DNA of 64,000 nucleotides from a virus, in IMG/VR virus record IMGVR_UViG_3300010396_000042, positions 1-64,000 of that record; one strand, given 5' to 3'. The translations under genes and the position numbers were made by a program. Positions 1-64,000 of the stretch are shown here, one piece after another. How positions within the stretch are numbered: position 1 is the stretch's first letter; each line of letters opens with the position of its first letter. The notes under the pieces were generated by a model. It did not search any database. It saw only the letters and a program-made list of their open reading frames with translations, and had not been told where the DNA came from.

Positions 1-56
1 AGGTCGCGCACACGGCCGCGAAATTCTGACCCGGGGGGTCTCGACCGACCGGGGCG

Positions 57-536
57 GTGAACGCCATGCCGGCCGGCCGCCCACCCACGCCGATCGAGCG
101 AAAGCGCAAGCTCGGCAATCCGGGCAAGCGCGCACTGCCGGACCAGTCCAACATCGTCGCGCTGCCGCCGGTCGTCGACGACACACCGGCACAGCTCGGC
201 CCGGCCGGCCACGCCGTCTGGGAACTGGTCACCGACCAGTGCAAGTGGCTCGCGGAAACCGACCGCCCCGTGCTCGTCCTGGTGTGCGAAAAGTTCGACC
301 GCCGCCAAGACTTCATCGCCCGGCTCGAGAGCTCCGACCCGGTGCTCTACACCGACAAGGGCTACGCATACGCCAACCCGCTGGTCGGGATGCTCTCGAC
401 GATCGAGACCGAGATCGCGAAGCTGCTCGGATCGCTCGGGCTGACGCCGGCCGACCGCACGCGCCTCGGCGTGGCCGAGGTCAAGGCGAAGAGCAAGCTC
501 GAGGAGCTGCTCGAGCGCCGGGCCAACCGTGCCTAG
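57..536 (+). CDS. terS: Terminase small subunit (P27-like)
   Basis: N-terminal GRPPTP..KRKLGNPGKR and C-terminal LGLTPADRTRL motifs typical of P27-family TerS; overlaps the start of TerL. Confidence 0.9.
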   Translation: MNAMPAGRPPTPIERKRKLGNPGKRALPDQSNIVALPPVVDDTPAQLGPAGHAVWELVTDQCKWLAETDRPVLVLVCEKFDRRQDFIARLESSDPVLYTDKGYAYANPLVGMLSTIETEIAKLLGSLGLTPADRTRLGVAEVKAKSKLEELLERRANRA

Positions 537-2175
537 GCGACGCCAGCCGCCGCCGCGTTTCCCGAAGGTGCTACCGCGTGGACCCGCGCTCTGGGAGCCG
601 GCGAAGACCGCCTGGACCGAGGCGAACACCGACGGGATCTTCGCCTGCGAGCTGATCCAGTCCTACCTGCGGCTGACCAAGGGCGACCAGCGCGGCCAGC
701 TGGTGCAGCTACGCATGTGGCAGGGCGATCTGATCTGCGACATCTTGCGCACCGACGAGCGCGGCCGGCGGCTGTACTGGACATACCTGGTCCTGGTCCC
801 GCGCAAGAACTCCAAGTCGCTCATCGGCGCAGGCCTGGCAATCGACGGCTTGTTCGACGAGGCGGGCGCCGAGGTCTACTCGTGCGCCGCCGACGAGGAC
901 CAGGCCCGCCTGGTCTTCAAGGAAGTACGCGCCGCGGTCGAGATGTCCCCTGACCTCGACTCCAAGCAGGGCGGTCTGCTCAAGGTCTACCGCGACGCGA
1001 TCGAGTACCCGGCGACGGGCGCGGTCTACCGGGTCTTGTCCTCCGAGGCGTTCACCAAGGAAGGCCTCAACCCTTCCCGGGTGATCTTCGACGAGCTCCA
1101 CGCCCAGCCGAATTACGAGCTGTGGAACGTCATGAACCAGGGCTCGGACACCAGAGCCCAGCCGCTGATCCTGGCGATCTCGACCTTCGGGGTGCGCACC
1201 GACTCCACGGGCCGCGACTCGGTGTGCTACGCCCAATACCAGTACGCCAAGAAGCTGATCAGCGGCGAGATCGACGACCCGCGATACGGCGCCCGGATCT
1301 ATGAGACGAACGACCAGGTCAAGGGCTTCGACTACCTGGATCCCGCGGTTTGGCGAGAGGCCAACCCCGCCCTCGGCGACTTCCTGTCCGAAGAGAAGAT
1401 GGCGGCTGTCTCCCGCAAAATCGACGAGGCGGACTTCAAGACCAAACGCCTGAACATCTGGGTCAGCTCGCAGACCGTGTGGCTGCCCGACGTAGCGTGG
1501 GAGGCCCGCCACGACCCCGAGGCCGGGATCGAGGACGGCGAGACCGTCTGCCTCGGGTTCGACGGCTCCTACGACGGCGACTCCACAGCGCTTGTCGTCG
1601 TTCGCGTACCCGACGAGGTCCCGCTGCCAGCCGACCCCGACGCCAACGCGCCGACGGCTGAGGAGATCGCGCTGCGCGCGGCCGCCGAAGGCCTGCGGCT
1701 GCCCCACATCGACGTCGTCAACGCCTGGGAGGCACCGCCGGAGGCCAAAACCGGCTGGACGGTGCCCATCGCCGAGGTCGAAGAAGCCATCCGTGCCTCC
1801 TGCCGTCGCTGGCAGGTGCGCGAGATCGTCTGCGACCCGGCCCGCTGGGCCCGCACTTACCAGATCCTCGAGGCCGAGGGCCTGCCGGTAGTCGAATTCC
1901 CACAGAGTCCGGCGCGGATGGTCCCGGCGACCACCCGGTTCTTCCAAGCCGTGACCAACAGCGGTCTGACGCACTCCGGGGACCCGCGGCTGGCTCGCCA
2001 CGTCGGCAACTGCCGGGTCCGTCCGACCGTCCGCGGCTCCATGATCTCGAAAGACGCGAAGAAGAGCCCCCGGAAGATCGACTTGGCCGTCGCGGCGGTC
2101 ATGGCGCTCGAGCGGGCCTGCCAGCCGCCGCCGAAGAAGGCTGACGCGGGCTTCTACAGCTGGGACGAGCTGTGA
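529..2175 (+). CDS. terL: Terminase large subunit
   Basis: Walker A-like VPRKNSKS, Walker B VIFDELH, nuclease LGFDGS and C-terminal KIDLAVA motifs. Confidence 0.95.
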   Translation: MPRRRQPPPRFPKVLPRGPALWEPAKTAWTEANTDGIFACELIQSYLRLTKGDQRGQLVQLRMWQGDLICDILRTDERGRRLYWTYLVLVPRKNSKSLIGAGLAIDGLFDEAGAEVYSCAADEDQARLVFKEVRAAVEMSPDLDSKQGGLLKVYRDAIEYPATGAVYRVLSSEAFTKEGLNPSRVIFDELHAQPNYELWNVMNQGSDTRAQPLILAISTFGVRTDSTGRDSVCYAQYQYAKKLISGEIDDPRYGARIYETNDQVKGFDYLDPAVWREANPALGDFLSEEKMAAVSRKIDEADFKTKRLNIWVSSQTVWLPDVAWEARHDPEAGIEDGETVCLGFDGSYDGDSTALVVVRVPDEVPLPADPDANAPTAEEIALRAAAEGLRLPHIDVVNAWEAPPEAKTGWTVPIAEVEEAIRASCRRWQVREIVCDPARWARTYQILEAEGLPVVEFPQSPARMVPATTRFFQAVTNSGLTHSGDPRLARHVGNCRVRPTVRGSMISKDAKKSPRKIDLAVAAVMALERACQPPPKKADAGFYSWDEL

Positions 2176-2219
2176 GAACCGCTTCATAACTCGCTACAAC
2201 CGCCGGAGGGAGGCCTCCG

Positions 2220-2468
2220 GTGCTCTCCGACGTCGTCGAACTGCTCGCGTATGCCGCGTTCGTCACCGCGGGCTGGTTGATCGCCCCGTGGCTCGGCCTG
2301 GCCGTGCTCGGCACAGCCCTGTGGCTGCTCGCGCAGGTCCTGGACGGCCAGAAGGTGACCATCCCGAAGGTCAAGCTCCCCGGGGTCCCCAGAATTCGCG
2401 TCAAGGCGCCCCGCGTCGTCGCACCGAAGGCCGGGGCCCGCACAAGCGCGCGGCAGCCCGCGCCGTGA
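2220..2468 (+). CDS. Small membrane protein between terminase and portal
   Basis: Hydrophobic N-terminal helices; GGAGG RBS; typical position. Confidence 0.7.
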   Translation: MLSDVVELLAYAAFVTAGWLIAPWLGLAVLGTALWLLAQVLDGQKVTIPKVKLPGVPRIRVKAPRVVAPKAGARTSARQPAP

Positions 2469-3760
2469 GCATCACCGGCAGGCTCCGCGGCCGCTCCCAG
2501 CAGCGGATGTACCTGCCCAGCGGCGCCGGCGACCCGTGGGCGATCCCCAGCAACGGCTCCCTGGCCGCCTGGACCCCGGCCGGGGTTCCGGTGACCGAGG
2601 ACACCGCGATGCAGCTGCTTGTGGTGGCCGCCTCCGTGCGGATCCTGGCCAACGCGGTGGCCGGGTTGCCGCTGGACGCGGTGCGCATGACCGGGACCAC
2701 CCGCAAGCAGCTCGACCCCGCCCCCGCGATCATCGCCGACCCCTTCGGCGGCCTGAACAACCTCAAATGGCCCACCCGGCGCACCGGCTTCACCCAGCTG
2801 ATGGTCAGCCTGCTGCTGCGCGGCAACGGATACGCCGCGGTGGTCGCACGCGACAACCTGATGCGCCCCACACGGCTGCGCGTCATCCACCCTGACCGCG
2901 TCGCTGTCGGCCTCAAGGACGACGGCTCCCGCTATTACGAGGTCAACCGGATCCCGGTCGACCCCGTGGACATGGTCCACCTGGTCGGCATGTCGATGCC
3001 GGAGTCGCCGATCGGCATGAGCGTCATCTCCTACGCCCGCACCGCCATCGGCCTCGGTCTGGCCGCCGAGGAGTTCGGCGCACGGTTCTTCGGCCACGGC
3101 GCGCACCTGTCCGGGGTGCTGGAGCTGCCCGGCGACCTGGACAAGGACCGCGCGCGGCAGGTCAAGGAGAGCTGGGAGGCCTCCCACACCGGCCTCAAGC
3201 ACGCCTTCGCCACCGGCGTGCTCACCGGCGGCGCCAAATGGGTGCCGATCAGCGTCACACCGGAGGACGCACAGTTCCTCGGCACCCGCGCGGCCCAGAA
3301 CCTTGACATCGCGATGCTGTTCGGGATCCCGCCGCACATGCTCGGCCAGGTCGACCGCACCACCTCCTGGGGCACCGGCATCGAGCAGCAGTCCCTCGGC
3401 TTCCTCAAATACACGCTGAGCAACTGGATCGGTCTATTCGAAGAGACCTGGTCCCCGATGCTGCCCAAGCCGCAGGTCGCCCGCTTCAACGTCGCCGGCT
3501 TGCTCAGGACCGACACCGCCGGCCGGTACGCCGCATACACCCAGGCCCGCAACGGCGGCTGGCTGACCCTCGACGAGATCCGCGCCCTCGAGGACTACGA
3601 GCCGTACCCCGACGGCAAGGGCACCGACCCGTTCGCGCCGCTGAACTCCGCGCACGCCGCCGGCAGCGACGGCCCGGCCGATGCGCCTGCGGCGAAGACC
3701 GAATCCGATCCCGGCGCGGCCTCGCCCGCCGGCGACGCCGTCACTGGACAGGAGCCGTAG
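2465..3760 (+). CDS. Portal protein (HK97 family)
   Basis: PEDAQFLGTR..IAMLFGIPPHMLG and GIEQQSLGF motifs; GTG start at 2465 overlaps the upstream TGA. Confidence 0.93.
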   Translation: MSITGRLRGRSQQRMYLPSGAGDPWAIPSNGSLAAWTPAGVPVTEDTAMQLLVVAASVRILANAVAGLPLDAVRMTGTTRKQLDPAPAIIADPFGGLNNLKWPTRRTGFTQLMVSLLLRGNGYAAVVARDNLMRPTRLRVIHPDRVAVGLKDDGSRYYEVNRIPVDPVDMVHLVGMSMPESPIGMSVISYARTAIGLGLAAEEFGARFFGHGAHLSGVLELPGDLDKDRARQVKESWEASHTGLKHAFATGVLTGGAKWVPISVTPEDAQFLGTRAAQNLDIAMLFGIPPHMLGQVDRTTSWGTGIEQQSLGFLKYTLSNWIGLFEETWSPMLPKPQVARFNVAGLLRTDTAGRYAAYTQARNGGWLTLDEIRALEDYEPYPDGKGTDPFAPLNSAHAAGSDGPADAPAAKTESDPGAASPAGDAVTGQEP

Positions 3761-3763
3761 ACC

Positions 3764-5143
3764 ATGCCCGCAGCCTCCGTCCGCGACACGGACACCACCG
3801 ACACCTCGACCGCGGCCATCGCGCCGCCACTGCTGATCACGGAGGCCGCCCGGATGACCGACACGCGCACCCACCGCGGCGCCATGGCCGTACATCAGCA
3901 GCGCTTTCTCGACGGCGACCCGCGCGCCGCCCGCGCGCTTTTCCTGGACGCGGTCAAGGTCCAGGCTCTGAGCACCCGCACGGCCCGGATGGACGTGCGC
4001 GCAGCCGCCAGCGGAGCAGCAAGCGCCTACCGGACCTTCACCGGCTACGCCTCGGTCACTGAAGAGCCGTACGAGATGTACGACTGGTACGGGCCCTACA
4101 CCGAGATCGTGAGGGCCGGGGCCTTCGCCAAGACCCTCGGCGAGGGCTGCGACACCGCGTTCCTGGTCAACCACGGCGGCGTGACCATGGCCCGCACGAC
4201 CAAGGGCACCCTGCGCCTGTCCGAGGACGACACCGGCCTGTACACCGAGGCCGACCTCAACACCGCCCGCTCCGACGTCGGCATCCTCATCTCCGCCGTC
4301 GAGGACGGCGCGATCGACGAGATGTCCTTCGCATTCTGGATCACGAGGGGCGCCTGGTCGCCGGACTACGAGCAGTTCGACATCCTCGAGGTCAGCCTGG
4401 ACAAGGGCGACGTCTCGCCGGTCAACTACGGAGCCAACCCCCACACCGGCGGCCTGATCGGCCTGCGCTCCCGGCAGCTGGCCAACCTCGCCCGCTCCAG
4501 CTTCCCAGGCCTGGTCAGAGAGGCCTACAAGCGGCGCACCGGCGAGTACCTCGCCCCGGCCGACCTCGGCGCGATGCTGCACATCGTCGGCCTGGCGACC
4601 GAGAGCGGCGATACCCCCGACGAGACCCGCGCGGTTCTCTCCGAAATCCTCGGAGCCAAGGAAGAGCGCACCGCGCCCGCCACGACGAGCGGCCGCGAAA
4701 ACATCGGCGAGCCCGACCCGGCTACGGATGGCTCGGAGAAGGCGGAGCGGGAGCAGATCGCCGTTCACGCGCCGCTCGAGCCGGCTGCCGACCTGCCCAC
4801 GATGCGCGCGTGGGTCAAGGCGCGAGCCGCCGAGGTCCGCGAGGGCAAGTCACTCTCGGCCGCGACTATGGACGTCCTCACTCGCGTCCTGGACCTGGTC
4901 GCCGCGGCCGATGAGGCCGTGGACGAGGCGCAGCCACTGCTGGCCGACCTGATGGGCGTTCCGAACCCGGACGAGGACGCGGCGCAGGACCCTGACGGCG
5001 ACGAGCCGGACGAGGGCGATGACGACGACGTCGACGACGTCCAGGGCACGCAGCAGGAGAACGCGCTGTCGCTGGACGTGGACCGCTTCAACCGCCAGCT
5101 CGAGGCGATTCAGCTCGCTTCGCCGGCGCGCACTCGCCTGTAA
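3764..5143 (+). CDS. HK97-family prohead protease with long acidic C-terminal extension
   Basis: FTGYASV, EIVRAGAF, LVNH, EMSFAF and VSPVNYGANP motifs; exact start uncertain. Confidence 0.88.
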   Translation: MPAASVRDTDTTDTSTAAIAPPLLITEAARMTDTRTHRGAMAVHQQRFLDGDPRAARALFLDAVKVQALSTRTARMDVRAAASGAASAYRTFTGYASVTEEPYEMYDWYGPYTEIVRAGAFAKTLGEGCDTAFLVNHGGVTMARTTKGTLRLSEDDTGLYTEADLNTARSDVGILISAVEDGAIDEMSFAFWITRGAWSPDYEQFDILEVSLDKGDVSPVNYGANPHTGGLIGLRSRQLANLARSSFPGLVREAYKRRTGEYLAPADLGAMLHIVGLATESGDTPDETRAVLSEILGAKEERTAPATTSGRENIGEPDPATDGSEKAEREQIAVHAPLEPAADLPTMRAWVKARAAEVREGKSLSAATMDVLTRVLDLVAAADEAVDEAQPLLADLMGVPNPDEDAAQDPDGDEPDEGDDDDVDDVQGTQQENALSLDVDRFNRQLEAIQLASPARTRL

Positions 5144-5315
5144 CCAGGCACCCACCTAAGCCACCCGGCCGCATCGCGGTCCGGGGATTTCCGCCTGCCC
5201 GGCATCGCGCCGGAGCCCGCGCCGGACCCCGCAGCGTCATGGGGCACCACCCGGGCCACCACCCGTCACCACGGCAGGCACGCGACCACCACCCGATCCA
5301 GAAAGGGGATCAGGC

Positions 5316-6665
5316 ATGTCACGTGCCCTGATTGGCACTCTGCTGGAGCGCCGCGGCGAACTCGCCCTCGAGCTCGACAAGACGCTGCAGCCGGCCAACA
5401 CCGAGAAGCGGAACCTCACTGAGGACGAAGCCGCGAAGTTCGACGCGATCAAGGCCGACATCATCGCGACCGACGAGCGGATCGCAGAGCTCGCCGAGAT
5501 CGACAAGGCCGACGAGGCCGCCGAGGAGCTGCAGAAGCGCTACTCCGGCCCCTCGGTCCAGGTGACCTCCGAGCCGCAGGTCTACCAGCGCGGCAACAAC
5601 GAGACGCAGTTCTTCCGGGACCTGTGGCTCGCCAACCACCGGCGCGACCAGGACGCCCTCGACCGGCTGCGCCGCAACAACGCCATGGTCGCCGACGCGA
5701 AGAAGCAGCGCGCGATCTCCACCGGCACTGGTGCAGGCGGCGAGTTCGTGCCGCCGTTGTGGCTGGAAGAGGACTACATCAAGTTCGCCCGCGCAGGCCG
5801 GGTGACCGCGAACCTGTGCCGCCGCGGCGTCGTGCCGCCCGGCACGAACTCGATCAACATCCCGAAGATCAACACCGGTACCGCCACAGCGCCGGTGTCC
5901 TCGCAGAACAGCAACATCCAGAACACCGACCTGACCACCACGTCGGTCTCCAGCCCGGTCATCACGGTGGCCGGCGGCCAGACCGTCTCGCTGCAGCTGA
6001 TCGAGCAGTCCCCCCTGAACATCGACGAAATCGTGCTGCAGGACCTCGCGGCCGACTACGCCGTGAAGCTCAACGTCCAGGTCCTCTCCGGCACGGGCTC
6101 CTCCGGCCAGGCCACCGGCCTGCTCACCCTGTCGGGTACCAACTCGATCGCCTGGACCCAGGCCACCCCGGCCCTCGGCGGCCCGGGCGGCATGTACCCG
6201 AAGGTCGCCAACGGCATCCAGCAGATCCACACGAAGCGATTCCTCCCGCCGAACGCGATCATCATGCACCCGGTGCGGTGGGCCTGGGCCGAGTCCCAGG
6301 TCGACAACAACGGCCGCCCGCTCGTCGTTCCGGCGTCCGGCGGCGCGTTCCAGATGCTCGCCAACCTCGACGAGCAGGTCTCCGAGGGCCTGGTGGGCTC
6401 TATGCTCGGGCTCCCGTGCTACGTGGATGCGTTGGTCCCGGTGACCGGGGGCGCAGGTTCAAACCAGGACTCGATCATCGTCACCAAGGCCGATGACCTG
6501 TGGCTTTGGGAGGGCGAGATCCGGGCGGAGGCGTTCGCTCAGACCTACGCGAATCAGATGTCTGTGTTCGTGCGCCTATACAATTACGTGAGCTTCCAGC
6601 CCGGTCGTTACGCCCCGTCGACGAGCGTGATCACCGGGACCGGGGCCGTCAGCCCGGCCTTCTAG
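5316..6665 (+). CDS. Major capsid protein (HK97 fold)
   Basis: N-terminal coiled-coil delta domain, GGEFVPPLW, IIMHP motifs; position after protease. Confidence 0.93.
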   Translation: MSRALIGTLLERRGELALELDKTLQPANTEKRNLTEDEAAKFDAIKADIIATDERIAELAEIDKADEAAEELQKRYSGPSVQVTSEPQVYQRGNNETQFFRDLWLANHRRDQDALDRLRRNNAMVADAKKQRAISTGTGAGGEFVPPLWLEEDYIKFARAGRVTANLCRRGVVPPGTNSINIPKINTGTATAPVSSQNSNIQNTDLTTTSVSSPVITVAGGQTVSLQLIEQSPLNIDEIVLQDLAADYAVKLNVQVLSGTGSSGQATGLLTLSGTNSIAWTQATPALGGPGGMYPKVANGIQQIHTKRFLPPNAIIMHPVRWAWAESQVDNNGRPLVVPASGGAFQMLANLDEQVSEGLVGSMLGLPCYVDALVPVTGGAGSNQDSIIVTKADDLWLWEGEIRAEAFAQTYANQMSVFVRLYNYVSFQPGRYAPSTSVITGTGAVSPAF

Positions 6666-6779
6666 GTCTGACCCTCCGCTGGCTGTCGGTACCACTCTGT
6701 AGTTTCGGATCCGACAAGTGACCCCCCGACGCGAGCACGCCGAGGGGCCTTGCCGGACACCGATAGGGACGGTTCCGAC

Positions 6780-7409
6780 ATGCCAGATCGTACGTGCCAA
6801 CGCTGTAGTTCGTCGTTCGAGGTGGACAAGTTCAGCTGCGCGAAGTGGTGCGACGCGTGCAAACCGATCGTGCGACGCGAGCAGTTCGCGAAGCACGACA
6901 AGAAGCGGCGCCCGACTCCGGTCCTCCACATCGATTGCGCGGCCTGCGGAACGCCATTCGAGCACAGCCGACCAGGACAGCGTCCGCAGTATTGCCCGGA
7001 CTGCCGCGTAAAGCGGAGCTATCGCGAGCGACCTGGGCGCGTGCAAGGCAAGGCCCGTGGTTATCACCTCAAGAGCAAATACGGGCTATCAGAGGCGGAT
7101 TGGGACGATCTGTTTGCCCGGCAGGGAAAACGGTGCGCGGTCTGCGGAACAGCTGACAGCGAAGCTCAATGGCGCACCGACCATGACCACGTATCGGGAC
7201 GAGTCCGAGGCATCCTCTGCCATCACTGCAACGTCGCGCTCGGACACTTCCGGGACATCCCAGCGCGGCTGCGCGCCGCAGCGCTTTATCTCGAAGGCGC
7301 GCAGGCCGAGTTGTGTCCGGGGGCCGCCATGCCAGCCCCCGTGCAGAAAACCGCAACACCCGATCGCTCAGCTCAGCCGGAAAACAACCAGGCCTCAACA
7401 CTCTTCTGA
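6780..7409 (+). CDS. Free-standing endonuclease VII-family (putative homing) endonuclease with N-terminal Zn fingers
   Basis: KYGL..Q.KRCAVC..DHDHVSGRVRGILCHHCNVALG; CxxC pairs; atypical codon usage. Confidence 0.85.
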   Translation: MPDRTCQRCSSSFEVDKFSCAKWCDACKPIVRREQFAKHDKKRRPTPVLHIDCAACGTPFEHSRPGQRPQYCPDCRVKRSYRERPGRVQGKARGYHLKSKYGLSEADWDDLFARQGKRCAVCGTADSEAQWRTDHDHVSGRVRGILCHHCNVALGHFRDIPARLRAAALYLEGAQAELCPGAAMPAPVQKTATPDRSAQPENNQASTLF

Positions 7410-7490
7410 ACCTGCTCCGGCCTTCACCCCAGGGACCAGCCACCCGCTGGTCCCTTTTCGTTTGCCCGCACAATCCCGAAGGAGGCGGCG

Positions 7491-7835
7491 ATGGCCGCGA
7501 ACACCTTGGTGGCTTCGGCCGCCCGCACTGCTACGGGCAACTCCGGCGCGATCGCCGTCGGCTCCGGTGCCGCGAACCTCGAGCTCGAGGTCGAGGTCAC
7601 CGCAGTATCGGGGACCTCGCCGACCCTGGCACTGACGATCCAGTGGTCGGACGACGGCACGAACTTCGGCAACAACGACGGTTCAACTGACTCGTTCGCG
7701 TCGATCACCGCGACCGGAAACGTCACGAAGTCCATCCCGGTGCGTGCACCGTACATGCAGTTCACCTGGACCGTCGGCGGCACCACGCCGTCGTTCACCT
7801 TCTCGGTGATCGACGTCGCCAGCAACGTCATCTGA
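7491..7835 (+). CDS. Putative head decoration/virion protein, paralog 1
   Basis: Beta-rich S/T/G protein; GGAGG RBS; paralogous to the next gene. Confidence 0.65.
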   Translation: MAANTLVASAARTATGNSGAIAVGSGAANLELEVEVTAVSGTSPTLALTIQWSDDGTNFGNNDGSTDSFASITATGNVTKSIPVRAPYMQFTWTVGGTTPSFTFSVIDVASNVI

Positions 7836-7899
7836 CCCCTGACACACGCCGGAGGTCGTCCGGCGCCCCTACCGCGCCGCACTCTCGGAAGGAGCCCGG

Positions 7900-8232
7900 A
7901 TGGCCTCGGGTCCGTTCACCATCGTCAACTCCGCCGCGCGCACCAGCACCGGAAACAGCGGCGCGCTCGCGCTCGGCGACCAGTCGGTGCTCGACCTCGA
8001 AGTCAACGTGAGCGCTGCGTCCGGCACGACGCCATCGCTCACGCTGTCGGTGCTGTGGTCCAACGACGGGACGAACTTCGGGGCGCCGGACGGCGGCGGC
8101 GACAACTTCGCGGCGATCACTGCCACCGGCACGGTCGCCAAACAGCTGACCGTTAAGGGCCTGTACTGCCAGATCGTGTGGACGATCACTGGCACCACGC
8201 CGTCGTTCACGTTCAGCGTCATCGCTTCCTGA
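7900..8232 (+). CDS. Putative head decoration/virion protein, paralog 2
   Basis: Shares SAART.TGNSGA, WS.DGTNFG and GTTPSFTFSVI with 7491-7835. Confidence 0.65.
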   Translation: MASGPFTIVNSAARTSTGNSGALALGDQSVLDLEVNVSAASGTTPSLTLSVLWSNDGTNFGAPDGGGDNFAAITATGTVAKQLTVKGLYCQIVWTITGTTPSFTFSVIAS

Positions 8233-8245
8233 GAGGAACCGACCC

Positions 8246-8833
8246 ATGTCAAACCCCGCGAACCTCGTGGCCGGGCTACTCGACGAGCGCGAGTCCGCCG
8301 AACGCCGCGGCGACGAGGAACTGCTCAAGCAAGTCGACGAGCAGATCGACGCGCTGCGTGACGCCCTCGCCGAGTTCGATCCCGTCGGCGTCGACGAGGA
8401 GAACCAGCGCAAGTTCGTCGCCGGTGTGCGCCGACGCCTGGAGGCCTCCGACCGCGGCGAGCGCACCGCTCCGGCCGCGCCCGGCGAGCCCACGTTCCAC
8501 AACCCGGCGAACTACCTGACCGGGCTGCTCGACGAGCGCGACGGCGCCGTGCGCGCCGGACGACCGACCGATGACATCGATGCGGAGATCGAGAAGGTGC
8601 GTCCCCACTTCGACAGCTTCCAGCCGGAGGAGGACGAGGCCGGCGACGCCCGCGCCCACTATGCCGCCGCCAAGCGGCGACTGGCCGACCTCGGCCGCCG
8701 CTCGCGCACGCCCAAGGCCGAGCAGGTCGAGGATCAGGGCGACGGCGGCAACGAGACGGAGTCGAAGGACGCGAAGAAGACCGGCGCCCGCACCACGAAG
8801 GCCGCAGCGCCCCCGCGCACCACAGCCCCGTAA
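8246..8833 (+). CDS. Hypothetical head-module protein with duplicated internal domain
   Basis: NPANLVAGLLDER and NPANYLTGLLDER repeats; GAGG RBS. Confidence 0.7.
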   Translation: MSNPANLVAGLLDERESAERRGDEELLKQVDEQIDALRDALAEFDPVGVDEENQRKFVAGVRRRLEASDRGERTAPAAPGEPTFHNPANYLTGLLDERDGAVRAGRPTDDIDAEIEKVRPHFDSFQPEEDEAGDARAHYAAAKRRLADLGRRSRTPKAEQVEDQGDGGNETESKDAKKTGARTTKAAAPPRTTAP

Positions 8834-8842
8834 GGCCGTGCC

Positions 8843-9400
8843 ATGGCGGACTACGGGCAGAGCGCGCTCTCCAAGCACCTGCGCAAGGTCCGCCACCAGC
8901 ACCGCGTCCTGCACGCGCATCGGCGCGGGCCGCACCACGCGCACACCGAGCGGCGCCGCCGGCTGCACTCGCACCACCACGCCAAAGGCCAGCGCCACCA
9001 TCCGAAGCACCCGCACGGACCGCGGCTGCACAAGGCCAAGCGCCTGCAGAAGGGCCACAAGGCACACCGGCTGCACAAGGCCCGCCGCATCCAGCGGCTG
9101 AAAACCGCGCAGCACCAGCGGCGCAAGCACGTCGCACACCGTACCCACGTCGCGCACCGGCGGGCCGTGCGCCGGCACCTGCAGCACGCCCGGCGCTCCT
9201 CACACCGCAAACGGCGCGCAGCGCACCACAAGCACGTGCTGCACCACCGCAAGCACCACATCGCAGGGCACCGGCACATCGCGCACCGCAAGCACGTCAA
9301 ACACCGCCGCGCCGCCGGCCACCACCGCAAGGCCTCGCACCACCGCAAGCACAAGTACGCGCACAAGGCCCACCACACCCACCGGCGCAGGCACCGCTGA
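8843..9400 (+). CDS. His/Arg/Lys-rich basic protein
   Basis: 185 aa ORF dominated by H, R and K; genome-typical codon usage; fills the gap in the head operon. Confidence 0.7.
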   Translation: MADYGQSALSKHLRKVRHQHRVLHAHRRGPHHAHTERRRRLHSHHHAKGQRHHPKHPHGPRLHKAKRLQKGHKAHRLHKARRIQRLKTAQHQRRKHVAHRTHVAHRRAVRRHLQHARRSSHRKRRAAHHKHVLHHRKHHIAGHRHIAHRKHVKHRRAAGHHRKASHHRKHKYAHKAHHTHRRRHR

Positions 9401-9424
9401 GCTGCGGGAAGGCGGTGAGGGCCG

Positions 9425-10306
9425 GTGACGTACGTGTACAGCAACGGACAGGACGTCGCGCTCAACGTCACCGTCCTGAACGACGCGCAGCTGCCGGCCA
9501 ACGCCGCCAGCGTCACCGTCACCGTCACCCAGCCCGACGGCAGCACCCTGACCCCCACCCCGATCAACGCCGGCCCGGGCGTCTATCAGGCGGTCGTCGC
9601 CGCGCCGACGCAGACCGGCACCTACCTGGTGCACTGGTCAGCGTCAGGGTCCGGATTCAGCTTCAGCTACGACGATCAGTTCCAGGTACGCCCCACCGGT
9701 GTCGAGCAGATCGTGGACCTGGCCTCGACCAAGGCGCACCTGAACATGCGCGCCGACGACACGTCGCAGGACGCTGAGCTGATGGGGTTCATCCTCGCGG
9801 CCACCCCGGTGATCCGCGACATGATCGGGCCGATCGTCCCCGAGCAGCACGTCGAGTTCTTCGACGGCGGCGTGATGACGATCTCGGTGGCGTGGCAGCC
9901 GCTGATCTCGATCCAGTCGATCTACGAGTACTACGGCCTGAGCAAATTCCTGCTCACCGAGCAGCCGCTCGGCACCCAGATGAACGCCTTCGGGTTCACC
10001 GTCGACTACATCACCGGTCAGGTCACCCGCCGCACGTTCGGCGGCGAAGCGGCCCTCTTCGCTGACGGCGACAAAAACGTCGAAGTGCACTACACCGCCG
10101 GACGCGGCGACATCCCCTACAACGTGCGCCTCGGCGCGCTGGAGTTCATCCGGCACAACTGGTCGATGACCCAGCAGGCCGGCCGCCCCCGCGTGCGCCC
10201 TGGCATGGACGGCGGCGGCGAGATGGCCGTACCGATCGGCTTCGCCGTCCCAGACAGGGTCGTCGAATTACTCAGCCCGCACCGACGGCCGCCCGGGATC
10301 GCCTGA
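9425..10306 (+). CDS. Head-tail connector/adaptor with N-terminal Ig-like domain
   Basis: LASTKAHLN..DAEL..FILAAT and VEVHYTAG motifs of gp6/gp15-like adaptors. Confidence 0.75.
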   Translation: MTYVYSNGQDVALNVTVLNDAQLPANAASVTVTVTQPDGSTLTPTPINAGPGVYQAVVAAPTQTGTYLVHWSASGSGFSFSYDDQFQVRPTGVEQIVDLASTKAHLNMRADDTSQDAELMGFILAATPVIRDMIGPIVPEQHVEFFDGGVMTISVAWQPLISIQSIYEYYGLSKFLLTEQPLGTQMNAFGFTVDYITGQVTRRTFGGEAALFADGDKNVEVHYTAGRGDIPYNVRLGALEFIRHNWSMTQQAGRPRVRPGMDGGGEMAVPIGFAVPDRVVELLSPHRRPPGIA

Positions 10307-10773
10307 TGCCCGTCGTCATCCCCGACTCCTCGATCCCCGCCGCGAAGCTCTACCTCTTCGACCAGCTCACCGCGACCTTCCAAGGCGTGCCCGGGGTGGG
10401 GGTGTACCTGGACGAACCGCCCACCGACCCGCCACCCGAGGACGACGTGGTCATGGTCGGGGACATCGAGCAGACCTGGGAACCCTGGGAACTGGTCGGT
10501 TCCGGCGGCGACGGCTGGCTCTTCGAGAAGTACTCGATCGACGTCACCGTCTCGGTCTACCGCGGCGGCGACGAACCACGCGACGTCCTGAATCAAGCCG
10601 CCGCCCTGGTCAAGCAGGTCGCCGCCGTCGTGCGCGTCGACCCGAGCCTCGGCGGCAACGTCCTGCAGGCCTACCCCGCCTCGGCGAACTACAAGTCCGG
10701 CTGGTCCGACGAGGGCGCTTCCGGCCGCGTGACCGAGGTGGAGATGAAGATCGCCATCGAGGCCCCGCAGTAG
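10306..10773 (+). CDS. Tail completion/terminator-like protein
   Basis: DPSLGG motif; position before tail tube; TGATG coupling. Confidence 0.6.
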   Translation: MPVVIPDSSIPAAKLYLFDQLTATFQGVPGVGVYLDEPPTDPPPEDDVVMVGDIEQTWEPWELVGSGGDGWLFEKYSIDVTVSVYRGGDEPRDVLNQAAALVKQVAAVVRVDPSLGGNVLQAYPASANYKSGWSDEGASGRVTEVEMKIAIEAPQ

Positions 10774-10875
10774 CCGCAGCGTCCCGCGCAGCCGCAACCC
10801 CCTGACATTCCGCCGCCCGGCGCCCCCGGGCCGCTTCGCCCTGCCCCATCCAGGCCCGCCACGGGAGGCCGACGC

Positions 10876-11103
10876 ATGCCGCAAGTCACCTACATCTACC
10901 GCGGCGAGCGGGAGCGGCGCTACCCGTACCCGCCGATCTGCCGGCTCCTGCGGCCCGGCGACGAGATCGACCTCGACCCCGACGAGGTGCCGAAAGACAT
11001 CCCCCTCGAGCCCAAGGCCCCCGCGCAGGGCGAGCAGGCCGAGCCGAAACCCGCCGCCGGCCGCCGCGGCCGGACCGCCCGCACCACGCAGCAGGAGGGC
11101 TGA
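10876..11103 (+). CDS. Hypothetical protein
   Basis: GGAGG RBS; fills the gap before the tail tube gene. Confidence 0.6.
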   Translation: MPQVTYIYRGERERRYPYPPICRLLRPGDEIDLDPDEVPKDIPLEPKAPAQGEQAEPKPAAGRRGRTARTTQQEG

Positions 11104-11106
11104 TCC

Positions 11107-12090
11107 GTGACCGCGAACCCGCATCCGACATACGCCAGCTTCTTGGGAGTCTCCGCGCCGGAGGCTTCGTTCGCCGCGGGCGGCCTGCCGGCGGCATTCA
11201 TCCCCGTGAAGTCCATGACGCCGTCCGACAAGCTCGTCTGGCTCGAGGACGAGGGCTGGCGCGGCGCCCCGGTCAAGACCTACGGCGGCACACCCGGCCC
11301 GCTGTACGCGGAGTTCGAGTTCGCCGGCGACGTCTACGCCGACGCCATCGGCTACGTGTACGTCGGTCTGCTCGGCGACGTCACCGTCACCGGCTCGGTC
11401 GCGCCCTACACGACCGCCGCGGCGGTGCTGTGCTCGGGCAGCCAGCAGCCGCCCACCTACTGCTTCACCGACTGGAACAGCAACATCACCGGCTACCAGC
11501 TCGCCGGCGCGCGGCTGAGCGAGATGGGGCTGAAGTTCTCCGGCACCGGCAAGCTCGAGTACGACGCCAAGGCGACCGTGGAGTCCAACACGGTCAACGG
11601 CACCAAGCCCTCGTTCATCAATGAGCCCGACCAGATCATCGCCGGGTGGAAGGGCGCCGTGCAGCTCGGCGGCAGCTCGGTGGGGTTCGTCGTGGAGGGC
11701 GAGCAGAACATCAAGCGCGCCGTGGAGATCATCGACGCCGTCGACGGCACCCAGGCTCCCTACTACCTGTTCGCCGGGGAGCTGACGGTCGACGGGAAGC
11801 TGACAATCGTCATGGAGGACGACACCTGGCGCGCGAACTACGTCGCCGGCACCGTCACCTCGATCGACATCAGCTACACCCAGGGCACCGGCGCCACCAC
11901 GCAGCAGGTCAAGACCCACTGCTCGACGATCCGGATCGAGGACGCGAAGGTCAACCGCGGCAAGTCCTACGCCGAGCTGGAGCTCACCTACACCGCGGAC
12001 GCCAACACCTCCGACGTCGGCGCGTCCGGCGGCTTCTCCCCGATCAAGGTCACGCTGCAGAACGCCAACCCCAGCGGAACTTACAAGTAG
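11107..12090 (+). CDS. Major tail (tube) protein
   Basis: 327 aa beta-rich protein directly upstream of the chaperone and tape measure genes. Confidence 0.8.
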   Translation: MTANPHPTYASFLGVSAPEASFAAGGLPAAFIPVKSMTPSDKLVWLEDEGWRGAPVKTYGGTPGPLYAEFEFAGDVYADAIGYVYVGLLGDVTVTGSVAPYTTAAAVLCSGSQQPPTYCFTDWNSNITGYQLAGARLSEMGLKFSGTGKLEYDAKATVESNTVNGTKPSFINEPDQIIAGWKGAVQLGGSSVGFVVEGEQNIKRAVEIIDAVDGTQAPYYLFAGELTVDGKLTIVMEDDTWRANYVAGTVTSIDISYTQGTGATTQQVKTHCSTIRIEDAKVNRGKSYAELELTYTADANTSDVGASGGFSPIKVTLQNANPSGTYK

Positions 12091-12104
12091 CAAGGGCCTG
12101 ATTC

Positions 12105-12581
12105 ATGAACAACGCAACGGTGAACGCCGCGCCCGCGATCGTCACCTTCCCCCTGCGCGTCGAGCTGCCCAAAGGCCAGCACGCGATGCTGCGCGACCCC
12201 GAAGAGGTCTCCGAACGGCTGCGCCGCCCCTACGTGGACAGGCGGCAGTCCGCGATCGCCAGCGCCCTGTCCGACGGCGTGAGCGCCGAGGACATCGACG
12301 CCGCGATGAAGGGCACGGACGAGCAGAAGGCGCAGCTCGGCGTGAAGATGCTCGCCTCCGGGATGACCAGCGGCATGCGCGACGCGAGCGACCTGCTGAT
12401 CATCGCGCTGGTCGAGTCGTGGAGCTTCGAGATGCCGATCGCGGTCGATTCGCTGCTCGACCTGCCCTCCAAGACCTACAGTGCGCTGCTCGAGGCCTGC
12501 CAGGGCCTGGCCCCGGGCCTGGACCCCGACTTCGCCCCGAACCCGGACGAGGACTCCCCTACAACGCCCTCAAACGCCTAG
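12105..12581 (+). CDS. Tail assembly chaperone (gpG-like)
   Basis: Position; ESWSF..LLDLP motif; ends at the overlap with a -1 frame ORF. Confidence 0.75.
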   Translation: MNNATVNAAPAIVTFPLRVELPKGQHAMLRDPEEVSERLRRPYVDRRQSAIASALSDGVSAEDIDAAMKGTDEQKAQLGVKMLASGMTSGMRDASDLLIIALVESWSFEMPIAVDSLLDLPSKTYSALLEACQGLAPGLDPDFAPNPDEDSPTTPSNA

Positions 12582-12838
12582 GCGCGGCGCTTGAGGGACG
12601 GCTGCACTATTCGGCCGAGGAACTGCCGATGCGCCGGTACCGCATTTTCCGGCTGTGCAAGCTACTGGGCTGCAAACCCAGCGATCTGCTGGAGGAGTCC
12701 GCGGTCGACCTGGACTGGATGCTGGCCATCGAGGACACCGAGAACGCCGCCGCGCACGCACGCAGCAAACGCTCCGCGGGCAGGACCCAATCCGCTCGCC
12801 GCCCGGCCTACCAGGGAGGCGGATTCAATGTCGGATAG
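12557..12838 (+). CDS. Tail assembly chaperone frameshift extension (gpGT-like, -1 frame)
   Basis: Open -1 frame reading PYNALKRLG...RLCKLLGCKPSDLL; candidate slip site TCCCCT at 12555-12560. Confidence 0.6.
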   Translation, partial: PYNALKRLGAALEGRLHYSAEELPMRRYRIFRLCKLLGCKPSDLLEESAVDLDWMLAIEDTENAAAHARSKRSAGRTQSARRPAYQGGGFNVG

Positions 12839-13316
12839 CCCCCTCGGCGTCACCATCAAGGGCCTGCGCGAGGCCCAGGCCGAACTCAAGCAGATCGCGC
12901 ACGAGGGCGATGATGCCACCAAGGCCGCGGTCAACGCCGCGGGCGCCCTGGTGGCGCGCAGCATCAAGTCCCGGATGCGCGGCAAGCCCCGGTGGAACCA
13001 CCGCGGCGCCTCCAAGCGCACCGGCCCGGAAGTGAACACCGGCGGCCCCGCGCACTCCCCGCGCGGCGGCGGCCCGGGCAAGTTCACCGGCACCCTCGCC
13101 TCCGGCGTGCGCAAATCCCGCCGCCCGCGGCCCGCGCCGGGCGGCTTCTCCGGTGCGGTGATCATGGGATCGAAGGACACGAAGATCCGCAACCTGTACA
13201 AGGGCCGCACCGAGGAGAACTTCCCGTTCTGGGCCCCCGGTGTCGCCGCCGCGACACCCAAGGTCGAGGCCGTCTGGGAGAAGGCCTGGACCCGCGTCAT
13301 CGACAAGCACCGCTGA
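12828..13316 (+). CDS. HK97 gp10-like tail-associated protein
   Basis: VTIKGLRE start, TGTLASGV and PFWAPG motifs; GGAGG RBS. Confidence 0.65.
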   Translation: MSDSPLGVTIKGLREAQAELKQIAHEGDDATKAAVNAAGALVARSIKSRMRGKPRWNHRGASKRTGPEVNTGGPAHSPRGGGPGKFTGTLASGVRKSRRPRPAPGGFSGAVIMGSKDTKIRNLYKGRTEENFPFWAPGVAAATPKVEAVWEKAWTRVIDKHR

Positions 13317-13399
13317 CCGGTTCCTGAACCCGGGCCGCCTGGGTTCACGCATCGCAGCATCGACCCGGACCGGCCCACCCACCGCCGAGCGCGACGGGG

Positions 13400-16240
13400 G
13401 TGGGCGCGGTGTCGATGAAATTGTTCCTGGAGATCCTCGGCGTCAACAAGGGCGCCAAGGCGATCATCGGCGACACCGTCAAAGACCTCGACGGCCTGGG
13501 CAAGAAGAGCTCGTCGAACTTCGACAAGCTCGCCAAGGCCGGCGGGGCCGCGTTCAAGGCGGTGGCCGCCGGCGGCGCCGCGGTCGCGATCGCGACCGTG
13601 CACATGGCCGCGGACTTCCAGCAGTCCACCTCTCGCCTGGTGACCGACGGCGGCGAGTCCGCCGGGGCGCTGAAGAAGGTCCAGGACGGGATCCTCGGCC
13701 TGATGGGGCAGGTCGGCGACAGCGCCCCGCAGCTGGTCGACGCGATGAACACCATCGAGTCCGCCGGGTTCCACGCCGCCCAGGGCGGCCTGGACGTCCT
13801 CAAGGTCGCCGCACAGGGCGCGAAAGTCGGCAACGCCGACCTGGCCACCACTGCCAACGCCCTGACATCCGCGCTCAACGCCTATGGCCTCAAGGCCAAG
13901 GACGCGACCGGCGTGATGAACCAGATGATCGCGACGGTCGCCGCGGGCAAGATGCACATGCAGGACCTCGCCAGCTCATTGTCGAACGTGCTGCCGGTCG
14001 CCGCAGCCGCGCACATCTCGTTCGCCCAGGTCGGCGGCGCGATCGCCACCATGACCGCGCAGGGCATGTCCGCGCAGCAGGCGACTCAGGACCTTGCGAA
14101 CACGATCCGGTCGCTGCAGAACCCCAACGGCACCGCGATCAAGGAGATGACGGCCCTCGGCCTGAACTCCAACAAGGTCGCCGACGACCTCGGCAAGAAG
14201 GGCCTGACCGGGACCCTCGACGATCTGACCTCCGCGATCGCCAAGCACGTCAAGGGCGGCGACGTCTTCATCAGCTCCCTGAAGAGCTCGAAGATCGCCG
14301 CGGCGGACCTGCAGACCATGATGAAGCAGCTGCCGCCCAGCCTGCAGAAAACCGCCCAGGCGTTCCTCGCCGGGCATCTGACCCAGAAGCAGTGGACCGC
14401 CGACCTCAAAGGGCTGCCTCCGCTGCAGGCGAACCTCGCCAGCCAGTTCGCGACCACCGCCAAGCAGGCCAACGGCTTCAACGACCTGCTCAAGTCCGGC
14501 ACCCCGCAGGCGCAGACCTTCAACGCCGCCCTCTCCGACATGCTCGGCGGCGCCACCGGCCTGAGCACCGCCTTGATGCTCACCGGCACGCACACCGCGA
14601 CGTTCAACGACAACGTCAAGTCCATCGCCGGCGCCGCATCCGAAGGAAAAGGCCAGGTCAAGGACTGGGCTACCGTCCAGAAGAACTTCAACCAGCAGCT
14701 CGATGTCGCCAAGGCGCAGGTCGAAGCCCTCGGCATCAAGATCGGCACCGCGCTGATGCCGTACGCCGAGAAGATGCTGCACGCCACCATGGACCTGGTC
14801 CACTGGTTCGGCCAGCACAAGGCCGCGGCGCAGGCCCTGGGCGCCGTGATCGCCGGAGTGCTGTCCATCGCGATCGGCGCCTACTTCCTCAAACTCGCCA
14901 AGGGGGTCGTCGACTCCGCGAAGTCGCTGGGCGATTTCGCCTCCGGGACCGTGAAGGCCTTCAAGACCGCGGGCGGCGCGATCTCCAGTGGAGCCGGGAA
15001 GATCGGCGACCTGGCCTCGGCCGCGAAAAGCGGCTTCGACACCGTCGCGCTCAAGGGCATGTACGCCAAGGACAAGCTCGTCGAGCTGGCGTCATCCGGC
15101 GCTAGCAAGCTCGCCACCCTCGGCACGAACATCGCCGAATGGGCGTCCTCGGCAGGTTCGGCGATGGCCAGCGCGGGCAAGGCCGTATGGGGATACGCGG
15201 TCAAGCTCGGCGAAATGGCCGCCGAGGCCGCAGCCAGCTTCGTCGCGATGGCCGCCGACGCCCTGGTGTGGGCCGGGGAGATGCTGGTGGCCGGCGCTAC
15301 GGCGCTGCTGCCGTTCCTGCCGATCATCGCTGCCGTCGCCGCGGTCGGCGTGGCCGCGTACCTGCTCTACAAGTACTGGGACAAGATCTGGGCGTTCATC
15401 AAGGACGTCGTCCTGGACGCCTACCACTGGATCCGCTCGCACCTGCTGCTGGTGGCCGCGATCGTCGCCGCGCCGCTCGTGCCGCTGATCCTTCTGTGGA
15501 AGAACTGGTCGCGTATCTGGGCCGACATCAAGGCGATCGGCCTGGCCGCGTGGCACTTCCTCGACGACGACGTGATCCAGCCGATCATCCGCTTCGGCAT
15601 CTGGTATATCAGGACCGAGATTCAGGTCCTGGAGAAGATCTGGACGACGTCCTGGAACGCGCTGAAGACGGCGGCGCTGGCCGTGTGGCACTTCCTGGAC
15701 GGCGACATCTTCCAGCCGATCGTGCGCTACGGCATCGACCCGGTCCGCGACGGTATCAACGACCTGAAAAACGTGTGGGACTCGGCGTGGGGCGAGATCA
15801 AGCGGATCGCGCAGGAAGTCTGGGGCGAGATCGAGCCCGTATTCCACGACATCGAGAACGCAGGCTCGACGATCATGGGCATCTGGAGCGCGATCTCCGG
15901 CGCCAGCGCGGGCGCCGCCGGCGGCAGCGTCTCCAGCGGCATCAACAACGTACTGAAGAACCTGCCGCACAAGAAGGACGGCGGCTGGGTGGGCGGCCCG
16001 AAGGGATCGCCGCAGCTGATCGTCGCGCACGGCGGCGAATACGTGCTGTCCAACGACATGCTCGAGGGCCGCGTCCCGGCCGGAGCAGGCGGCGGCGGGG
16101 GAGCCGGCGGCATGACGATCATCGTGCAGGCCGCCGGTTCCATCCTGACCATGCAGGGCATCTACCAGGATCTGCGCACCCTGTTCCTGCAGGACGGGCG
16201 GCGCCTGCCCTCGACCTGGCCGTCCACCAGCGTGGCCTGA
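13400..16240 (+). CDS. Tape measure protein (TP901-type core)
   Basis: 946 aa Ala-rich protein with Trp-periodic C-terminal repeats; C-terminal GG.V.GP..HGGEYVL. Confidence 0.92.
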   Translation: MGAVSMKLFLEILGVNKGAKAIIGDTVKDLDGLGKKSSSNFDKLAKAGGAAFKAVAAGGAAVAIATVHMAADFQQSTSRLVTDGGESAGALKKVQDGILGLMGQVGDSAPQLVDAMNTIESAGFHAAQGGLDVLKVAAQGAKVGNADLATTANALTSALNAYGLKAKDATGVMNQMIATVAAGKMHMQDLASSLSNVLPVAAAAHISFAQVGGAIATMTAQGMSAQQATQDLANTIRSLQNPNGTAIKEMTALGLNSNKVADDLGKKGLTGTLDDLTSAIAKHVKGGDVFISSLKSSKIAAADLQTMMKQLPPSLQKTAQAFLAGHLTQKQWTADLKGLPPLQANLASQFATTAKQANGFNDLLKSGTPQAQTFNAALSDMLGGATGLSTALMLTGTHTATFNDNVKSIAGAASEGKGQVKDWATVQKNFNQQLDVAKAQVEALGIKIGTALMPYAEKMLHATMDLVHWFGQHKAAAQALGAVIAGVLSIAIGAYFLKLAKGVVDSAKSLGDFASGTVKAFKTAGGAISSGAGKIGDLASAAKSGFDTVALKGMYAKDKLVELASSGASKLATLGTNIAEWASSAGSAMASAGKAVWGYAVKLGEMAAEAAASFVAMAADALVWAGEMLVAGATALLPFLPIIAAVAAVGVAAYLLYKYWDKIWAFIKDVVLDAYHWIRSHLLLVAAIVAAPLVPLILLWKNWSRIWADIKAIGLAAWHFLDDDVIQPIIRFGIWYIRTEIQVLEKIWTTSWNALKTAALAVWHFLDGDIFQPIVRYGIDPVRDGINDLKNVWDSAWGEIKRIAQEVWGEIEPVFHDIENAGSTIMGIWSAISGASAGAAGGSVSSGINNVLKNLPHKKDGGWVGGPKGSPQLIVAHGGEYVLSNDMLEGRVPAGAGGGGGAGGMTIIVQAAGSILTMQGIYQDLRTLFLQDGRRLPSTWPSTSVA

Positions 16241-16295
16241 CCCGCCCACACGACCTGGCCGGCGCGGCCGCACGGCGCATCCCCGGGGGTGAGCG

Positions 16296-19196
16296 GTGCC
16301 CGCCAACCCGGCGATCAACCCGAACTGGCCTGTGCTGCTCGCCGAGTTCCAGGGCACCGCCTCCCCGTACTACGGCAGCGGCGGCCTGACCGGGTACACC
16401 GACTTCACCAAGCGGCTGATCCGCGAATGGTCGATCAACCGCGGCCGCCAGTACGAACTGGACCAGATCGAACCCGGCAAGACGAACCTGGTCTGGAACA
16501 ACATCGACGGGCAGCTCGACCCCGCGAGCAGCTCGTCGGTGTTCGCCGGCGCGCTGCTGCCCTACCGGGCCTGGCGCATGCGCATGCAGTGGCCGCCCAC
16601 GCCCAACCGCCTCACTGCGGACCAGTCCACCGCCGGGGAATCGACCCCGATCGCGCCGGGCGCGATCCCGGCGTCGATGAACATCGGCGGCAACGTGGCC
16701 ACCCCGGTCATCGCCGCCTCCGCCAGCGCCTATCAGGGCAGCCAGGTCTACCAGGTCACCGTCCCCGGCTCCGCCGCGTCCGGGGCGCTGCTGCTCTCGA
16801 TCCAGTCGCTCTCGGTGCGCGCCACCGTCCCCGATGGGGACAGCCCGGTGGCGTTCACCGCCTCGTTCTTCGTGCGCTCCAACACCGTGGGCGCCAACCC
16901 GCAGCTCGCCGCCGCGATCACCTGGCGCTCCTTCGCCGGCACGCAGGTCGCCATCACCCAGGGCGCCACCGTCACCGCCACCGGGTCGACCAGCTCCGGC
17001 TGGACGCGCCTGGTGGTCTCCGCCTATCCCCCGGCCGGGGCGATGAGCGCGGATATGGAGGTCGTGCTCGCCGCCGCCGGACCCGCCGGCACGTGGACGT
17101 TCCAAGCCGACGCCCCGCAGTTCGAAGTCGGCTCCGCCGCCTCCGGCTGGACGCAATCCGGGCTGTGGTACCCCGTCTACGCCGGCATGGTCGAGCGCTA
17201 CCCCCCGGCATGGGACCACGCCGGGAACTTCGGCACCATCACCCCGATCGTCGTGGACACCCTCGCGCTGCTGTCCAACGTGCAGCTGCCCGACCCCCTG
17301 ACCAACGCGGTCTTCACCCCGTCCGGCGGCTCCAAGCCCACCTTCGCGTACCTGCTGGGCGATCCCTCCGGCTCGAGCCAGTTCGCCGACACCACCGGCA
17401 ACCGCGGCTTCGCGCAGATGGTGCCCAGCAAGTACGGCGCCGGCACCATCACCCCCGGCACGCAGCTGACCTCAGCCACCCCGTCGCTGCTGCCCCTGGG
17501 CGTGCCCGGCCAGAGCGTCACGAACATCACCACCACCGCCGGCTGCGGCCTGCAGTTCCCGACCAACGCCATGTCCTGGATCTCCCTGCCGCCCAACTCC
17601 GCGAGCGTCGCAGGCCCCGGCAACGGCACCGGCCTGGGTTTCACCCGCATGGTGGCGTTCCGCCTCACCGCCACCCCGACCTACCGCGCCGTCCTGATGG
17701 CCGCGCAGAACCCGACCGCCGTCAACGCCATCGGCCTGAACATCGAACCCAGCCTGCACATGAGCCAGGTCTGGAACGACGCCAACCACACCTTCGGCAT
17801 CCAGACCAGCGCCTCCCAGGTCGCGGACATCGGCAACTGGCACCTGGGCTGGATCGGGGTCTCCGCCGACGGGCTGACCGACCTCTACGGCCTCGACGGC
17901 GCCATGCTCACCGACACCTACACCACCCCTCTCGCGTTCACCGGCGGGTTCACCAACGACCTGGTCGGCGCCACCGCGGTGTCCTGGGACCCCTACAGCG
18001 CCGCCTGGAACTTCGTCGGCGACATCGCCTACGTGATCGAATGGCCGTTCTTCCTCACCCCGGCGCAGATCTCCACCATCTACACCACGTGGCGCACCGC
18101 GTTCGCCGGAGACTCCTCCGGGCAGCGCTACGCGCGCATCGCCGGCTGGGCCGGTTACACCGGGGCGAGCGCCATCGACTTCGGCAACTCCACCAGCCTC
18201 GGGCCGGCCACCGACGTCGCCGGCATCGACGCGTTCTCCGCCCTGGAGGCGGTGGCCGAGACCGAGAACGGGCAGCACTTCGTCGCCAAGGACGGCACGC
18301 TGACCTTCTACGCCCGCCAGCGCCGCTACGTCGGCACCTCCCCGACCGCGATCGCCGCCACCTTCGGGGAGAAGGTCGCCGCCGGCGAGTTCCCGTACGA
18401 GGACTGCAAGTTCGACTTCGACACCGCGCACCTGGCCAACAACATCACCATCACCCAGGTATCCACCGGCCAGCAGGTCACCGCGATCGACCAGACCAGC
18501 CAGGACGCGTACGGCTCGCAGACCCTCACCCAGTCCAACCAGTCCACGGACCTGCAGGAATGCCAGGACCAGGCCGACTACCTGGTCTCCCGGTACAAGG
18601 ACCCCCACCTGCGGATCAACAAGCTGACCGTGCACCCCTCGGCGATGGCCAAGGCGCTGCCCGGGATCTGGCCCGCGATGCTCGGCCTGGACCTGGGTTC
18701 GCGGTTCCTGGTCAATCGCCGGCCACCGTCCCCGGCGGTCACCGAGTCTCTGCCCGTGTTCGTGGAGCAGCAGAACTGGACCGCGAAGGACAACAACGAC
18801 GTCACCATCGACTTGCAGGGCGCGCCCGCGGACCTGACCCCCTACGCCCTGTTCACCACCCTGCACGCGAGCCTGAAGAACGCGGTGAGCGGCCCGACGA
18901 ACAGCATCGTGCTCAAACCGCTGAGCGACGCGGCGACCAACCCCGCGAACGCGACCCTCTACGCAGGGCAGCAGCTGACGATCGACTACGGCCTGAGCAC
19001 GCAGGAGACGGTCACCATCCAGAGCGTGGGCGCCACCAGCCCCGGATACACCTCCGTGACACTCACCCTGACCGGCAACACCACCCAGCTGCACTCCGCG
19101 GGCGCGAACGTGAGCGAAGTGATGCCCGCCGGCTCGGCGTCCACCACGATCTACGACCAGCTCGCGATCTTCGGCACCGCCCTGTTCGCCTACTGA
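16296..19196 (+). CDS. Minor tail/baseplate protein with carbohydrate-binding-like and LamG-like regions
   Basis: INRGRQYELD N-terminus, GNWHL..V and AVAETENG motifs; follows the tape measure gene. Confidence 0.75.
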   Translation: MPANPAINPNWPVLLAEFQGTASPYYGSGGLTGYTDFTKRLIREWSINRGRQYELDQIEPGKTNLVWNNIDGQLDPASSSSVFAGALLPYRAWRMRMQWPPTPNRLTADQSTAGESTPIAPGAIPASMNIGGNVATPVIAASASAYQGSQVYQVTVPGSAASGALLLSIQSLSVRATVPDGDSPVAFTASFFVRSNTVGANPQLAAAITWRSFAGTQVAITQGATVTATGSTSSGWTRLVVSAYPPAGAMSADMEVVLAAAGPAGTWTFQADAPQFEVGSAASGWTQSGLWYPVYAGMVERYPPAWDHAGNFGTITPIVVDTLALLSNVQLPDPLTNAVFTPSGGSKPTFAYLLGDPSGSSQFADTTGNRGFAQMVPSKYGAGTITPGTQLTSATPSLLPLGVPGQSVTNITTTAGCGLQFPTNAMSWISLPPNSASVAGPGNGTGLGFTRMVAFRLTATPTYRAVLMAAQNPTAVNAIGLNIEPSLHMSQVWNDANHTFGIQTSASQVADIGNWHLGWIGVSADGLTDLYGLDGAMLTDTYTTPLAFTGGFTNDLVGATAVSWDPYSAAWNFVGDIAYVIEWPFFLTPAQISTIYTTWRTAFAGDSSGQRYARIAGWAGYTGASAIDFGNSTSLGPATDVAGIDAFSALEAVAETENGQHFVAKDGTLTFYARQRRYVGTSPTAIAATFGEKVAAGEFPYEDCKFDFDTAHLANNITITQVSTGQQVTAIDQTSQDAYGSQTLTQSNQSTDLQECQDQADYLVSRYKDPHLRINKLTVHPSAMAKALPGIWPAMLGLDLGSRFLVNRRPPSPAVTESLPVFVEQQNWTAKDNNDVTIDLQGAPADLTPYALFTTLHASLKNAVSGPTNSIVLKPLSDAATNPANATLYAGQQLTIDYGLSTQETVTIQSVGATSPGYTSVTLTLTGNTTQLHSAGANVSEVMPAGSASTTIYDQLAIFGTALFAY

Positions 19197-19282
19197 CCAC
19201 CACCAGCCGGCGCCCCGCCGAGCAGCCGCGCACCGCAGCGACCGCAACGGGCCCCGGGCCTCTCTGTTCTGAAGGAGGCCCG

Positions 19283-19819
19283 GTGTCGCTCGCTTTCCCG
19301 TCCCTCGCGGTCGTCTCCCCCGGCACGCCGATCACCAGCGCGCTGTGGATGAGCAACGTCTACAACGGCCTGACATACCTGAGCAATCCCCCGGCCGCCA
19401 CGCTCGTGCAGACCAGCGCCGCCACCAGCCTGGCGAACAGCACCTGGACGCCGATCTCGTTCGACAGCTCGACGTTCGACAACTACGGCGGCCACTCGAA
19501 CGTCACCAACACCTCCCGCTACACCATCGCGCAGGCCGGCAAATACCTGATCACCGGGAACGTGGCGTTCGCGTTCAACGCCGGCGGCGACCGCGCAGCG
19601 AAGATCATGAAGAACGGGGCGGTACTGCAAGGCCCTTACTCGCTCGTCGGCGCGTCCGGGGGCCACCCGACCTCCGTGCCCACCGCGGGGTTCATCCTGC
19701 CCTGCGCCATCGGCGACTACCTGGAACTGGCCGGCTACCAGAACAGCGGCGGCTCGCTCAACACCCTGATCTCAGTCGACCAGAGCAGCTACCTCACAGC
19801 CATCTGGCTCTCCGAATAA
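19283..19819 (+). CDS. Minor tail/fibre protein (C1q/TNF-like fold likely)
   Basis: GTG start with GAAGGAGG RBS; SRYTI..AGKYLI and GDYLELAGYQNSG motifs. Confidence 0.7.
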   Translation: MSLAFPSLAVVSPGTPITSALWMSNVYNGLTYLSNPPAATLVQTSAATSLANSTWTPISFDSSTFDNYGGHSNVTNTSRYTIAQAGKYLITGNVAFAFNAGGDRAAKIMKNGAVLQGPYSLVGASGGHPTSVPTAGFILPCAIGDYLELAGYQNSGGSLNTLISVDQSSYLTAIWLSE

Positions 19820-19853
19820 TGCACGAGCCATCACGCGGAAGGCGGCGGACCCC

Positions 19854-20327
19854 ATGAATGCGACCTCGGCCAGTGCGCCGCACGAGGCGGGCGAGGAGGA
19901 GATCGCCGCGCACCGGCAGGCTGAGAGTCACCGGTACACCATGCATTTCCCCGAGCACGGCCACCGCGAGAACGACCCGCACTACAAGGCGTTCATGCAG
20001 TTCAAACGCCGCACGCAGGGCACGCAGGCGTGGGTGTGCTACGTCGGGGCCCGCGTCGGGGCCGACTCCTGCTCCAAAGGCCCGCTGGAGATCCACCACG
20101 CGCATCTGGAGTGGTCGCTGCAGAACGCCGCCTCGGCGGCCGCGCTGCACGTGGACTTCCCCGCGATCCGGCCCGACGCGACCCAGGAGGAGATCGACGC
20201 CTGGGCCGAGTCGGACGAGAACTTCCGGATCCTGTGCGCCTTCCACCACCGCGGCCACGGCGGAGCGCACACCGCGTCGCACTCCGACTGGGAAGCCCAG
20301 CTCTACGTGCCCGGGCTGATCACCTGA
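19854..20327 (+). CDS. HNH-like hypothetical protein
   Basis: LEIHH...NFRILCAFHHRG motifs. Confidence 0.55.
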   Translation: MNATSASAPHEAGEEEIAAHRQAESHRYTMHFPEHGHRENDPHYKAFMQFKRRTQGTQAWVCYVGARVGADSCSKGPLEIHHAHLEWSLQNAASAAALHVDFPAIRPDATQEEIDAWAESDENFRILCAFHHRGHGGAHTASHSDWEAQLYVPGLIT

Positions 20328-20365
20328 TGCACTTGCTCGGGCATCGCCAGCTGCATAACGGGGCA

Positions 20366-20893
20366 CTACCGGTGCTTCTTGAGGTACTCGATAGCCGCTT
20401 CCAGCCGGGCGACATCGTCGCCGAAGCTGCCCAACCCCAGATTGCAGGCATTGCATAGAAGAGCGCCGGTCTTCCCGGTCGCGTGACAATGGTCGACCCG
20501 GGGCTTCACTTCATCAGTCCAGGCCCCTCCGCAGATGGCACATCCCGGATACTCGGCTAGCAGCCGGTCGTAATCCTCTGGTTCCAAGCCATAGCGGTAC
20601 CGGTTGTTCACGCGCTTCTGACCGGCCTGCCCGACCGCCGTCTTGGCGAACTCACGCTTCTTCCGCTGAGTGCAGGGGCGGCAGTACTGCCAGCGACCAC
20701 CTGGCTTGCTCGGCGCGGTGGTGAAGGATTCGACATCCAAGACCTGCTCACACGCGGGGCACCACTTCAAATTCGGGTCCGCCGCAAGCAGCTCGTATGC
20801 ATCTGGCGGCACCCTCTTCTTGAGCGCGGCGAGTCGAATCTTGCGTTTCGATTCCTCAGTGTGTCGCCGCCCCGCAAATGAACTTGAAGCCAC
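20366..20893 (-). CDS. NUMOD3-like + endonuclease VII putative homing endonuclease
   Basis: GRRHTEESKRKI (NUMOD3-like), YGL..CAICG, VDHCHATG..LLCNACNLGLG; antisense to the late operon. Confidence 0.85.
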   Translation of the reverse strand: MASSSFAGRRHTEESKRKIRLAALKKRVPPDAYELLAADPNLKWCPACEQVLDVESFTTAPSKPGGRWQYCRPCTQRKKREFAKTAVGQAGQKRVNNRYRYGLEPEDYDRLLAEYPGCAICGGAWTDEVKPRVDHCHATGKTGALLCNACNLGLGSFGDDVARLEAAIEYLKKHR

Positions 20894-20933
20894 CTCTGAA
20901 TCATAACCCTGATGCAGGGGTCAGTGCTGGAGG

Positions 20934-21251
20934 ATGAGGCGGATGCTAAATCAGATCCTGAACATCCTAGGCGTCACGAATCTGAGTGGACGCTGGTACG
21001 GGTTCTGGTCCGGTTTCGGCTCGGATCTCGGCGAGTTCGCGATCTTCGGTGGCCTGATCGCGGCCTATCGCAGGCACACCTGCCACGTCGATCACCCGCG
21101 GTTCTGCTGGCGACCCGGCACACATCCCGTGGCCGGAACGCCGTACCGGGCGTGCAAGAAGCACCACCCGGACATCCCGGACAAGGTCTCCGCGCACCAC
21201 ATCGCGCAGGCGCACCGCGAGCAATTCGAGCGGCTGCGCCGCCACCCCTGA
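20934..21251 (+). CDS. Small membrane protein with Cys/His C-terminus (lysis region)
   Basis: WYGFWSGFG, one TM segment, C..H..C...CKKHHP. Confidence 0.6.
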   Translation: MRRMLNQILNILGVTNLSGRWYGFWSGFGSDLGEFAIFGGLIAAYRRHTCHVDHPRFCWRPGTHPVAGTPYRACKKHHPDIPDKVSAHHIAQAHREQFERLRRHP

Positions 21252-21297
21252 CCGTCGACGGCGCACGACCCCGTCACCGCGGCGGTGGGGAGGGTGC

Positions 21298-21693
21298 GTG
21301 GGCAGCGAAGAGCCGCTGAGCAACCGCGAGATCCTCGCGAAGTTCACGGAGGTCGACAAGCGATTCGACGCGGCCCGTGACGACAAGAAGGCCGTCGACG
21401 ACCGCATCACGCGCCTCGCGCAGAACACGGTGACCAATGAGGCGTGGGCGCGGGAGAACGGCCACGTCCAGAAGGACATCGCCGAGGTCGACGCGCACTG
21501 CGAAGAACGCCACAAGATCGTCATGGAGGCGATCGGTGAGCTGAAGAAGGCGACCGACAAGTCGTTCGGCGAGCTGAAGAAGTCCATCGAGAAGCGGTCG
21601 GACCTGACCTGGCAACGGGTCATCGGCATCCTCAGCATCCTCGCGGTCCTGGCAGCCGCCTGGTACACCGCGTTGCGCCAGGGAGGACATTGA
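21298..21693 (+). CDS. Coiled-coil protein with C-terminal TM (holin/lysis accessory candidate)
   Basis: C-terminal hydrophobic helix; GGGAGG RBS; upstream of endolysin. Confidence 0.6.
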
Positions 21694-22607
21694 TGACGCC
21701 CCGGCGTCCCGGCTTGTTCGGATCCCTCCTGCTGCTCTGCGGCGTGATCACCGTCGCGCTGCTCGCGTTCCTGCTGTGGGGACGGCACGGCGACACCCAG
21801 CGGCTACAGCAGGTCCAGGCCCAGCAGTCCGCCGACGCGGATCGGGTCGCGCTGCTCGCCTCAGCCGTGGCATCGGCCCGCGCGCAGTTGTTCGCCCACG
21901 GCATCTCCCCATCGGTCGCTCCCCCGCAGGAGATCATCCGCCAGGTCTCCGGGCCGCCCGGAAGCCCCGGCGTCCCTGGCGCCCAGGGACCAAGCGGCCA
22001 ACCCGGTTCCCCGGGCCCGACCGGTCCGAGCGGAGCCCCAGGAAGTCCTGGGCCGGCGGGCGCAAGCGGAGCTCCCGGTGCCCAGGGCGATCCCGGACCG
22101 GCCGGCGCATCCGGGCAGCCCGGCGTCGACGGCGCACCGGGACCGGCCGGGGCGCCTGGAGCGCCAGGTTCACCGCCCGCGGGCTGGGCCTGGACCGATC
22201 CGAGCGGCAACACCTACAGCTGCACCCCGGACAACCAACAGCCAGCCCCGCACTACACCTGCGCCCTCTCCGCCTCACCCAGCCCCACCACCACGCCACC
22301 GCCGAGCTCGCCGCCACCCACGCCCTCGAACAGTCCGGCAACCGGCACCGGCGCCAACACACCCACACACGGCACACCTACACACGGCACATCAACAAAC
22401 GGCGCCACCTCGTCAACAACCGGAGCCACGTCGCCAACTCCCGGCACGCTCGCGCCGGTGACGCCCACACCGCCGACCAGCGCGACCAGAGCGACGCCGA
22501 CGACCACGCTCGCCGCCCTCTACCGGCCGCTCGGCCCATCGCCCACCCACGGCGGAGCGCTGCTGCCCCTCCTGCTCGCCGGACCGCTCTACCGCCGACC
22601 CCAGTAA
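21690..22607 (+). CDS. Membrane-anchored collagen-like (Gly-X-Y) protein with Pro/Thr-rich tail
   Basis: N-terminal TM; uninterrupted GXY run encoded at about 21951-22180. Confidence 0.8.
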
Positions 22608-22618
22608 GGAGAACCGCC

Positions 22619-23683
22619 GTGGGCACCGTCACCTACGTCGCCGACATCGCCAGCCCCTACCAGCACGGCCTGCGCCTGGACTCACTGCGCCCCGACTGCG
22701 CCGCCGTCGAGCTCAAATGCACCCAGGGTGCCGGCTACCACAACCCGGACTACCCGGGCTGGCTCGCCACCGCCAGGGCGAACGCGCTGATCCCGATCGC
22801 GTACCACTACGTCGACGGCGCCGCCCCGGCCGCGCAGGCCGCCAACCTCACCGCCCGCATCCTGGATACCAGCGTCCCGGTGATGCTCGACGCCGAAGCC
22901 GGATCCGTCGGCCTGCCGCACGTCCTGGACGTCGCCGACGCCATGGCCCAAGCGCAGCTGCACCCGCGGCTGCTCTACCTCTCCCGCTCCTTCTGGCAGT
23001 CCATCGGCTCCCCCAACCTTTCCGGGCCGCTGGCGTCGCGCGGCGTGCTGCTGATCAACGCCGCGTACGCGACCTCGCGCACCGGGTCGCCCTCGCAGCT
23101 CTACCCCGGCGACACCGCCGCGGCATGGACCCCCTACGGCGGCAAGACCCCGGACCTGCTGCAGTTCACCGACCGCGCCGCCGAAGGCGGCTACCAGGTC
23201 GACATGAACGCCTACCGCGGCACCGCCGGCGCGCTCGAGCAACTGCTCGGTACCACCGCGATCGCCGGGACCGGGACCGTCATCCCCGAGCCCCCGCAGA
23301 CGGCGCCGCCGCTGCTCGTCGGCACCTGGGGCCCGCGCGTGCTAGCCATGCAGCAGGCCCTCACCTTCGTCGACTGCCCCTGCGGCCCGGACGACGGGAA
23401 GTTCGGCGCCACCACCGAAGCAGGCGTCAAACTGTTCCAGGGCCGCTACGGCCTGCAGCGCGACGGCGAATACGGACCCAAGTCCTCCGGGCGGATGGTC
23501 CAGCGCGTCGACCAGATCCAGGCCGCCCTCGCCCACGGCGGCTACGACCCCGGACCCGTCGACGGCATCCCCGGGACGCGCACCCAGGGCGCGACACGCC
23601 GAGCCCAGGCCGCCCACCACCTACTTCAGGACGCAATCGTCGGCGTGAACACCAGCCACGCCCTCGGCATCAGCTACCCGTAA
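22619..23683 (+). CDS. Endolysin: GH25-like muramidase with tandem peptidoglycan-binding domains
   Basis: DIASPYQ, KCTQG, AYHY, MLDAE, LLQFTD, DMNAYRG; C-terminal DGKFGATTEAGVKLFQ / VDGIPG repeats; AAGGAG RBS. Confidence 0.88.
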   Translation: MGTVTYVADIASPYQHGLRLDSLRPDCAAVELKCTQGAGYHNPDYPGWLATARANALIPIAYHYVDGAAPAAQAANLTARILDTSVPVMLDAEAGSVGLPHVLDVADAMAQAQLHPRLLYLSRSFWQSIGSPNLSGPLASRGVLLINAAYATSRTGSPSQLYPGDTAAAWTPYGGKTPDLLQFTDRAAEGGYQVDMNAYRGTAGALEQLLGTTAIAGTGTVIPEPPQTAPPLLVGTWGPRVLAMQQALTFVDCPCGPDDGKFGATTEAGVKLFQGRYGLQRDGEYGPKSSGRMVQRVDQIQAALAHGGYDPGPVDGIPGTRTQGATRRAQAAHHLLQDAIVGVNTSHALGISYP

Positions 23684-23742
23684 TACACTGATCACGCACA
23701 GGTTCGGTAGGTCGGCAGGCTGTACAACGCGCGCAGGTCACC

Positions 23743-23784
23743 ACGCCTCCGCCCCCGGGTAATCCCGGGGGCGGAGGCGTTTTT
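23743..23784 (+). terminator. Rho-independent terminator ending the late operon
   Basis: 17-bp perfect stem ACGCCTCCGCCCCCGGG/CCCGGGGGCGGAGGCGT followed by a T run; between convergent genes. Confidence 0.85.
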
Positions 23785-23786
23785 CG

Positions 23787-24290
23787 TCATTCCGCGGCGT
23801 GTGCGGTAAGCAGAGCTTCACGCAAAGGCAGCCACTCGAACGCTGCGGGCCCGGACCCGTCGCCGACGAAACGCACACCCGCCGACCGCAGCACCCCGAC
23901 GCTCGCCTGGAACGCGGGATGACGGCGCAGCGGTTCCTTGGCCCAGACACTCGCCACAATCGGCAGGCCAGAACACAGCAACTCATTGAGAATGCCGAGA
24001 GCCAGCGTGTCCGAAATACCAGCAGCCCACTTATTCAACGTATTGAACGTGCACGGTGCGACCGCGACCGCGTCCGCCGGAGGAAACGGGTCTGTTTCAC
24101 CAGATTGACGATATTCCGAACGAATCAGATATCCAGTGACATTCTCCACGCGCGGACGATCGATGAACCGCAACCCCATCGGAGTCGCCACGACACAGAC
24201 CTGCCAACCATCCGACTGAAACGACTCGATCGCCGCTGGAAGCTCGGCAGCGGGTGGCGCGCCCGTGGCGATCAGATAAAGCACCGGCAT
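23787..24290 (-). CDS. HFCD-family flavoprotein (CoaC/EpiD-like fold)
   Basis: VLYLIATGA, VVATP, ADAVAVAPCTFNTLNKWAAGISDTLALG. Confidence 0.85.
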   Translation of the reverse strand: MPVLYLIATGAPPAAELPAAIESFQSDGWQVCVVATPMGLRFIDRPRVENVTGYLIRSEYRQSGETDPFPPADAVAVAPCTFNTLNKWAAGISDTLALGILNELLCSGLPIVASVWAKEPLRRHPAFQASVGVLRSAGVRFVGDGSGPAAFEWLPLREALLTAHAAE

Positions 24291-24396
24291 GAATACCCTT
24301 TCCAACTCTCCAGAGTTGCAGTCTGCCCAATCCGTAGCGATCTGGCGCGCCCGTGTGCTTTCGTACAGGTAGGGATGGGGGACGGAAGGCAGCAAG

Positions 24397-25590
24397 ATGA
24401 CAGAGCAAGAGACCGACGGCCAGCGGCTGCGCCGCCTGCGCAAGCGCGCCGGGCTGACCCAGACCGAACTCGCTCAGCACCTGGACCGCTCACAGGCATG
24501 GGTCTCGTCGGTTGAGTGCGGCGACCTGGAACTCGACTCGGTGACCCTCATCAGCCGTGTCGCACGCGTGCTGAACGTCCATCCCAACGAAGTGACAGGG
24601 CGCCCGTACAACCCGGGCTCGCCCACCGAGGACCGTGGCCACGCCGCCATCGTCGCGATCCGCCGCGTCGTGCAGCGCTATGATCTGCCTCCGGACTGGC
24701 CGATCGAACCCCGGCCCATCGAGCAGTTGCGCGAAGCCGTGCGTCAGCTGACCAAGCTGCGCCGCGCCGCACGCTACGCGCACCTCGGCGAGGCCTCGCC
24801 AGACGTGCTGCGCGAGCTGCACGCGGCAGTGTGGAACGCGAGCGAGACCCAGGCCGAGGCCCTGTATGGACTGCTCGCCACCGCCTACAAGGAGGCGGAC
24901 ACCGTCGCGCACGCGCTCGGATACGACGACCTTTCCACGCTGACCACCGAGCGGTACCGGTGGGCTGCCGCGCGCAGCGGCGATGGCCGCATGGTCGCTA
25001 TCGGCGATTACCTGCGCGTGCGCGAGCTGTGGGCACTCGATCTGTGGTCCGACGCGCTCCAGGTGATCGACACCGCACTGACCCGGTTGGAGACCCCGGC
25101 CAGTCCCGCGGACCTTTCCGTGTGGGGCAGCCTGCAGCTGCGCGCCGCTATCACGGCCGCTCGCGCATGCAACGCGATGGAGGCATGGGACCGGATCCTC
25201 TACGCGGAGGACGCCGCCAGCCGTATCTCAGCCGGATTCGACCCGTACGAGCTGACTTTCAGCGAGGCCAACGTGCAGATCCACGGCGTCGCGGTCGCAG
25301 TGGAGATGCGCGACGGCGCCCGCGCCATGGAACTGGCGGCGTCCACGCGCCTGCCCTCGAGCCTGCCGCCCTCCCGGCGCGGGCACTACCACCTCGACGT
25401 TGCCCGCGGCTGCATCTACTACGGCAATTACGACCAGGCCCTTGCCGAAATCGAAACCGCCGAGCGCACCGCCCCGCTGCTCGTGCGCAACCACCCGATG
25501 GCCCACAGCGCTGTGCGAGCGCTGCAGACGAGGGAGCGTCGTTCCGGCGAACGGTTGCGGCGTATAGCCGATCGCATGCACCTGAGCTGA
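24397..25590 (+). CDS. XRE-family HTH regulator with helical C-terminal domain
   Basis: GQRLRRLRKRAGLTQTELAQHLDRSQAWVSSVECG. Confidence 0.88.
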   Translation: MTEQETDGQRLRRLRKRAGLTQTELAQHLDRSQAWVSSVECGDLELDSVTLISRVARVLNVHPNEVTGRPYNPGSPTEDRGHAAIVAIRRVVQRYDLPPDWPIEPRPIEQLREAVRQLTKLRRAARYAHLGEASPDVLRELHAAVWNASETQAEALYGLLATAYKEADTVAHALGYDDLSTLTTERYRWAAARSGDGRMVAIGDYLRVRELWALDLWSDALQVIDTALTRLETPASPADLSVWGSLQLRAAITAARACNAMEAWDRILYAEDAASRISAGFDPYELTFSEANVQIHGVAVAVEMRDGARAMELAASTRLPSSLPPSRRGHYHLDVARGCIYYGNYDQALAEIETAERTAPLLVRNHPMAHSAVRALQTRERRSGERLRRIADRMHLS

Positions 25591-25687
25591 TGCCCCCTCG
25601 GGATATCAGCCTGGCTGATAAACCCGGCGTGCGCTCGTCCTACCTTGCCAGACAGGAGCCCCGCAGCCGTGGGGCGCTTCGCGACGG

Positions 25688-26131
25688 ATGGCGAGCATGC
25701 GCGACGACGCAGCATTCCTTTCCTGGCACGGCCAGGCGGTAGTCCTCTACGACCGGTGCAGCGACCCTGACGACACGATCCTGGCCGACCGGCTGGCCGC
25801 CTGCCGCACATTCGCGCGCAAAGATTGCGGCAACGTGCTGGGTCAGTACGTCGACTACGGTCAGGCGGCGTTGTTCGACGGCCGGGATGCCGCCTTGAAC
25901 TGGGTCGACGTCGCATCGGGGCGTCCCGCGCTGCGCGATGCCATCGAGCGAGCCATTACGAGCCGCGCATGGTTGCTCGTGTGGCACCCCGACCGCATCT
26001 CCGCGTTCACCCGGTGCCGGGTACCCGTCATCGAGCGACTCGAGGGCAGGGTGCTGCGCATAGGGGGCGCGATCGTTTCGCCGTCCACGTTCCACAGCCG
26101 CTGTGCACCCACGGCCGGCGCGGCCTCATGA
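25688..26131 (+). CDS. Stand-alone serine recombinase (resolvase) catalytic-like domain
   Basis: YDRCS, SGRPAL and LLVWHPDRIS motifs; no DNA-binding domain. Confidence 0.55.
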   Translation: MASMRDDAAFLSWHGQAVVLYDRCSDPDDTILADRLAACRTFARKDCGNVLGQYVDYGQAALFDGRDAALNWVDVASGRPALRDAIERAITSRAWLLVWHPDRISAFTRCRVPVIERLEGRVLRIGGAIVSPSTFHSRCAPTAGAAS

Positions 26132-26547
26132 CGGAACGCTGCTGGCAGCCGCCGGCGGACACCGACGCGGACCGTATGGCCCGGTGGATGTGCGGCGCGG
26201 CCTGGGACCTCATCCCCGATCTGAGCACCGACGGGCACACGGTCGTGCACGCCGTCGCGAACGCTCTGGCCGATGACCTGAGCGTGAACGGCCAGCCCCC
26301 GCTCGACCTGACGGTAGAGACGACCGCCGGCGGGCTCGCGATATCCGTGACCGATGGCCGCGACTGCGACGTGCGCCGGACTCGCCCTTTGCCGCACATG
26401 GTCGAGGACATTCGGTCGCTGACCACGAGTATCACCATGCACCGCGCGTCGGGCCGCGCCGGATGCACCCTCACCGCGGCGATTCCCCTGCGCCGCGTCC
26501 GTACGCTGCGGTCGCGGTTGATGCCGCGGCGCCGAGGAAGGCCCTGA
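26128..26547 (+). CDS. Degenerate HATPase_c / anti-sigma-factor-like protein
   Basis: AVANAL, LAISVTDG, GCTLTAAIPL resemble N/G boxes; next to STAS. Confidence 0.5.
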   Translation: MTERCWQPPADTDADRMARWMCGAAWDLIPDLSTDGHTVVHAVANALADDLSVNGQPPLDLTVETTAGGLAISVTDGRDCDVRRTRPLPHMVEDIRSLTTSITMHRASGRAGCTLTAAIPLRRVRTLRSRLMPRRRGRP

Positions 26548-26549
26548 AG

Positions 26550-26927
26550 ATGGGACTGAACACCAACCCCCAAGTACTCGACGTCGGCACCCAGGAGATG
26601 GGCAAGCACGTCGTGGTCACCGTCGAGGGCGAGCTGGACGCCTACAGCGGTCCGAAGCTGCGGCAGCTGCTTATCGAGCAGAGCCAGACCGGGCATCATA
26701 CGCTGATCCTCGATCTCAGCGCCCTGAGCTTCACCGATTCCTCCGGGATCGGCATCTTCGTCGGCGCGTTCAAGCGGGCTCAGGCACGCGGTGGCGCGGT
26801 CTGCCTGCTCAGCCCGAGCGACCACCTGACGAAGCTGCTGCGGATGACCGGGCTGAGCCGCGTTTTCCCGATCTTCAGTTACCTGCAGGACGCCATCGAC
26901 CTACTCGACACCCTGCAGCCGAGGTAA
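26550..26927 (+). CDS. STAS-domain anti-sigma factor antagonist (BldG/RsbV-like)
   Basis: VEGELDAYSGPKLR, LDLSALSFTDSSGIG (phosphorylatable Ser), LRMTGLSRVFPIF. Confidence 0.9.
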   Translation: MGLNTNPQVLDVGTQEMGKHVVVTVEGELDAYSGPKLRQLLIEQSQTGHHTLILDLSALSFTDSSGIGIFVGAFKRAQARGGAVCLLSPSDHLTKLLRMTGLSRVFPIFSYLQDAIDLLDTLQPR

Positions 26928-26930
26928 CCG

Positions 26931-27191
26931 ATGGATACGGAGTTGACGACCGTCTACTACCGCAGCTGCAGCGGCATCACCGGCTGGTGGCTGCTGCCGG
27001 ACGAGGCCACGGAGCTCTTCGCCCAGAAGGCGTGCGAGGGAACCCTCGAGGAGGGCTTCGCCTACTACGGCGCCACCAGCGACGGCGCCGACCTAGTGGG
27101 CACCGTCGTCACTCCACATCCGATCGACTCGGTGCCGGCCGAGGAACGGGCGAAGCTTCAGGCTCGGCTGGCTCAGGTGGCCGCGGCGTGA
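26931..27191 (+). CDS. Hypothetical protein
   Basis: Follows STAS with GAGG RBS. Confidence 0.55.
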   Translation: MDTELTTVYYRSCSGITGWWLLPDEATELFAQKACEGTLEEGFAYYGATSDGADLVGTVVTPHPIDSVPAEERAKLQARLAQVAAA

Positions 27192-27645
27192 CCGCCGCCT
27201 CCCGCAGCCGCTCAGGCAGGGTCGCCGCAGCATCGCGCACCGCGATCGAGAACTCGCTCGCCGGGTCGTGGCCGTGCCACTCGTCGTCGTCCATCACATA
27301 AGGCCTCACGGCTCTGATACGGCAGCGCTCGAGGTCGTCCGTCGCGAGCAGCAGCCAAGCATGTCTGCCACCACCGGTCGTACGGGCACCCGTCTGACGG
27401 TGCCCCAGCCACGCTGTTAGCGCCGCCCAGATCCAGTCCTCGCCGCCGTGCACGGGTGCCCAGGCGAGGAACATCGCCTCCCTGAAGCCGCGCCTCCTGC
27501 GCGCGTCCGGATCGTCGATGTTGACGACCCGCACCAGTTGCGCGCCATGCACCTTGATCAGATGGTCCGGCGGTGGCGGAGGCGGGTCGACCAGCTCGGG
27601 CAGCGGCGGCTCGTCCACCCATCTCGATATCGGTGATTCGCTCAC
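27109..27645 (-). CDS. Hypothetical protein
   Basis: ORF with plausible globular core; convergent overlap with 26931-27191. Confidence 0.5.
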   Translation of the reverse strand: MSESPISRWVDEPPLPELVDPPPPPPDHLIKVHGAQLVRVVNIDDPDARRRRGFREAMFLAWAPVHGGEDWIWAALTAWLGHRQTGARTTGGGRHAWLLLATDDLERCRIRAVRPYVMDDDEWHGHDPASEFSIAVRDAAATLPERLREAAVTPRPPEPAEPEASPVPRPAPSRSDVE

Positions 27646-27733
27646 GCGTTCGAATCTACGCCCGGTTGCAATTGGCCGTCAAAGAGGCGACCTGCGCAAA
27701 CACCCGGATCAAGGCTGTTTTGCAGGTTGCTCA

Positions 27734-27997
27734 TCAAGGAAACCAGGGCAGCCGAAAGCCGACGTTGTGTCTGGACAGGCCGGGGTCGAACAGCGCGAGG
27801 ATCTCATCGCTGTCCGGCATCTCGATCTTGAGTCGCACCTTCGCACCGTTCTCGATCACCTCGGCTGAGCGAATCACGCCCTGCTCATACCTATCAGGCG
27901 CAACCTCGACCGGGATCCCCTTGCCGATCTGAGAGGCAAACGCATCCTGCGCGAGGCGGGCCCCCGGCCCGGCAGATTGCTCGATCACGAAGCGCAT
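27734..27997 (-). CDS. Hypothetical protein
   Basis: ATG at 27997 immediately after the upstream stop. Confidence 0.5.
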   Translation of the reverse strand: MRFVIEQSAGPGARLAQDAFASQIGKGIPVEVAPDRYEQGVIRSAEVIENGAKVRLKIEMPDSDEILALFDPGLSRHNVGFRLPWFP

Positions 27998-27999
27998 GA

Positions 28000-28308
28000 T
28001 CAGCTTCTCGGCCGGTTCATCGGGATCCCCGCGTCGATCCACGCAGCCAGGCGCTCGCGGTCGATGTCAATCACGCCTAGCTCCAGCAGCAGCGCCAGGC
28101 CCTCCGCGATGTAGCCGCGCGTCACGTCGGCGCGAGTCATGGCAGCAGTGCGGGTCATCGAGCCGGCACCGAGCTCCCACATATCGGCGGCGAAGGTCGC
28201 CACCCGCACGAGCTGCTGGTAGTCGGCGTCGTTCTCGTCCAGGGCGATGCGCGGCCATTCGAGCCCACTCATGGCGGGCACTGGCGGCTTCCCGGTCGCT
28301 TCAGTCAT
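28000..28308 (-). CDS. Hypothetical protein
   Basis: ORF in the leftward operon downstream of integrase. Confidence 0.5.
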   Translation of the reverse strand: MTEATGKPPVPAMSGLEWPRIALDENDADYQQLVRVATFAADMWELGAGSMTRTAAMTRADVTRGYIAEGLALLLELGVIDIDRERLAAWIDAGIPMNRPRS

Positions 28309-28351
28309 GGGCCCAGCGTGGCACACGCGAGAACATCAGCCCGCTGCCAAG

Positions 28352-28620
28352 TGGGAGAAATCTGGGAAGAAAATCTTGGCCATCGTTGGCCGCCGATGGC
28401 CGCTGCTGTCCACCCTTGTCCACCCATGGTGCCGTCTGATGTGCGTACTTATCGATTCCTCCCTGATCACGCGATCGCCGAAAGCCTCGTCAGAATTCCG
28501 CGCGAGGAAGTTGACGAGGCTTCCGAGGAACAACACCCGGATGGCTCTGGCCTGCTCGTTTAAACGGCACGGAGCTTGCGCCGGGGCTTCGCAGTGATCG
28601 TTTGGGAGGATTCTGGGAAG
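28352..28620. other. Putative attP region
   Basis: 16/18 direct repeats TGGGAGAAATCTGGGAAG (28352) and TGGGAGGATTCTGGGAAG (28603); 10-bp-periodic TGGCCGC and TGTCCACCC repeats (about 28387-28426); at the integrase 3' end. Confidence 0.6.
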
Positions 28621-29951
28621 CGATCTTCCTCGGGGAGGGGTTTTCCGTGGGCGGCGAGGGCCGCCTCGTGGTGATCGTCGAGCGCGTCGAGCATCGCTTT
28701 GCGCATGGCCGGTGTCGGGTGCGAGTAGATCCCCTGGATGCCCTTGGGCGAGTGGCCCATCCTGTCGCAGCGCATGATCTCCGAGATGCCCAGTTCGATC
28801 AGGCGCGTGTTCTGGCCGTGCCGCAGTCCGTGTGCGGACAGCCCCGGTCGGATCGGATCCCAGGCGGGCAGCTGGCCCCAGCCGTAGCGCGCCCTGCGGG
28901 CGGCCTGCCCGTCGGTGACGGAGGCGAGGATGTGGTCGAAGGCGTTACGGGTGTACATCTGGATGTGTGGCTGGCCGTCCGGGCCCACGGCTGTATCGGG
29001 CCGGCAGAAGAGGTAGGGGTGGGGCCAGCTGGCCATGTGGGTTTCGAGGATCGCCCACAGGTAGTCGGGAATGTCGATCTCTCGGTCACCGTGCGGGGGT
29101 TTGGGTGGCCCGAAGTGGTTGGCGGTCACGCGGTTCTTGCGGTCGAAGAACTCGTGCCACTGCCCGACGTCGGGGTCGATGCGGATGACGCGCCGCCGCC
29201 ACGGTGCGCCGTGGATCACCTCGCGGCGCCACAGGCCACAGTTGTCGCGGTGCAGGGCGAGGGCCTCACCGATGCGCATCCCGGTGCCGTCGAGTGTGTA
29301 GGTCAGCACGCGCAGCATGGCGGCGAGCCGTTCGTCGACGAAGGCGTTGGCGCGCAGCCTGCCGGTGGGCAGGCGGTAGCGGTCCGGCAGTTGCAGGAAG
29401 CGCTCGGCGATCGCGATGGCGTCGGCCGCGGTGGACCAGACCGTCTCGTTGCGGCGGGTCGGAGTTCCGCCGAGCTGGCGGCCGGCGATCGGGTTGGCGT
29501 CGATCAGTCCGGCGTCGACGGCCGCGGTGAGGATCTGTGAGAGCAGGCTGACGCGGCCGGTGACCGAGGAGCGGGCGTAGGGCTGATCCAGCGCCCAGTT
29601 GGAGACGAGCCACCAGTTGAGCTCGCCGAGCGCCTTGTGCCCGAACGCCGGCAGCAGGTGCTTGTCGAGGTCGTTATCTCGGTTCTTGATGGTGCGCTGG
29701 GAGACACGCTGCTTGACGCGCCACTGCTCGGCCCACTCGCGCAGCAGCGTGTCGCCGCTGCGCGGGCCGTGGTAGCGGCCGCGCCGCAGGTCGGATTCCA
29801 TGTCCAGGCCGTGCTGGTAGGCGACGTCGCGATCGGCGAACCCGGACTCTGAGTCGTAGGCCTGGTTGCCGGCTTTGGTCAGTTTCCCTGGGACGGGCCA
29901 TTTGACCCGCCAGGGATAGGGGCCGTCGCCGCGTTTCTCAACAGTGGGCAT
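28560..29951 (-). CDS. int: Tyrosine integrase
   Basis: TGMRIGEALAL (R), HGLRHG (HxxR), RMGH..IQGIYSH (H,Y); likely ATG at 29951 with GGAG RBS. Confidence 0.93.
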   Translation of the reverse strand: MPTVEKRGDGPYPWRVKWPVPGKLTKAGNQAYDSESGFADRDVAYQHGLDMESDLRRGRYHGPRSGDTLLREWAEQWRVKQRVSQRTIKNRDNDLDKHLLPAFGHKALGELNWWLVSNWALDQPYARSSVTGRVSLLSQILTAAVDAGLIDANPIAGRQLGGTPTRRNETVWSTAADAIAIAERFLQLPDRYRLPTGRLRANAFVDERLAAMLRVLTYTLDGTGMRIGEALALHRDNCGLWRREVIHGAPWRRRVIRIDPDVGQWHEFFDRKNRVTANHFGPPKPPHGDREIDIPDYLWAILETHMASWPHPYLFCRPDTAVGPDGQPHIQMYTRNAFDHILASVTDGQAARRARYGWGQLPAWDPIRPGLSAHGLRHGQNTRLIELGISEIMRCDRMGHSPKGIQGIYSHPTPAMRKAMLDALDDHHEAALAAHGKPLPEEDRFPESSQTITAKPRRKLRAV

Positions 29952-30159
29952 CGCAGTTCTCCGTGGTGTTCTGGGGCCACCCCACTCCTCAGCATGCCCG
30001 CGATCGGTGACAGCGCGGGGCGATTCGCGACTTTGCGCCGCTCGTGACCCGGGCAAGCTGACGGCGTGTCACAGCTTGGCCACTTCGCGGATAAGCCGCC
30101 CGCGCTCGTCATAGCGTCTTCGACGTCGAAGACACCGATCTCGAGGGGGGCATCTCTCC

Positions 30160-30801
30160 ATGCGCAGAGCATTCCTGACGGCCGGCGCCGCCGCGCTCGT
30201 TCTCGCCGCGGCCGCGTGCGGCGGCTCCACGCCCACCACCACGTCGGCCGGCGCAGCCTCACCCGGTGCCTCATCCACGCCGGCTACTGCCCCGAGTCAG
30301 GCCGCGTCGAGCGCCCCGGCGGCGGGCGGGCTGACGGGATTCGGAGCGACCCAGGCCGCGTGGAGCGCGAAGCACACCCTGGACCAGGACAAGGGTGATG
30401 AGTTCTGGAACCCCGATCCGGCTCTGCCCAAAACGACCGACGGCAAAGTCAACGACGAATATGTCGGCGTGACGTTCACCGGGGGCCGCGCCCTGGACTA
30501 CGACGTCTCCTTCACGGCCCGCAGTCTGCAGGCTGCCGAAGCCCTCATCGGCAAAGAGCTGCCGGGTGACGCCAAGATCACCGGTAGTCCTCAGATGCAG
30601 CTGAAGGGGCTCGCCGGCGCGCAGTGCGTGCAGGTGACCTACGACTCTGCGCAGCTCGCCTCTGTGGTGGGCGGCGCGCACGGTGGCGTGGTCTTCGCCG
30701 TCTTCTCCTCGTGGGACGCGTTTCATCTGCATGAGTCGTCGATTGCCTCGGCGAGTCTGGTCAGCGCAAACGAGTCCGACGCGAGCAAGAGCCCCTGCTG
30801 A
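30160..30801 (+). CDS. Lipoprotein (possible superinfection exclusion/lysogenic conversion)
   Basis: Signal peptide with lipobox LAAAAC; S/T/A linker; between int and repressor. Confidence 0.75.
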   Translation: MRRAFLTAGAAALVLAAAACGGSTPTTTSAGAASPGASSTPATAPSQAASSAPAAGGLTGFGATQAAWSAKHTLDQDKGDEFWNPDPALPKTTDGKVNDEYVGVTFTGGRALDYDVSFTARSLQAAEALIGKELPGDAKITGSPQMQLKGLAGAQCVQVTYDSAQLASVVGGAHGGVVFAVFSSWDAFHLHESSIASASLVSANESDASKSPC

Positions 30802-30875
30802 GGCTGGACTGTGTGGCCCCGCTCGGCGCCCGAACGGCGAGCGGGGTGTGCGTAGGTCGGGTGATCGATCGCTGC

Positions 30876-31721
30876 TCAGTTGAAGTGGCGGCGCCGCGGT
30901 TCCTGTCTGTCTCTGACGATGCTCAAGCGCCGGCCCTTCGTACCGGCGCATAGGTCGCGTAGTGGTGCTTCGAGATGGAGGGTCACTGTTTCCCGCAGGT
31001 CCTCTTCCGCGGCGGTCGGGCGCGCCGCCGCGTCGGTTCCAGTCGGCTGCGTCGTCTGCTCGCACAGGCGGCGGCGTGCTTCGCGGGCTGCGTCACGCAG
31101 CCCGACCATGCGGGTGAGTCCTGGGCCGATCACCGCGGCCGCGGTGCACTGCACGGCCGGGATCATCAGGATCGCGAGCAGCACGCCGCGTTGCGGCGCA
31201 TCGACGCGCCACCAGCGGGCGAGCAGTGCGACGCTCGCCACGGCACAGATCACCCAGAACGAGATGCCGATCCGAGCGAGTACCCTCCAGATGCCGGCGG
31301 GCCAGAACTCTCGCGGACGGTCGGCCGCCAGGCCTCGGGCCAGTATCCGGTCGAGGTTGCGGTCTCGGACCGGACTGAGGATCGCGGCCGTGTCCAGTTC
31401 GTAGGCGATGTGCCAGTCGGCGTCGACGAGCCTCTCTCCCACGCGCATGAAGGCGACCCAGAAGCCGGTGCATCCGAGCGCGAGCAGCCAGTAGACGATG
31501 ATCTGCATCGCGGCGTCGCCGAGGGCGATGTCGCGCTGCTCCTGGCCGGCGAAGATCAGCAAGGCGATCCCCCACAGCCCGGCGGTAGTGACGGCGGCCG
31601 TGCGCACGGACGCCGGAAGCCGAATTCTTTGCGTGTGTACGTATGCATTCAGCAAGGCCCCAAGCTCTCCCCTGTTTCCTGGAATCTCCACCCGAGACGC
31701 CGCGAGGCGCAGCGAGATCAA
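30876..31721 (-). CDS. Multi-pass membrane protein, probably co-transcribed with the repressor
   Basis: About four hydrophobic helices; downstream of the repressor on the same strand. Confidence 0.65.
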   Translation of the reverse strand: MISLRLAASRVEIPGNRGELGALLNAYVHTQRIRLPASVRTAAVTTAGLWGIALLIFAGQEQRDIALGDAAMQIIVYWLLALGCTGFWVAFMRVGERLVDADWHIAYELDTAAILSPVRDRNLDRILARGLAADRPREFWPAGIWRVLARIGISFWVICAVASVALLARWWRVDAPQRGVLLAILMIPAVQCTAAAVIGPGLTRMVGLRDAAREARRRLCEQTTQPTGTDAAARPTAAEEDLRETVTLHLEAPLRDLCAGTKGRRLSIVRDRQEPRRRHFN

Positions 31722-31797
31722 GAAACACGTTAGTAGAGACGGGACGCTTGCGTATGGGAATCATGAACGGTTTTGCGTCGCGCTGCTAACGATCAGG

Positions 31798-32361
31798 TCA
31801 CGCAGATTTATTCACACTGGTATTCACAGCGCCGTCGTCATTGCTGGCCTGGTCACGCTGCCGCTGCCGCTCCTCGAATTCGAAGCGCGCCATGCGCCGC
31901 GCACGCTCCAGGTCCTGCTCGAACTGATCGGCCAACTTGTGCATTTCAGGGTCTGGACTAGAACGCAGTTTCGCTAGGAATTCCAGGTCGCCATCTCGCG
32001 GCTGCAAGGGCGCTCCCGAGCGTTGCGCCTCCGCAAAAGCGGCCCAGTCGTCGTGCCCGGCCGCCCGCAAGAACTCGACCGGGTCCGCGTCCAAAAGTTC
32101 CGCCATGAGGCGAGCAGACTCCGGCGACGGCGGATTACGCCGCTTCTCCCAGTTCGTGATCTGACCCGTACTCAGCTTCATGCCGCGAGCTTTCGCCATC
32201 TCCACGAGGTCGATCGGCCGTTTCCCGCGGGCACGCCGGGTCCGGATGAGACAGGCAGCAAAGTCCTCGCGCGCCTGCGCGTCCCCGGTCCCATCGTTCG
32301 GCCACATGCGGTTCCCCATCTCAGAGGCAGCTCGGTTCATTGAACTTAACCGAGAACTCAT
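31798..32361 (-). CDS. Immunity repressor (XRE HTH)
   Basis: LSTGQITNWEKRRNPPS..LAELLD HTH; divergent from the cro-like gene; start may be 32319. Confidence 0.8.
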   Translation of the reverse strand: MSSRLSSMNRAASEMGNRMWPNDGTGDAQAREDFAACLIRTRRARGKRPIDLVEMAKARGMKLSTGQITNWEKRRNPPSPESARLMAELLDADPVEFLRAAGHDDWAAFAEAQRSGAPLQPRDGDLEFLAKLRSSPDPEMHKLADQFEQDLERARRMARFEFEERQRQRDQASNDDGAVNTSVNKSA

Positions 32362-32553
32362 TGCAATGAGTCAGTGTAGTTGTCTTCGCCGCGCAGCCGC
32401 ATCCCACGGCGGTACTCGGAGCGTTGCAGAGGCCCTGGTCGACGGCTAGAGGGATGGCCGAATCTCGACAGCCGGCCCGAGCCGCCCGGCCACCCACCCA
32501 GCAAGTCGTTACGGAATCGTGACTGCCAGTTCGCACAACTCATTGCGTTGTGT
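32356..32553. promoter_or_regulatory. Immunity switch with candidate operators
   Basis: Perfect 16-bp palindrome ACTCATTGCAATGAGT (32356-32371) and related ACTCATTGCGTTGTGT (32538-32553) between divergent regulators. Confidence 0.6.
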
Positions 32554-32626
32554 CCACTAACGTTCTGTGTTGAGCGGGGATGCGGTTCAACTGGCCGCGC
32601 CTCAGTCGCACGAAAGGGACTGTCCG

Positions 32627-32962
32627 ATGCCGGGATCAGCACGCCGACCGCGGTACTTCCAGTACCGGTTGCGGGCGAAGGCGTTCGATGTCCTGGTCGA
32701 TCTCAATCCGCGCCTTGGGCGGATCGATCAGGGCAAATGGGTGCCGAACTATGCGGAGATCGCCCGACAGGGCGGTGTGCTGCCGAACTCGGTGCAACCG
32801 CTCGCGAAAGGCGACGCGCCGCTGACCGAATCGTTGATGTCGGCGCTCGCCGGCGTGGCCGTGCTCAGCGGGATGAGCCCGGAAGAGGCCCACGCCAGGA
32901 TGTTCGAGCTCGTCGATGTACGGCCTGCGCGCGTGCGCCGTGGCTTGCGAGCCGTGGCATGA
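32627..32962 (+). CDS. Cro-like small DNA-binding protein
   Basis: NYAEIARQGG HTH-like segment; first rightward early gene; AAGGGA RBS. Confidence 0.6.
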   Translation: MPGSARRPRYFQYRLRAKAFDVLVDLNPRLGRIDQGKWVPNYAEIARQGGVLPNSVQPLAKGDAPLTESLMSALAGVAVLSGMSPEEAHARMFELVDVRPARVRRGLRAVA

Positions 32963-33207
32963 GCACCGTATCGGGCACGGACGCCGCGCTTGCACAGCCG
33001 CTGAATTACGCGGAGGCCGCCGCAGTGATGCGGTGCAGCGTGCGCACAGTTCGCCGCCGCGTGGCGGCCGGGAAGCTCACGCACATCCGCGACGGCGCCG
33101 GACGAGTGCTGATCCTCCCCGAGTTCATCAGCGACTACTTCGCACGCAACACCAAGGCCGCCGCGCCTCGCACAAGCAAGCCCGTCAGGAACCCCAGGTA
33201 CAGCTGA
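32959..33207 (+). CDS. xis: Excisionase (HTH_17 family)
   Basis: LNYAEAAAVMRCSVRTVRRRVAAGKL..IRDG.GRVLI. Confidence 0.8.
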   Translation: MSTVSGTDAALAQPLNYAEAAAVMRCSVRTVRRRVAAGKLTHIRDGAGRVLILPEFISDYFARNTKAAAPRTSKPVRNPRYS

Positions 33208-33295
33208 AAAGCAATTAGGCCGCTCAGCCCGGACGCGACCCGGGCCAAGCGGCAGAGCACCCACCGCAGCAACACCGATTAGGAAGGAGACCGCG

Positions 33296-34531
33296 GTGAG
33301 TAACACCAAGCGTAGGGTCCGAGCGCTCAAGAGCGCATCCACCCGAGCCGCCAGGGAACGCCGCGCAGCCGGCGCCCGTCTCGCGAAGGCCGCGTCCGCG
33401 CAGGCCACGCCCGCGTCAGCGGCGACGGAGGCATCGGCGCGCGCCGGGGCTCGTTTCATCGTCATCGAACGCACCGGCAGCGACCGGCGCGAGGCCGAGC
33501 CCGGATGCCCGTTCATGGTGGTGGAGGCCGCGACCACGCAGGTCCCGGAGAACTTCTTCGGCCGCGACTGGATCGGCTACCACTCCACACGGGAGCTCGC
33601 CGACATCGAGGCCAACGAACTCAACGCCCTGGCCGGGCACTTCCTCGTCACGACGCAGCCGGTCATCGGCCCGAGCGCGGCACCGGTCATGGCGGACCTT
33701 AAGTCCGTGCTCGGCTCGAAGGCGACGGCGTGGGCAGCCGAACTGCTCGCGCCGACACAGGAGATGCCCGCCATCCCGGCCGAGGACGACGAGCCGTCGA
33801 GGCTTCCCGGCGCCGAGAACCTGCGCGCGGTGGTCGACGAGATCGCCCACCGTCCCCAGGCGCCTGCTGGGCAGTCGACCGGCGAGCGGTACGCGCACAT
33901 CCTGCGCGCCGCCGGCTGGGAACCGCCGGCGTCCGGGGCCAAGCTCGACGGCCCCTCGGCGCGGGTCCTCGAGGAAAGCTTCCGGAAGGACATCGAGAGC
34001 GCCGACGGGCCGGCCGATGCTCCACGCGGGCCCGTCGACGGCGGAGGGCGCCAGGAGCATCGCGACATCGCGCAGCGCACCCTGCAGCTGCCGCGGATCA
34101 CCGACACCGTGCACACGAGCCGCCCCGGTCGCGACAGCCACGCGTCCCCGATCATCCCCGGGCTGCGCCGCGCGCTGATCTACGAGATCCTCGCCGGTCA
34201 GCAGGTGCTGTGTACCGACGGCTCGTGGCGCACCACCGCGGGCGGCTCGCTGCGCGACGGCGCCGGGATCCTGGTCATGGCAGATCTGACGGAGCACGCG
34301 GTCGACGCGGACGTCCGGTTCTGGGTGCGCGCGCAGCCGACCGCGTCGGCCGCCGCCGGATTGCATCACCGCCCCGCGTGCCCGAACGGCTGCTTCCGCA
34401 CCCAGGCCGACTACCGGCTGTGCACCTGCAACTGGGGCTGCGGCTGCTCCCCCCACCCGGCGCCCCGCGCCACCACGGCGCACACCGCCACGGACACGCG
34501 TGAGCTGCACCTGACCGGGGCGGTGGCGTGA
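33296..34531 (+). CDS. Hypothetical early protein
   Basis: AAGGAG RBS; Cys-rich C-terminus. Confidence 0.65.
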   Translation: MSNTKRRVRALKSASTRAARERRAAGARLAKAASAQATPASAATEASARAGARFIVIERTGSDRREAEPGCPFMVVEAATTQVPENFFGRDWIGYHSTRELADIEANELNALAGHFLVTTQPVIGPSAAPVMADLKSVLGSKATAWAAELLAPTQEMPAIPAEDDEPSRLPGAENLRAVVDEIAHRPQAPAGQSTGERYAHILRAAGWEPPASGAKLDGPSARVLEESFRKDIESADGPADAPRGPVDGGGRQEHRDIAQRTLQLPRITDTVHTSRPGRDSHASPIIPGLRRALIYEILAGQQVLCTDGSWRTTAGGSLRDGAGILVMADLTEHAVDADVRFWVRAQPTASAAAGLHHRPACPNGCFRTQADYRLCTCNWGCGCSPHPAPRATTAHTATDTRELHLTGAVA

Positions 34532-34749
34532 TGGCCGGCGACACCGCGACCTTCGAGGCCGTGGCTGACGCGCTCGTCGCGGTCGGCGCCGGCGACCGCG
34601 CCAAGATCCACATCCTTGCGGCGGCGATGAACGTCGTCGGCGTGCCCGCCCTCTCGCTCCAGCGCTACCAGCAGGACGAGGCGATCGTCGAACTGTTCGC
34701 GTCCCGGGGCGTGTGCTTCGCCGAGCCCCGCGAAGGCGGTGCCCAGTGA
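34528..34749 (+). CDS. Hypothetical protein
   Basis: Translationally coupled at both ends. Confidence 0.55.
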   Translation: MMAGDTATFEAVADALVAVGAGDRAKIHILAAAMNVVGVPALSLQRYQQDEAIVELFASRGVCFAEPREGGAQ

Positions 34750-35135
34750 TCGACGACACCCGCAACAGCGTGCACGGACCGTACGAGACCAGCGCGCAGG
34801 CCGACGCCGACGCCGCGCACGTCTACCAGTCCGTCCGCCGGCACCGGTACGCGCCCGCCGACACGATCCCGCTCTCCGGCCTGCACTCGATCCCGGCGAT
34901 CCCGGTCGCGGACCGCATCAACGAGGGTCTTCTGCTCGCCGCCCTGACCGCGGCCGGTGTCGAGCTGGGCGAGCACGACCGGCGCACGATCGGCTGGCTC
35001 GCAGCCTGGGAGCCCTCCATCGTCCAGGTCGTCATCGGATGGGTCGAACGCGCCCACCACGGCGGCCAGGACGACGAGATCGACGCGACGGGCGCCACCG
35101 AGGGCAGCAACGACGCCGAAAGGACGGTGGCGTGA
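34746..35135 (+). CDS. Hypothetical protein
   Basis: GVELGEHDRRTIGWLA motif; GTGA coupling. Confidence 0.6.
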   Translation: MIDDTRNSVHGPYETSAQADADAAHVYQSVRRHRYAPADTIPLSGLHSIPAIPVADRINEGLLLAALTAAGVELGEHDRRTIGWLAAWEPSIVQVVIGWVERAHHGGQDDEIDATGATEGSNDAERTVA

Positions 35136-35527
35136 TGCCCGCCCCGCGCAAAAGCGCCGGGATCGACGTGGACGCGTGGATCCGGCAGTCCCAAGTCCTC
35201 GACGACCTTGCGGCGTTCGTGCGCGAACACGGGCCGCGCAGCAAGAACCCGTTGCCGGTGCTGCCGTGGAAGATCGCTACTTACCGCGAGATCTTCGCCG
35301 AGCTGCCCAGCTTCGAGCCGGATGCGCAGCGCATGGCGACGCTCGACGCCTACGCCGCTGCCCTCGGCACTGTGGTGACCTCCCGCGTCGCATCGGATCG
35401 CACGGTGTACACGGTGCGCGGCCGCATCGGCCGACTCGAGGGCACCGACAAGCAGCCGCGCATCGGCGTGATCATCCAGGCGACCGTGTGGCGTGAGCTG
35501 GACGACGAGCCGGACGGGGGCGCGTGA
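35135..35527 (+). CDS. Hypothetical protein
   Basis: Coupled ORF in the early operon. Confidence 0.6.
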   Translation: MPAPRKSAGIDVDAWIRQSQVLDDLAAFVREHGPRSKNPLPVLPWKIATYREIFAELPSFEPDAQRMATLDAYAAALGTVVTSRVASDRTVYTVRGRIGRLEGTDKQPRIGVIIQATVWRELDDEPDGGA

Positions 35528-35865
35528 TGCAACTCCAGTTCGGCCCAATCAAGATCGACACAAAGGGCCTGCCGGCGATCTACTGGCTGCACGTTTTTGA
35601 GCAGGTCGACCAGGACGCGCCGCTGCACGTGGACATCATGCTTGCCGGCAACAAGCGCGCGGCCGTCGAGAAGTGGGCCAAGCGGCTCGGCGGACAGGTC
35701 ACCGAGAGGGATGTGCCGGATTCCACCGGCTTCGATGTCCACACACGCGAGATCGAAGCGGTGGTCGAACGCGATGGCTACCGCATCGCCGTGTGGACAC
35801 GGTTCACCCCCGCCCCGGCGCCGAAGACCGACGCTACGCCCGAGGCACCCGGTGGTGCGTCATGA
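35524..35865 (+). CDS. Hypothetical protein, paralog A
   Basis: GPIKIDTKGLP...WAKRLG shared with the next gene. Confidence 0.65.
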   Translation: MMQLQFGPIKIDTKGLPAIYWLHVFEQVDQDAPLHVDIMLAGNKRAAVEKWAKRLGGQVTERDVPDSTGFDVHTREIEAVVERDGYRIAVWTRFTPAPAPKTDATPEAPGGAS

Positions 35866-36149
35866 AGATCACAATCGGCCCGATCACGGTCGACGCCAAG
35901 GGCCTGCCGCGCATCGACCAGATCGCCGTCTACCCGACAAGCCAAGAGGTGATCGCGTACCTGGCCAGCACCAAGCTTCGCGACATCGAGCGATGGGCTA
36001 AGCGCCTCGGTGTGCAGATCAAGGACAGCGACCCGGTCAGCGAACACTGGCGGCACGTCACCGCGACCGTCAACAAGGGCGGGTACCTGCTGCAGGTCGA
36101 TGCCCTCGTGTACACGGATAACCCGCAGCCCTTCGGGGGCGCGTCATGA
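35862..36149 (+). CDS. Hypothetical protein, paralog B
   Basis: GPITVDAKGLP...WAKRLG; ATGA coupling. Confidence 0.65.
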   Translation: MKITIGPITVDAKGLPRIDQIAVYPTSQEVIAYLASTKLRDIERWAKRLGVQIKDSDPVSEHWRHVTATVNKGGYLLQVDALVYTDNPQPFGGAS

Positions 36150-36661
36150 CGGTTTCGATTCCGGACGCGCTGCGCGCGATCGCGTGGCTGCTGGTCCCCA
36201 GCCACTTGTACGCGATCTACAGCGAGCAAGTCCTCGTGCACGGACTCGCCCTGTTCGCTCTGGCGGTGCTGGCGCGACGGGTGCTGCGACGTTACCGGCG
36301 CGCTCTGGCCGCACTGCTGCTGAGCACGGCGCTGCTGTCCGCCGCGCCGCCTGTCTGGCGCGCCGCGGCCACCCGCTCCCGGTACACCCATCCCCGGCTC
36401 GTGCACGCAGCGCACGCTCCGCGCCGCCCAGTGCGCAAGAGCGCCGCCACAACCGCCTCCGCCGCAGCGAAGAACACCGAGACGGCCGTCGCCGCGATTG
36501 CGGAGCGGGCGAGCGCCGCGAGCGAGCGGATGCCGGCCCGCCCGGTACCACGGCAGGCCGCACGCCGCCTAAACGAGGCGCAGCTGCTCGCGATCGCCAA
36601 CGACACCGTCATCGGACCGCTGATCGAGGCCTGCCGGCAGGCCGCGGGAGGCGCACGGTGA
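36146..36661 (+). CDS. Membrane protein
   Basis: Hydrophobic N-terminal half; coupled. Confidence 0.55.
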   Translation: MTVSIPDALRAIAWLLVPSHLYAIYSEQVLVHGLALFALAVLARRVLRRYRRALAALLLSTALLSAAPPVWRAAATRSRYTHPRLVHAAHAPRRPVRKSAATTASAAAKNTETAVAAIAERASAASERMPARPVPRQAARRLNEAQLLAIANDTVIGPLIEACRQAAGGAR

Positions 36662-36900
36662 CCAGCTTCTTCTCCCCCGATGTGGTCCTCGCCGTCATCG
36701 CGATCGCCAGCTTCGCGATCGCCCTGTGCGCGACCGCCGTGATGCTCGCCATCCGCGCGTCGCGCCGTCGCGCCGCCCGACACGCGCTGGCCGCGATCCG
36801 CGTCCCGGCCGCCGAGACAGTACTGAACGGCGAACCGTACCGCGCACTCAAGGACGGTCTCACCACTGCGGCGACGACAGCGAAGGCGGCCCGCCGATGA
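36658..36900 (+). CDS. Small membrane protein
   Basis: Single TM; GGAGG RBS; GTGA coupling. Confidence 0.55.
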   Translation: MTSFFSPDVVLAVIAIASFAIALCATAVMLAIRASRRRAARHALAAIRVPAAETVLNGEPYRALKDGLTTAATTAKAARR

Positions 36901-37511
36901 CTGTGCGCACCGCCGGCGCCGAAGAGCTCTGCGCGCACTGCGCCCTGGTGCCCGCGGACTTCGCCGACGACCTCGGACATGACCACCTCGGCCACTATGC
37001 CGTCGGCGTGCTGCGAAGGGGCGGCATCGACACCCGGGCGCGCCTCGCGCAGGCCACGGACGCCGAGCTGATGCTCGTGCGCAACCTCGGCCCGCAGGCA
37101 CGTGCCCGCGTCCGCCAGGCCTTCCCCGCACCGCAGCCGACCCAGCGCCCCGCCGGCTACAGTCCCCGGGCGTTGCTCGACCGGCTGCCCGCGAGCGTCG
37201 ACGTCCCGCACTGGATGCTCACCGACAGCGCAGCCGCGGCGTCCCTGTGGATCCTGACCGCGATCTCCCGCACCGACAAGCGGATCTGGCAGCACCTCAC
37301 CCACCGCATGATCAAATACGCGGACATCGTCCGAGAAGGCGGCTGGTCGCCGTCGGAGCTCGCCCTGCTGCACGCGGCCCGCTGCCTCGCCGGCCAGGCT
37401 CAGATCGGTCCGAACCTCGACGAGCTGGCCGCGTCGCTGGACGAGACACGGTGGGACGCGCTACTCGAGGCGCTGCGCATCCGCCGCACCGGACTGCGAG
37501 GCAGCAGCTGA
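36897..37511 (+). CDS. Protein with RNA polymerase alpha-CTD-like (HhH) domain
   Basis: VLRRGGIDTRARLAQATDAELMLVRNLGPQARARV resembles the alpha-CTD pattern LKRAGI.T..DL....E.ELL.IRNLG.KS. Confidence 0.6.
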   Translation: MTVRTAGAEELCAHCALVPADFADDLGHDHLGHYAVGVLRRGGIDTRARLAQATDAELMLVRNLGPQARARVRQAFPAPQPTQRPAGYSPRALLDRLPASVDVPHWMLTDSAAAASLWILTAISRTDKRIWQHLTHRMIKYADIVREGGWSPSELALLHAARCLAGQAQIGPNLDELAASLDETRWDALLEALRIRRTGLRGSS

Positions 37512-37915
37512 TGCATCCCGCCGCGCACATCGTCCTGTCCGGCATCGAGGCCTGCCGCCGCTGCCTGCGCCAGCACCCCGGTCAGCCGGTCAAAGCCGTC
37601 GCCCGGCGCTTCGACTACGCCGAGAGCGCGGCTGCCGCCCGCCCGGCCGGCCCGGCGGATCCGGGCGCGCGCCGCTGGGTCGAACTGCGCCCGCACAGCG
37701 CCGGCGTCGCCATCCAGATCGTCACCGAGACCCGACGCACCCTCGCCGAATCCGTGCTCTACCCGGCCACGCCCGACGCGTCCGGCACCGACCGGCTGTG
37801 GCTCGGCATCGACCCCGCCGCGATCACCGCGCCGCCATTCCTGACCACGCTCGCCGCCGCGGCCGACCGCGCGCTCGAGCGACTCGATTCGTTCCCGGAG
37901 CTCCTCCATGGCTGA
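37511..37915 (+). CDS. Hypothetical protein
   Basis: TGATG coupling. Confidence 0.55.
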   Translation: MHPAAHIVLSGIEACRRCLRQHPGQPVKAVARRFDYAESAAAARPAGPADPGARRWVELRPHSAGVAIQIVTETRRTLAESVLYPATPDASGTDRLWLGIDPAAITAPPFLTTLAAAADRALERLDSFPELLHG

Positions 37916-38297
37916 CACCACAACCGTACCCGCGGCCGCCGTGACGACGACCGCTGTGCCGATGGCCGCGCCGTCCGCGTCGATCCCGGGCCAGCGCCGC
38001 ACCATTGCGCTCGACGTCCACACGCCCGCGGGGCTCGAGGTGTGGCAGTTCCCGCTCGCCCGCCACGTCCAAGCCGTGGTCGACACCGGCGTGCACCCCG
38101 CCACCCGGCAGGCGATACACCCCGACGCGGCCGCCACCTGCTTCAGCTGCCAGCACGCCGTCCAGCGGGCCGTCGCCGGAGGCGGAGCGCGCACCCGTTG
38201 CGCGGTGTCGGTCTCCCGCCGCAAGGGACCCGACCTGCTCCCGATCTTCCCCGCCTGCACCCAATACACCCAGCGCCTCGAAGGGCCGACACCGTGA
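37908..38297 (+). CDS. Hypothetical Cys-containing protein
   Basis: Coupled ORF with CxxC. Confidence 0.55.
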   Translation: MADTTTVPAAAVTTTAVPMAAPSASIPGQRRTIALDVHTPAGLEVWQFPLARHVQAVVDTGVHPATRQAIHPDAAATCFSCQHAVQRAVAGGGARTRCAVSVSRRKGPDLLPIFPACTQYTQRLEGPTP

Positions 38298-38908
38298 TCC
38301 CTGCTTCCATTCAAGCCCTGCGGCGCGCACGAGGCCTGCACGGCGTCCTCGTCGAGATCCTTGGCCAGCAGATCGTCGACGGCACCGTCGACCCCGGCAA
38401 GCCCCTCGTGCCCGAGGCGGTGGGCGAGAAGTACGAGGTCTCGCGCACGGTCGTTCGCGAAACCCTGCGGGTTCTGGAAACCAAGGGCCTGATCGCCGCG
38501 CGGCCGAACACCGGCACGAGGGTCCGGCCGATCGAGGAGTGGAACCTGCTCGACGCCGACGTGCTGCGCTGGCGCGCCAGCAGCGAAGCGAACGGCGATG
38601 ACGTGCTCGGCGAGCAGGTGCGGGTGTTCACCGGGATGATGCTCGCGCTGCGCCCTGCCCTCGAGGACAACCTGCTTTACCGGCAGCTGCTCGCGGTACT
38701 CGGCGTCACGCCCGAACCCGCGGCCGACGGCGCGATCGAAGACGCCGCCACGGCCGCGGCGGACGCGGGCGCCGAAGCGGCCGAGGAGCTCGACGGGGAG
38801 GGCATCGAGGAACTAGGTGCGGGCGCGGGCGCCGCCTTCGTCGCAACCGTCCTCGAGGCCGCCTCCCCCACGCCTGCGCTTTCGCAGCACGCTGAGGCCG
38901 CGGCATGA
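38294..38908 (+). CDS. GntR/FadR winged-HTH protein, WhiH-like, lacking the FCD effector domain
   Basis: RGLHGVLVEILGQQIVDG..PLVPE..YEVSRTVVRETLRVLETKGLIAARPNTGTRVRP..WNLLD. Confidence 0.85.
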   Translation: MIPASIQALRRARGLHGVLVEILGQQIVDGTVDPGKPLVPEAVGEKYEVSRTVVRETLRVLETKGLIAARPNTGTRVRPIEEWNLLDADVLRWRASSEANGDDVLGEQVRVFTGMMLALRPALEDNLLYRQLLAVLGVTPEPAADGAIEDAATAAADAGAEAAEELDGEGIEELGAGAGAAFVATVLEAASPTPALSQHAEAAA

Positions 38909-39321
38909 GACCGGACCTGCCCCCGATCGACAACGAGACCTGGCGGCTCGTCGTCGAGGACACCCAGACCGAGTTCGCCCGCGCCGCCGTGCTGCTGGGC
39001 GAGCACGACCGGCGCGACGGAACCGGCAGGCACGACTACGGCACCCAGGCCGAGCAAGCAGCGTTCTCCGCGCGGCGCGCCCGAGGCAAGAACAAGCTCA
39101 CCTGGCGCCATCTGGCCGCCGAGCTGTACTGGGCCACGATCGCGGAAAGCGATGAGCGGGTTCTGCGCGAGCGGCTCCTGCGCCTGGCCGCGCTCGCCCT
39201 GCTCTGGGCTAGCGCCATCGACCGCCGCTCACAGCAAAAGGCCTCCGCGCCATCCAAGACCTCCGGCGCGCCTTCCCCCGCGCCGGAGAACCCTGACACC
39301 AGTAGACGGGCTGAATCATGA
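38905..39321 (+). CDS. Hypothetical protein (MazG-like helical fold possible)
   Basis: TWRHL..E..LRERL..LAALALLWASAIDRR. Confidence 0.5.
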   Translation: MRPDLPPIDNETWRLVVEDTQTEFARAAVLLGEHDRRDGTGRHDYGTQAEQAAFSARRARGKNKLTWRHLAAELYWATIAESDERVLRERLLRLAALALLWASAIDRRSQQKASAPSKTSGAPSPAPENPDTSRRAES

Positions 39322-40640
39322 GCCTGACAACGACGGCATATCGTGAGTTCCTCGCCCGCAAAGCCGCCGGCTTGCCACAGCATGGAGATCCGGTCGATCC
39401 CGCTGAAGTGCATCCGATGCTGCACCCCTGGCAGCGGCAAATCGTAGCCTGGGCTGTCCGCACCGGCCGTGCAGCGCTGTGGGCTGACACCGGCCTCGGT
39501 AAGTCATTCATGCAGCTGGAGTGGGCACGTCTCTCCACCCCGGCCGCAGGCCGGGCTCTGATCGTCGCACCTCTGGCCGTGTGCCAGCAGACCGCACGCG
39601 AAGCCAGCCGCATCGGTATCGACGCGCGCTATGTTCGCGGCGACGGCCAGGCCGACGGCCCCGGCGTGTGGATCACCAATTACGAGATGATCGAGCACTT
39701 CGACGCCGCTCGGCTCGACGCGGTAACGCTCGACGAGTCTTCGATCCTCAAGGACGTCACGAGCAAGACCCGCGACTTGCTGATCGCGCACTTCGCGCCG
39801 GTGCGTCGCCGACTGGCGTGCTCCGCGACGCCGGCGCCGAACGACGTGGCGGAGCTGGCCAACCACGCCGAATTCCTCGGCGTCGCCAGCCGCCGGGAAA
39901 TGCTCTCCACCTACTTCGTGCACGACCAGGACGGCTGGCGGCCCAAAGGCCACGCCCGCGGGCCGATGTTCCGCTGGATGTCGGGATGGGCGGTCGCGCT
40001 GCGGCGCCCCTCGGACATCGGCTACAGCGACGACGGCTACGTGCTACCCGAGCTGCGAATCGTCCCGCACCTGCTGCCGGTGGACCTCGAGGTTGACGGC
40101 CAGCTGTTCGCCACGAGCCTCGGCGGTGTCGGCGGCCGCGCCAAGGTGCGCCGCGACACTCTCCAAGCGCGCTGCCGCCGCGCGGCCGACCTGGTCGCCG
40201 CAGAGTCGGACCAGCCATGGCTGCTGTGGTGCGGACTGAACGACGAAGCCGATGCCCTCGCCCGGATGATCCCCGGCGCGGTCAACGTGCACGGATCCAT
40301 GACGCCGGAGCAGAAGGCCGAACTGCTGCTCGGCTTCGCCGACGGCGACATCCGCTACCTGATCACGAAGCCGGGGATCGCCGCGTTCGGCCTGAACTGG
40401 CAGCACTGCGCCCGCATGGCTTTCGTTGGCCTCTCCGACTCGTACGAGCAGTACTACCAGGCGATCCGCCGCTGCTACCGCTACGGCCAGGCCCGGCCCG
40501 TGCACGTGCACATCATCCTGTCCGACCTGGAAGGACAGATCGCCGCCAACGTCTCGCGCAAGGAACGCGACGCCGCCCGATTCACCGGCGAACTCGTCGC
40601 CCAGATGCGCGCCACCACCACCTGGAGCCGTGCCGCATGA
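39318..40640 (+). CDS. SNF2-like superfamily 2 helicase
   Basis: DTGLGKS (Walker A), TNYE, LDESS, SATP, GLNWQ, QAIRRCYRYGQ. Confidence 0.88.
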   Translation: MSLTTTAYREFLARKAAGLPQHGDPVDPAEVHPMLHPWQRQIVAWAVRTGRAALWADTGLGKSFMQLEWARLSTPAAGRALIVAPLAVCQQTAREASRIGIDARYVRGDGQADGPGVWITNYEMIEHFDAARLDAVTLDESSILKDVTSKTRDLLIAHFAPVRRRLACSATPAPNDVAELANHAEFLGVASRREMLSTYFVHDQDGWRPKGHARGPMFRWMSGWAVALRRPSDIGYSDDGYVLPELRIVPHLLPVDLEVDGQLFATSLGGVGGRAKVRRDTLQARCRRAADLVAAESDQPWLLWCGLNDEADALARMIPGAVNVHGSMTPEQKAELLLGFADGDIRYLITKPGIAAFGLNWQHCARMAFVGLSDSYEQYYQAIRRCYRYGQARPVHVHIILSDLEGQIAANVSRKERDAARFTGELVAQMRATTTWSRAA

Positions 40641-41635
40641 CCACCGACACCGTGAACGACCCCTACCTGACCGACGACGCCCGCGGCGAGAACTGGCATC
40701 TGATGCTCGGCGACTCCTGTGAACGGCTCGCTGAAGTCGCCGACAACTCCGTCGACATGTCGATCTGCTCCCCGCCGTTCGCGCAGCTCTACAACTACTC
40801 GCCTTCGCCGCGCGACCTGTCCAACTCCCGCGACCGCGCCGAGTTCTTCGAGCACTACCGGTTCATCATCCGCGAGCAGCTGCGCGTCACCAAGCCCGGC
40901 CGGCTCGCGTGCGTGCACGTCCAGCAGATCACCCTGCAGAAGGTGCTGCACGGCTACGTCGGGCTGACCGACTTCCGCGGCCAGGTGATCCGCGCGTTCG
41001 AAGACGAGGGATGGATCTTCCACGGCGAAGTCACCATCGACAAGGACCCGCAGGCGCAGGCGATCCGCACTAAGGCGCAGTCGCTGCTGTTCGTCACCAA
41101 GGACCGCGACTCCTCCATGCTGCGCCCCGCGCTCGCGGACTACGTGCTGTTCTTCCGTGTCCCCGGTGAAAACGCCGTCCCCGTCAAGACCGACGTCACG
41201 CACGAGGAGTGGATCGAGTGGGCCAGGCCGATCTGGCCCGGCGTGTCCGACCTCGACGCGATGGACGCCATGGAGAACCTGGGGCTCGCACTGCCCCGGT
41301 CCGCCTGGTACGGCATCCGCGAAACCAACACCCTCAACACACGCGTGGCAAGGGAAGACGCCGACGAGCGGCACATCTGCCCATTGCAGCTAGACCTGGT
41401 TGAGCGCCTGGTGCGGCTGTGGTCCAACCCGGGCGAGACGGTCCTGACACCGTTCGCCGGCATCGGCACCGAGGTGTACGTCGCGGTCAAATGCGGGCGC
41501 CGCGGCGTCGGTGTCGAACTTAAGGCCTCTTACTGGCGCAGCGCCGTGGACAACCTGCGGGCTCTCACCGCCGAAATGGCAGTGCCCACGCTAATGGATG
41601 CACTGTCGGACACTGAAGAGGCCTGCCTCTCATGA
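40637..41635 (+). CDS. DNA amino-methyltransferase (N4C/N6A, beta class)
   Basis: SPPF catalytic motif, HICPLQ, VLTPFAGIGT SAM-binding motif. Confidence 0.88.
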   Translation: MTTDTVNDPYLTDDARGENWHLMLGDSCERLAEVADNSVDMSICSPPFAQLYNYSPSPRDLSNSRDRAEFFEHYRFIIREQLRVTKPGRLACVHVQQITLQKVLHGYVGLTDFRGQVIRAFEDEGWIFHGEVTIDKDPQAQAIRTKAQSLLFVTKDRDSSMLRPALADYVLFFRVPGENAVPVKTDVTHEEWIEWARPIWPGVSDLDAMDAMENLGLALPRSAWYGIRETNTLNTRVAREDADERHICPLQLDLVERLVRLWSNPGETVLTPFAGIGTEVYVAVKCGRRGVGVELKASYWRSAVDNLRALTAEMAVPTLMDALSDTEEACLS

Positions 41636-42318
41636 CCGGCCAGCAGACCCCCTTCGAGAGCGTCACCGCCTTCGTCGACGCATGGCGTACCGGCAACGTT
41701 TTCACAATCGAATCAGTACACGACGAACCTGACGCCGTCGCCCTCGTCACCTTCACGTCCGACGGCAAGCTGCTCCTGCGCCGGAGCCACGTGCGCCGAG
41801 TCCTCGACCAGATCGCCTTCCTCGACGGCCGTATTGACTCGCTTACCCGCGAACGCGACGAGGTGGCCGAGAAGCTGGCCGTGGCCATGCGCACCGTGGC
41901 CGCGATCGCCGGCGGCCCAGGCGACCAGAACTCTTCCGCGCCGCACCAGGTCACCGTCACGCAACTGGGCGGCGACTTCGACCTGAGCGACAAGCGGGAG
42001 CACGAGAAGCTCGTCGCAGACGGTGCCACGGGCGGCTGGGTCTCCCACCTCGTCCAGCACCCGCCGGCCTGCCACCAGCTGCGCTACGGCCAGCTGTGCC
42101 CGTTCGACGACGAGTGGGAGAACGGCCAATACACCTACGACGACCTCTCCCCAGGCCTCTACGACGTACTCCCCGGCCACCACGACGTCGGTGACCACAA
42201 CGGCGAGTACTCCCATACCGAGGACTACCTCGTCTACACGCCCATCGGCGACGCACCGCAGCGCCCAGCCCCCGCGGCCGCCATCTGGCCCGGCTACAGC
42301 GAGGAGCCCCCGTTTTGA
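41632..42318 (+). CDS. Hypothetical protein
   Basis: Coupled; ends EEPPF. Confidence 0.6.
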   Translation: MTGQQTPFESVTAFVDAWRTGNVFTIESVHDEPDAVALVTFTSDGKLLLRRSHVRRVLDQIAFLDGRIDSLTRERDEVAEKLAVAMRTVAAIAGGPGDQNSSAPHQVTVTQLGGDFDLSDKREHEKLVADGATGGWVSHLVQHPPACHQLRYGQLCPFDDEWENGQYTYDDLSPGLYDVLPGHHDVGDHNGEYSHTEDYLVYTPIGDAPQRPAPAAAIWPGYSEEPPF

Positions 42319-43277
42319 GCCGCGTCGCCCCCAATCCGTACAGCCCCTTCGCGGACGCCGACCCGCAGCTGCGGCACCTGTTCCCCGTCCCGGCGTTCAT
42401 CTCCGTGCCGCCCGTGCCCGGGAGTCTCGCGCTGACCGGTTGCAGTCGGCTTGCCATGGTCCCGTGGGACGTCACTGAGGCGCCCGCGCGCGAGGAGCTG
42501 CCCGAGGGCACGTGCCCGTTGTGCGCGCGGCCGATGCGGGAGGGCAACCCGCAGCCGGATCAGCGGCCGGTCGCCGCGTGCCACCGCTGCCTGGCCCCAA
42601 CCCGGCACGACGGGCTGTGCGCGCTGTGCCGCGTGACCATGCACGAGCACTGGCAGGTCGAGCAAGCCGCAGACGCGGCGAACCAAGGCACGCTCGACTA
42701 CCGCGCGATCCGCCGCGAGCAGCACCCCGGATCCGTGCTGATCGAGAACGCGGCCGCGCTCCTCGACGATCACGGCGAGGGCAGCCGCAGTGCTCTCGCC
42801 GCCGCGGACATGGCCATGCCTCCCGCGCAATGGTGCCGCGCCTACGGTGTCACCATTCTCGACCCCGACGGGTGGCGTCACGGCAACTTCCATCCCTGGG
42901 ACGCCCCGGTCACGCTCGCCGAGTTCTCCCGCCGCGCAGCGATGAGCACCACCGACTGCGCTAACCCCGCATGGGAGGGCATCAGCCGGGACCTGAAGGC
43001 GCAGAGCGCGGCCACTCAGCCCCTGCCCGGCCACTCCGGCAAGCTCGCCCAACGCCCCGACTGGTTGGACAAGCCCGAGCGCGCGCTGACCGCCGAGGAG
43101 ATCGGCACCTACCGCCTTGACCACTGCGGGACCTGCCGCGACGCCGAGTTCTACGGCTGGAGCGGAACCACCGCCAGCCAGGCACACGCGGAACACCAGG
43201 AGACCAACGACGTCGGGCCGCTAAGAGGCACGCCCTGCCGCTGCCCGAAGTGCACGGACGGTGGCGGCCGCCGATGA
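42315..43277 (+). CDS. Hypothetical multi-Zn-finger protein
   Basis: Multiple CxxC; ILDPDGW motif. Confidence 0.6.
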   Translation: MSRVAPNPYSPFADADPQLRHLFPVPAFISVPPVPGSLALTGCSRLAMVPWDVTEAPAREELPEGTCPLCARPMREGNPQPDQRPVAACHRCLAPTRHDGLCALCRVTMHEHWQVEQAADAANQGTLDYRAIRREQHPGSVLIENAAALLDDHGEGSRSALAAADMAMPPAQWCRAYGVTILDPDGWRHGNFHPWDAPVTLAEFSRRAAMSTTDCANPAWEGISRDLKAQSAATQPLPGHSGKLAQRPDWLDKPERALTAEEIGTYRLDHCGTCRDAEFYGWSGTTASQAHAEHQETNDVGPLRGTPCRCPKCTDGGGRR

Positions 43278-43657
43278 GCCCTTCGCGCACCACCGCTCTC
43301 GATCTGATCACCGGCCCTGGTCACGTGCCGTTCACGCGGCAGATGGCGCTGGACATGTCCGAGGCCGTACTGCAGAGCCACATCCTCGGCGAGGCGCGCG
43401 ATCTCGGCTGGGGTCTGCGTTATCACACCTACGACTCCCGCAAGTCCGAGAAGGGCTTCCCGGATCTCGTGCTCGTTCACGAACGCCAGCGACGCCTGCT
43501 TATCAGCGAGCTGAAGAAGGAGACCGGCCGCCAGAGCCCCGAGCAGAAGGATTGGGAGCGCGCACTGCTGGCTATCGGCCAGGAGTTCTACCTGTGGCGC
43601 CCCACGGACTGGCTCAACCGCTCCGTCACCCGGATCCTGCTGCGGCGGCCCGCGTGA
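43274..43657 (+). CDS. VRR-NUC domain nuclease
   Basis: MSEA.LQ, YHTYDSRKS..GFPDLVL, ELK...GR.SPEQ..W, WRP.D. Confidence 0.85.
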   Translation: MSPSRTTALDLITGPGHVPFTRQMALDMSEAVLQSHILGEARDLGWGLRYHTYDSRKSEKGFPDLVLVHERQRRLLISELKKETGRQSPEQKDWERALLAIGQEFYLWRPTDWLNRSVTRILLRRPA

Positions 43658-44295
43658 CCCACACGCCCCTGAAGGTTCCCTCGCGGATGGCCGGCCTGCC
43701 GCGGGACAAGCACGGCCGCGTCGTGCCCTGGTTCGTCGCCTTCATCGACGGCCAGCCCGATTTCCGGGTCATCCGCGACGACGGCATCAACCTCGCGCTG
43801 CACGCGAGCATCTGCTGGCTGTGCGGCAGGCCGATGGGACGCTTCACGGCATTCGTGATCGGCCCGATGTGCGCGGTCAACCGCGTCACCGCCGAGCCCG
43901 GCTCCCACACGGATTGCGCGCTGTACGCCGTGAAGGCCTGTCCGTTCCTTTCCAACCCCCGCATGCAGCGCCGCGAGATCGAAGGCTGGACTCCTCCGGC
44001 AGGCGTCGGGATCAAGCGCAACCCCGGGGTCGCGCTCGTGTGGGTCACCCGCTCCTTCTCGCTGTTCCCTGACGGTCTGGGCTCCCATCTGATCCGCCTG
44101 GGCGACCCGGCGTCCGTGTTCTGGTTCGCCGAAGGCCGCACCGCGACCCGCGCCGAGGTCCTGGCCTCGATCGACTCGGGGATGCCGATCCTGCGTGATG
44201 CCTGCGACCAGGACGAGGACCCCGAGCAGTCACGGCGCGATGTCGAAGCCGAATACCGTCGAGCGCTCGCGCTGGTTCCCGGTGATGCGCTATGA
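43654..44295 (+). CDS. Conserved hypothetical Zn-binding phage protein
   Basis: PWFV, CWLCG, EPGSH..CA.YA..ACPFL. Confidence 0.65.
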   Translation: MTHTPLKVPSRMAGLPRDKHGRVVPWFVAFIDGQPDFRVIRDDGINLALHASICWLCGRPMGRFTAFVIGPMCAVNRVTAEPGSHTDCALYAVKACPFLSNPRMQRREIEGWTPPAGVGIKRNPGVALVWVTRSFSLFPDGLGSHLIRLGDPASVFWFAEGRTATRAEVLASIDSGMPILRDACDQDEDPEQSRRDVEAEYRRALALVPGDAL

Positions 44296-44687
44296 CCGAC
44301 GATCCGACCCGAGAACAGCACCGCGCGGCGCCCGATCGAGCCAGCGCCACACAACCGCGCCCGCGGATCCTCGCCAAGACCGTCTTGAGCGCGTTCACAG
44401 GTGCTGGTGTGCTGATCGCGACCGGCGACGTGATGGTCGGCGCGCCCTGGTATGACGCGGCTGGTGCGGCCGCCGTCGCCGTCATCGCCGCGGTGTACCT
44501 GGGCCGCGTGATCCACATCGGGCAACGGCACTGGGCCATGTGCGGCGACGAGATGTGGCTCGGCGGCGAGCCCGCGTTTATCTGCCGGCGCCGCCGCCAT
44601 CACCGGGGCGATCACCGCGAGGACAACGTCTCCTGGAACCGCGATGGCGGCCCGTACTACACCTGGCGCGGACGGCCGACGCGATGA
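44292..44687 (+). CDS. Membrane protein
   Basis: Two TM segments and a Cys/His tail; coupled. Confidence 0.55.
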   Translation: MTDDPTREQHRAAPDRASATQPRPRILAKTVLSAFTGAGVLIATGDVMVGAPWYDAAGAAAVAVIAAVYLGRVIHIGQRHWAMCGDEMWLGGEPAFICRRRRHHRGDHREDNVSWNRDGGPYYTWRGRPTR

Positions 44688-45043
44688 GGAACCGTCTGCT
44701 CGACCTTGCGTTCTTCCTGCTCGGCGGCTTCGTCGGCATGATCCCGCTGCCCGTGGCGCAAGAGGCCGCGTCGTTCCTGCTCGTGCTCGCCCTCCTGGCA
44801 GTGCTCAGCCACCTGTGCGGCCGCGCCCTCGCGCTGTTCACCCGCGCCCTGGCCCGGCCTGCGCGCCGCCTGCTCGCGCTCACCCCGGACCGGCCGAGTC
44901 CGCTGCTGACGACACCGGCACGTCGGCGCCTGATCGCGTGGTTGGCGTGGCGCCGCCCGCACTTACATACCGGGTCGCCGAGCCCCGGCCGGCGACGCCA
45001 CGAGCACGACGTACCGCTGCCGCTCGCCACGCCACCCCCATGA
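44684..45043 (+). CDS. Membrane protein
   Basis: Two TM segments; ATGA coupling. Confidence 0.5.
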   Translation: MRNRLLDLAFFLLGGFVGMIPLPVAQEAASFLLVLALLAVLSHLCGRALALFTRALARPARRLLALTPDRPSPLLTTPARRRLIAWLAWRRPHLHTGSPSPGRRRHEHDVPLPLATPPP

Positions 45044-45077
45044 ACATCAGAGCTTTGAGACTAACGGGAGCCCGCAG

Positions 45078-46034
45078 GTGCACGACGACGACGAGCAGGA
45101 CGACCCACCCATGGTGGAGCGCAACGACTGGCTGCGCACCATCGAACGGCTCAAAATGCCCTCCACCCGCGTAGGGATCGCCCTCTACATCGCGTGGAAG
45201 GGCAACCAGGACGGCAGCAGCATCACCGTGGGCGAGAAGCGCATCGCCCGCGTCTTCGGGATCGACGTGAGCACCGCGCGACGGCACATGGACGCCCTGC
45301 GCAAGCTGCGCCTTATCTACCGTAAGAGCCGCGGCAGCGGCCGCGGCGGCACGGGCACGATCGCCAGCAGCCACTACCTGTGCTACCCGGATGACATCAC
45401 GAAGCTGCCGTGGCACCACGACGTCGACATGCAGCCCTCCGAGCAGCCGCTCACCGCGCTGCCGGACACCGAGTACACCGTGCACCTGGGTGCGGTGAAG
45501 GCTGTGGACAATCCCGAACACCGCGCACCTGTGCCCGGTGAAGATCCTGTGGATAACCAGGAACACCGCGCACCAGTGCGTGCTGAAGCCGCCGAAACGC
45601 CTGTGGACAACTTCGAACACCGCGCATCCACGCACGCTGTTTCAGAAGGAACACCGCGCACTGACGACGAGAACACCGCGCACCAGAGCCAGGAACACCG
45701 CGCACTGACGACGAGAACACCGCGCACCAGTGCGCGGCTACCTAACTACTACCAACCCTCTACCAACCCGAAGACCAACTGTTCTCTCGTAAGCCGGGTA
45801 CCTCACGTGCCGAAAACGATCAAGAACGAGGCACCGAGGAATCTCGCTCCGAACCCCGACTACCCCGCCGCCCGCGACACGCTCCTGCTGTTGCCCGACC
45901 TCGGCGCCATGGTCATGGCGCTCGCAGCCAAGGAGCTGGCCGCCGAAGGCCACGAAGATCCTCCCCTCGAGGCACATGTCATCCGCGCCGCCGAGATCGC
46001 CACCCGGCCCGGGCCCGAGCGGATGTCGGCATGA
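45078..46034 (+). CDS. Replication initiator (N-terminal winged HTH, lambda O-like organisation)
   Basis: GEKRIARVFGIDVSTARRHMDALRKLRLIYR HTH; internal iteron array. Confidence 0.78.
   Translation: MHDDDEQDDPPMVERNDWLRTIERLKMPSTRVGIALYIAWKGNQDGSSITVGEKRIARVFGIDVSTARRHMDALRKLRLIYRKSRGSGRGGTGTIASSHYLCYPDDITKLPWHHDVDMQPSEQPLTALPDTEYTVHLGAVKAVDNPEHRAPVPGEDPVDNQEHRAPVRAEAAETPVDNFEHRASTHAVSEGTPRTDDENTAHQSQEHRALTTRTPRTSARLPNYYQPSTNPKTNCSLVSRVPHVPKTIKNEAPRNLAPNPDYPAARDTLLLLPDLGAMVMALAAKELAAEGHEDPPLEAHVIRAAEIATRPGPERMSA
45503..45726 (+). repeat. Putative replication origin: 7 iterons plus 3 DnaA boxes
   Basis: GAACACCGCGCA at 45516, 45561, 45615, 45649, 45671, 45693, 45715; TGTGGACAA/TGTGGATAA at 45503, 45548, 45602. 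Confidence 0.8.
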
Positions 46035-46351
46035 GCGCCCGTCGCACGGTGCTGCGCGGCACCTCGGGCCTACCGCTTGGCCCCAAGGCCCGCGTCACGC
46101 GCCAGAACCTGCTCGACGCGCTCGCCGAGGTCCTCGCCTGCACCCCGTGGCACCTGGTCACGGTCACCGACGTCGCCTACACGGCGAACACGAGCCCTGC
46201 GACGTTCTACCAGTATTTCGAGTCGCTCGCCGAAGCGGTCCTGGAGCTGGCCGCGGCCGCCGAACGCTCGCGCCGCACCATGCCCGAGCACCTGGAGATG
46301 ATCACCGGGCTGCTGCGGTTCGAGCGACGCGCTCTGGCGGTGCGCCGATGA
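46031..46351 (+). CDS. TetR-family HTH-only protein
   Basis: TRQNLLDAL..VTVTDVA..ANTSPATFYQYF; only 106 aa. Confidence 0.8.
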   Translation: MSARRTVLRGTSGLPLGPKARVTRQNLLDALAEVLACTPWHLVTVTDVAYTANTSPATFYQYFESLAEAVLELAAAAERSRRTMPEHLEMITGLLRFERRALAVRR

Positions 46352-46638
46352 GCACCCGCAACGTCAAAGACCTCCTCGTCGAGATCTGGGAGGGCAAGCT
46401 GCGCGCCGCGGGCGCCCGCAACCCGCACGCCCTGGCCCTGGAGCTCGCAGCGATCGCCGAGGCGCACGGCATCCGCCTGGCCCGCCCCGCGCTCCTGCAC
46501 GACCCGGCAGCCGACTGGAAACCAACCCCGCAGCTGACGGCCGCCGCGCAATCTGCCGACCACGCCTCGAACAACCAGGCCGTCAAAGCGCTGATCGCGC
46601 AGCGCCCGGCCTGCCCCGATCGGCAGGACGGCTCATGA
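46348..46638 (+). CDS. Hypothetical protein
   Basis: ATGA coupling at both ends. Confidence 0.55.
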   Translation: MSTRNVKDLLVEIWEGKLRAAGARNPHALALELAAIAEAHGIRLARPALLHDPAADWKPTPQLTAAAQSADHASNNQAVKALIAQRPACPDRQDGS

Positions 46639-47711
46639 CCGCCACCCTCGATACACCGCCGGCCACCTCCAGCCGGCGTGTCGGTGCCCCTGGCGCCCGG
46701 CTCAAGCGGGAGCTCGCCGCGACCTTCGCGCGGCTGCGCCCGGCCGGATCCTGGCACGAGCACGCGGCGTGCCGAACCAGCGACCCGGAAGCGTTCTTCG
46801 AGACCACGTCCGCCGACGCGGCCAAGGCCGTGTGCCGCGGCTGCCCGGTCATCGACAAGTGCCTGCGCTGGGCCCTGGAGTCCCAGGAGGCGCACGGCGT
46901 GTGGGGCGGCCTGACCGAACTCGAACGCGGCGAGCTGACCGGTGCGCAACCCGGCTCCCCCGAGCGACGCGCCAAGGCGCTGCGCTACGCCACGCGCCTC
47001 GCAGCGCTCGCACACAGCAAGGAGCAGCGCATGGCCGCACTCAAGGCCGCCCAAACCCCCGCGGCGCATTCCGCGCCGCAGCCTAAGAAGCGCACCGTGC
47101 CCGGCGCGCTACCGCGCTCGGCGCAGGTCAAGCGTCGCAAAGGCTGCCCCGTCGCGCCCACCACGGCGCCGATCGCCATCTATCAGGGCGACCCCTGGAT
47201 CAACCACCGCATCAAACTCGCCGTCGCCCCCGCGCCGCTGCAACCGGGCCACAGCGACGAACGCAAACCCCTGAGCGAGCGCGAAGCCGAAGTCCTCGAC
47301 CTGATGGCCGAAGGGCTGAGCAACAAGCAGATCGGAGCCAAACTCGTCCTCAGTCCGCTGAGCATCAAGACCCACAAGGTCCGCATCGCCGAGCACCTCG
47401 GCGGCTGCGGCGAAACGAGCCACTCGGTGGCGCTCGGCTACGCGCACGGCTACCTGCGCCCGCATCCGCTGTCCCCGAACCACCTGATCAACCCCACCGA
47501 GCGCCCGCTCGAGGTACTGCGCCTGCTGCCGGAAGGGCTGCGCAACAGCGAGATCGGCGCCCGGCTGCACGTGAGCGAGGAAACCGTCAAGAGCCATGTC
47601 GCGCGCCTGCTCAAGATCTACGGCGCGCGCAACCGCGCGCACCTGGTGTCCATCGCGTTCGACACCGGGTTGTTCGTCGCGATCCTCGAGGAAACCGAGG
47701 GGCGCCCATGA
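46635..47711 (+). CDS. WhiB-family Fe-S domain fused to two LuxR-type HTH domains
   Basis: AAC..DPEAFF..AKAVCRGCPV..C..GVWGGLTE.ER; LSEREAEVL..GLSNKQIG; TERPLEVL..GLRNSEIG..VSEETVKSHV. Confidence 0.88.
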   Translation: MTATLDTPPATSSRRVGAPGARLKRELAATFARLRPAGSWHEHAACRTSDPEAFFETTSADAAKAVCRGCPVIDKCLRWALESQEAHGVWGGLTELERGELTGAQPGSPERRAKALRYATRLAALAHSKEQRMAALKAAQTPAAHSAPQPKKRTVPGALPRSAQVKRRKGCPVAPTTAPIAIYQGDPWINHRIKLAVAPAPLQPGHSDERKPLSEREAEVLDLMAEGLSNKQIGAKLVLSPLSIKTHKVRIAEHLGGCGETSHSVALGYAHGYLRPHPLSPNHLINPTERPLEVLRLLPEGLRNSEIGARLHVSEETVKSHVARLLKIYGARNRAHLVSIAFDTGLFVAILEETEGRP

Positions 47712-48151
47712 GCGTCCCCACCACGACCGGCGTCGTCGTGCGCGTACCGGGGCGCACCGACGCCCGCATCACCCGGCTGATCACCGTCGGAGACGAGAGC
47801 TGGGCGGCTCTGGCGCCGCTGATCCCCCCGCGCACGCGGGGGGCCGGCCACCACAGCGGCCGGCTCCCCCTGGACGACCGCACGGTCCTGGCCGGGATCC
47901 TCACCGTCCTGGCCAACGGCATCGGCTTCGAGGCACTGCCGGTCGAGCTGGGCTACGGCTCCGGCATGACCTGCTGGCGGCGCCTGCGCCACTGGCACCA
48001 AGCCGGAGCATGGCCCGCGATCGCCGCGCGGCTGCGCGAAGTCCTGCCGCCCGGCGCGAGCGTGAACCTCTCCCGCGTCGACGGCCTTTTCGCCGGCCCG
48101 CCTCGCGCACGCCGCGCCGCGGCCGCGCACCCGCAGGGCGGCGCCGCGTGA
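47708..48151 (+). CDS. IS5-family transposase N-terminal (DUF4096-like) domain only
   Basis: DESWAALAPLIP..DDRTVLAGIL..LP.ELGYGSGMTCWRRLRHW..AG.W; no DDE domain follows. Confidence 0.75.
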   Translation: MSVPTTTGVVVRVPGRTDARITRLITVGDESWAALAPLIPPRTRGAGHHSGRLPLDDRTVLAGILTVLANGIGFEALPVELGYGSGMTCWRRLRHWHQAGAWPAIAARLREVLPPGASVNLSRVDGLFAGPPRARRAAAAHPQGGAA

Positions 48152-48738
48152 GCATCCCGACCGCCGCCCGGGTGCGCTGCCCGATCACGCACTGCCACTT
48201 CGAGCACATCCCCCGCACCCGGCACGCGGCCGCAGCGGGTCACGCCCTGCCCGACGGCACCCTGCTCGCCGTGCCGGCCATCACCGAGTCGGCGACCGAG
48301 CGGCGCCCCCAGGCACACCTGGTCGCCGGGCACAGCCTCTCCGAGTGGATCACTGAGGTGGTGCGGCTGCGCGAGATCCTCGCCGACCCCGACAGCCAGG
48401 TCGCCGCCGCCCGCGAGGCGCAGCTGCTCACTCTCGAACGCGCCCGCCGCGTCGAGGCCGAACGCGACGCCGCGCTGCGCCAAGTCGAGCAGCTGCGCGC
48501 CAAGCTCGCCGGCCGCGTGGCCAAGCCCGGACCGATCCCGGGCGCCACGCCGAAAGCCATCTGCCCCGTATGCCAGCGCCCGTTCCTGCTGCGCCTCGAC
48601 GGACGCATCCGCATGCACAACCAGCCCGGGAAAACCCAGCAGACCTGCGCCGGATCCGGGGCTCAGATCACCGAACCAACGCCCGCGGCCGCGCACACAG
48701 GCGCCGCCGCGACTTCGAACCTTGAGAGGACAGCATGA
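48148..48738 (+). CDS. Hypothetical protein with Zn-finger motifs and coiled coil
   Basis: CPITHC and CPVC..GRIRMH..C; coupled. Confidence 0.55.
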   Translation: MSIPTAARVRCPITHCHFEHIPRTRHAAAAGHALPDGTLLAVPAITESATERRPQAHLVAGHSLSEWITEVVRLREILADPDSQVAAAREAQLLTLERARRVEAERDAALRQVEQLRAKLAGRVAKPGPIPGATPKAICPVCQRPFLLRLDGRIRMHNQPGKTQQTCAGSGAQITEPTPAAAHTGAAATSNLERTA

Positions 48739-49401
48739 ACGAGATCCAGAACACCAGCCGGTTCGTGAAGGAACAGGGGGGGGGCTCAGCTGATCCTCGC
48801 CGAAGCGATGGCCGGCAAGAGCAGCACCGAGATCATCACCGGCATGGAGGCCGCCGGACAGCGGCAGCTCGTCACCTCCCAGCTCCTGCCCGCCAACACC
48901 TACGGAACGGACGCCGAGTTCGAGGCGGTCGGCTTCGTGTTCGGTGACCCGCTGCCCGACGACCCGATGTTCCGCCCGGCTGCCCTGCCGCAGGGCTGGT
49001 CCAAGCGCGACAGCGACCACGACATGTGGTCGTACGTCGTCGACGAGCACGGCCGTGACCGTGTCTCAGTGTTCTACAAGGCGGCGTTCTACGACCGTTC
49101 CGCGCACATGTGCCTGGAGAGCCTCGGAAGCTACATCAGCGCGTGCCGGTATCACGGCCGCGACATCGTCGCAGATCCGACGTGGGCAACCCCAGCGGCG
49201 ATCATGAAGGCTGCCATCGCATCGGCTGAGCACGCCGCCAAGGAAGTCGTGGACTGGCAGCGGCATCTGGATATGGGGTCGAACCCTGAGATGTCCAGGA
49301 AGTACGTGGAGCAGTACACCGCCGAGCGCGAGCAGTACCTCGCGATCGCTGCCCGGTTCAGGGGCGAGACGGCACCGCACAGCGAGGCGATCGCGTCGTG
49401 A
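48735..49401 (+). pseudogene. Phage protein gene interrupted by a +1 shift at a G9 tract (or expressed from 48808)
   Basis: RBS-bearing ATG at 48735 joins the 48808-49401 frame if G9 at 48776-48784 is G8. Confidence 0.5.
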
Positions 49402-49406
49402 GCGGG

Positions 49407-49649
49407 TCAGCCTTCTGCTTCGTCGCTCGGCATGCGCGCCTCCGGGTGGGCGCGCCGGAACGCGCTGATACGCGCCTGCACGTGGGCGCGGATGTCCTTC
49501 GCCCGGTCGGTGCCCTCGGCAGAGCAGACGACCTCGTAGTCGACCCATTCGCCTTCGGGGATTCTGATCGGCCTGTTCTTGGTCACGTTCCAATTCCGCC
49601 AGTTCCGGTTCCGGGAGTGTTTCGGCTGGTCGCTGGCGGGATCGGTCAC
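49407..49649 (-). CDS. Small ribbon-helix-helix-like DNA-binding protein
   Basis: RPIRIPEGEW..Y...C..EGTDRAKDIRAHV pattern; divergent from the tRNA promoter. Confidence 0.55.
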   Translation of the reverse strand: MTDPASDQPKHSRNRNWRNWNVTKNRPIRIPEGEWVDYEVVCSAEGTDRAKDIRAHVQARISAFRRAHPEARMPSDEAEG

Positions 49650-49702
49650 GCCCGTACGGTAACGGCGCCTCGAGCGGCGCGTCTAGGGCGGCACACCGGA
49701 CC

Positions 49703-49790
49703 GCATATGCAGTCGATGCCGTTTCGTGACCAACCCGCCTTGTACTGCATATGCAGCGAGTACTAACCTGAGCTTACTGCATATGCAGTA
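49703..49790 (+). promoter_or_regulatory. Sigma70-type promoter overlapped by palindromic operators
   Basis: TTGTAC (49740)-N18-TAACCT (49764); GCATATGCAG at 49703, CTGCATATGCAG at 49745, TACTGCATATGCAGTA at 49775. Confidence 0.65.
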
Positions 49791-49802
49791 GCTCTGGGTT
49801 CT

Positions 49803-49876
49803 GGCTCCGTAGCTCAGCGGTTAGAGCAGCGCGCCTTATAAGCCGCAGGTCGCGGGTTCGAACCCCGCCGGAGCTA
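49803..49876 (+). tRNA. tRNA-Ile(UAU) with one bulged base in the anticodon stem
   Basis: Acceptor GGCTCCG/CGGAGCT, D arm GCTC..GAGC, loop CTTATAA, T arm GCGGG-TTCGAAC-CCCGC. Confidence 0.75.
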
Positions 49877-49909
49877 CCCATCCCGATCCCCCAGCGAACC
49901 AAGGAAGTC

Positions 49910-50611
49910 ATGACGAACAACCAGCACGACGAAGGCGAGTGGCCGACAGTGCCGCGCGTGCCCGCGTGGATCAAGCCGATCCTGCAGGGCGAAGCCGAGA
50001 AGCGCGGCGAGGCAAAGCAGCAGTACGAGGACACCGGACGGCACGCCGCGGAGGCCATCAACCGGTACCTCGCGTCGCTCGGCATCGAGCCGCTGCGCCC
50101 CGCCGAGTGGACGCGGGACGGCCTCAGATATGCGGTGCTTTTGGAGCCCGACCACTGTGGCGTCGACGACTGGGGCGTGCAGGCGGGTTGGAACGGCGAG
50201 GTCTGCCTCTACGCCGTCGCGTCGGACGGGGTGGAGCGGTATTTCGGCCCGCTGAACAGCGTGGAGGACGCCGCCGACGCCCGCCGTGGGCCGCGTGCGG
50301 CCAGGCCCGAGCCGGTCGACCACGAGTGGACCGCAGAGGACGAACTGGCGCGCGCAGTGCACTTCAAGGTGGACGACGCCGACCCGTTCGAGGTCGCGTT
50401 CCTCGCCGGCATCCGTGGCCTGGGCCACGCGGTGCTCGCGCTCAACGAGACCGTCAGCCGCATCGGCGCGCGCCAGGCACTGCGGCAGGCTGCGGCGCTC
50501 GGCGAGATCCCCCTCGACCGGGTCCGGCTCACGCCGCAGGAGAAGACGCTGCTGCGCGATCTGTTCCCGCCGACCGACGTGGACGACGCGCCCGCGGCCG
50601 ACGGCAGCTGA
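49910..50611 (+). CDS. Hypothetical protein
   Basis: AAGGAA RBS; genome-typical codon usage. Confidence 0.65.
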   Translation: MTNNQHDEGEWPTVPRVPAWIKPILQGEAEKRGEAKQQYEDTGRHAAEAINRYLASLGIEPLRPAEWTRDGLRYAVLLEPDHCGVDDWGVQAGWNGEVCLYAVASDGVERYFGPLNSVEDAADARRGPRAARPEPVDHEWTAEDELARAVHFKVDDADPFEVAFLAGIRGLGHAVLALNETVSRIGARQALRQAAALGEIPLDRVRLTPQEKTLLRDLFPPTDVDDAPAADGS

Positions 50612-50697
50612 TATTCGACGGGCGAACCCGGCCGGACCGGCCACCGCCCAATCCGCATCCCAGCCACACAAGAAACGATCTTGAGGGGGAACCCCAG

Positions 50698-50958
50698 ATG
50701 ACGACTCTCACCGATGCCCACCCCGAGCTTCCCATCGTCACGGGACCGCTGCCGCTGGACGAGGGCACCTCGCACGCGCTCCTGTTCCGCGCGGCCTGCG
50801 CCGCCGAGGACGACGTCCTGACCGAACTGGCGGCCGCCCAGCGGGCCGGCGACGAGAAGGCCGTGGCGCGGCTGACCGCCGAGCGAGGCCTGTTCGACCG
50901 CCTGGCCGTCGACCTGCGCACCAACCACCGCGCCCAGTGCTCCCGGGACGCCGGCTGA
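50698..50958 (+). CDS. Hypothetical protein
   Basis: GAGGGG RBS. Confidence 0.55.
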   Translation: MTTLTDAHPELPIVTGPLPLDEGTSHALLFRAACAAEDDVLTELAAAQRAGDEKAVARLTAERGLFDRLAVDLRTNHRAQCSRDAG

Positions 50959-51356
50959 TGAACCTGCTGCTGCTGGCCGCGCTCGGCGTGCTCCCCGCAT
51001 CCGAGTCACTGGCCCGCGCCGAATATGCCGTACACCTGCAGGCCTGGTCGCTGCCCGCCCTCGCCGCGATCATCGCGGCCGGGGCGGCTGCGACCGCATG
51101 GTCGGCTCTCGCGCTCACCCGCACTCCCCCAGCGGTCGGGCAGCTCTGGGAGCAAACCAGCCGCGCCATAAGGGGCATGACGATCCGGATCACCGCGGTG
51201 ACGCCCGGCAAGCCCGGCCACGTGGTGGCCGTCATCGCGACGCCGCCGCGCGCCGCGCTGCATGACACCACCGGCCGCGAGATGGACCTGGCCGCCGGCC
51301 GGACCGGACTGCGCGGCTTCCGTCTCCTCGGCACCGAGCGGAGCGCAGCGCGATGA
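50958..51356 (+). CDS. Membrane protein
   Basis: TGATG coupling; hydrophobic N-terminus. Confidence 0.55.
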   Translation: MNLLLLAALGVLPASESLARAEYAVHLQAWSLPALAAIIAAGAAATAWSALALTRTPPAVGQLWEQTSRAIRGMTIRITAVTPGKPGHVVAVIATPPRAALHDTTGREMDLAAGRTGLRGFRLLGTERSAAR

Positions 51357-52309
51357 CCGGCGAGCAGAAGCGCTCAGGAGCGCACAGCGTCGCGCTGCAG
51401 GACTCGCTCTACGGTCCCCGTTCGGACCTGGTGCTGCGGTTCCTCGAGGACATCCGCCGCCCACGCCTGTGGACTGAGCGGCGCATCGAGCTGTGCCGCC
51501 CGTCGGGCCGCGACTGGCTGCGGCACGCGGCCGCGCGCCGTGCGACCCGCCGCGCCACGCGTTTCCTCGAGGACCGCGACGCGCAGCGCGCCGCCGCCCT
51601 GAACCGTGCGTGGGACGAAGCCGCCACGCACGAGGACACCACCGAGCGGTGCGGCTGGGCCGCCGGATGGGCCGCGGCCGCGCTCAGCGTCATCGACCTG
51701 ATCGACACCAAGCACCTTTACATCCTCACCAAGCCGTTCCCCGACCTGATGGTCCGCTACGGCCACACCCGGTACCGCGGGCCGCTGCCGACCAGCGCAC
51801 TGCCCGCCCCGACCGCGACACCACAGCACGGAGACCACATGACCACCACCAAGACCGACACCACGACCACGGCGGCAGCGACGACGACGGCGCACTCCTC
51901 CGACCTTCGCGCCTACCGCAAACTCACCCAGGCCGAGCTGGCCACCGAAGCCACGGAACGCTTCGGCCCCGACACGGCCACCTGGGCGTTCCAGTGCCCG
52001 CGCTGCGGCGACATCGCCGTCGCCGGCCACTTCCCGCAAGGCGAGGAAGGCCGCATCGGCCAGGAATGCGTCGGCCGCTGGCGCGGCGCCCTGACCGGCC
52101 CGGCGAACAGCGACGGCGGCCGGGCCGTGGCCGAACGCGGCTGCGACTGGACCGCCTACGGCCTCATCCGCGGCCCCTGGGAGATCGTCATGCCCGACGG
52201 CCACTCCGCGTGGGGCTTCCCGCTCGCCCCGGCAACCGCCAGGGCCACGGCCCCGGCTGAAACCGACGGCGCTGTCGGCGACACCAAGCCTGATGGAGCC
52301 GCCGCGTGA
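51353..52309 (+). CDS. Hypothetical two-domain protein; C-terminal VVA0879-like Cys domain
   Basis: WAFQCPRCGD, GQECVGR, GCDWTAYGL; internal GGAG RBS and ATG at 51840. Confidence 0.6.
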   Translation: MTGEQKRSGAHSVALQDSLYGPRSDLVLRFLEDIRRPRLWTERRIELCRPSGRDWLRHAAARRATRRATRFLEDRDAQRAAALNRAWDEAATHEDTTERCGWAAGWAAAALSVIDLIDTKHLYILTKPFPDLMVRYGHTRYRGPLPTSALPAPTATPQHGDHMTTTKTDTTTTAAATTTAHSSDLRAYRKLTQAELATEATERFGPDTATWAFQCPRCGDIAVAGHFPQGEEGRIGQECVGRWRGALTGPANSDGGRAVAERGCDWTAYGLIRGPWEIVMPDGHSAWGFPLAPATARATAPAETDGAVGDTKPDGAAA

Positions 52310-53208
52310 GCGAGAGCACCGGAGTCAAGCCGAAGCTGCCGCACTACGCGCGCTGGGGCGCGGTGCCCTCGAATCTCGCCACCGCGACCCGGCTGCGCGA
52401 ACTCGACCTGCCGCGCCAGCCCGGGCTGCGGGCCGCCACCGTCGAGGGCGGCGACTACCGCGGCAAGAGCGACGTGTTCGACCTCTACGACATCACCACG
52501 AGCCCACCCACCACCGCGTCGGCCAAGCAGCTCGAGGCCGCGGCCACACGGCGGAAATTCAGCGAGTGCAGCGAGTGCGGCGCGCACCCCGACACCGGGC
52601 TGAGCCAGGTCACCGGCCGGTGCGAGGCCTGCCTGCACATCGAGCAGATCCGCAAGGCCCAGCTCGAGGCGCAGCGCCACCGCGCAACGTCCGCACAGTG
52701 GGCGGCCAAGCACCTCGACGACCCCAAAACCGTGGTGGCGTGGATCGACGAGCACACCCCGCCGGCGACCGCGTCCAAACCGAAGCGCAAACCGGTCGCC
52801 CACACCCTCACCCTCGTCACCCCGCACGGCAAGCAGCTGCTGCGCATCTGCTACCGCCTCCCCGGCATCGGCCCGCGCGTGCGCGCACTGCCCGAGCAGG
52901 CTCTCGCCTACGAGGACGCGGCCGCGGTCCTCGCCGCGCTCGGCGAGCGGTACTTCATCACCTGGTCCTACAACAACCTGTGGCGCCTGGTGTACATGTC
53001 CACCGGCGAGAACACCAGCTACCTCGCACGGCACGGCAGCGAGATGGATGACCACATCCTGTGGTGGCGCGGAGACATCGACCCGCGCCGCCCGCAATAC
53101 CCGCGTGCCGCCGTCCCGCCCGGCAACGCTGACCGCCTCGCACTGCTGCTGCGCCGCATGGCCGCCGGGACGCAGCAGACCGTGCAGCCGAGGATGACCG
53201 ATGGCTGA
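52306..53208 (+). CDS. Hypothetical Zn-binding protein
   Basis: LATATRLREL, CSECG..CEAC. Confidence 0.6.
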   Translation: MSESTGVKPKLPHYARWGAVPSNLATATRLRELDLPRQPGLRAATVEGGDYRGKSDVFDLYDITTSPPTTASAKQLEAAATRRKFSECSECGAHPDTGLSQVTGRCEACLHIEQIRKAQLEAQRHRATSAQWAAKHLDDPKTVVAWIDEHTPPATASKPKRKPVAHTLTLVTPHGKQLLRICYRLPGIGPRVRALPEQALAYEDAAAVLAALGERYFITWSYNNLWRLVYMSTGENTSYLARHGSEMDDHILWWRGDIDPRRPQYPRAAVPPGNADRLALLLRRMAAGTQQTVQPRMTDG

Positions 53209-53692
53209 TGACACGCGCCACTGGGTCGAAACCGTTGTCGAGGACTGTCTCAGCAAGATCCGCGCACACGGCTTCACCGTGGTCGGCGTCGGAACCGGGC
53301 CACATGGTGCCACGCCACAGTTCGCTTACACGGTCGGCGTGTCGGTCACACGCGGATTCGAGCTGGCGATCAGCGGCCTGCCGATCGAGACCATGCACGA
53401 CGCGCTCAACACCCTCGCGCGCCGCGCCCTGGACGACGCCGACAGCTTCGTCCCAAGCGATGGACTGCTGGTAGACGGCGTATTCGCGCCGCCATTCCAG
53501 CCGCGCCTGAAGCAGGCGCACGAGACATGGCCGTTCGGCATGATCCGCCGCGCGCTCGGCCCCTCCCTGCGGCTCGCTGTCTGGCAGGCGCAGTTCCCGG
53601 ATATCGGGTGCCGGTATCCCGGCGACGCCGAATACGCCTACGGCCCAGAACGCCAGACGGACTTCACACAACCGAAGGCGGGCGGCCGGTGA
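53201..53692 (+). CDS. DUF4262-like protein
   Basis: IRAHGF.VVGV..FAYTVG..EL.ISGL..WQ..FPD..RYP. Confidence 0.75.
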   Translation: MADDTRHWVETVVEDCLSKIRAHGFTVVGVGTGPHGATPQFAYTVGVSVTRGFELAISGLPIETMHDALNTLARRALDDADSFVPSDGLLVDGVFAPPFQPRLKQAHETWPFGMIRRALGPSLRLAVWQAQFPDIGCRYPGDAEYAYGPERQTDFTQPKAGGR

Positions 53693-54174
53693 CCAGATAC
53701 GCCGCAGGCACCAGCGTCCCGGTCGACCGGACCCAGGCGGAGATCGGGCGCACCCTCGAGCGCTACGGCGTCGAGGAGTACGCCTTCGGCCGCGCGCGCC
53801 GCCACGCGGAGGTCAGATTCGTCGGCCATGGCCGCCAGATTCGCTTCGTCATCCCGCTGCCGGACCCGACCGGTCGGGAGTTCACCAAGACGCCCACCCA
53901 GCGTGACCGCACGCCCGCCGCCGCCCGCGAGGCATACGAGCAGGCCGTTAAGCAGCGCTGGCGCGCACTGAACCTGCTGATCAAGGCCAAGCTCGAGGCC
54001 GTCGCCGCGAACGTGCAGACCTTCGAGGACGAGTTCCTCGCCTACACGCTGCTGCCCAACGGCATGACGGTCGCCGAGTCAGTGCGCGAACCTCTCGCCC
54101 AGGCCCTCGCCTCCGGCGCGGTGCCCGAGCTGCTTCCCGCGGGCCGCCGCGCGCTCACCCCAGGAGAGTCCTGA
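53689..54174 (+). CDS. Conserved phage hypothetical protein
   Basis: YAAGTSV...WRALNLLIKAKLEAV..FEDEFLA..LP.G.TV. Confidence 0.7.
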   Translation: MTRYAAGTSVPVDRTQAEIGRTLERYGVEEYAFGRARRHAEVRFVGHGRQIRFVIPLPDPTGREFTKTPTQRDRTPAAAREAYEQAVKQRWRALNLLIKAKLEAVAANVQTFEDEFLAYTLLPNGMTVAESVREPLAQALASGAVPELLPAGRRALTPGES

Positions 54175-54461
54175 TGCTCGAAGGCGCACTGATTCTGCTC
54201 GCAGGTCTCGTGGTCGGCCGATTTCTGCCCGCGCGCCGCAAGCAGCGCAAAGCCAAGCAGATCAAGCCCGTGTGCGGTTGCGAACACGGCCTGCATGACC
54301 ACGACAAGGCCACCGGCGCGTGCAATGCCCGCAGCCGCACCTACCGCTATGACCAGGCGACCGAGTTCGAGGTGCTCGACGGCTACGTGCCATGCACCTG
54401 CCGCCAGTACACCGGTCCCGAACCGCTCCCCGAGTACTACGCCCCCGAGATCACCGGCTGA
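54174..54461 (+). CDS. Small membrane-anchored Cys/His protein
   Basis: N-terminal TM; CGCEH..H..C..CTCRQY. Confidence 0.6.
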   Translation: MLEGALILLAGLVVGRFLPARRKQRKAKQIKPVCGCEHGLHDHDKATGACNARSRTYRYDQATEFEVLDGYVPCTCRQYTGPEPLPEYYAPEITG

Positions 54462-54501
54462 AGTCGAGCCGCCGCCCAGCCTGACACGAGAAAGGAAACC
54501 C

Positions 54502-54969
54502 ATGCCCTTCCTGCGTAAACGCACTCGAAGAGCGATCCGCGACGAATACGAGGACGTCGCTCACGCAGCGGCCCTTAGCCCCATCGCGATTCTCGCGGTG
54601 GTGTTCGTCATCGTGCTGATCGCAGGCGCCGTGGCCCTGGTGATCTGGCTTCGGACCGCCAGCTCCGCCGCTCGGGGTAACGCAGGCGTCACCCGCCAGC
54701 ACAACTCCACCCAGAACCAAATCGCCCAGAACACCAAGTTGCTCGGCGACAGCGCAACCATCGTGTCCGACCAGCAGAAGATCAGGATCCTGAAAGCGAG
54801 TCAGGTCACCGAGCAGGACCGGATCGACCTGGCCGGCCTCGAACAGAACTGCCAGTCCGACGTCGCCACCTACAACGCCGACGCGCAGAACGTCCTCGCC
54901 ACCGGGCTCCTGCCCACCGGCCTTCCCTCCTCTTACCCGACCACCGTCTGTGAGGTCACCGCGCCATGA
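54502..54969 (+). CDS. Membrane-anchored secreted protein
   Basis: AAGGA RBS; single TM; paired with the lipoprotein. Confidence 0.65.
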   Translation: MPFLRKRTRRAIRDEYEDVAHAAALSPIAILAVVFVIVLIAGAVALVIWLRTASSAARGNAGVTRQHNSTQNQIAQNTKLLGDSATIVSDQQKIRILKASQVTEQDRIDLAGLEQNCQSDVATYNADAQNVLATGLLPTGLPSSYPTTVCEVTAP

Positions 54970-55556
54970 ACCCTTCCACCCGCCTTACTTCGCACCGGCG
55001 CCGCGTGCGCGGCGCCGCACTTGCCCTCGTCGCCCTTCTGACCGGCATCGCCGTCCTCGCCGGCTGCACCTCCTCCGCCTCGTCCGTATCCGGCGGGAAC
55101 CAGGTCGCGCAGACCGAGTACTCCGAGTTCAACGCCGCCGTCCCGTACCCCTTCGGGCACACCGCGCCATCGGACCCGCTAGAGCGCAAGAACCTCGCCG
55201 CCCGGCTCGTCCAGTACAACTCCGCAGGTGACACGAACTACGTCTACATGTTCGCGTGGGGCTCACCGACGCCGATCGGCTACTACGTGATCCGCGGCAA
55301 GGTCTCCTCCACCGGCTCCCAGATGACCTCCGACCAGATCACCACCAACTGCGACGGATCCAACCACGACAGCTGCGCCGTCGTGAACGCGATCGGTGAC
55401 GACGGTTCCTACGGACCCGAAGAAGGCGGCAGCAACGGCGTGTTCTTCTTCACCACCACAGGAACCCTGATCGAGACCGACCAGCCGTTCGTCGTCTCCT
55501 CCGCTCCCATCAAGCTCTACGCGTCCGTACCCCAGCTCGACGCCCCGGCAAAGTAG
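54966..55556 (+). CDS. Lipoprotein
   Basis: Lipobox LAGC; GKVSS..SQMT, DDGSYG, GVFFFT. Confidence 0.75.
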   Translation: MNPSTRLTSHRRRVRGAALALVALLTGIAVLAGCTSSASSVSGGNQVAQTEYSEFNAAVPYPFGHTAPSDPLERKNLAARLVQYNSAGDTNYVYMFAWGSPTPIGYYVIRGKVSSTGSQMTSDQITTNCDGSNHDSCAVVNAIGDDGSYGPEEGGSNGVFFFTTTGTLIETDQPFVVSSAPIKLYASVPQLDAPAK

Positions 55557-55569
55557 GCAGACGTCACCG

Positions 55570-55866
55570 ATGGATCCGCTCACGAGTGCAGGCTTGGCGC
55601 TGTTCGTATGCGGGTGGGCCGGGCTGCTCGCGAGGCGCCTGCGGAGACACCACGCCAACGGACTCTTCGCGATCGCCGAGGGCCTGTTCTGCATCGACGA
55701 CATCCGTTTGAACGATCCGGCCGGGACGGTTTTCTGCGCCGCGTTCTGCGCGCTCTACGCGTACTGGTGGTGGCACGGCGGGGGGGGCAACGGTACCAAG
55801 CGCCGTCTGCGTGCCCTGCGACGCAAGTTCCAGGCCAGGCGTCGTACCGCACCGCAACTCACCTGA
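55570..55866 (+). CDS. Small membrane protein
   Basis: Hydrophobic helices; WWWHGGGG. Confidence 0.6.
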   Translation: MDPLTSAGLALFVCGWAGLLARRLRRHHANGLFAIAEGLFCIDDIRLNDPAGTVFCAAFCALYAYWWWHGGGGNGTKRRLRALRRKFQARRRTAPQLT

Positions 55867-55935
55867 ACCTTGTTCCAACGTTCTGATTCCCTCGTTCTGA
55901 AAGCAGTCGAACACCTATGAACACCGGCTCGCTGC

Positions 55936-56445
55936 GTGACCCGTTCTCCGCCCGGCCCGTACGGCAGGGTACGACGAAGCAAAGCCCCCCCCACTGCTGT
56001 CGCTGCGCCTTCCGTTGAGCAGCTCCTCGTCGAGGCCGAGCAGTGCCCGGTTGAGCCGGTCCGGATGCTGGCCACGCAGATCCGGGCCGCGATCGAGCAG
56101 CTGCGCGGCAAGCTCGATGAGGTCGCCGCGTTCACCGCCACTCAGCGGGAACTGCTCGACGCCGAGGCCCGCGTCGCCGAGCTGCGCGCGAAGCTCAAGG
56201 TCCTCGCCCACGCCGACGGGCCTCGACCAGCCGGCGGCGGCGAGCCGAAGCAGCGCAGCGCGGCCAGGCCGCCCGCGCCGGCCGTGCCCGCGGCGCCGGT
56301 CACCGCCGCGACGGCTGCGGTCAACGGCAAGGACATCCGTTACTCGAACGCGGTACGCGACTGGGCCCGCGCCCGCGGCATGAAGGTCGCCCCCAGCGGC
56401 CGCATCTCCGACACGATCATCGCCGCCTACCGCGCCGTCCACTGA
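55936..56445 (+). CDS. Coiled-coil protein with Lsr2 DNA-binding domain
   Basis: AVRDWARARGMKVAPSGRISDTIIAAY; true start may be 55917 across a C8 tract. Confidence 0.8.
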   Translation: MTRSPPGPYGRVRRSKAPPTAVAAPSVEQLLVEAEQCPVEPVRMLATQIRAAIEQLRGKLDEVAAFTATQRELLDAEARVAELRAKLKVLAHADGPRPAGGGEPKQRSAARPPAPAVPAAPVTAATAAVNGKDIRYSNAVRDWARARGMKVAPSGRISDTIIAAYRAVH

Positions 56446-56541
56446 CCGCCCCTCAACCACCACCAGGAGCCCCAATGCCCGACACCCGAATACACCCCGC
56501 TGGCCGCCGCGTCCCTCGTCCGCACCAGCACCGGAGCAACC

Positions 56542-56787
56542 GTGATCATCCCCGTTCGTGCCCGCACGGATTCCCCCATCACCACCGTCGGAGGCGTGCG
56601 CGCCCCGATTGAACCGGGCCACCCGCTCGCCGACCGCGACTGCCCGGTCTGCGACAAGCCACTGACCGACGCCCCGATCACGCTCGTGCTCGTCGGCATC
56701 GAGCCACACCGGCGCAAGCCGGACGGCGGCTGGACCACCGCGGCCGCAGTCCCGGTCCATGCCGCCTGCGCCGGCGTCGAGCAATAA
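56542..56787 (+). CDS. Small Zn-finger protein
   Basis: CPVC...HAAC; GGAG RBS. Confidence 0.55.
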   Translation: MIIPVRARTDSPITTVGGVRAPIEPGHPLADRDCPVCDKPLTDAPITLVLVGIEPHRRKPDGGWTTAAAVPVHAACAGVEQ

Positions 56788-56903
56788 CCAGGCAAGCCGC
56801 GCCCCCTTGGCCGCCCTGCCTGACCGCATGGCCCGCTCGGCAGCCGCCGCACCGATCTCCTGACCGCTGCAACAACACCGAACCCGGAAGTAGACGAAGA
56901 CCC

Positions 56904-57083
56904 GTGTATTCCAAGCCCTCGCTCGGCGCCGCCGCCGGTACCGCCGTCGCCGCCCCCGCCGTCCTCGGCGGCGACGCCACCTGGTACATCCTTTCCGGCA
57001 TTCTCGTCCTGGTCGTCGCCGGCCTGGTGACCGTCCGGATCGTCGGGCGCCGGGGCGGCCGCGGCCGCGGCGGGCGGCACTGA
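56904..57083 (+). CDS. 59-aa single-pass membrane protein coupled to the GT2 (absent from the ORF track)
   Basis: MYSKPSLGAAAGTAVAAPAVLGGDATWYILSGILVLVVAGLVTVRIVGRRGGRGRGGRH; TGATG overlap with the GT2 start. Confidence 0.65.
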   Translation: MYSKPSLGAAAGTAVAAPAVLGGDATWYILSGILVLVVAGLVTVRIVGRRGGRGRGGRH

Positions 57084-58414
57084 TGCGCCGCTGCCTGCAG
57101 CGCCACCTACGGCCGCACGTCCCGATCGGCGTTTTCGCCGTGATCGGCGCCGTGCTGTGGTGGGACTGGCGTTTCACCCACGGCCCGAGCTGGTACGGCA
57201 TCGCCGTACTCGGGCTGCTGACCGCGAAGCTCGCCCTCTCCCTCGGCTCCCGCCCGTATCAGGCATCCGGGGCCGGCGCTGCCCGCGTCGCGCACCTCAA
57301 GGCCGTGGCGGTGATCACCTGCTACAACGAGAAACCCGACCTGCTGCGCGCCTGCCTGCGTTCCCTGCTGGAGCAGTCCCGCCGCCCGCGGGCCCTGGTC
57401 GTGGTCGACGACGCCTCCACCGACCCGGCCTGCCGCCGCGTCGCCGAGAGCTTCGCGCCGCGCTTCGCCCGCGCCGGCATCGACTTCCGGGTGATCGCCT
57501 TCAAGGAGAACAAGGGCAAGCGCCACGCCCTGGCGGCCGCGTTCGACGCGCACCCGAAGGCCGACGTGTACGTGTGCGTCGACTCCGACACCCACCTGGA
57601 CCCGGACGCCGTGCGCAACGTGCTGCAACCCTTCGCGTCCCGCCGCACCAACGCCGTCACCGGCCTCGTCCTGGCCAGCAACGCCCGGCAGAACCTGCTC
57701 ACCCGGCTGATCGACCTGCGCTACGCCAACGCGTTCCTCTACGAGCGCGCCGCCTACAGCCTGCTCGGCTCCGTGCTGTGCTGCTGCGGCTCCCTCGCGG
57801 CCTACCGCGGCAGCGTGGTGCGCGAGCACCTCGGGGACTTCCTCGGCCAGCAGTTCCTCGGCCGCGCCTGCACCTACGGCGACGACCGGCGCCTGACCCA
57901 GTACGCGCTGCTGCGCGGCCGCGTCGTCCTGCAACCCAACGCCGTGGCGTGGACCGAGGTACCCAGCAACCTGCCCTGGTACATCCGCCAGCAGAACCGC
58001 TGGAACAAAAGCTTCTTCCGAGAATCCCTGTGGACCGTGACCAGGGCGCGCATGCACCGGCCCGCGTTCTGGCTCGCCGCGGTCGAACTCGGCTCCTGGG
58101 CCACGTTCACCATCGCGCTGCTCACCGCCCTGGTCGCCCTGCCACTGCGCGCAGGGCACGTGCACGGCTCCTGGTCTCTCGCAGGCGCCTACGCGATGTA
58201 CGCGATGCTGCTGTCCTACGCCCGCTCCGCCCGGTACGTCGAAGTGCGGCACGTGGCCATGCCCTGGCCCGAGCGGATCGGCAGCTACCTGCTCGCCCCG
58301 CTCTACGGCCTGCTCAACCTCGGGCTGCTGCTGTGGGTGCGCCTCTACTCCCTGGCCACCCTGCGCGACAATGGCTGGGGCACGAGAGCGACTGTCGAGG
58401 CGGTGAGTTCGTGA
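57083..58414 (+). CDS. Processive GT2 glycosyltransferase, hyaluronan synthase/NodC-like
   Basis: VVDDAS, GKRHAL, VDSD, CCGSLAAYR, GDDRRLT, QQNRWNKS and terminal WGTR; TM helices at both ends. Confidence 0.88.
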   Translation: MRRCLQRHLRPHVPIGVFAVIGAVLWWDWRFTHGPSWYGIAVLGLLTAKLALSLGSRPYQASGAGAARVAHLKAVAVITCYNEKPDLLRACLRSLLEQSRRPRALVVVDDASTDPACRRVAESFAPRFARAGIDFRVIAFKENKGKRHALAAAFDAHPKADVYVCVDSDTHLDPDAVRNVLQPFASRRTNAVTGLVLASNARQNLLTRLIDLRYANAFLYERAAYSLLGSVLCCCGSLAAYRGSVVREHLGDFLGQQFLGRACTYGDDRRLTQYALLRGRVVLQPNAVAWTEVPSNLPWYIRQQNRWNKSFFRESLWTVTRARMHRPAFWLAAVELGSWATFTIALLTALVALPLRAGHVHGSWSLAGAYAMYAMLLSYARSARYVEVRHVAMPWPERIGSYLLAPLYGLLNLGLLLWVRLYSLATLRDNGWGTRATVEAVSS

Positions 58415-59298
58415 TGGTCTCCGACGTCATCGCGAACGTGCGGCCCCGACACAGCTCCGGCGACCTGCGGATGCTCAATCCTGTCGAGCGCAAAGCTGCA
58501 CTGATGGCCTGGGGTGGCGCGGACCTGGTGGACATCGCGACCGAGACGGGTATGCCCTTTCAGCACGTCCGGGAAGCCGTCGCATTGCAGGCCAAATGGA
58601 GACGCGAGCCGCCGCCGCCCGGCTGGGATCCTGGTCCGCAACCCGAACCGGTGCCGGATCCGGATCCGGATCCGGATCCGGATCCGCTCGGCGAGGTCGG
58701 CGATCTCTCCTCACCCCTGCCGGTCTACGCAGGCGGCATCGATCGCTTACCAGCCGAGGATCGAGCGGACCTGGAACGCGGGCAGGAAAACATCCAGCGC
58801 CTGCTCGACCAGGCGCAGGCCGAGGAGGGGCGGGACGCCGAACTCGAGCAGCTCGTCCAACCGCGCCCCGCACCACGACCGGTCTCGATCTCGATGGGCG
58901 GAATGGACATCGCGCAAACCGTGCGCGCCGGCGAACGCAGCGACGATGCGCACGCCAGAGCGCTGGCGGGGCGTATCCGCCGCCAGGTCAACGAACTGAG
59001 CGCATACCTCGCCACGAAGACGGAGATCGACCTCGCCCATCAGCGAATCAGCACGCTGCAAGACGAGGTCGAATCCCTCAAGAGGATCGTCCGGCACCGC
59101 GAATCGCACCGCCCGGCCAATGCCCGGGCCGCTGCGAGAGAGCCAACCGCACCCGTGATCAAGGCGACGGACGACATGAGGTACTCGACGACAGTGCGGG
59201 ACTGGGCACGACTACACGGCCTTGCGGTCGCAGACAGAGGCCGCATCGCCAACAGCGTCGTCCAGGCGTACCTGGCGGCGCATCCCGCCGAGCGCTAG
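58414..59298 (+). CDS. Protein with (PD)n linker, coiled coil and Lsr2 DNA-binding domain
   Basis: TVRDWARLHGLAVADRGRIANSVVQAY (RGR AT-hook-like); five CCGGAT repeats at 58654-58683. Confidence 0.8.
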   Translation: MVSDVIANVRPRHSSGDLRMLNPVERKAALMAWGGADLVDIATETGMPFQHVREAVALQAKWRREPPPPGWDPGPQPEPVPDPDPDPDPDPLGEVGDLSSPLPVYAGGIDRLPAEDRADLERGQENIQRLLDQAQAEEGRDAELEQLVQPRPAPRPVSISMGGMDIAQTVRAGERSDDAHARALAGRIRRQVNELSAYLATKTEIDLAHQRISTLQDEVESLKRIVRHRESHRPANARAAAREPTAPVIKATDDMRYSTTVRDWARLHGLAVADRGRIANSVVQAYLAAHPAER

Positions 59299-59624
59299 AC
59301 GATGGCGGCGCGTCGTGTCCTGCGCATGGCGCGCCGCGCCGCCCGCGTCCCGTTCGCCTCTTTCGCGGCGCGACTCAGTGCCCGGCTGGCCATCACAGCG
59401 CGCCCGATCTTCGCCGCGCAGTGCTCGCCGAGCCGCGCCGCGGTCGACGCCTCGGCATGCACCGGGTGCTTGCACACCGAGCACTTCACCGGGCCCGAAG
59501 CGTCCTGGGCCGCGATCCACGCGCGCTCGTACTCCGCGAAATCCGGATCGAGCTCGAAGATCGAGGTCTGACCCTGCGATACGTCCATATCACTATGGTG
59601 CCCGCTGCGTCCGACAATCAGCAC
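59295..59624 (-). CDS. DUF6011-like Zn-ribbon protein
   Basis: CSVCKHPV..EAS.AARLGEHCAAK; start uncertain. Confidence 0.6.
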   Translation of the reverse strand: MLIVGRSGHHSDMDVSQGQTSIFELDPDFAEYERAWIAAQDASGPVKCSVCKHPVHAEASTAARLGEHCAAKIGRAVMASRALSRAAKEANGTRAARRAMRRTRRAAIV

Positions 59625-59738
59625 CCCGATTACCAGAAAACCCGCACCGGGACACGGGCACCCGCGAACCTCATTTGTTAGGCCGCCACGCGGCGCAAAT
59701 CATTCGCTGCCGGTGATCCGCACGGCTACCGTGATCTC

Positions 59739-59820
59739 GTCCCGGTGCGATAGGCGACGGTTACTTCCTCTCCTCTCCAGAGAACCCAAGAACACCGCCG
59801 CCGGCCTTCGATCTCGGGGC
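59739..59820 (+). ncRNA. Y RNA-like unit 1 (Ro-binding stem only)
   Basis: 5' CCCGGTGCGATAGG / 3' CTTCGATCTCGGG closing stem; -10-like TACCGT at 59727. Confidence 0.65.
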
Positions 59821-59845
59821 ACACAACTGAACAATGACTGCGAAC

Positions 59846-59980
59846 GCCCGCCAGGTGCGTAGGAGAGAGCTACTTCCAACTTGCTGATTGGGTGGTCCGG
59901 GTTCGAATCCCGGCGGACCTTCGGGTCTGTGGTGTAACGGCAGCACTCTTGTCGCTTTCCCCGATTCGATCTCTGGCGGC
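59846..59980 (+). ncRNA. Y RNA-like unit 2 (YrlA-type permuted tRNA mimic)
   Basis: T arm CCGGG-TTCGAAT-CCCGG, acceptor hairpin CGGACC-TTCG-GGTCTG, D arm GTGT-AACGGCA-GCAC inside a CCAGGTGCG/TTCGATCTCTGG stem. Confidence 0.8.
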
Positions 59981-59997
59981 ACTCGCAGTGGAACGCA

Positions 59998-60102
59998 CCT
60001 CCCGGTGCGCAGGCCACAGGTACTTCTTGGTCACCATGGGTTCAAATCCCATCCGCGCCCTGACCGGCGCGGGGTTCCTGCAGCCGCTTCGATCTCGGGA
60101 GG
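59998..60102 (+). ncRNA. Y RNA-like unit 3 (T arm and acceptor hairpin, no D arm)
   Basis: ATGGG-TTCAAAT-CCCAT, CCGCGCC-CTGACC-GGCGCGG; CCTCCCGGTGCG/CTTCGATCTCGGGAGG stem. Confidence 0.75.
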
Positions 60103-60130
60103 ATCGAACGCTGAACAACTGAATACGGCA

Positions 60131-60284
60131 CCTCCCGGTGCGCAAGGCGAGGAGTTCTTCACAGTCGTCGCGGGTTCAAATCCCGTCGCCCGCAACACGT
60201 GGGGCGTGGCTGAGCGGCCTAAAGCGCAGGGCCCACGAGGCCCTGTTCGACGGACGAGCCTCACCTGTTCTCGATCTCGGGAGG
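60131..60284 (+). ncRNA. Y RNA-like unit 4 (class II-like D arm plus an extra hairpin)
   Basis: GCGGG-TTCAAAT-CCCGT, acceptor hairpin, GCT-GAGCGGCCTAA-AGC, CAGGGCC-CACGA-GGCCCTG. Confidence 0.78.
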
Positions 60285-60296
60285 GACAGCATTGGG

Positions 60297-60439
60297 GTCA
60301 CGCCCGGTGCGCAGGTAACGGGTCCTTCGGAATCAAGGGTTACTGGTTCGAGTCCAGTCGCCGCCCTCACCGGCGGTGTGGCTCAATTGGTAGAGCATTG
60401 GTCTAACAACCCCGTCGCCGCTTCGATCTCGGGCGTGGC
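60297..60439 (+). ncRNA. Y RNA-like unit 5 (YrlA-type)
   Basis: ACTGG-TTCGAGT-CCAGT, CGCCGCC-CTCACC-GGCGGTG, GCTC-AATTGGTA-GAGC; CACGCCCGGTGCG/CTTCGATCTCGGGCGTG stem. Confidence 0.8.
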
Positions 60440-60484
60440 CACTCTTCTCTCCTCCCACCGCATCCGTTCGATGGGAGTCGAGCC

Positions 60485-62140
60485 TTGTCCCGCTTCAACA
60501 CCCCGGCCGCCAAGCCGGCCGTCCACTCCCCGATCGCCACCCAGGCCGTGGCCACCATCAGCACCCATGAGGGCGCGCCGGGTTATGCCCGATCGGACGC
60601 TAAGGGTGAGCTGTTTCTGCTCGCGGTCTCCAACCTGGTGGGCAAGAACACCTTCTACGAGCAGGCCGGCGCCCGTGACGAGCGGTTCGAGCGCCTCATC
60701 CACCAGGTCGCGATCGAGGATCCCGCCTGGCTCTCACGCTTCATCCCCTGGCTGCGCGGCGAGGCCAACATGCGCACCGCGTCCCTGGTCGCGGCCGCGG
60801 AGGCGGTCAAAGCACGCCTGGACGCCGCTAAGGGGACCGCCAACAACCTCGGCGCCCAGCTCACGGTCGGCCAGCAGACCGACGAGCACACCGCGGGCGG
60901 CCAGAACCGCAAGCTGATCGATGCCGCGTGCCAGCGCGCGGACGAGCCCGGAGAGCTGCTCGCCTACTGGACGTCCCGCTACGGTCGCGCGATCCCCAAG
61001 CCGGTCAAGCGCGGCCTGGCCGACGCCGTGCGCCGCCTCTACAGCGAGCGGTCGCTGCTCAAGTACGACACCGACTCCAAGGGCTACCGCTTCGGCGACG
61101 TCATCGACCTCGTACACCCCTCCCCCGCTGTGGACCGGCGCTGGCAGGGCGAGCTGTTCGAGCACGCCCTCGACCGCCGCCACGGGCGCGACAAACCGAT
61201 CCCCGCCGGCCTGTCCACGCTGATCGACCGCGAGCGGCTGATGGCCACACCGCTCGACCAGCGCCGCGAGACACTGCGCCGACACCCCGAGCTCCTTGCG
61301 CGCGCCGGCATGACCTGGGAGGCCCTCGCGGGCTGGCTGCAGGGCCCGATGGACGCCGAGGCGTGGTCGGCGATGATCCCGTCCATGGGGTACTTCGCGC
61401 TGCTGCGCAACCTGCGCAACTTCGACCAGGCCGGCGTGCCCGACGAGGTCGCCGAGAGCGTGGCCGCGCGCCTCGCGGACCCATCACAGGTCGCATCCTC
61501 CCGCCTGTTCCCGTTCCGGTTCTACGCCGCGCACAAGAACACCGGCTCGCTGCGCTGGGGCCACGCCCTGGAGAAGGCGCTGCGCGCGTCCCTCTCCAAC
61601 ATCCCGGCGCTTCCCGGCCGCACGCTGGTGCTCATCGACCAGTCGCCGTCGATGTTCCCCGGCTTCCACTTCTCAACGCCCAGCGACAGCGACATCTCCG
61701 CCGCGGAGAAGGCCGCGCTGTTCGGCGCCGCCGTGGCGCTGCGCGCGCAGAACGCCGACCTGGTCGGGTACGGGCAGAACAACTACCGGGTGCCGTTCGG
61801 CAAGGGCGACGCGGTGTTGGAGGTGATGAAGCGCTTCCGGATGGACGACGGCACGGACACCCCGCGCGCGATGGTCGAGCACTTCCGCGGCCATGACCGG
61901 GTGCTGATCGTCACCGACGAGCAGACCGCGTACTCGAACACCGGCCGCACCGTCGACAACGCCGTGCCGGCCAACGTTCCTGTCTACACCTGGAACCTCG
62001 CCGGTTACCGGCCCGGGCACGCCCCATCCGGCACGAGGAACCGCCACACCTTCGGCGGCCTGACCGACCACGCCTTCAAGATGGTGCCGCTGCTCGAGGC
62101 GGGACGGGGCCAGCAGTGGGATGTCGTATTCGGCAAATAG
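60485..62140 (+). CDS. Ro60/Rsr orthologue (TROVE + vWA domains)
   Basis: ELFLLAV..TFYE, LRGEANMRT, RADEPGELLAY, KPVKRG..LLKYD, ALLRNLRN, TLVLIDQSPSM (MIDAS-like), LIVTDEQ; TTG start with GGGAG RBS. Confidence 0.92.
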   Translation: MSRFNTPAAKPAVHSPIATQAVATISTHEGAPGYARSDAKGELFLLAVSNLVGKNTFYEQAGARDERFERLIHQVAIEDPAWLSRFIPWLRGEANMRTASLVAAAEAVKARLDAAKGTANNLGAQLTVGQQTDEHTAGGQNRKLIDAACQRADEPGELLAYWTSRYGRAIPKPVKRGLADAVRRLYSERSLLKYDTDSKGYRFGDVIDLVHPSPAVDRRWQGELFEHALDRRHGRDKPIPAGLSTLIDRERLMATPLDQRRETLRRHPELLARAGMTWEALAGWLQGPMDAEAWSAMIPSMGYFALLRNLRNFDQAGVPDEVAESVAARLADPSQVASSRLFPFRFYAAHKNTGSLRWGHALEKALRASLSNIPALPGRTLVLIDQSPSMFPGFHFSTPSDSDISAAEKAALFGAAVALRAQNADLVGYGQNNYRVPFGKGDAVLEVMKRFRMDDGTDTPRAMVEHFRGHDRVLIVTDEQTAYSNTGRTVDNAVPANVPVYTWNLAGYRPGHAPSGTRNRHTFGGLTDHAFKMVPLLEAGRGQQWDVVFGK

Positions 62141-62150
62141 GCTCGCTGGC

Positions 62151-62885
62151 ATGGGTCGTCCCCGCCAGCCGTGGAAGCTTCCTTTCGAGGAGGTCCGCCG
62201 CCGATATGAATCAGGCGAGTCCGCACTTTCACTCGCGGTCGAGTGCGGGCTCGCTACCTACCATCCCGTTCTCCAGGCGCTTCGCGAATCGGGTGTCCCG
62301 ATCAGGAATCCCGGAGGCCAAGCTGGCCCGCGCCCGAACCATACATCTCAGAAGGAAACGAGGACCTGCAGCGGGCTGAACTGCCAAAACACGTTCACGG
62401 CTAATCCGTCGATGAACAAGCGATTCTGTTCGCCGTCCTGCCGGTACACGTCACCTGAGTTGGCAGCACTCCGGACCGCGAACATCAAGAACCGTCACGA
62501 GCTCACATCCGTCGACGAGGAGAATCTCACCGCGACCTGCTCGGTCTGCGGACCTACCGACATCCGGGAGCGCCACGAGAAACGCCGGTTTCCTGGCCAA
62601 AGGAGGTGGCGCTGTCGGGGTGCCGAGCGTGCAGCGGTCTGGGCGCGGCACTACGGCATTGAAGCCGAAACGGTACACAAAATGTGGAGCGCACAGGACG
62701 AGCGGTGCGCGATCTGCCGGACCGCTTTGGGCCGCAAGTTCTACATCGACCACTGCCATTCGACTGGCCGCGTCCGAGGGCTACTCTGCCACTACTGCAA
62801 CGCCGGAATTGGACTGTTTTACGACGATCCAACACGGTTGGCTGCGGCGATCGAGTACTTACTCGCTGCTTCCGCCGCGCACTAA
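62151..62885 (+). CDS. HTH + endonuclease VII putative homing endonuclease
   Basis: RRRYESGES...LRESGV.IR; YGI..Q.ERCAIC..IDHCHSTGRVRGLLCHYCNAGIG. Confidence 0.85.
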   Translation: MGRPRQPWKLPFEEVRRRYESGESALSLAVECGLATYHPVLQALRESGVPIRNPGGQAGPRPNHTSQKETRTCSGLNCQNTFTANPSMNKRFCSPSCRYTSPELAALRTANIKNRHELTSVDEENLTATCSVCGPTDIRERHEKRRFPGQRRWRCRGAERAAVWARHYGIEAETVHKMWSAQDERCAICRTALGRKFYIDHCHSTGRVRGLLCHYCNAGIGLFYDDPTRLAAAIEYLLAASAAH

Positions 62886-62904
62886 AGAAGTCGCACCATC
62901 GAAT

Positions 62905-62940
62905 CGGCCCCGACCGTCGTCCAGACGGTCGGGGCCGCTT
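62905..62940 (+). terminator. Hairpin terminator
   Basis: 14-bp perfect stem CGGCCCCGACCGTC/GACGGTCGGGGCCG; weak T tail. Confidence 0.65.
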
Positions 62941-63069
62941 GCTGCGCACGCCCGCAGCTGCTGCCGATCCACTACGCACTCCCGACGGTACAAGGCATGC
63001 GCGAAGCACCCCGGCATTTCGATCGCGGCGAAAAAGTTTTGATATGCGCGGATATGAGACCGTGCGTGT

Positions 63070-63999
63070 ATGCACGCGGATTCACGCTCTAGCGCTGCCG
63101 GAAACCCCCGGCGCGACCGTATCCGCGCTGCGCAGCGCCGCGGGAAGATCGGCGTGGTGACGTTCACCGTGCTCTGGGTCGCGATGTGCACGGCGAGGAT
63201 CAGTGGCTTCGACTTCCTGGCGTGGTGTCTCGCCCCGTTCGCCGCGGCCGCCTTCGCGTTCACCGTGCGCACGATCGTGCTGACGGGCCGGATGCGCGTG
63301 CAATACCAGCGCGAGGTCGACGAGCGCGCGGTTGAGGCTGCGCGGCGCGAGAAGCTGCGCCAGCAGCTGCACACCCTCGTGGCGCCGGACGCCGTCGACG
63401 GGCAGTGCCCGGTGTGCGGGCTCGACGACCTGGACGAGCTCGCCGCCGTCGACCAGGAGCTCGAGGAAGGCGCTGACAGCCGCTTCACCCGGGTCAGGAC
63501 CTACGGTTCGCACCGTGCCCACGCGGAGTGCGCCGAACTCGTGCCATACAAGCCGAGCCCCACCGAGGCCGCGATCGCAGAACACGAGCTCAACCATCAC
63601 GGCGCGCAGATCGCTCGCATGATTGGGTGCCCGCTGTGCGCGCAGGAGACCCGTGAGCAGCTCGCGAACGATCCCGATCTCGACCAGCCGCCGCCACCGC
63701 CAGCACCGTCGGCCGGGTTCGGCGTCACGATGGCCGAGCTCGAACGGGCACTGCGCAACGCCTTCGGCGTCCAGCCGATGATCCTCGGCGACCCGATGCG
63801 CGTCACGGAGCTAACCGAGCGGCAGCTGCGCGCACAACTCGAAGAGCTGGCCCGGCGCGAACGCGCGCTCTACAAGTACGCCGCGGCCCCCACGGTCGAT
63901 AGGCGGCCCGTCCCCCGTCCCGGCGACATGGTCGGGCCCTGGGTTTTGCAAGGGCTGCCGCTCCCGCCGCGGACTGAAGAGAAAGGCGATCCACGGTGA
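63070..63999 (+). CDS. Membrane protein with Zn-finger motifs
   Basis: Two TM segments, CPVC..HAEC, CPLC; start may be 63157. Confidence 0.6.
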   Translation: MHADSRSSAAGNPRRDRIRAAQRRGKIGVVTFTVLWVAMCTARISGFDFLAWCLAPFAAAAFAFTVRTIVLTGRMRVQYQREVDERAVEAARREKLRQQLHTLVAPDAVDGQCPVCGLDDLDELAAVDQELEEGADSRFTRVRTYGSHRAHAECAELVPYKPSPTEAAIAEHELNHHGAQIARMIGCPLCAQETREQLANDPDLDQPPPPPAPSAGFGVTMAELERALRNAFGVQPMILGDPMRVTELTERQLRAQLEELARRERALYKYAAAPTVDRRPVPRPGDMVGPWVLQGLPLPPRTEEKGDPR

Positions 64000-64000
64000 G

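What the first reader, a model, noticed from the sequence alone, without database searches (positions are those of the whole stretch)
59727..62140. Phage-encoded Ro60 with a tandem array of five modular Y-RNA-like ncRNAs
Seen: five units (59739-59820, 59846-59980, 59998-60102, 60131-60284, 60297-60439) lie directly upstream of a TROVE/vWA gene. Each opens with CC(C/A)GGTGCG..AGG, carries an internal T(A/T/C)CTTC and closes with TCGATCTC(G/T)GG. The two ends pair into a bulged stem, with compensatory changes in the outer pairs (CCGCCAG/CTGGCGG, CCTCCCG/CGGGAGG, CACGCCCG/CGGGCGTG). The interiors differ in every unit. Established: bacterial Ro60 (Rsr) binds adjacent Y RNAs through a bulged terminal stem; YrlA-type Y RNAs mimic tRNA; Rsr/Y RNA can tether PNPase; some phages encode Ro60. 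Inference: this is one Ro60 with five interchangeable RNA adaptors or decoys (constant handle, variable payload), possibly redirecting host RNA decay or titrating tRNA-targeting anti-phage nucleases. No RtcB, RtcA or RtcR gene is seen in the window.
Basis: partly seen in the sequence, partly recalled or inferred. Interest (0 to 1): 0.95.

Follow-up and report, generated by a model that had tools for sequence, protein, structure and literature searches.

The report
Phage Ro60 gene with five Y RNAs
A soil actinophage carries the RNA-binding ring protein Ro60 preceded by five small partner-RNA (Y RNA) genes, most of them tRNA look-alikes. This is a real, well-conserved locus of a published kind, and near-identical arrays sit in the chromosomes of Streptomyces-like bacteria and in other actinophages.

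Summary
Five tandem units (59739-60440, + strand) lie directly upstream of a 551-aa Ro60/TROVE+vWA gene (60485-62140) in a 97-kb phage record. All five share a handle: a variable outer stem, GGUGCG opposite GAUCUC with a bulged U, a second stem, then YUACUUC. The handle covaries strongly across 30 units from six phage loci (90.7% of cells paired against 64.9% in shuffles).

Unit 1 is a plain hairpin. Unit 3 has only a T arm. Units 2, 4 and 5 carry T arm, acceptor-like hairpin and D arm in that order, which is the published YrlA architecture.

A covariance model built from the 30 units finds only these five in the whole phage genome. It also finds 2-7 units upstream of Ro60 in other actinophages (Gordonia Trax and VanLee, Streptomyces Frankenweenie). 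There they are unannotated or called tRNA or small ORFs. It finds 213 units in 78 of 80 actinobacterial chromosomal Ro60 loci, with up to five per locus and a similar order of unit types (same in the 4-unit arrays, permuted in the 5-unit one).

So this is a genuine Y RNA array, but a new member of a known kind (Chen et al. 2014; phiLo Ro60, 2025). "Constant handle, variable payload" is the standard Y RNA model. The decoy and anti-defence idea is untested. This scan has reported similar Ro60-plus-RNA arrays on other DNA before.

The parts
59728..59733 (+). Promoter-like -10 hexamer (TACCGT) 6 nt upstream of unit 1
   Evidence: A TAnnnT hexamer (TACCGT, TACGGT, TATCGT, TAGGCT or TAAGCT) lies 6-8 nt before the first unit in many of the 21 phage and bacterial loci inspected. 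L003 and L004 also have a canonical TTGACT or TTGACA -35 at 17 nt. The consensus scanner found no strong sigma-70 site here. This is inference only.
59739..59820 (+). Y RNA unit 1: handle plus a plain hairpin with a pyrimidine-rich loop (YrlB-like), no T loop
   Evidence: CM R1 44.2 bits, E 2e-9. Fold. Closest matches are the first units of L002, L009 and the bacterial arrays, 0.65-0.74 identity.
59848..59979 (+). Y RNA unit 2: YrlA type, with V hairpin, T arm, 6-bp acceptor-like hairpin closed by UUCG, and D arm
   Evidence: CM R1 81 bits. Rfam YrlA 26.2 bits, below threshold. The Rfam tRNA model scores 29.7 bits on 59853-59921 and ARAGORN calls an odd tRNA there. RNAalifold structure.
59998..60102 (+). 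Y RNA unit 3: handle plus T arm plus one GC-rich hairpin, no D arm
   Evidence: CM R1 72.1 bits. Fold z = -2.9. Closest matches are the third units of the bacterial 4-unit arrays.
60131..60284 (+). Y RNA unit 4: T arm, short acceptor-like hairpin, D arm with a long loop (by eye like class II tRNAs), and an extra 6-bp hairpin. Its outer stem is identical to unit 3's.
   Evidence: CM R1 50.9 bits. Rfam YrlA 15.3 bits. L002 and L009 have four units and no unit of this type. Best matches are Planomonospora unit 3 and Microbispora unit 2.
60296..60440 (+). Y RNA unit 5: YrlA type, with 10-bp outer stem, T arm, 7-bp acceptor-like stem, U8 and a canonical D arm
   Evidence: CM R1 81.1 bits. Best Rfam YrlA hit, 37.8 bits, E 2e-6, against a gathering score of 69. 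Fold z = -3.5. Covarying T, acceptor-like and D stems.
60441..60484 (+). CU-rich leader and ribosome-binding site (GGGAG) of the Ro60 gene. It may form a hairpin pairing CUCCC with GGGAG.
   Evidence: The same pairing is predicted in the window, L002 and L009, but fold z-scores are weak, -0.9 to -1.5.
60485..62140 (+). Ro60 (Rsr) orthologue, 551 aa: TROVE HEAT-repeat ring plus vWA domain with MIDAS motif
   Evidence: Pfam TROVE 5e-14. PDB 9KOP/9L5Y phiLo Ro60, E 4e-22. 54-61% identity to the 80 best actinobacterial chromosomal Ro60s. Invariant DxSxS, T and D residues.

Best explanation
The locus is a phage copy of the actinobacterial rsr-Y RNA locus: one Ro60 gene preceded by five Y RNA genes.

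**The shared handle.** Each RNA carries the same Ro60-binding handle:
- an outer stem of 5-10 bp with free sequence;
- the invariant GG of GGUGCG paired to C-C of CUC around a bulged U;
- a small U-G / A-U internal loop;
- a C-G, G-C/U step;
- a second stem of 7-9 bp;
- then YUACUUC.

**The variable modules.**
- Unit 1: plain hairpin.
- Unit 3: T arm only.
- Units 2, 4 and 5: permuted tRNA mimics, with T arm, closed acceptor-like stem and D arm.

**Proposed mechanism.** By analogy with characterised Ro60 particles, each RNA docks its handle on the outer face of the Ro60 ring. This gates access to the central cavity. The second module then tethers the particle to another factor: PNPase in Deinococcus, Salmonella and Thermus phage phiLo, and an unknown factor that reads the T/D elbow for YrlA. 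The phage would thus bring its own set of structured-RNA decay or quality-control particles into the host.

**Transcription.** The array is probably transcribed from one promoter just upstream of unit 1, together with Ro60, and then processed. Unit 5, with a 7-bp acceptor-like stem, may be cut by RNase P as M. smegmatis YrlA is.

**Shown here:** the anatomy, covariation, linkage to Ro60, and homology to host loci.
**Inferred:** Ro60 binding, partner proteins, processing, and the role in infection.
For: 1. **Linkage.** A canonical Ro60 lies 44 nt downstream on the same strand.
2. **Handle covariation.** RNAalifold on 21 YrlA-type units predicts handle, T arm, 7-bp acceptor-like stem and D arm, with 25 of 34 pairs showing compensatory changes.
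3. **Rfam.** YrlA is the best non-tRNA Rfam hit for units 5, 2 and 4, all below threshold.
4. **Specificity of model R1.** It hits only the five units in the 97-kb phage. All 213 hits at E <= 0.01 in 80 bacterial Ro60 loci are on the Ro60 strand, nearly all within about 800 nt upstream. 78 of 80 loci have at least one.
5. **Independent hits.** Cultured phages not used in training have units upstream of Ro60: Trax 4, VanLee 3, Frankenweenie 2.
6. **Synteny.** The order of unit types (short, YrlA, T-only, YrlA) is shared with Planobispora, Microbispora and Spirillospora chromosomes. Their flanks are ordinary metabolic genes.
7. **Literature.**
   - YrlA next to Ro60 in 254 bacteria and 22 phages, a conserved YUAY, M. 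smegmatis YrlA and YrlB bound by Rsr, and RNase P cleavage of YrlA with a 7-bp stem (PMC4201824).
   - The modular Ro60-binding and effector-binding model and the conserved UA kink (10.1101/312249).
   - phiLo Ro60 binds two phage Yrl RNAs and host PNPase (PMC12135203).
Against: - No expression or binding data exist for this phage.
- The 5' motif is GGUGCGNAG rather than the published GNCGAAN0-1G. All Rfam YrlA scores are below the gathering score (37.8 at best, against 69).
- Individual fold z-scores are unremarkable for units 1, 2 and 4.
- The partner of the tRNA-like module is unknown even in model bacteria.
- No strong sigma-70 promoter or terminator was found around the array.
Confidence: 0.82

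Rival explanations
1. The primary role is counter-defence. The tRNA-shaped units would act as decoys that soak up host anticodon nucleases or other tRNA-targeting effectors, or they would retarget host PNPase away from defence functions.
For: - Three or four of the five units mimic tRNA.
- Phage arrays tend to be larger than bacterial ones: 5, 4, 4, 6, 5 and 7 in phage loci found by Ro60 homology, against 35 of 80 bacterial loci with two units and 28 with three.
- The authors of the phiLo paper suggest that hijacking PNPase could blunt CRISPR RNA maturation (PMC12135203).
Against: - The mimics lack an anticodon arm, because the handle occupies that position. Anticodon nucleases would therefore lack their target loop.
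- The same array is present in host chromosomes among ordinary metabolic genes.
- I have no experimental data.
Confidence: 0.1
2. The units are mainly cis-acting. They would form a structured 5' leader of the Ro60 mRNA to which Ro60 binds, autoregulating its own synthesis, rather than being released as free RNAs.
For: - No terminator lies between the units or before Ro60.
- Spacers are short, 11-28 nt.
- A single promoter-like element lies upstream of unit 1.
- A conserved CU-rich leader could pair with the ribosome-binding site.
Against: - In M. smegmatis the homologous YrlA and YrlB accumulate as discrete Rsr-bound RNAs (PMC4201824).
- In L003, L004 and L007 the units lie up to 1.7 kb from Ro60, with ORFs in between.
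- The conserved tRNA-like modules serve no purpose in a plain operator.
- This reading is compatible with the main explanation as an added layer.
Confidence: 0.05
3. The array is a set of decayed or rearranged tRNA genes, that is tRNA pseudogenes, with no functional tie to Ro60.
For: The Rfam tRNA model and ARAGORN give weak hits inside units 2 and 5. GenBank annotators called tRNA-Arg and tRNA-Pro on the homologous units of VanLee and Frankenweenie.
Against: - The element order is permuted, with the T arm before the D arm and a closed acceptor stem, and this order is conserved.
- Unit 1 has no tRNA feature.
- The non-tRNA handle is the most conserved and most strongly covarying part.
- Linkage to Ro60 holds in 78 of 80 bacterial loci.
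Confidence: 0.02

Closest known systems
YrlA/YrlB Y RNAs of Actinobacteria with Rsr (M. smegmatis; also predicted in Streptosporangium roseum, Gordonia and mycobacteriophage ET08; Chen et al. 2014, PMC4201824; Rfam RF02553)
   Same: - The genes lie upstream of Ro60 on the same strand.
- The 5' and 3' ends pair into a stem.
- YUAY follows the stem.
- T arm, acceptor-like hairpin and D arm come in the same order.
- A companion RNA has only a T arm or a plain hairpin.
- Some members have a 7-bp acceptor-like stem.
- The published M. smegmatis probe sequences imply ACUUC followed by a T arm, as seen here.
   Different: - There are five genes here, against the two shown in M. smegmatis.
- The 5' motif is GGUGCGNAG, not GNCGAAN0-1G.
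- A conserved 3' GAUCUC/GUUCUC with a bulged U is not part of the published description.
- Rfam scores are below the gathering threshold.
Thermus phage phiLo Ro60 with Yrl1 and Yrl2 (PMC12135203; PDB 9KOP, 9L5Y)
   Same: A phage-encoded Ro60 has Y RNA-like genes directly upstream. The protein is a sequence homologue (E 4e-22).
   Different: - phiLo has two RNAs with a CGAA bulge and no tRNA-like module is described for them.
- The proteins share 26% identity.
- Binding and PNPase recruitment were shown for phiLo and nothing has been shown here.
Deinococcus radiodurans Rsr-Yrn1-PNPase (RYPER) and metazoan Ro60-Y RNA particles
   Same: The RNA is modular, with a bulged closing helix for Ro60 and a second module for an effector. 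The genomes hold several paralogous Y RNAs (two to four). The motif GGUGCG(N)A resembles the metazoan GGUCCGA.
   Different: The bulge here is on the 3' strand (U), not the 5' strand (C). The effector module is a near-complete tRNA mimic. No PNPase link is shown.
Salmonella rsr-yrlBA-rtcBA RNA repair operon (PMC7790460)
   Same: Ro60 is paired with YrlA and YrlB.
   Different: There is no RtcB in the 97-kb phage record and no sigma-54/RtcR context. The RNAs lie upstream of rsr rather than downstream.

Membership tests
Bacterial/phage Y RNA (YrlA/YrlB type) | Encoded within a few kb of a Ro60 (TROVE) gene, on the same strand | tested here: met
   The units end 44 nt before the Ro60 start. The same arrangement holds in 78 of 80 bacterial loci and in all phage loci examined.
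Bacterial/phage Y RNA (YrlA/YrlB type) | The 5' and 3' ends pair into a helix that carries the conserved Ro60-binding motif (published: GNCGAAN0-1G; metazoan: GGUCCGA) | tested here: inconclusive
   The helix is strongly supported by covariation. The conserved motif is GGUGCGNAG opposite GAUCUC/GUUCUC, which is similar to the published consensus but not identical.
YrlA subfamily | tRNA-like effector module: T arm, acceptor-like hairpin and D arm in that order, with YUAY after the handle | tested here: met
   RNAalifold on 21 units gives a 5-bp T stem with a GGUUCGAAUCC-type stem-loop sequence, a 7-bp covarying hairpin and a 4-bp D stem. YUAC is nearly invariant. This is met for units 2, 4 and 5, and not for units 1 and 3.
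YrlA subfamily | Score at or above the Rfam RF02553 gathering threshold (69 bits) | tested here: not met
   The best scores are 37.8 bits (unit 5), 26.2 (unit 2) and 15.3 (unit 4). The Rfam model does not reach this actinobacterial/actinophage branch.
Bacterial/phage Y RNA (YrlA/YrlB type) | Bound and stabilised by Ro60, accumulating as a discrete small RNA | not testable with these tools
   This needs Ro60 pull-down and small-RNA sequencing.
Ro60/Rsr protein | TROVE HEAT-repeat ring plus C-terminal vWA domain with MIDAS motif | tested here: met
   Pfam TROVE. Homology to solved phiLo Ro60 over residues 270-541. DxSxS, T and D are invariant. I did not predict a structure.
Genuine tRNA genes | Cloverleaf in canonical order with an anticodon arm and a free acceptor end | tested here: not met
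   The order is permuted, the acceptor stem is closed by a loop, and the handle takes the place of the anticodon arm. tRNA-model hits are marginal: 29.7 and 24.2 bits.

The most novel reading that the evidence does not exclude
Actinophages have expanded the host's two- or three-member Y RNA set into arrays of four to seven distinct tRNA-shaped adaptors. Each adaptor would couple the phage Ro60 ring to a different host factor, or would titrate a different tRNA-binding defence or processing enzyme. On this reading the array is a programmable toolkit for takeover or counter-defence, not a passively inherited host locus.
Probability: 0.12. Interest if true: 0.75.

Novelty: new member of a known kind. 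Interest (0 to 1): 0.4.

Why it matters
The role of bacterial Y RNAs, and especially of the tRNA-like YrlA module, is still unknown. This work adds four practical things.

1. **A clean definition of the handle.** It comes with strong covariation and a covariance model that recovers hundreds of units the Rfam YrlA model misses.
2. **Multi-member arrays are the rule.** Arrays of two to seven type-distinct Y RNAs are normal in Streptomyces-like bacteria and their phages. The published picture of one or two Y RNAs per genome understates the family.
3. **Annotation errors in cultured phages.** In Trax, VanLee and Frankenweenie these genes are unannotated or mislabelled as tRNAs or tiny ORFs.
4. **Tractable systems.** Gordonia and Streptomyces phages with genetics available could be used to ask what Ro60 and each Y RNA class do during infection.

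None of this overturns current understanding.

Tried and rejected
- **Rfam at gathering thresholds.** It gave only a marginal tRNA hit in the array. YrlA appears only below threshold.
- **Megablast of the first 20 kb against cultured phages.** No match. The phage has no close cultured relative.
- **Public sequencing runs.** No RNA holder is listed. Seven soil-metagenome DNA runs hold part or all of the stretch, and one of them may be the source. I did not use read laying, because contigs of DNA runs cannot show transcripts.
- **Consensus promoter and terminator scan.** Nothing on the + strand. The promoter proposal rests on a manual comparison.
- **Ro60 phylogeny.** Phage and bacterial Ro60s are intermixed, but the backbone is unresolved and the window's position has no supported clade. 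I claim no donor and no direction of transfer.
- **Reviews.** Two reviews (PMC10870794, PMC6047535) and the supplements of Chen et al. 2014 are not held. I therefore could not check whether multi-copy phage arrays were already tabulated there.
- **T-loop resemblance of the 3' motif.** I considered that UUCGAUC is a relic T loop, because the tRNA model aligned it that way. I rejected this as chance, because the low-GC relatives have GUUCUC instead.
- **Regex unit finder.** It under-counts relative to the covariance model. The model counts are the ones I used.
Full report
**What the window is.** The window is the first 64 kb of a 97,298-bp IMG/VR virus record, about 85% complete by CheckV. It encodes a large terminase (529-2175), a portal (2288-3760) and a major head protein (5316-6665). 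It has no close cultured relative. Public runs that hold the stretch are soil metagenomes. It is a high-GC tailed phage, presumably of an actinobacterium.

**The observation.** Reading 59500-62400 confirms five co-oriented units at 59739-59820, 59848-59979, 59998-60102, 60131-60284 and 60296-60440.
- Each begins with CC(C/A)GGTGCG followed by AGG.
- Each carries T(A/T/C)CTTC shortly after.
- Each ends with TCGATCTC(G/T)GG.

The exact 3' motif occurs five times in the window, only here. RNAfold closes four of the five units with the same geometry; unit 4 was folded on a stretch cut short of its 3' outer-stem strand, so its closing stem could not form in that run:
- an outer stem;
- the GG of GGUGCG paired to the two Cs of CUC around a bulged U;
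- a 2x2 internal loop;
- a C-G/G-C step;
- an internal loop;
- a second stem;
- then the variable interior.

The ORF that follows (TTG at 60485 to 62140, 551 aa) is a Ro60.
- Pfam TROVE scores 5e-14.
- It is homologous to the solved Thermus phage phiLo Ro60, E 4e-22.
- The MIDAS residues DxSxS, T and D are invariant among five phage homologues.

**Is it more than chance?** Homology searches with the Ro60 protein brought in related viral contigs. Every one carries an array of units with the same handle upstream of Ro60. Counts by covariance model:

| Locus | Units |
|---|---|
| L002 | 4 |
| L009 | 4 |
| L003 | 6 |
| L004 | 5 |
| L007 | 7 |

I aligned 30 units with MAFFT (A1). The alignment was not fitted to any structure, and both ends align cleanly. 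On my 19-pair handle structure:
- 90.7% of cells are standard pairs, against 64.9% in column shuffles (0 of 500 shuffles reach it) and 39-51% with slid partners;
- 142 cells have changes on both sides, against about 42 expected;
- the outer-stem pairs show 4-6 pair types each.

The GG/C-C pairs and the C-G pair are invariant or nearly so. This is consistent with a protein contact surface flanked by a freely varying helix.

**What the units are.**
- Rfam's YrlA model is the best named match for units 5 (37.8 bits), 2 (26.2) and 4 (15.3). All are below the gathering score of 69.
- RNAalifold on 21 long units from phages and bacteria predicts the handle, a 5-bp T stem with a GGUUCGAAUCC-type stem-loop sequence, a 7-bp hairpin in the acceptor position, then (U/C)GU and a 4-bp D stem with a GG-containing loop. 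25 of 34 pairs show compensatory changes.
- This is the YrlA architecture of Chen et al. (PMC4201824), whose tRNA-like fold was solved by Wang et al. (10.1101/312249). It includes the conserved YUAY/UA element, which here is YUACUUC.

Unit by unit:
- Unit 5 has a full 7-bp acceptor-like stem followed by U8 and a canonical D arm. This is the feature that makes M. smegmatis YrlA an RNase P substrate (PMC4201824).
- Unit 2 closes its 6-bp stem with a UUCG tetraloop.
- Unit 4 has a D arm whose long loop looks by eye like that of class II tRNAs, and an extra hairpin.
- Unit 3 has only a T arm, as M. smegmatis YrlB does.
- Unit 1 is a plain hairpin with a pyrimidine-rich loop, like the "long hairpin" Y RNAs described in each studied species.

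**How general it is.** A covariance model (R1) finds exactly the five units in the entire phage record.

In cultured phages that were not used to build the model, it finds units directly upstream of the annotated "Ro-like RNA binding protein".
- Gordonia phage Trax has four, overlapping the tiny hypothetical CDS 91-93.
- Gordonia phage VanLee has three, one of them annotated tRNA-Arg.
- Streptomyces phage Frankenweenie has two, one of them annotated tRNA-Pro.

In the 80 best bacterial Ro60 loci it finds 213 units. These loci are from Streptomyces, Nonomuraea, Streptosporangium, Planomonospora, Actinomadura, Rhodococcus and others, at 54-61% protein identity. All units are on the Ro60 strand and nearly all lie within about 800 nt upstream. 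My tally of units per locus is:

| Units per locus | Loci |
|---|---|
| 0 | 2 |
| 1 | 1 |
| 2 | 35 |
| 3 | 28 |
| 4 | 12 |
| 5 | 2 |

- Two bacterial loci that I checked are flanked by ordinary metabolic genes (hydrolase, short-chain dehydrogenase, beta-lactamase family). They are chromosomal, not prophage.
- The four-unit arrays of Streptosporangiales and Thermomonosporaceae have the order short, YrlA, T-only, YrlA. This matches L002 and L009, and the window apart from its extra unit 4. Each window unit's best matches are units of the same type and length class elsewhere.
About 45 of the 80 that I searched contain model hits, several with 5-6 units.
- A Ro60 tree intermixes phage and bacterial proteins with an unresolved backbone. 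I claim exchange between phages and hosts but no direction.

**Mechanism.** The shown facts are the conserved bipartite anatomy, the covariation, the tight linkage to Ro60, and homology to RNAs that are bound by Rsr in M. smegmatis. The rest is inferred by analogy.
- The handle docks on Ro60.
- The second module tethers the particle to an effector. That effector is PNPase in D. radiodurans, S. Typhimurium and phage phiLo (PMC12135203). For YrlA it is an unidentified reader of the T/D elbow (10.1101/312249).

A TAnnnT hexamer lies 6-8 nt upstream of the first unit in many of the 21 loci inspected, with canonical -35 boxes in L003 and L004. Spacers are short and there are no terminators. Together these suggest one transcript that includes Ro60 and is processed into unit RNAs. 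The phage record holds no RtcB, so the Salmonella-type repair-operon context does not apply.

**Comparison and novelty.** The kind is known. YrlA-like RNAs beside Ro60 were reported in 254 bacteria and 22 phages in 2014, and a phage Ro60 with two partner RNAs was characterised in 2025. The "constant handle, variable payload" idea is the standard Y RNA model.

What is new is modest.
- The precise handle of the actinobacterial/actinophage branch, which Rfam misses.
- The finding that arrays of two to seven type-distinct Y RNAs are the norm.
- A tendency for phage arrays to be larger than host arrays. This rests on a small, non-independent sample.
- The mis-annotation of these genes in deposited phage genomes.

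Earlier agents of this scan reported similar Ro60-like-protein-plus-RNA-array loci on other DNA. This case is the most canonical of them, because both the protein and the RNAs are recognisable members of the published families.

I rate it a new member of a known kind, of moderate interest. The host-chromosomal twins of the array argue that the core function is not phage-specific.

Noticed in passing
window 49803-49876 (+): A good tRNA (Rfam 62.4 bits) with the anticodon loop CUUAUAA, which gives anticodon UAU (Ile, reads AUA), and one extra base bulged in the anticodon stem. ARAGORN could not name it.
   Followed up: no
L014 3113-3581 (Gordonia phage Trax), L012 3248-3684 (VanLee), L013 3474-3794 (Streptomyces phage Frankenweenie): In these GenBank phage records the Y RNA units upstream of the Ro-like gene are unannotated, or overlap tiny "hypothetical protein" CDS (Trax 91-93), or are annotated as tRNA-Arg(tct) or tRNA-Pro(tgg). 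These are probably mis-annotations.
   Followed up: partly
window 60441-60484; L002 2959-3016; L009 2960-3016: A CU-rich leader after the last unit can pair CUCCC with the GGGAG ribosome-binding site of Ro60 in all three phages. It may control translation, but the fold z-scores are weak.
   Followed up: partly
window 59690-59733 and the 70 nt upstream of the first unit in 20 other loci: Besides the TAnnnT hexamer, an AAAT(C/T)A-like element about 40 nt upstream of unit 1 recurs in phage and bacterial loci (for example AATCAGATGTG in several Streptosporangiales). It may be a regulator or alternative sigma factor site.
   Followed up: no
window 59821-59847 and 60103-60130; L002 about 2674-2700; L009 about 2506-2532: Some inter-unit spacers share AACTGAA(C/T)A. 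This could be a processing site or an internal promoter element.
   Followed up: no
window 62121-62885 (+): An endonuclease VII-like gene (PHROG 2633, 1.5e-30) overlaps the end of Ro60 by 20 nt.
   Followed up: no
window 57157-59298 (+): An ORF (mechanical ORF call) with an Lsr2-like C-terminal domain, upstream of the array.
   Followed up: no
L046 (MAG labelled Acholeplasmataceae, 96.7-kb contig) and L084 (Rhodococcus MAG with a cyanobacterial family label): Both carry an actinobacterial-type Ro60 (54-56% identity) with Y RNA units of about 60-70% GC. The contig or its taxonomy label is probably mis-binned. L046 may itself be an actinophage.
   Followed up: no
L157 5984-6439 and 8020-8427: One viral contig has two separate clusters of three units each, about 1.6 kb apart.
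   Followed up: no
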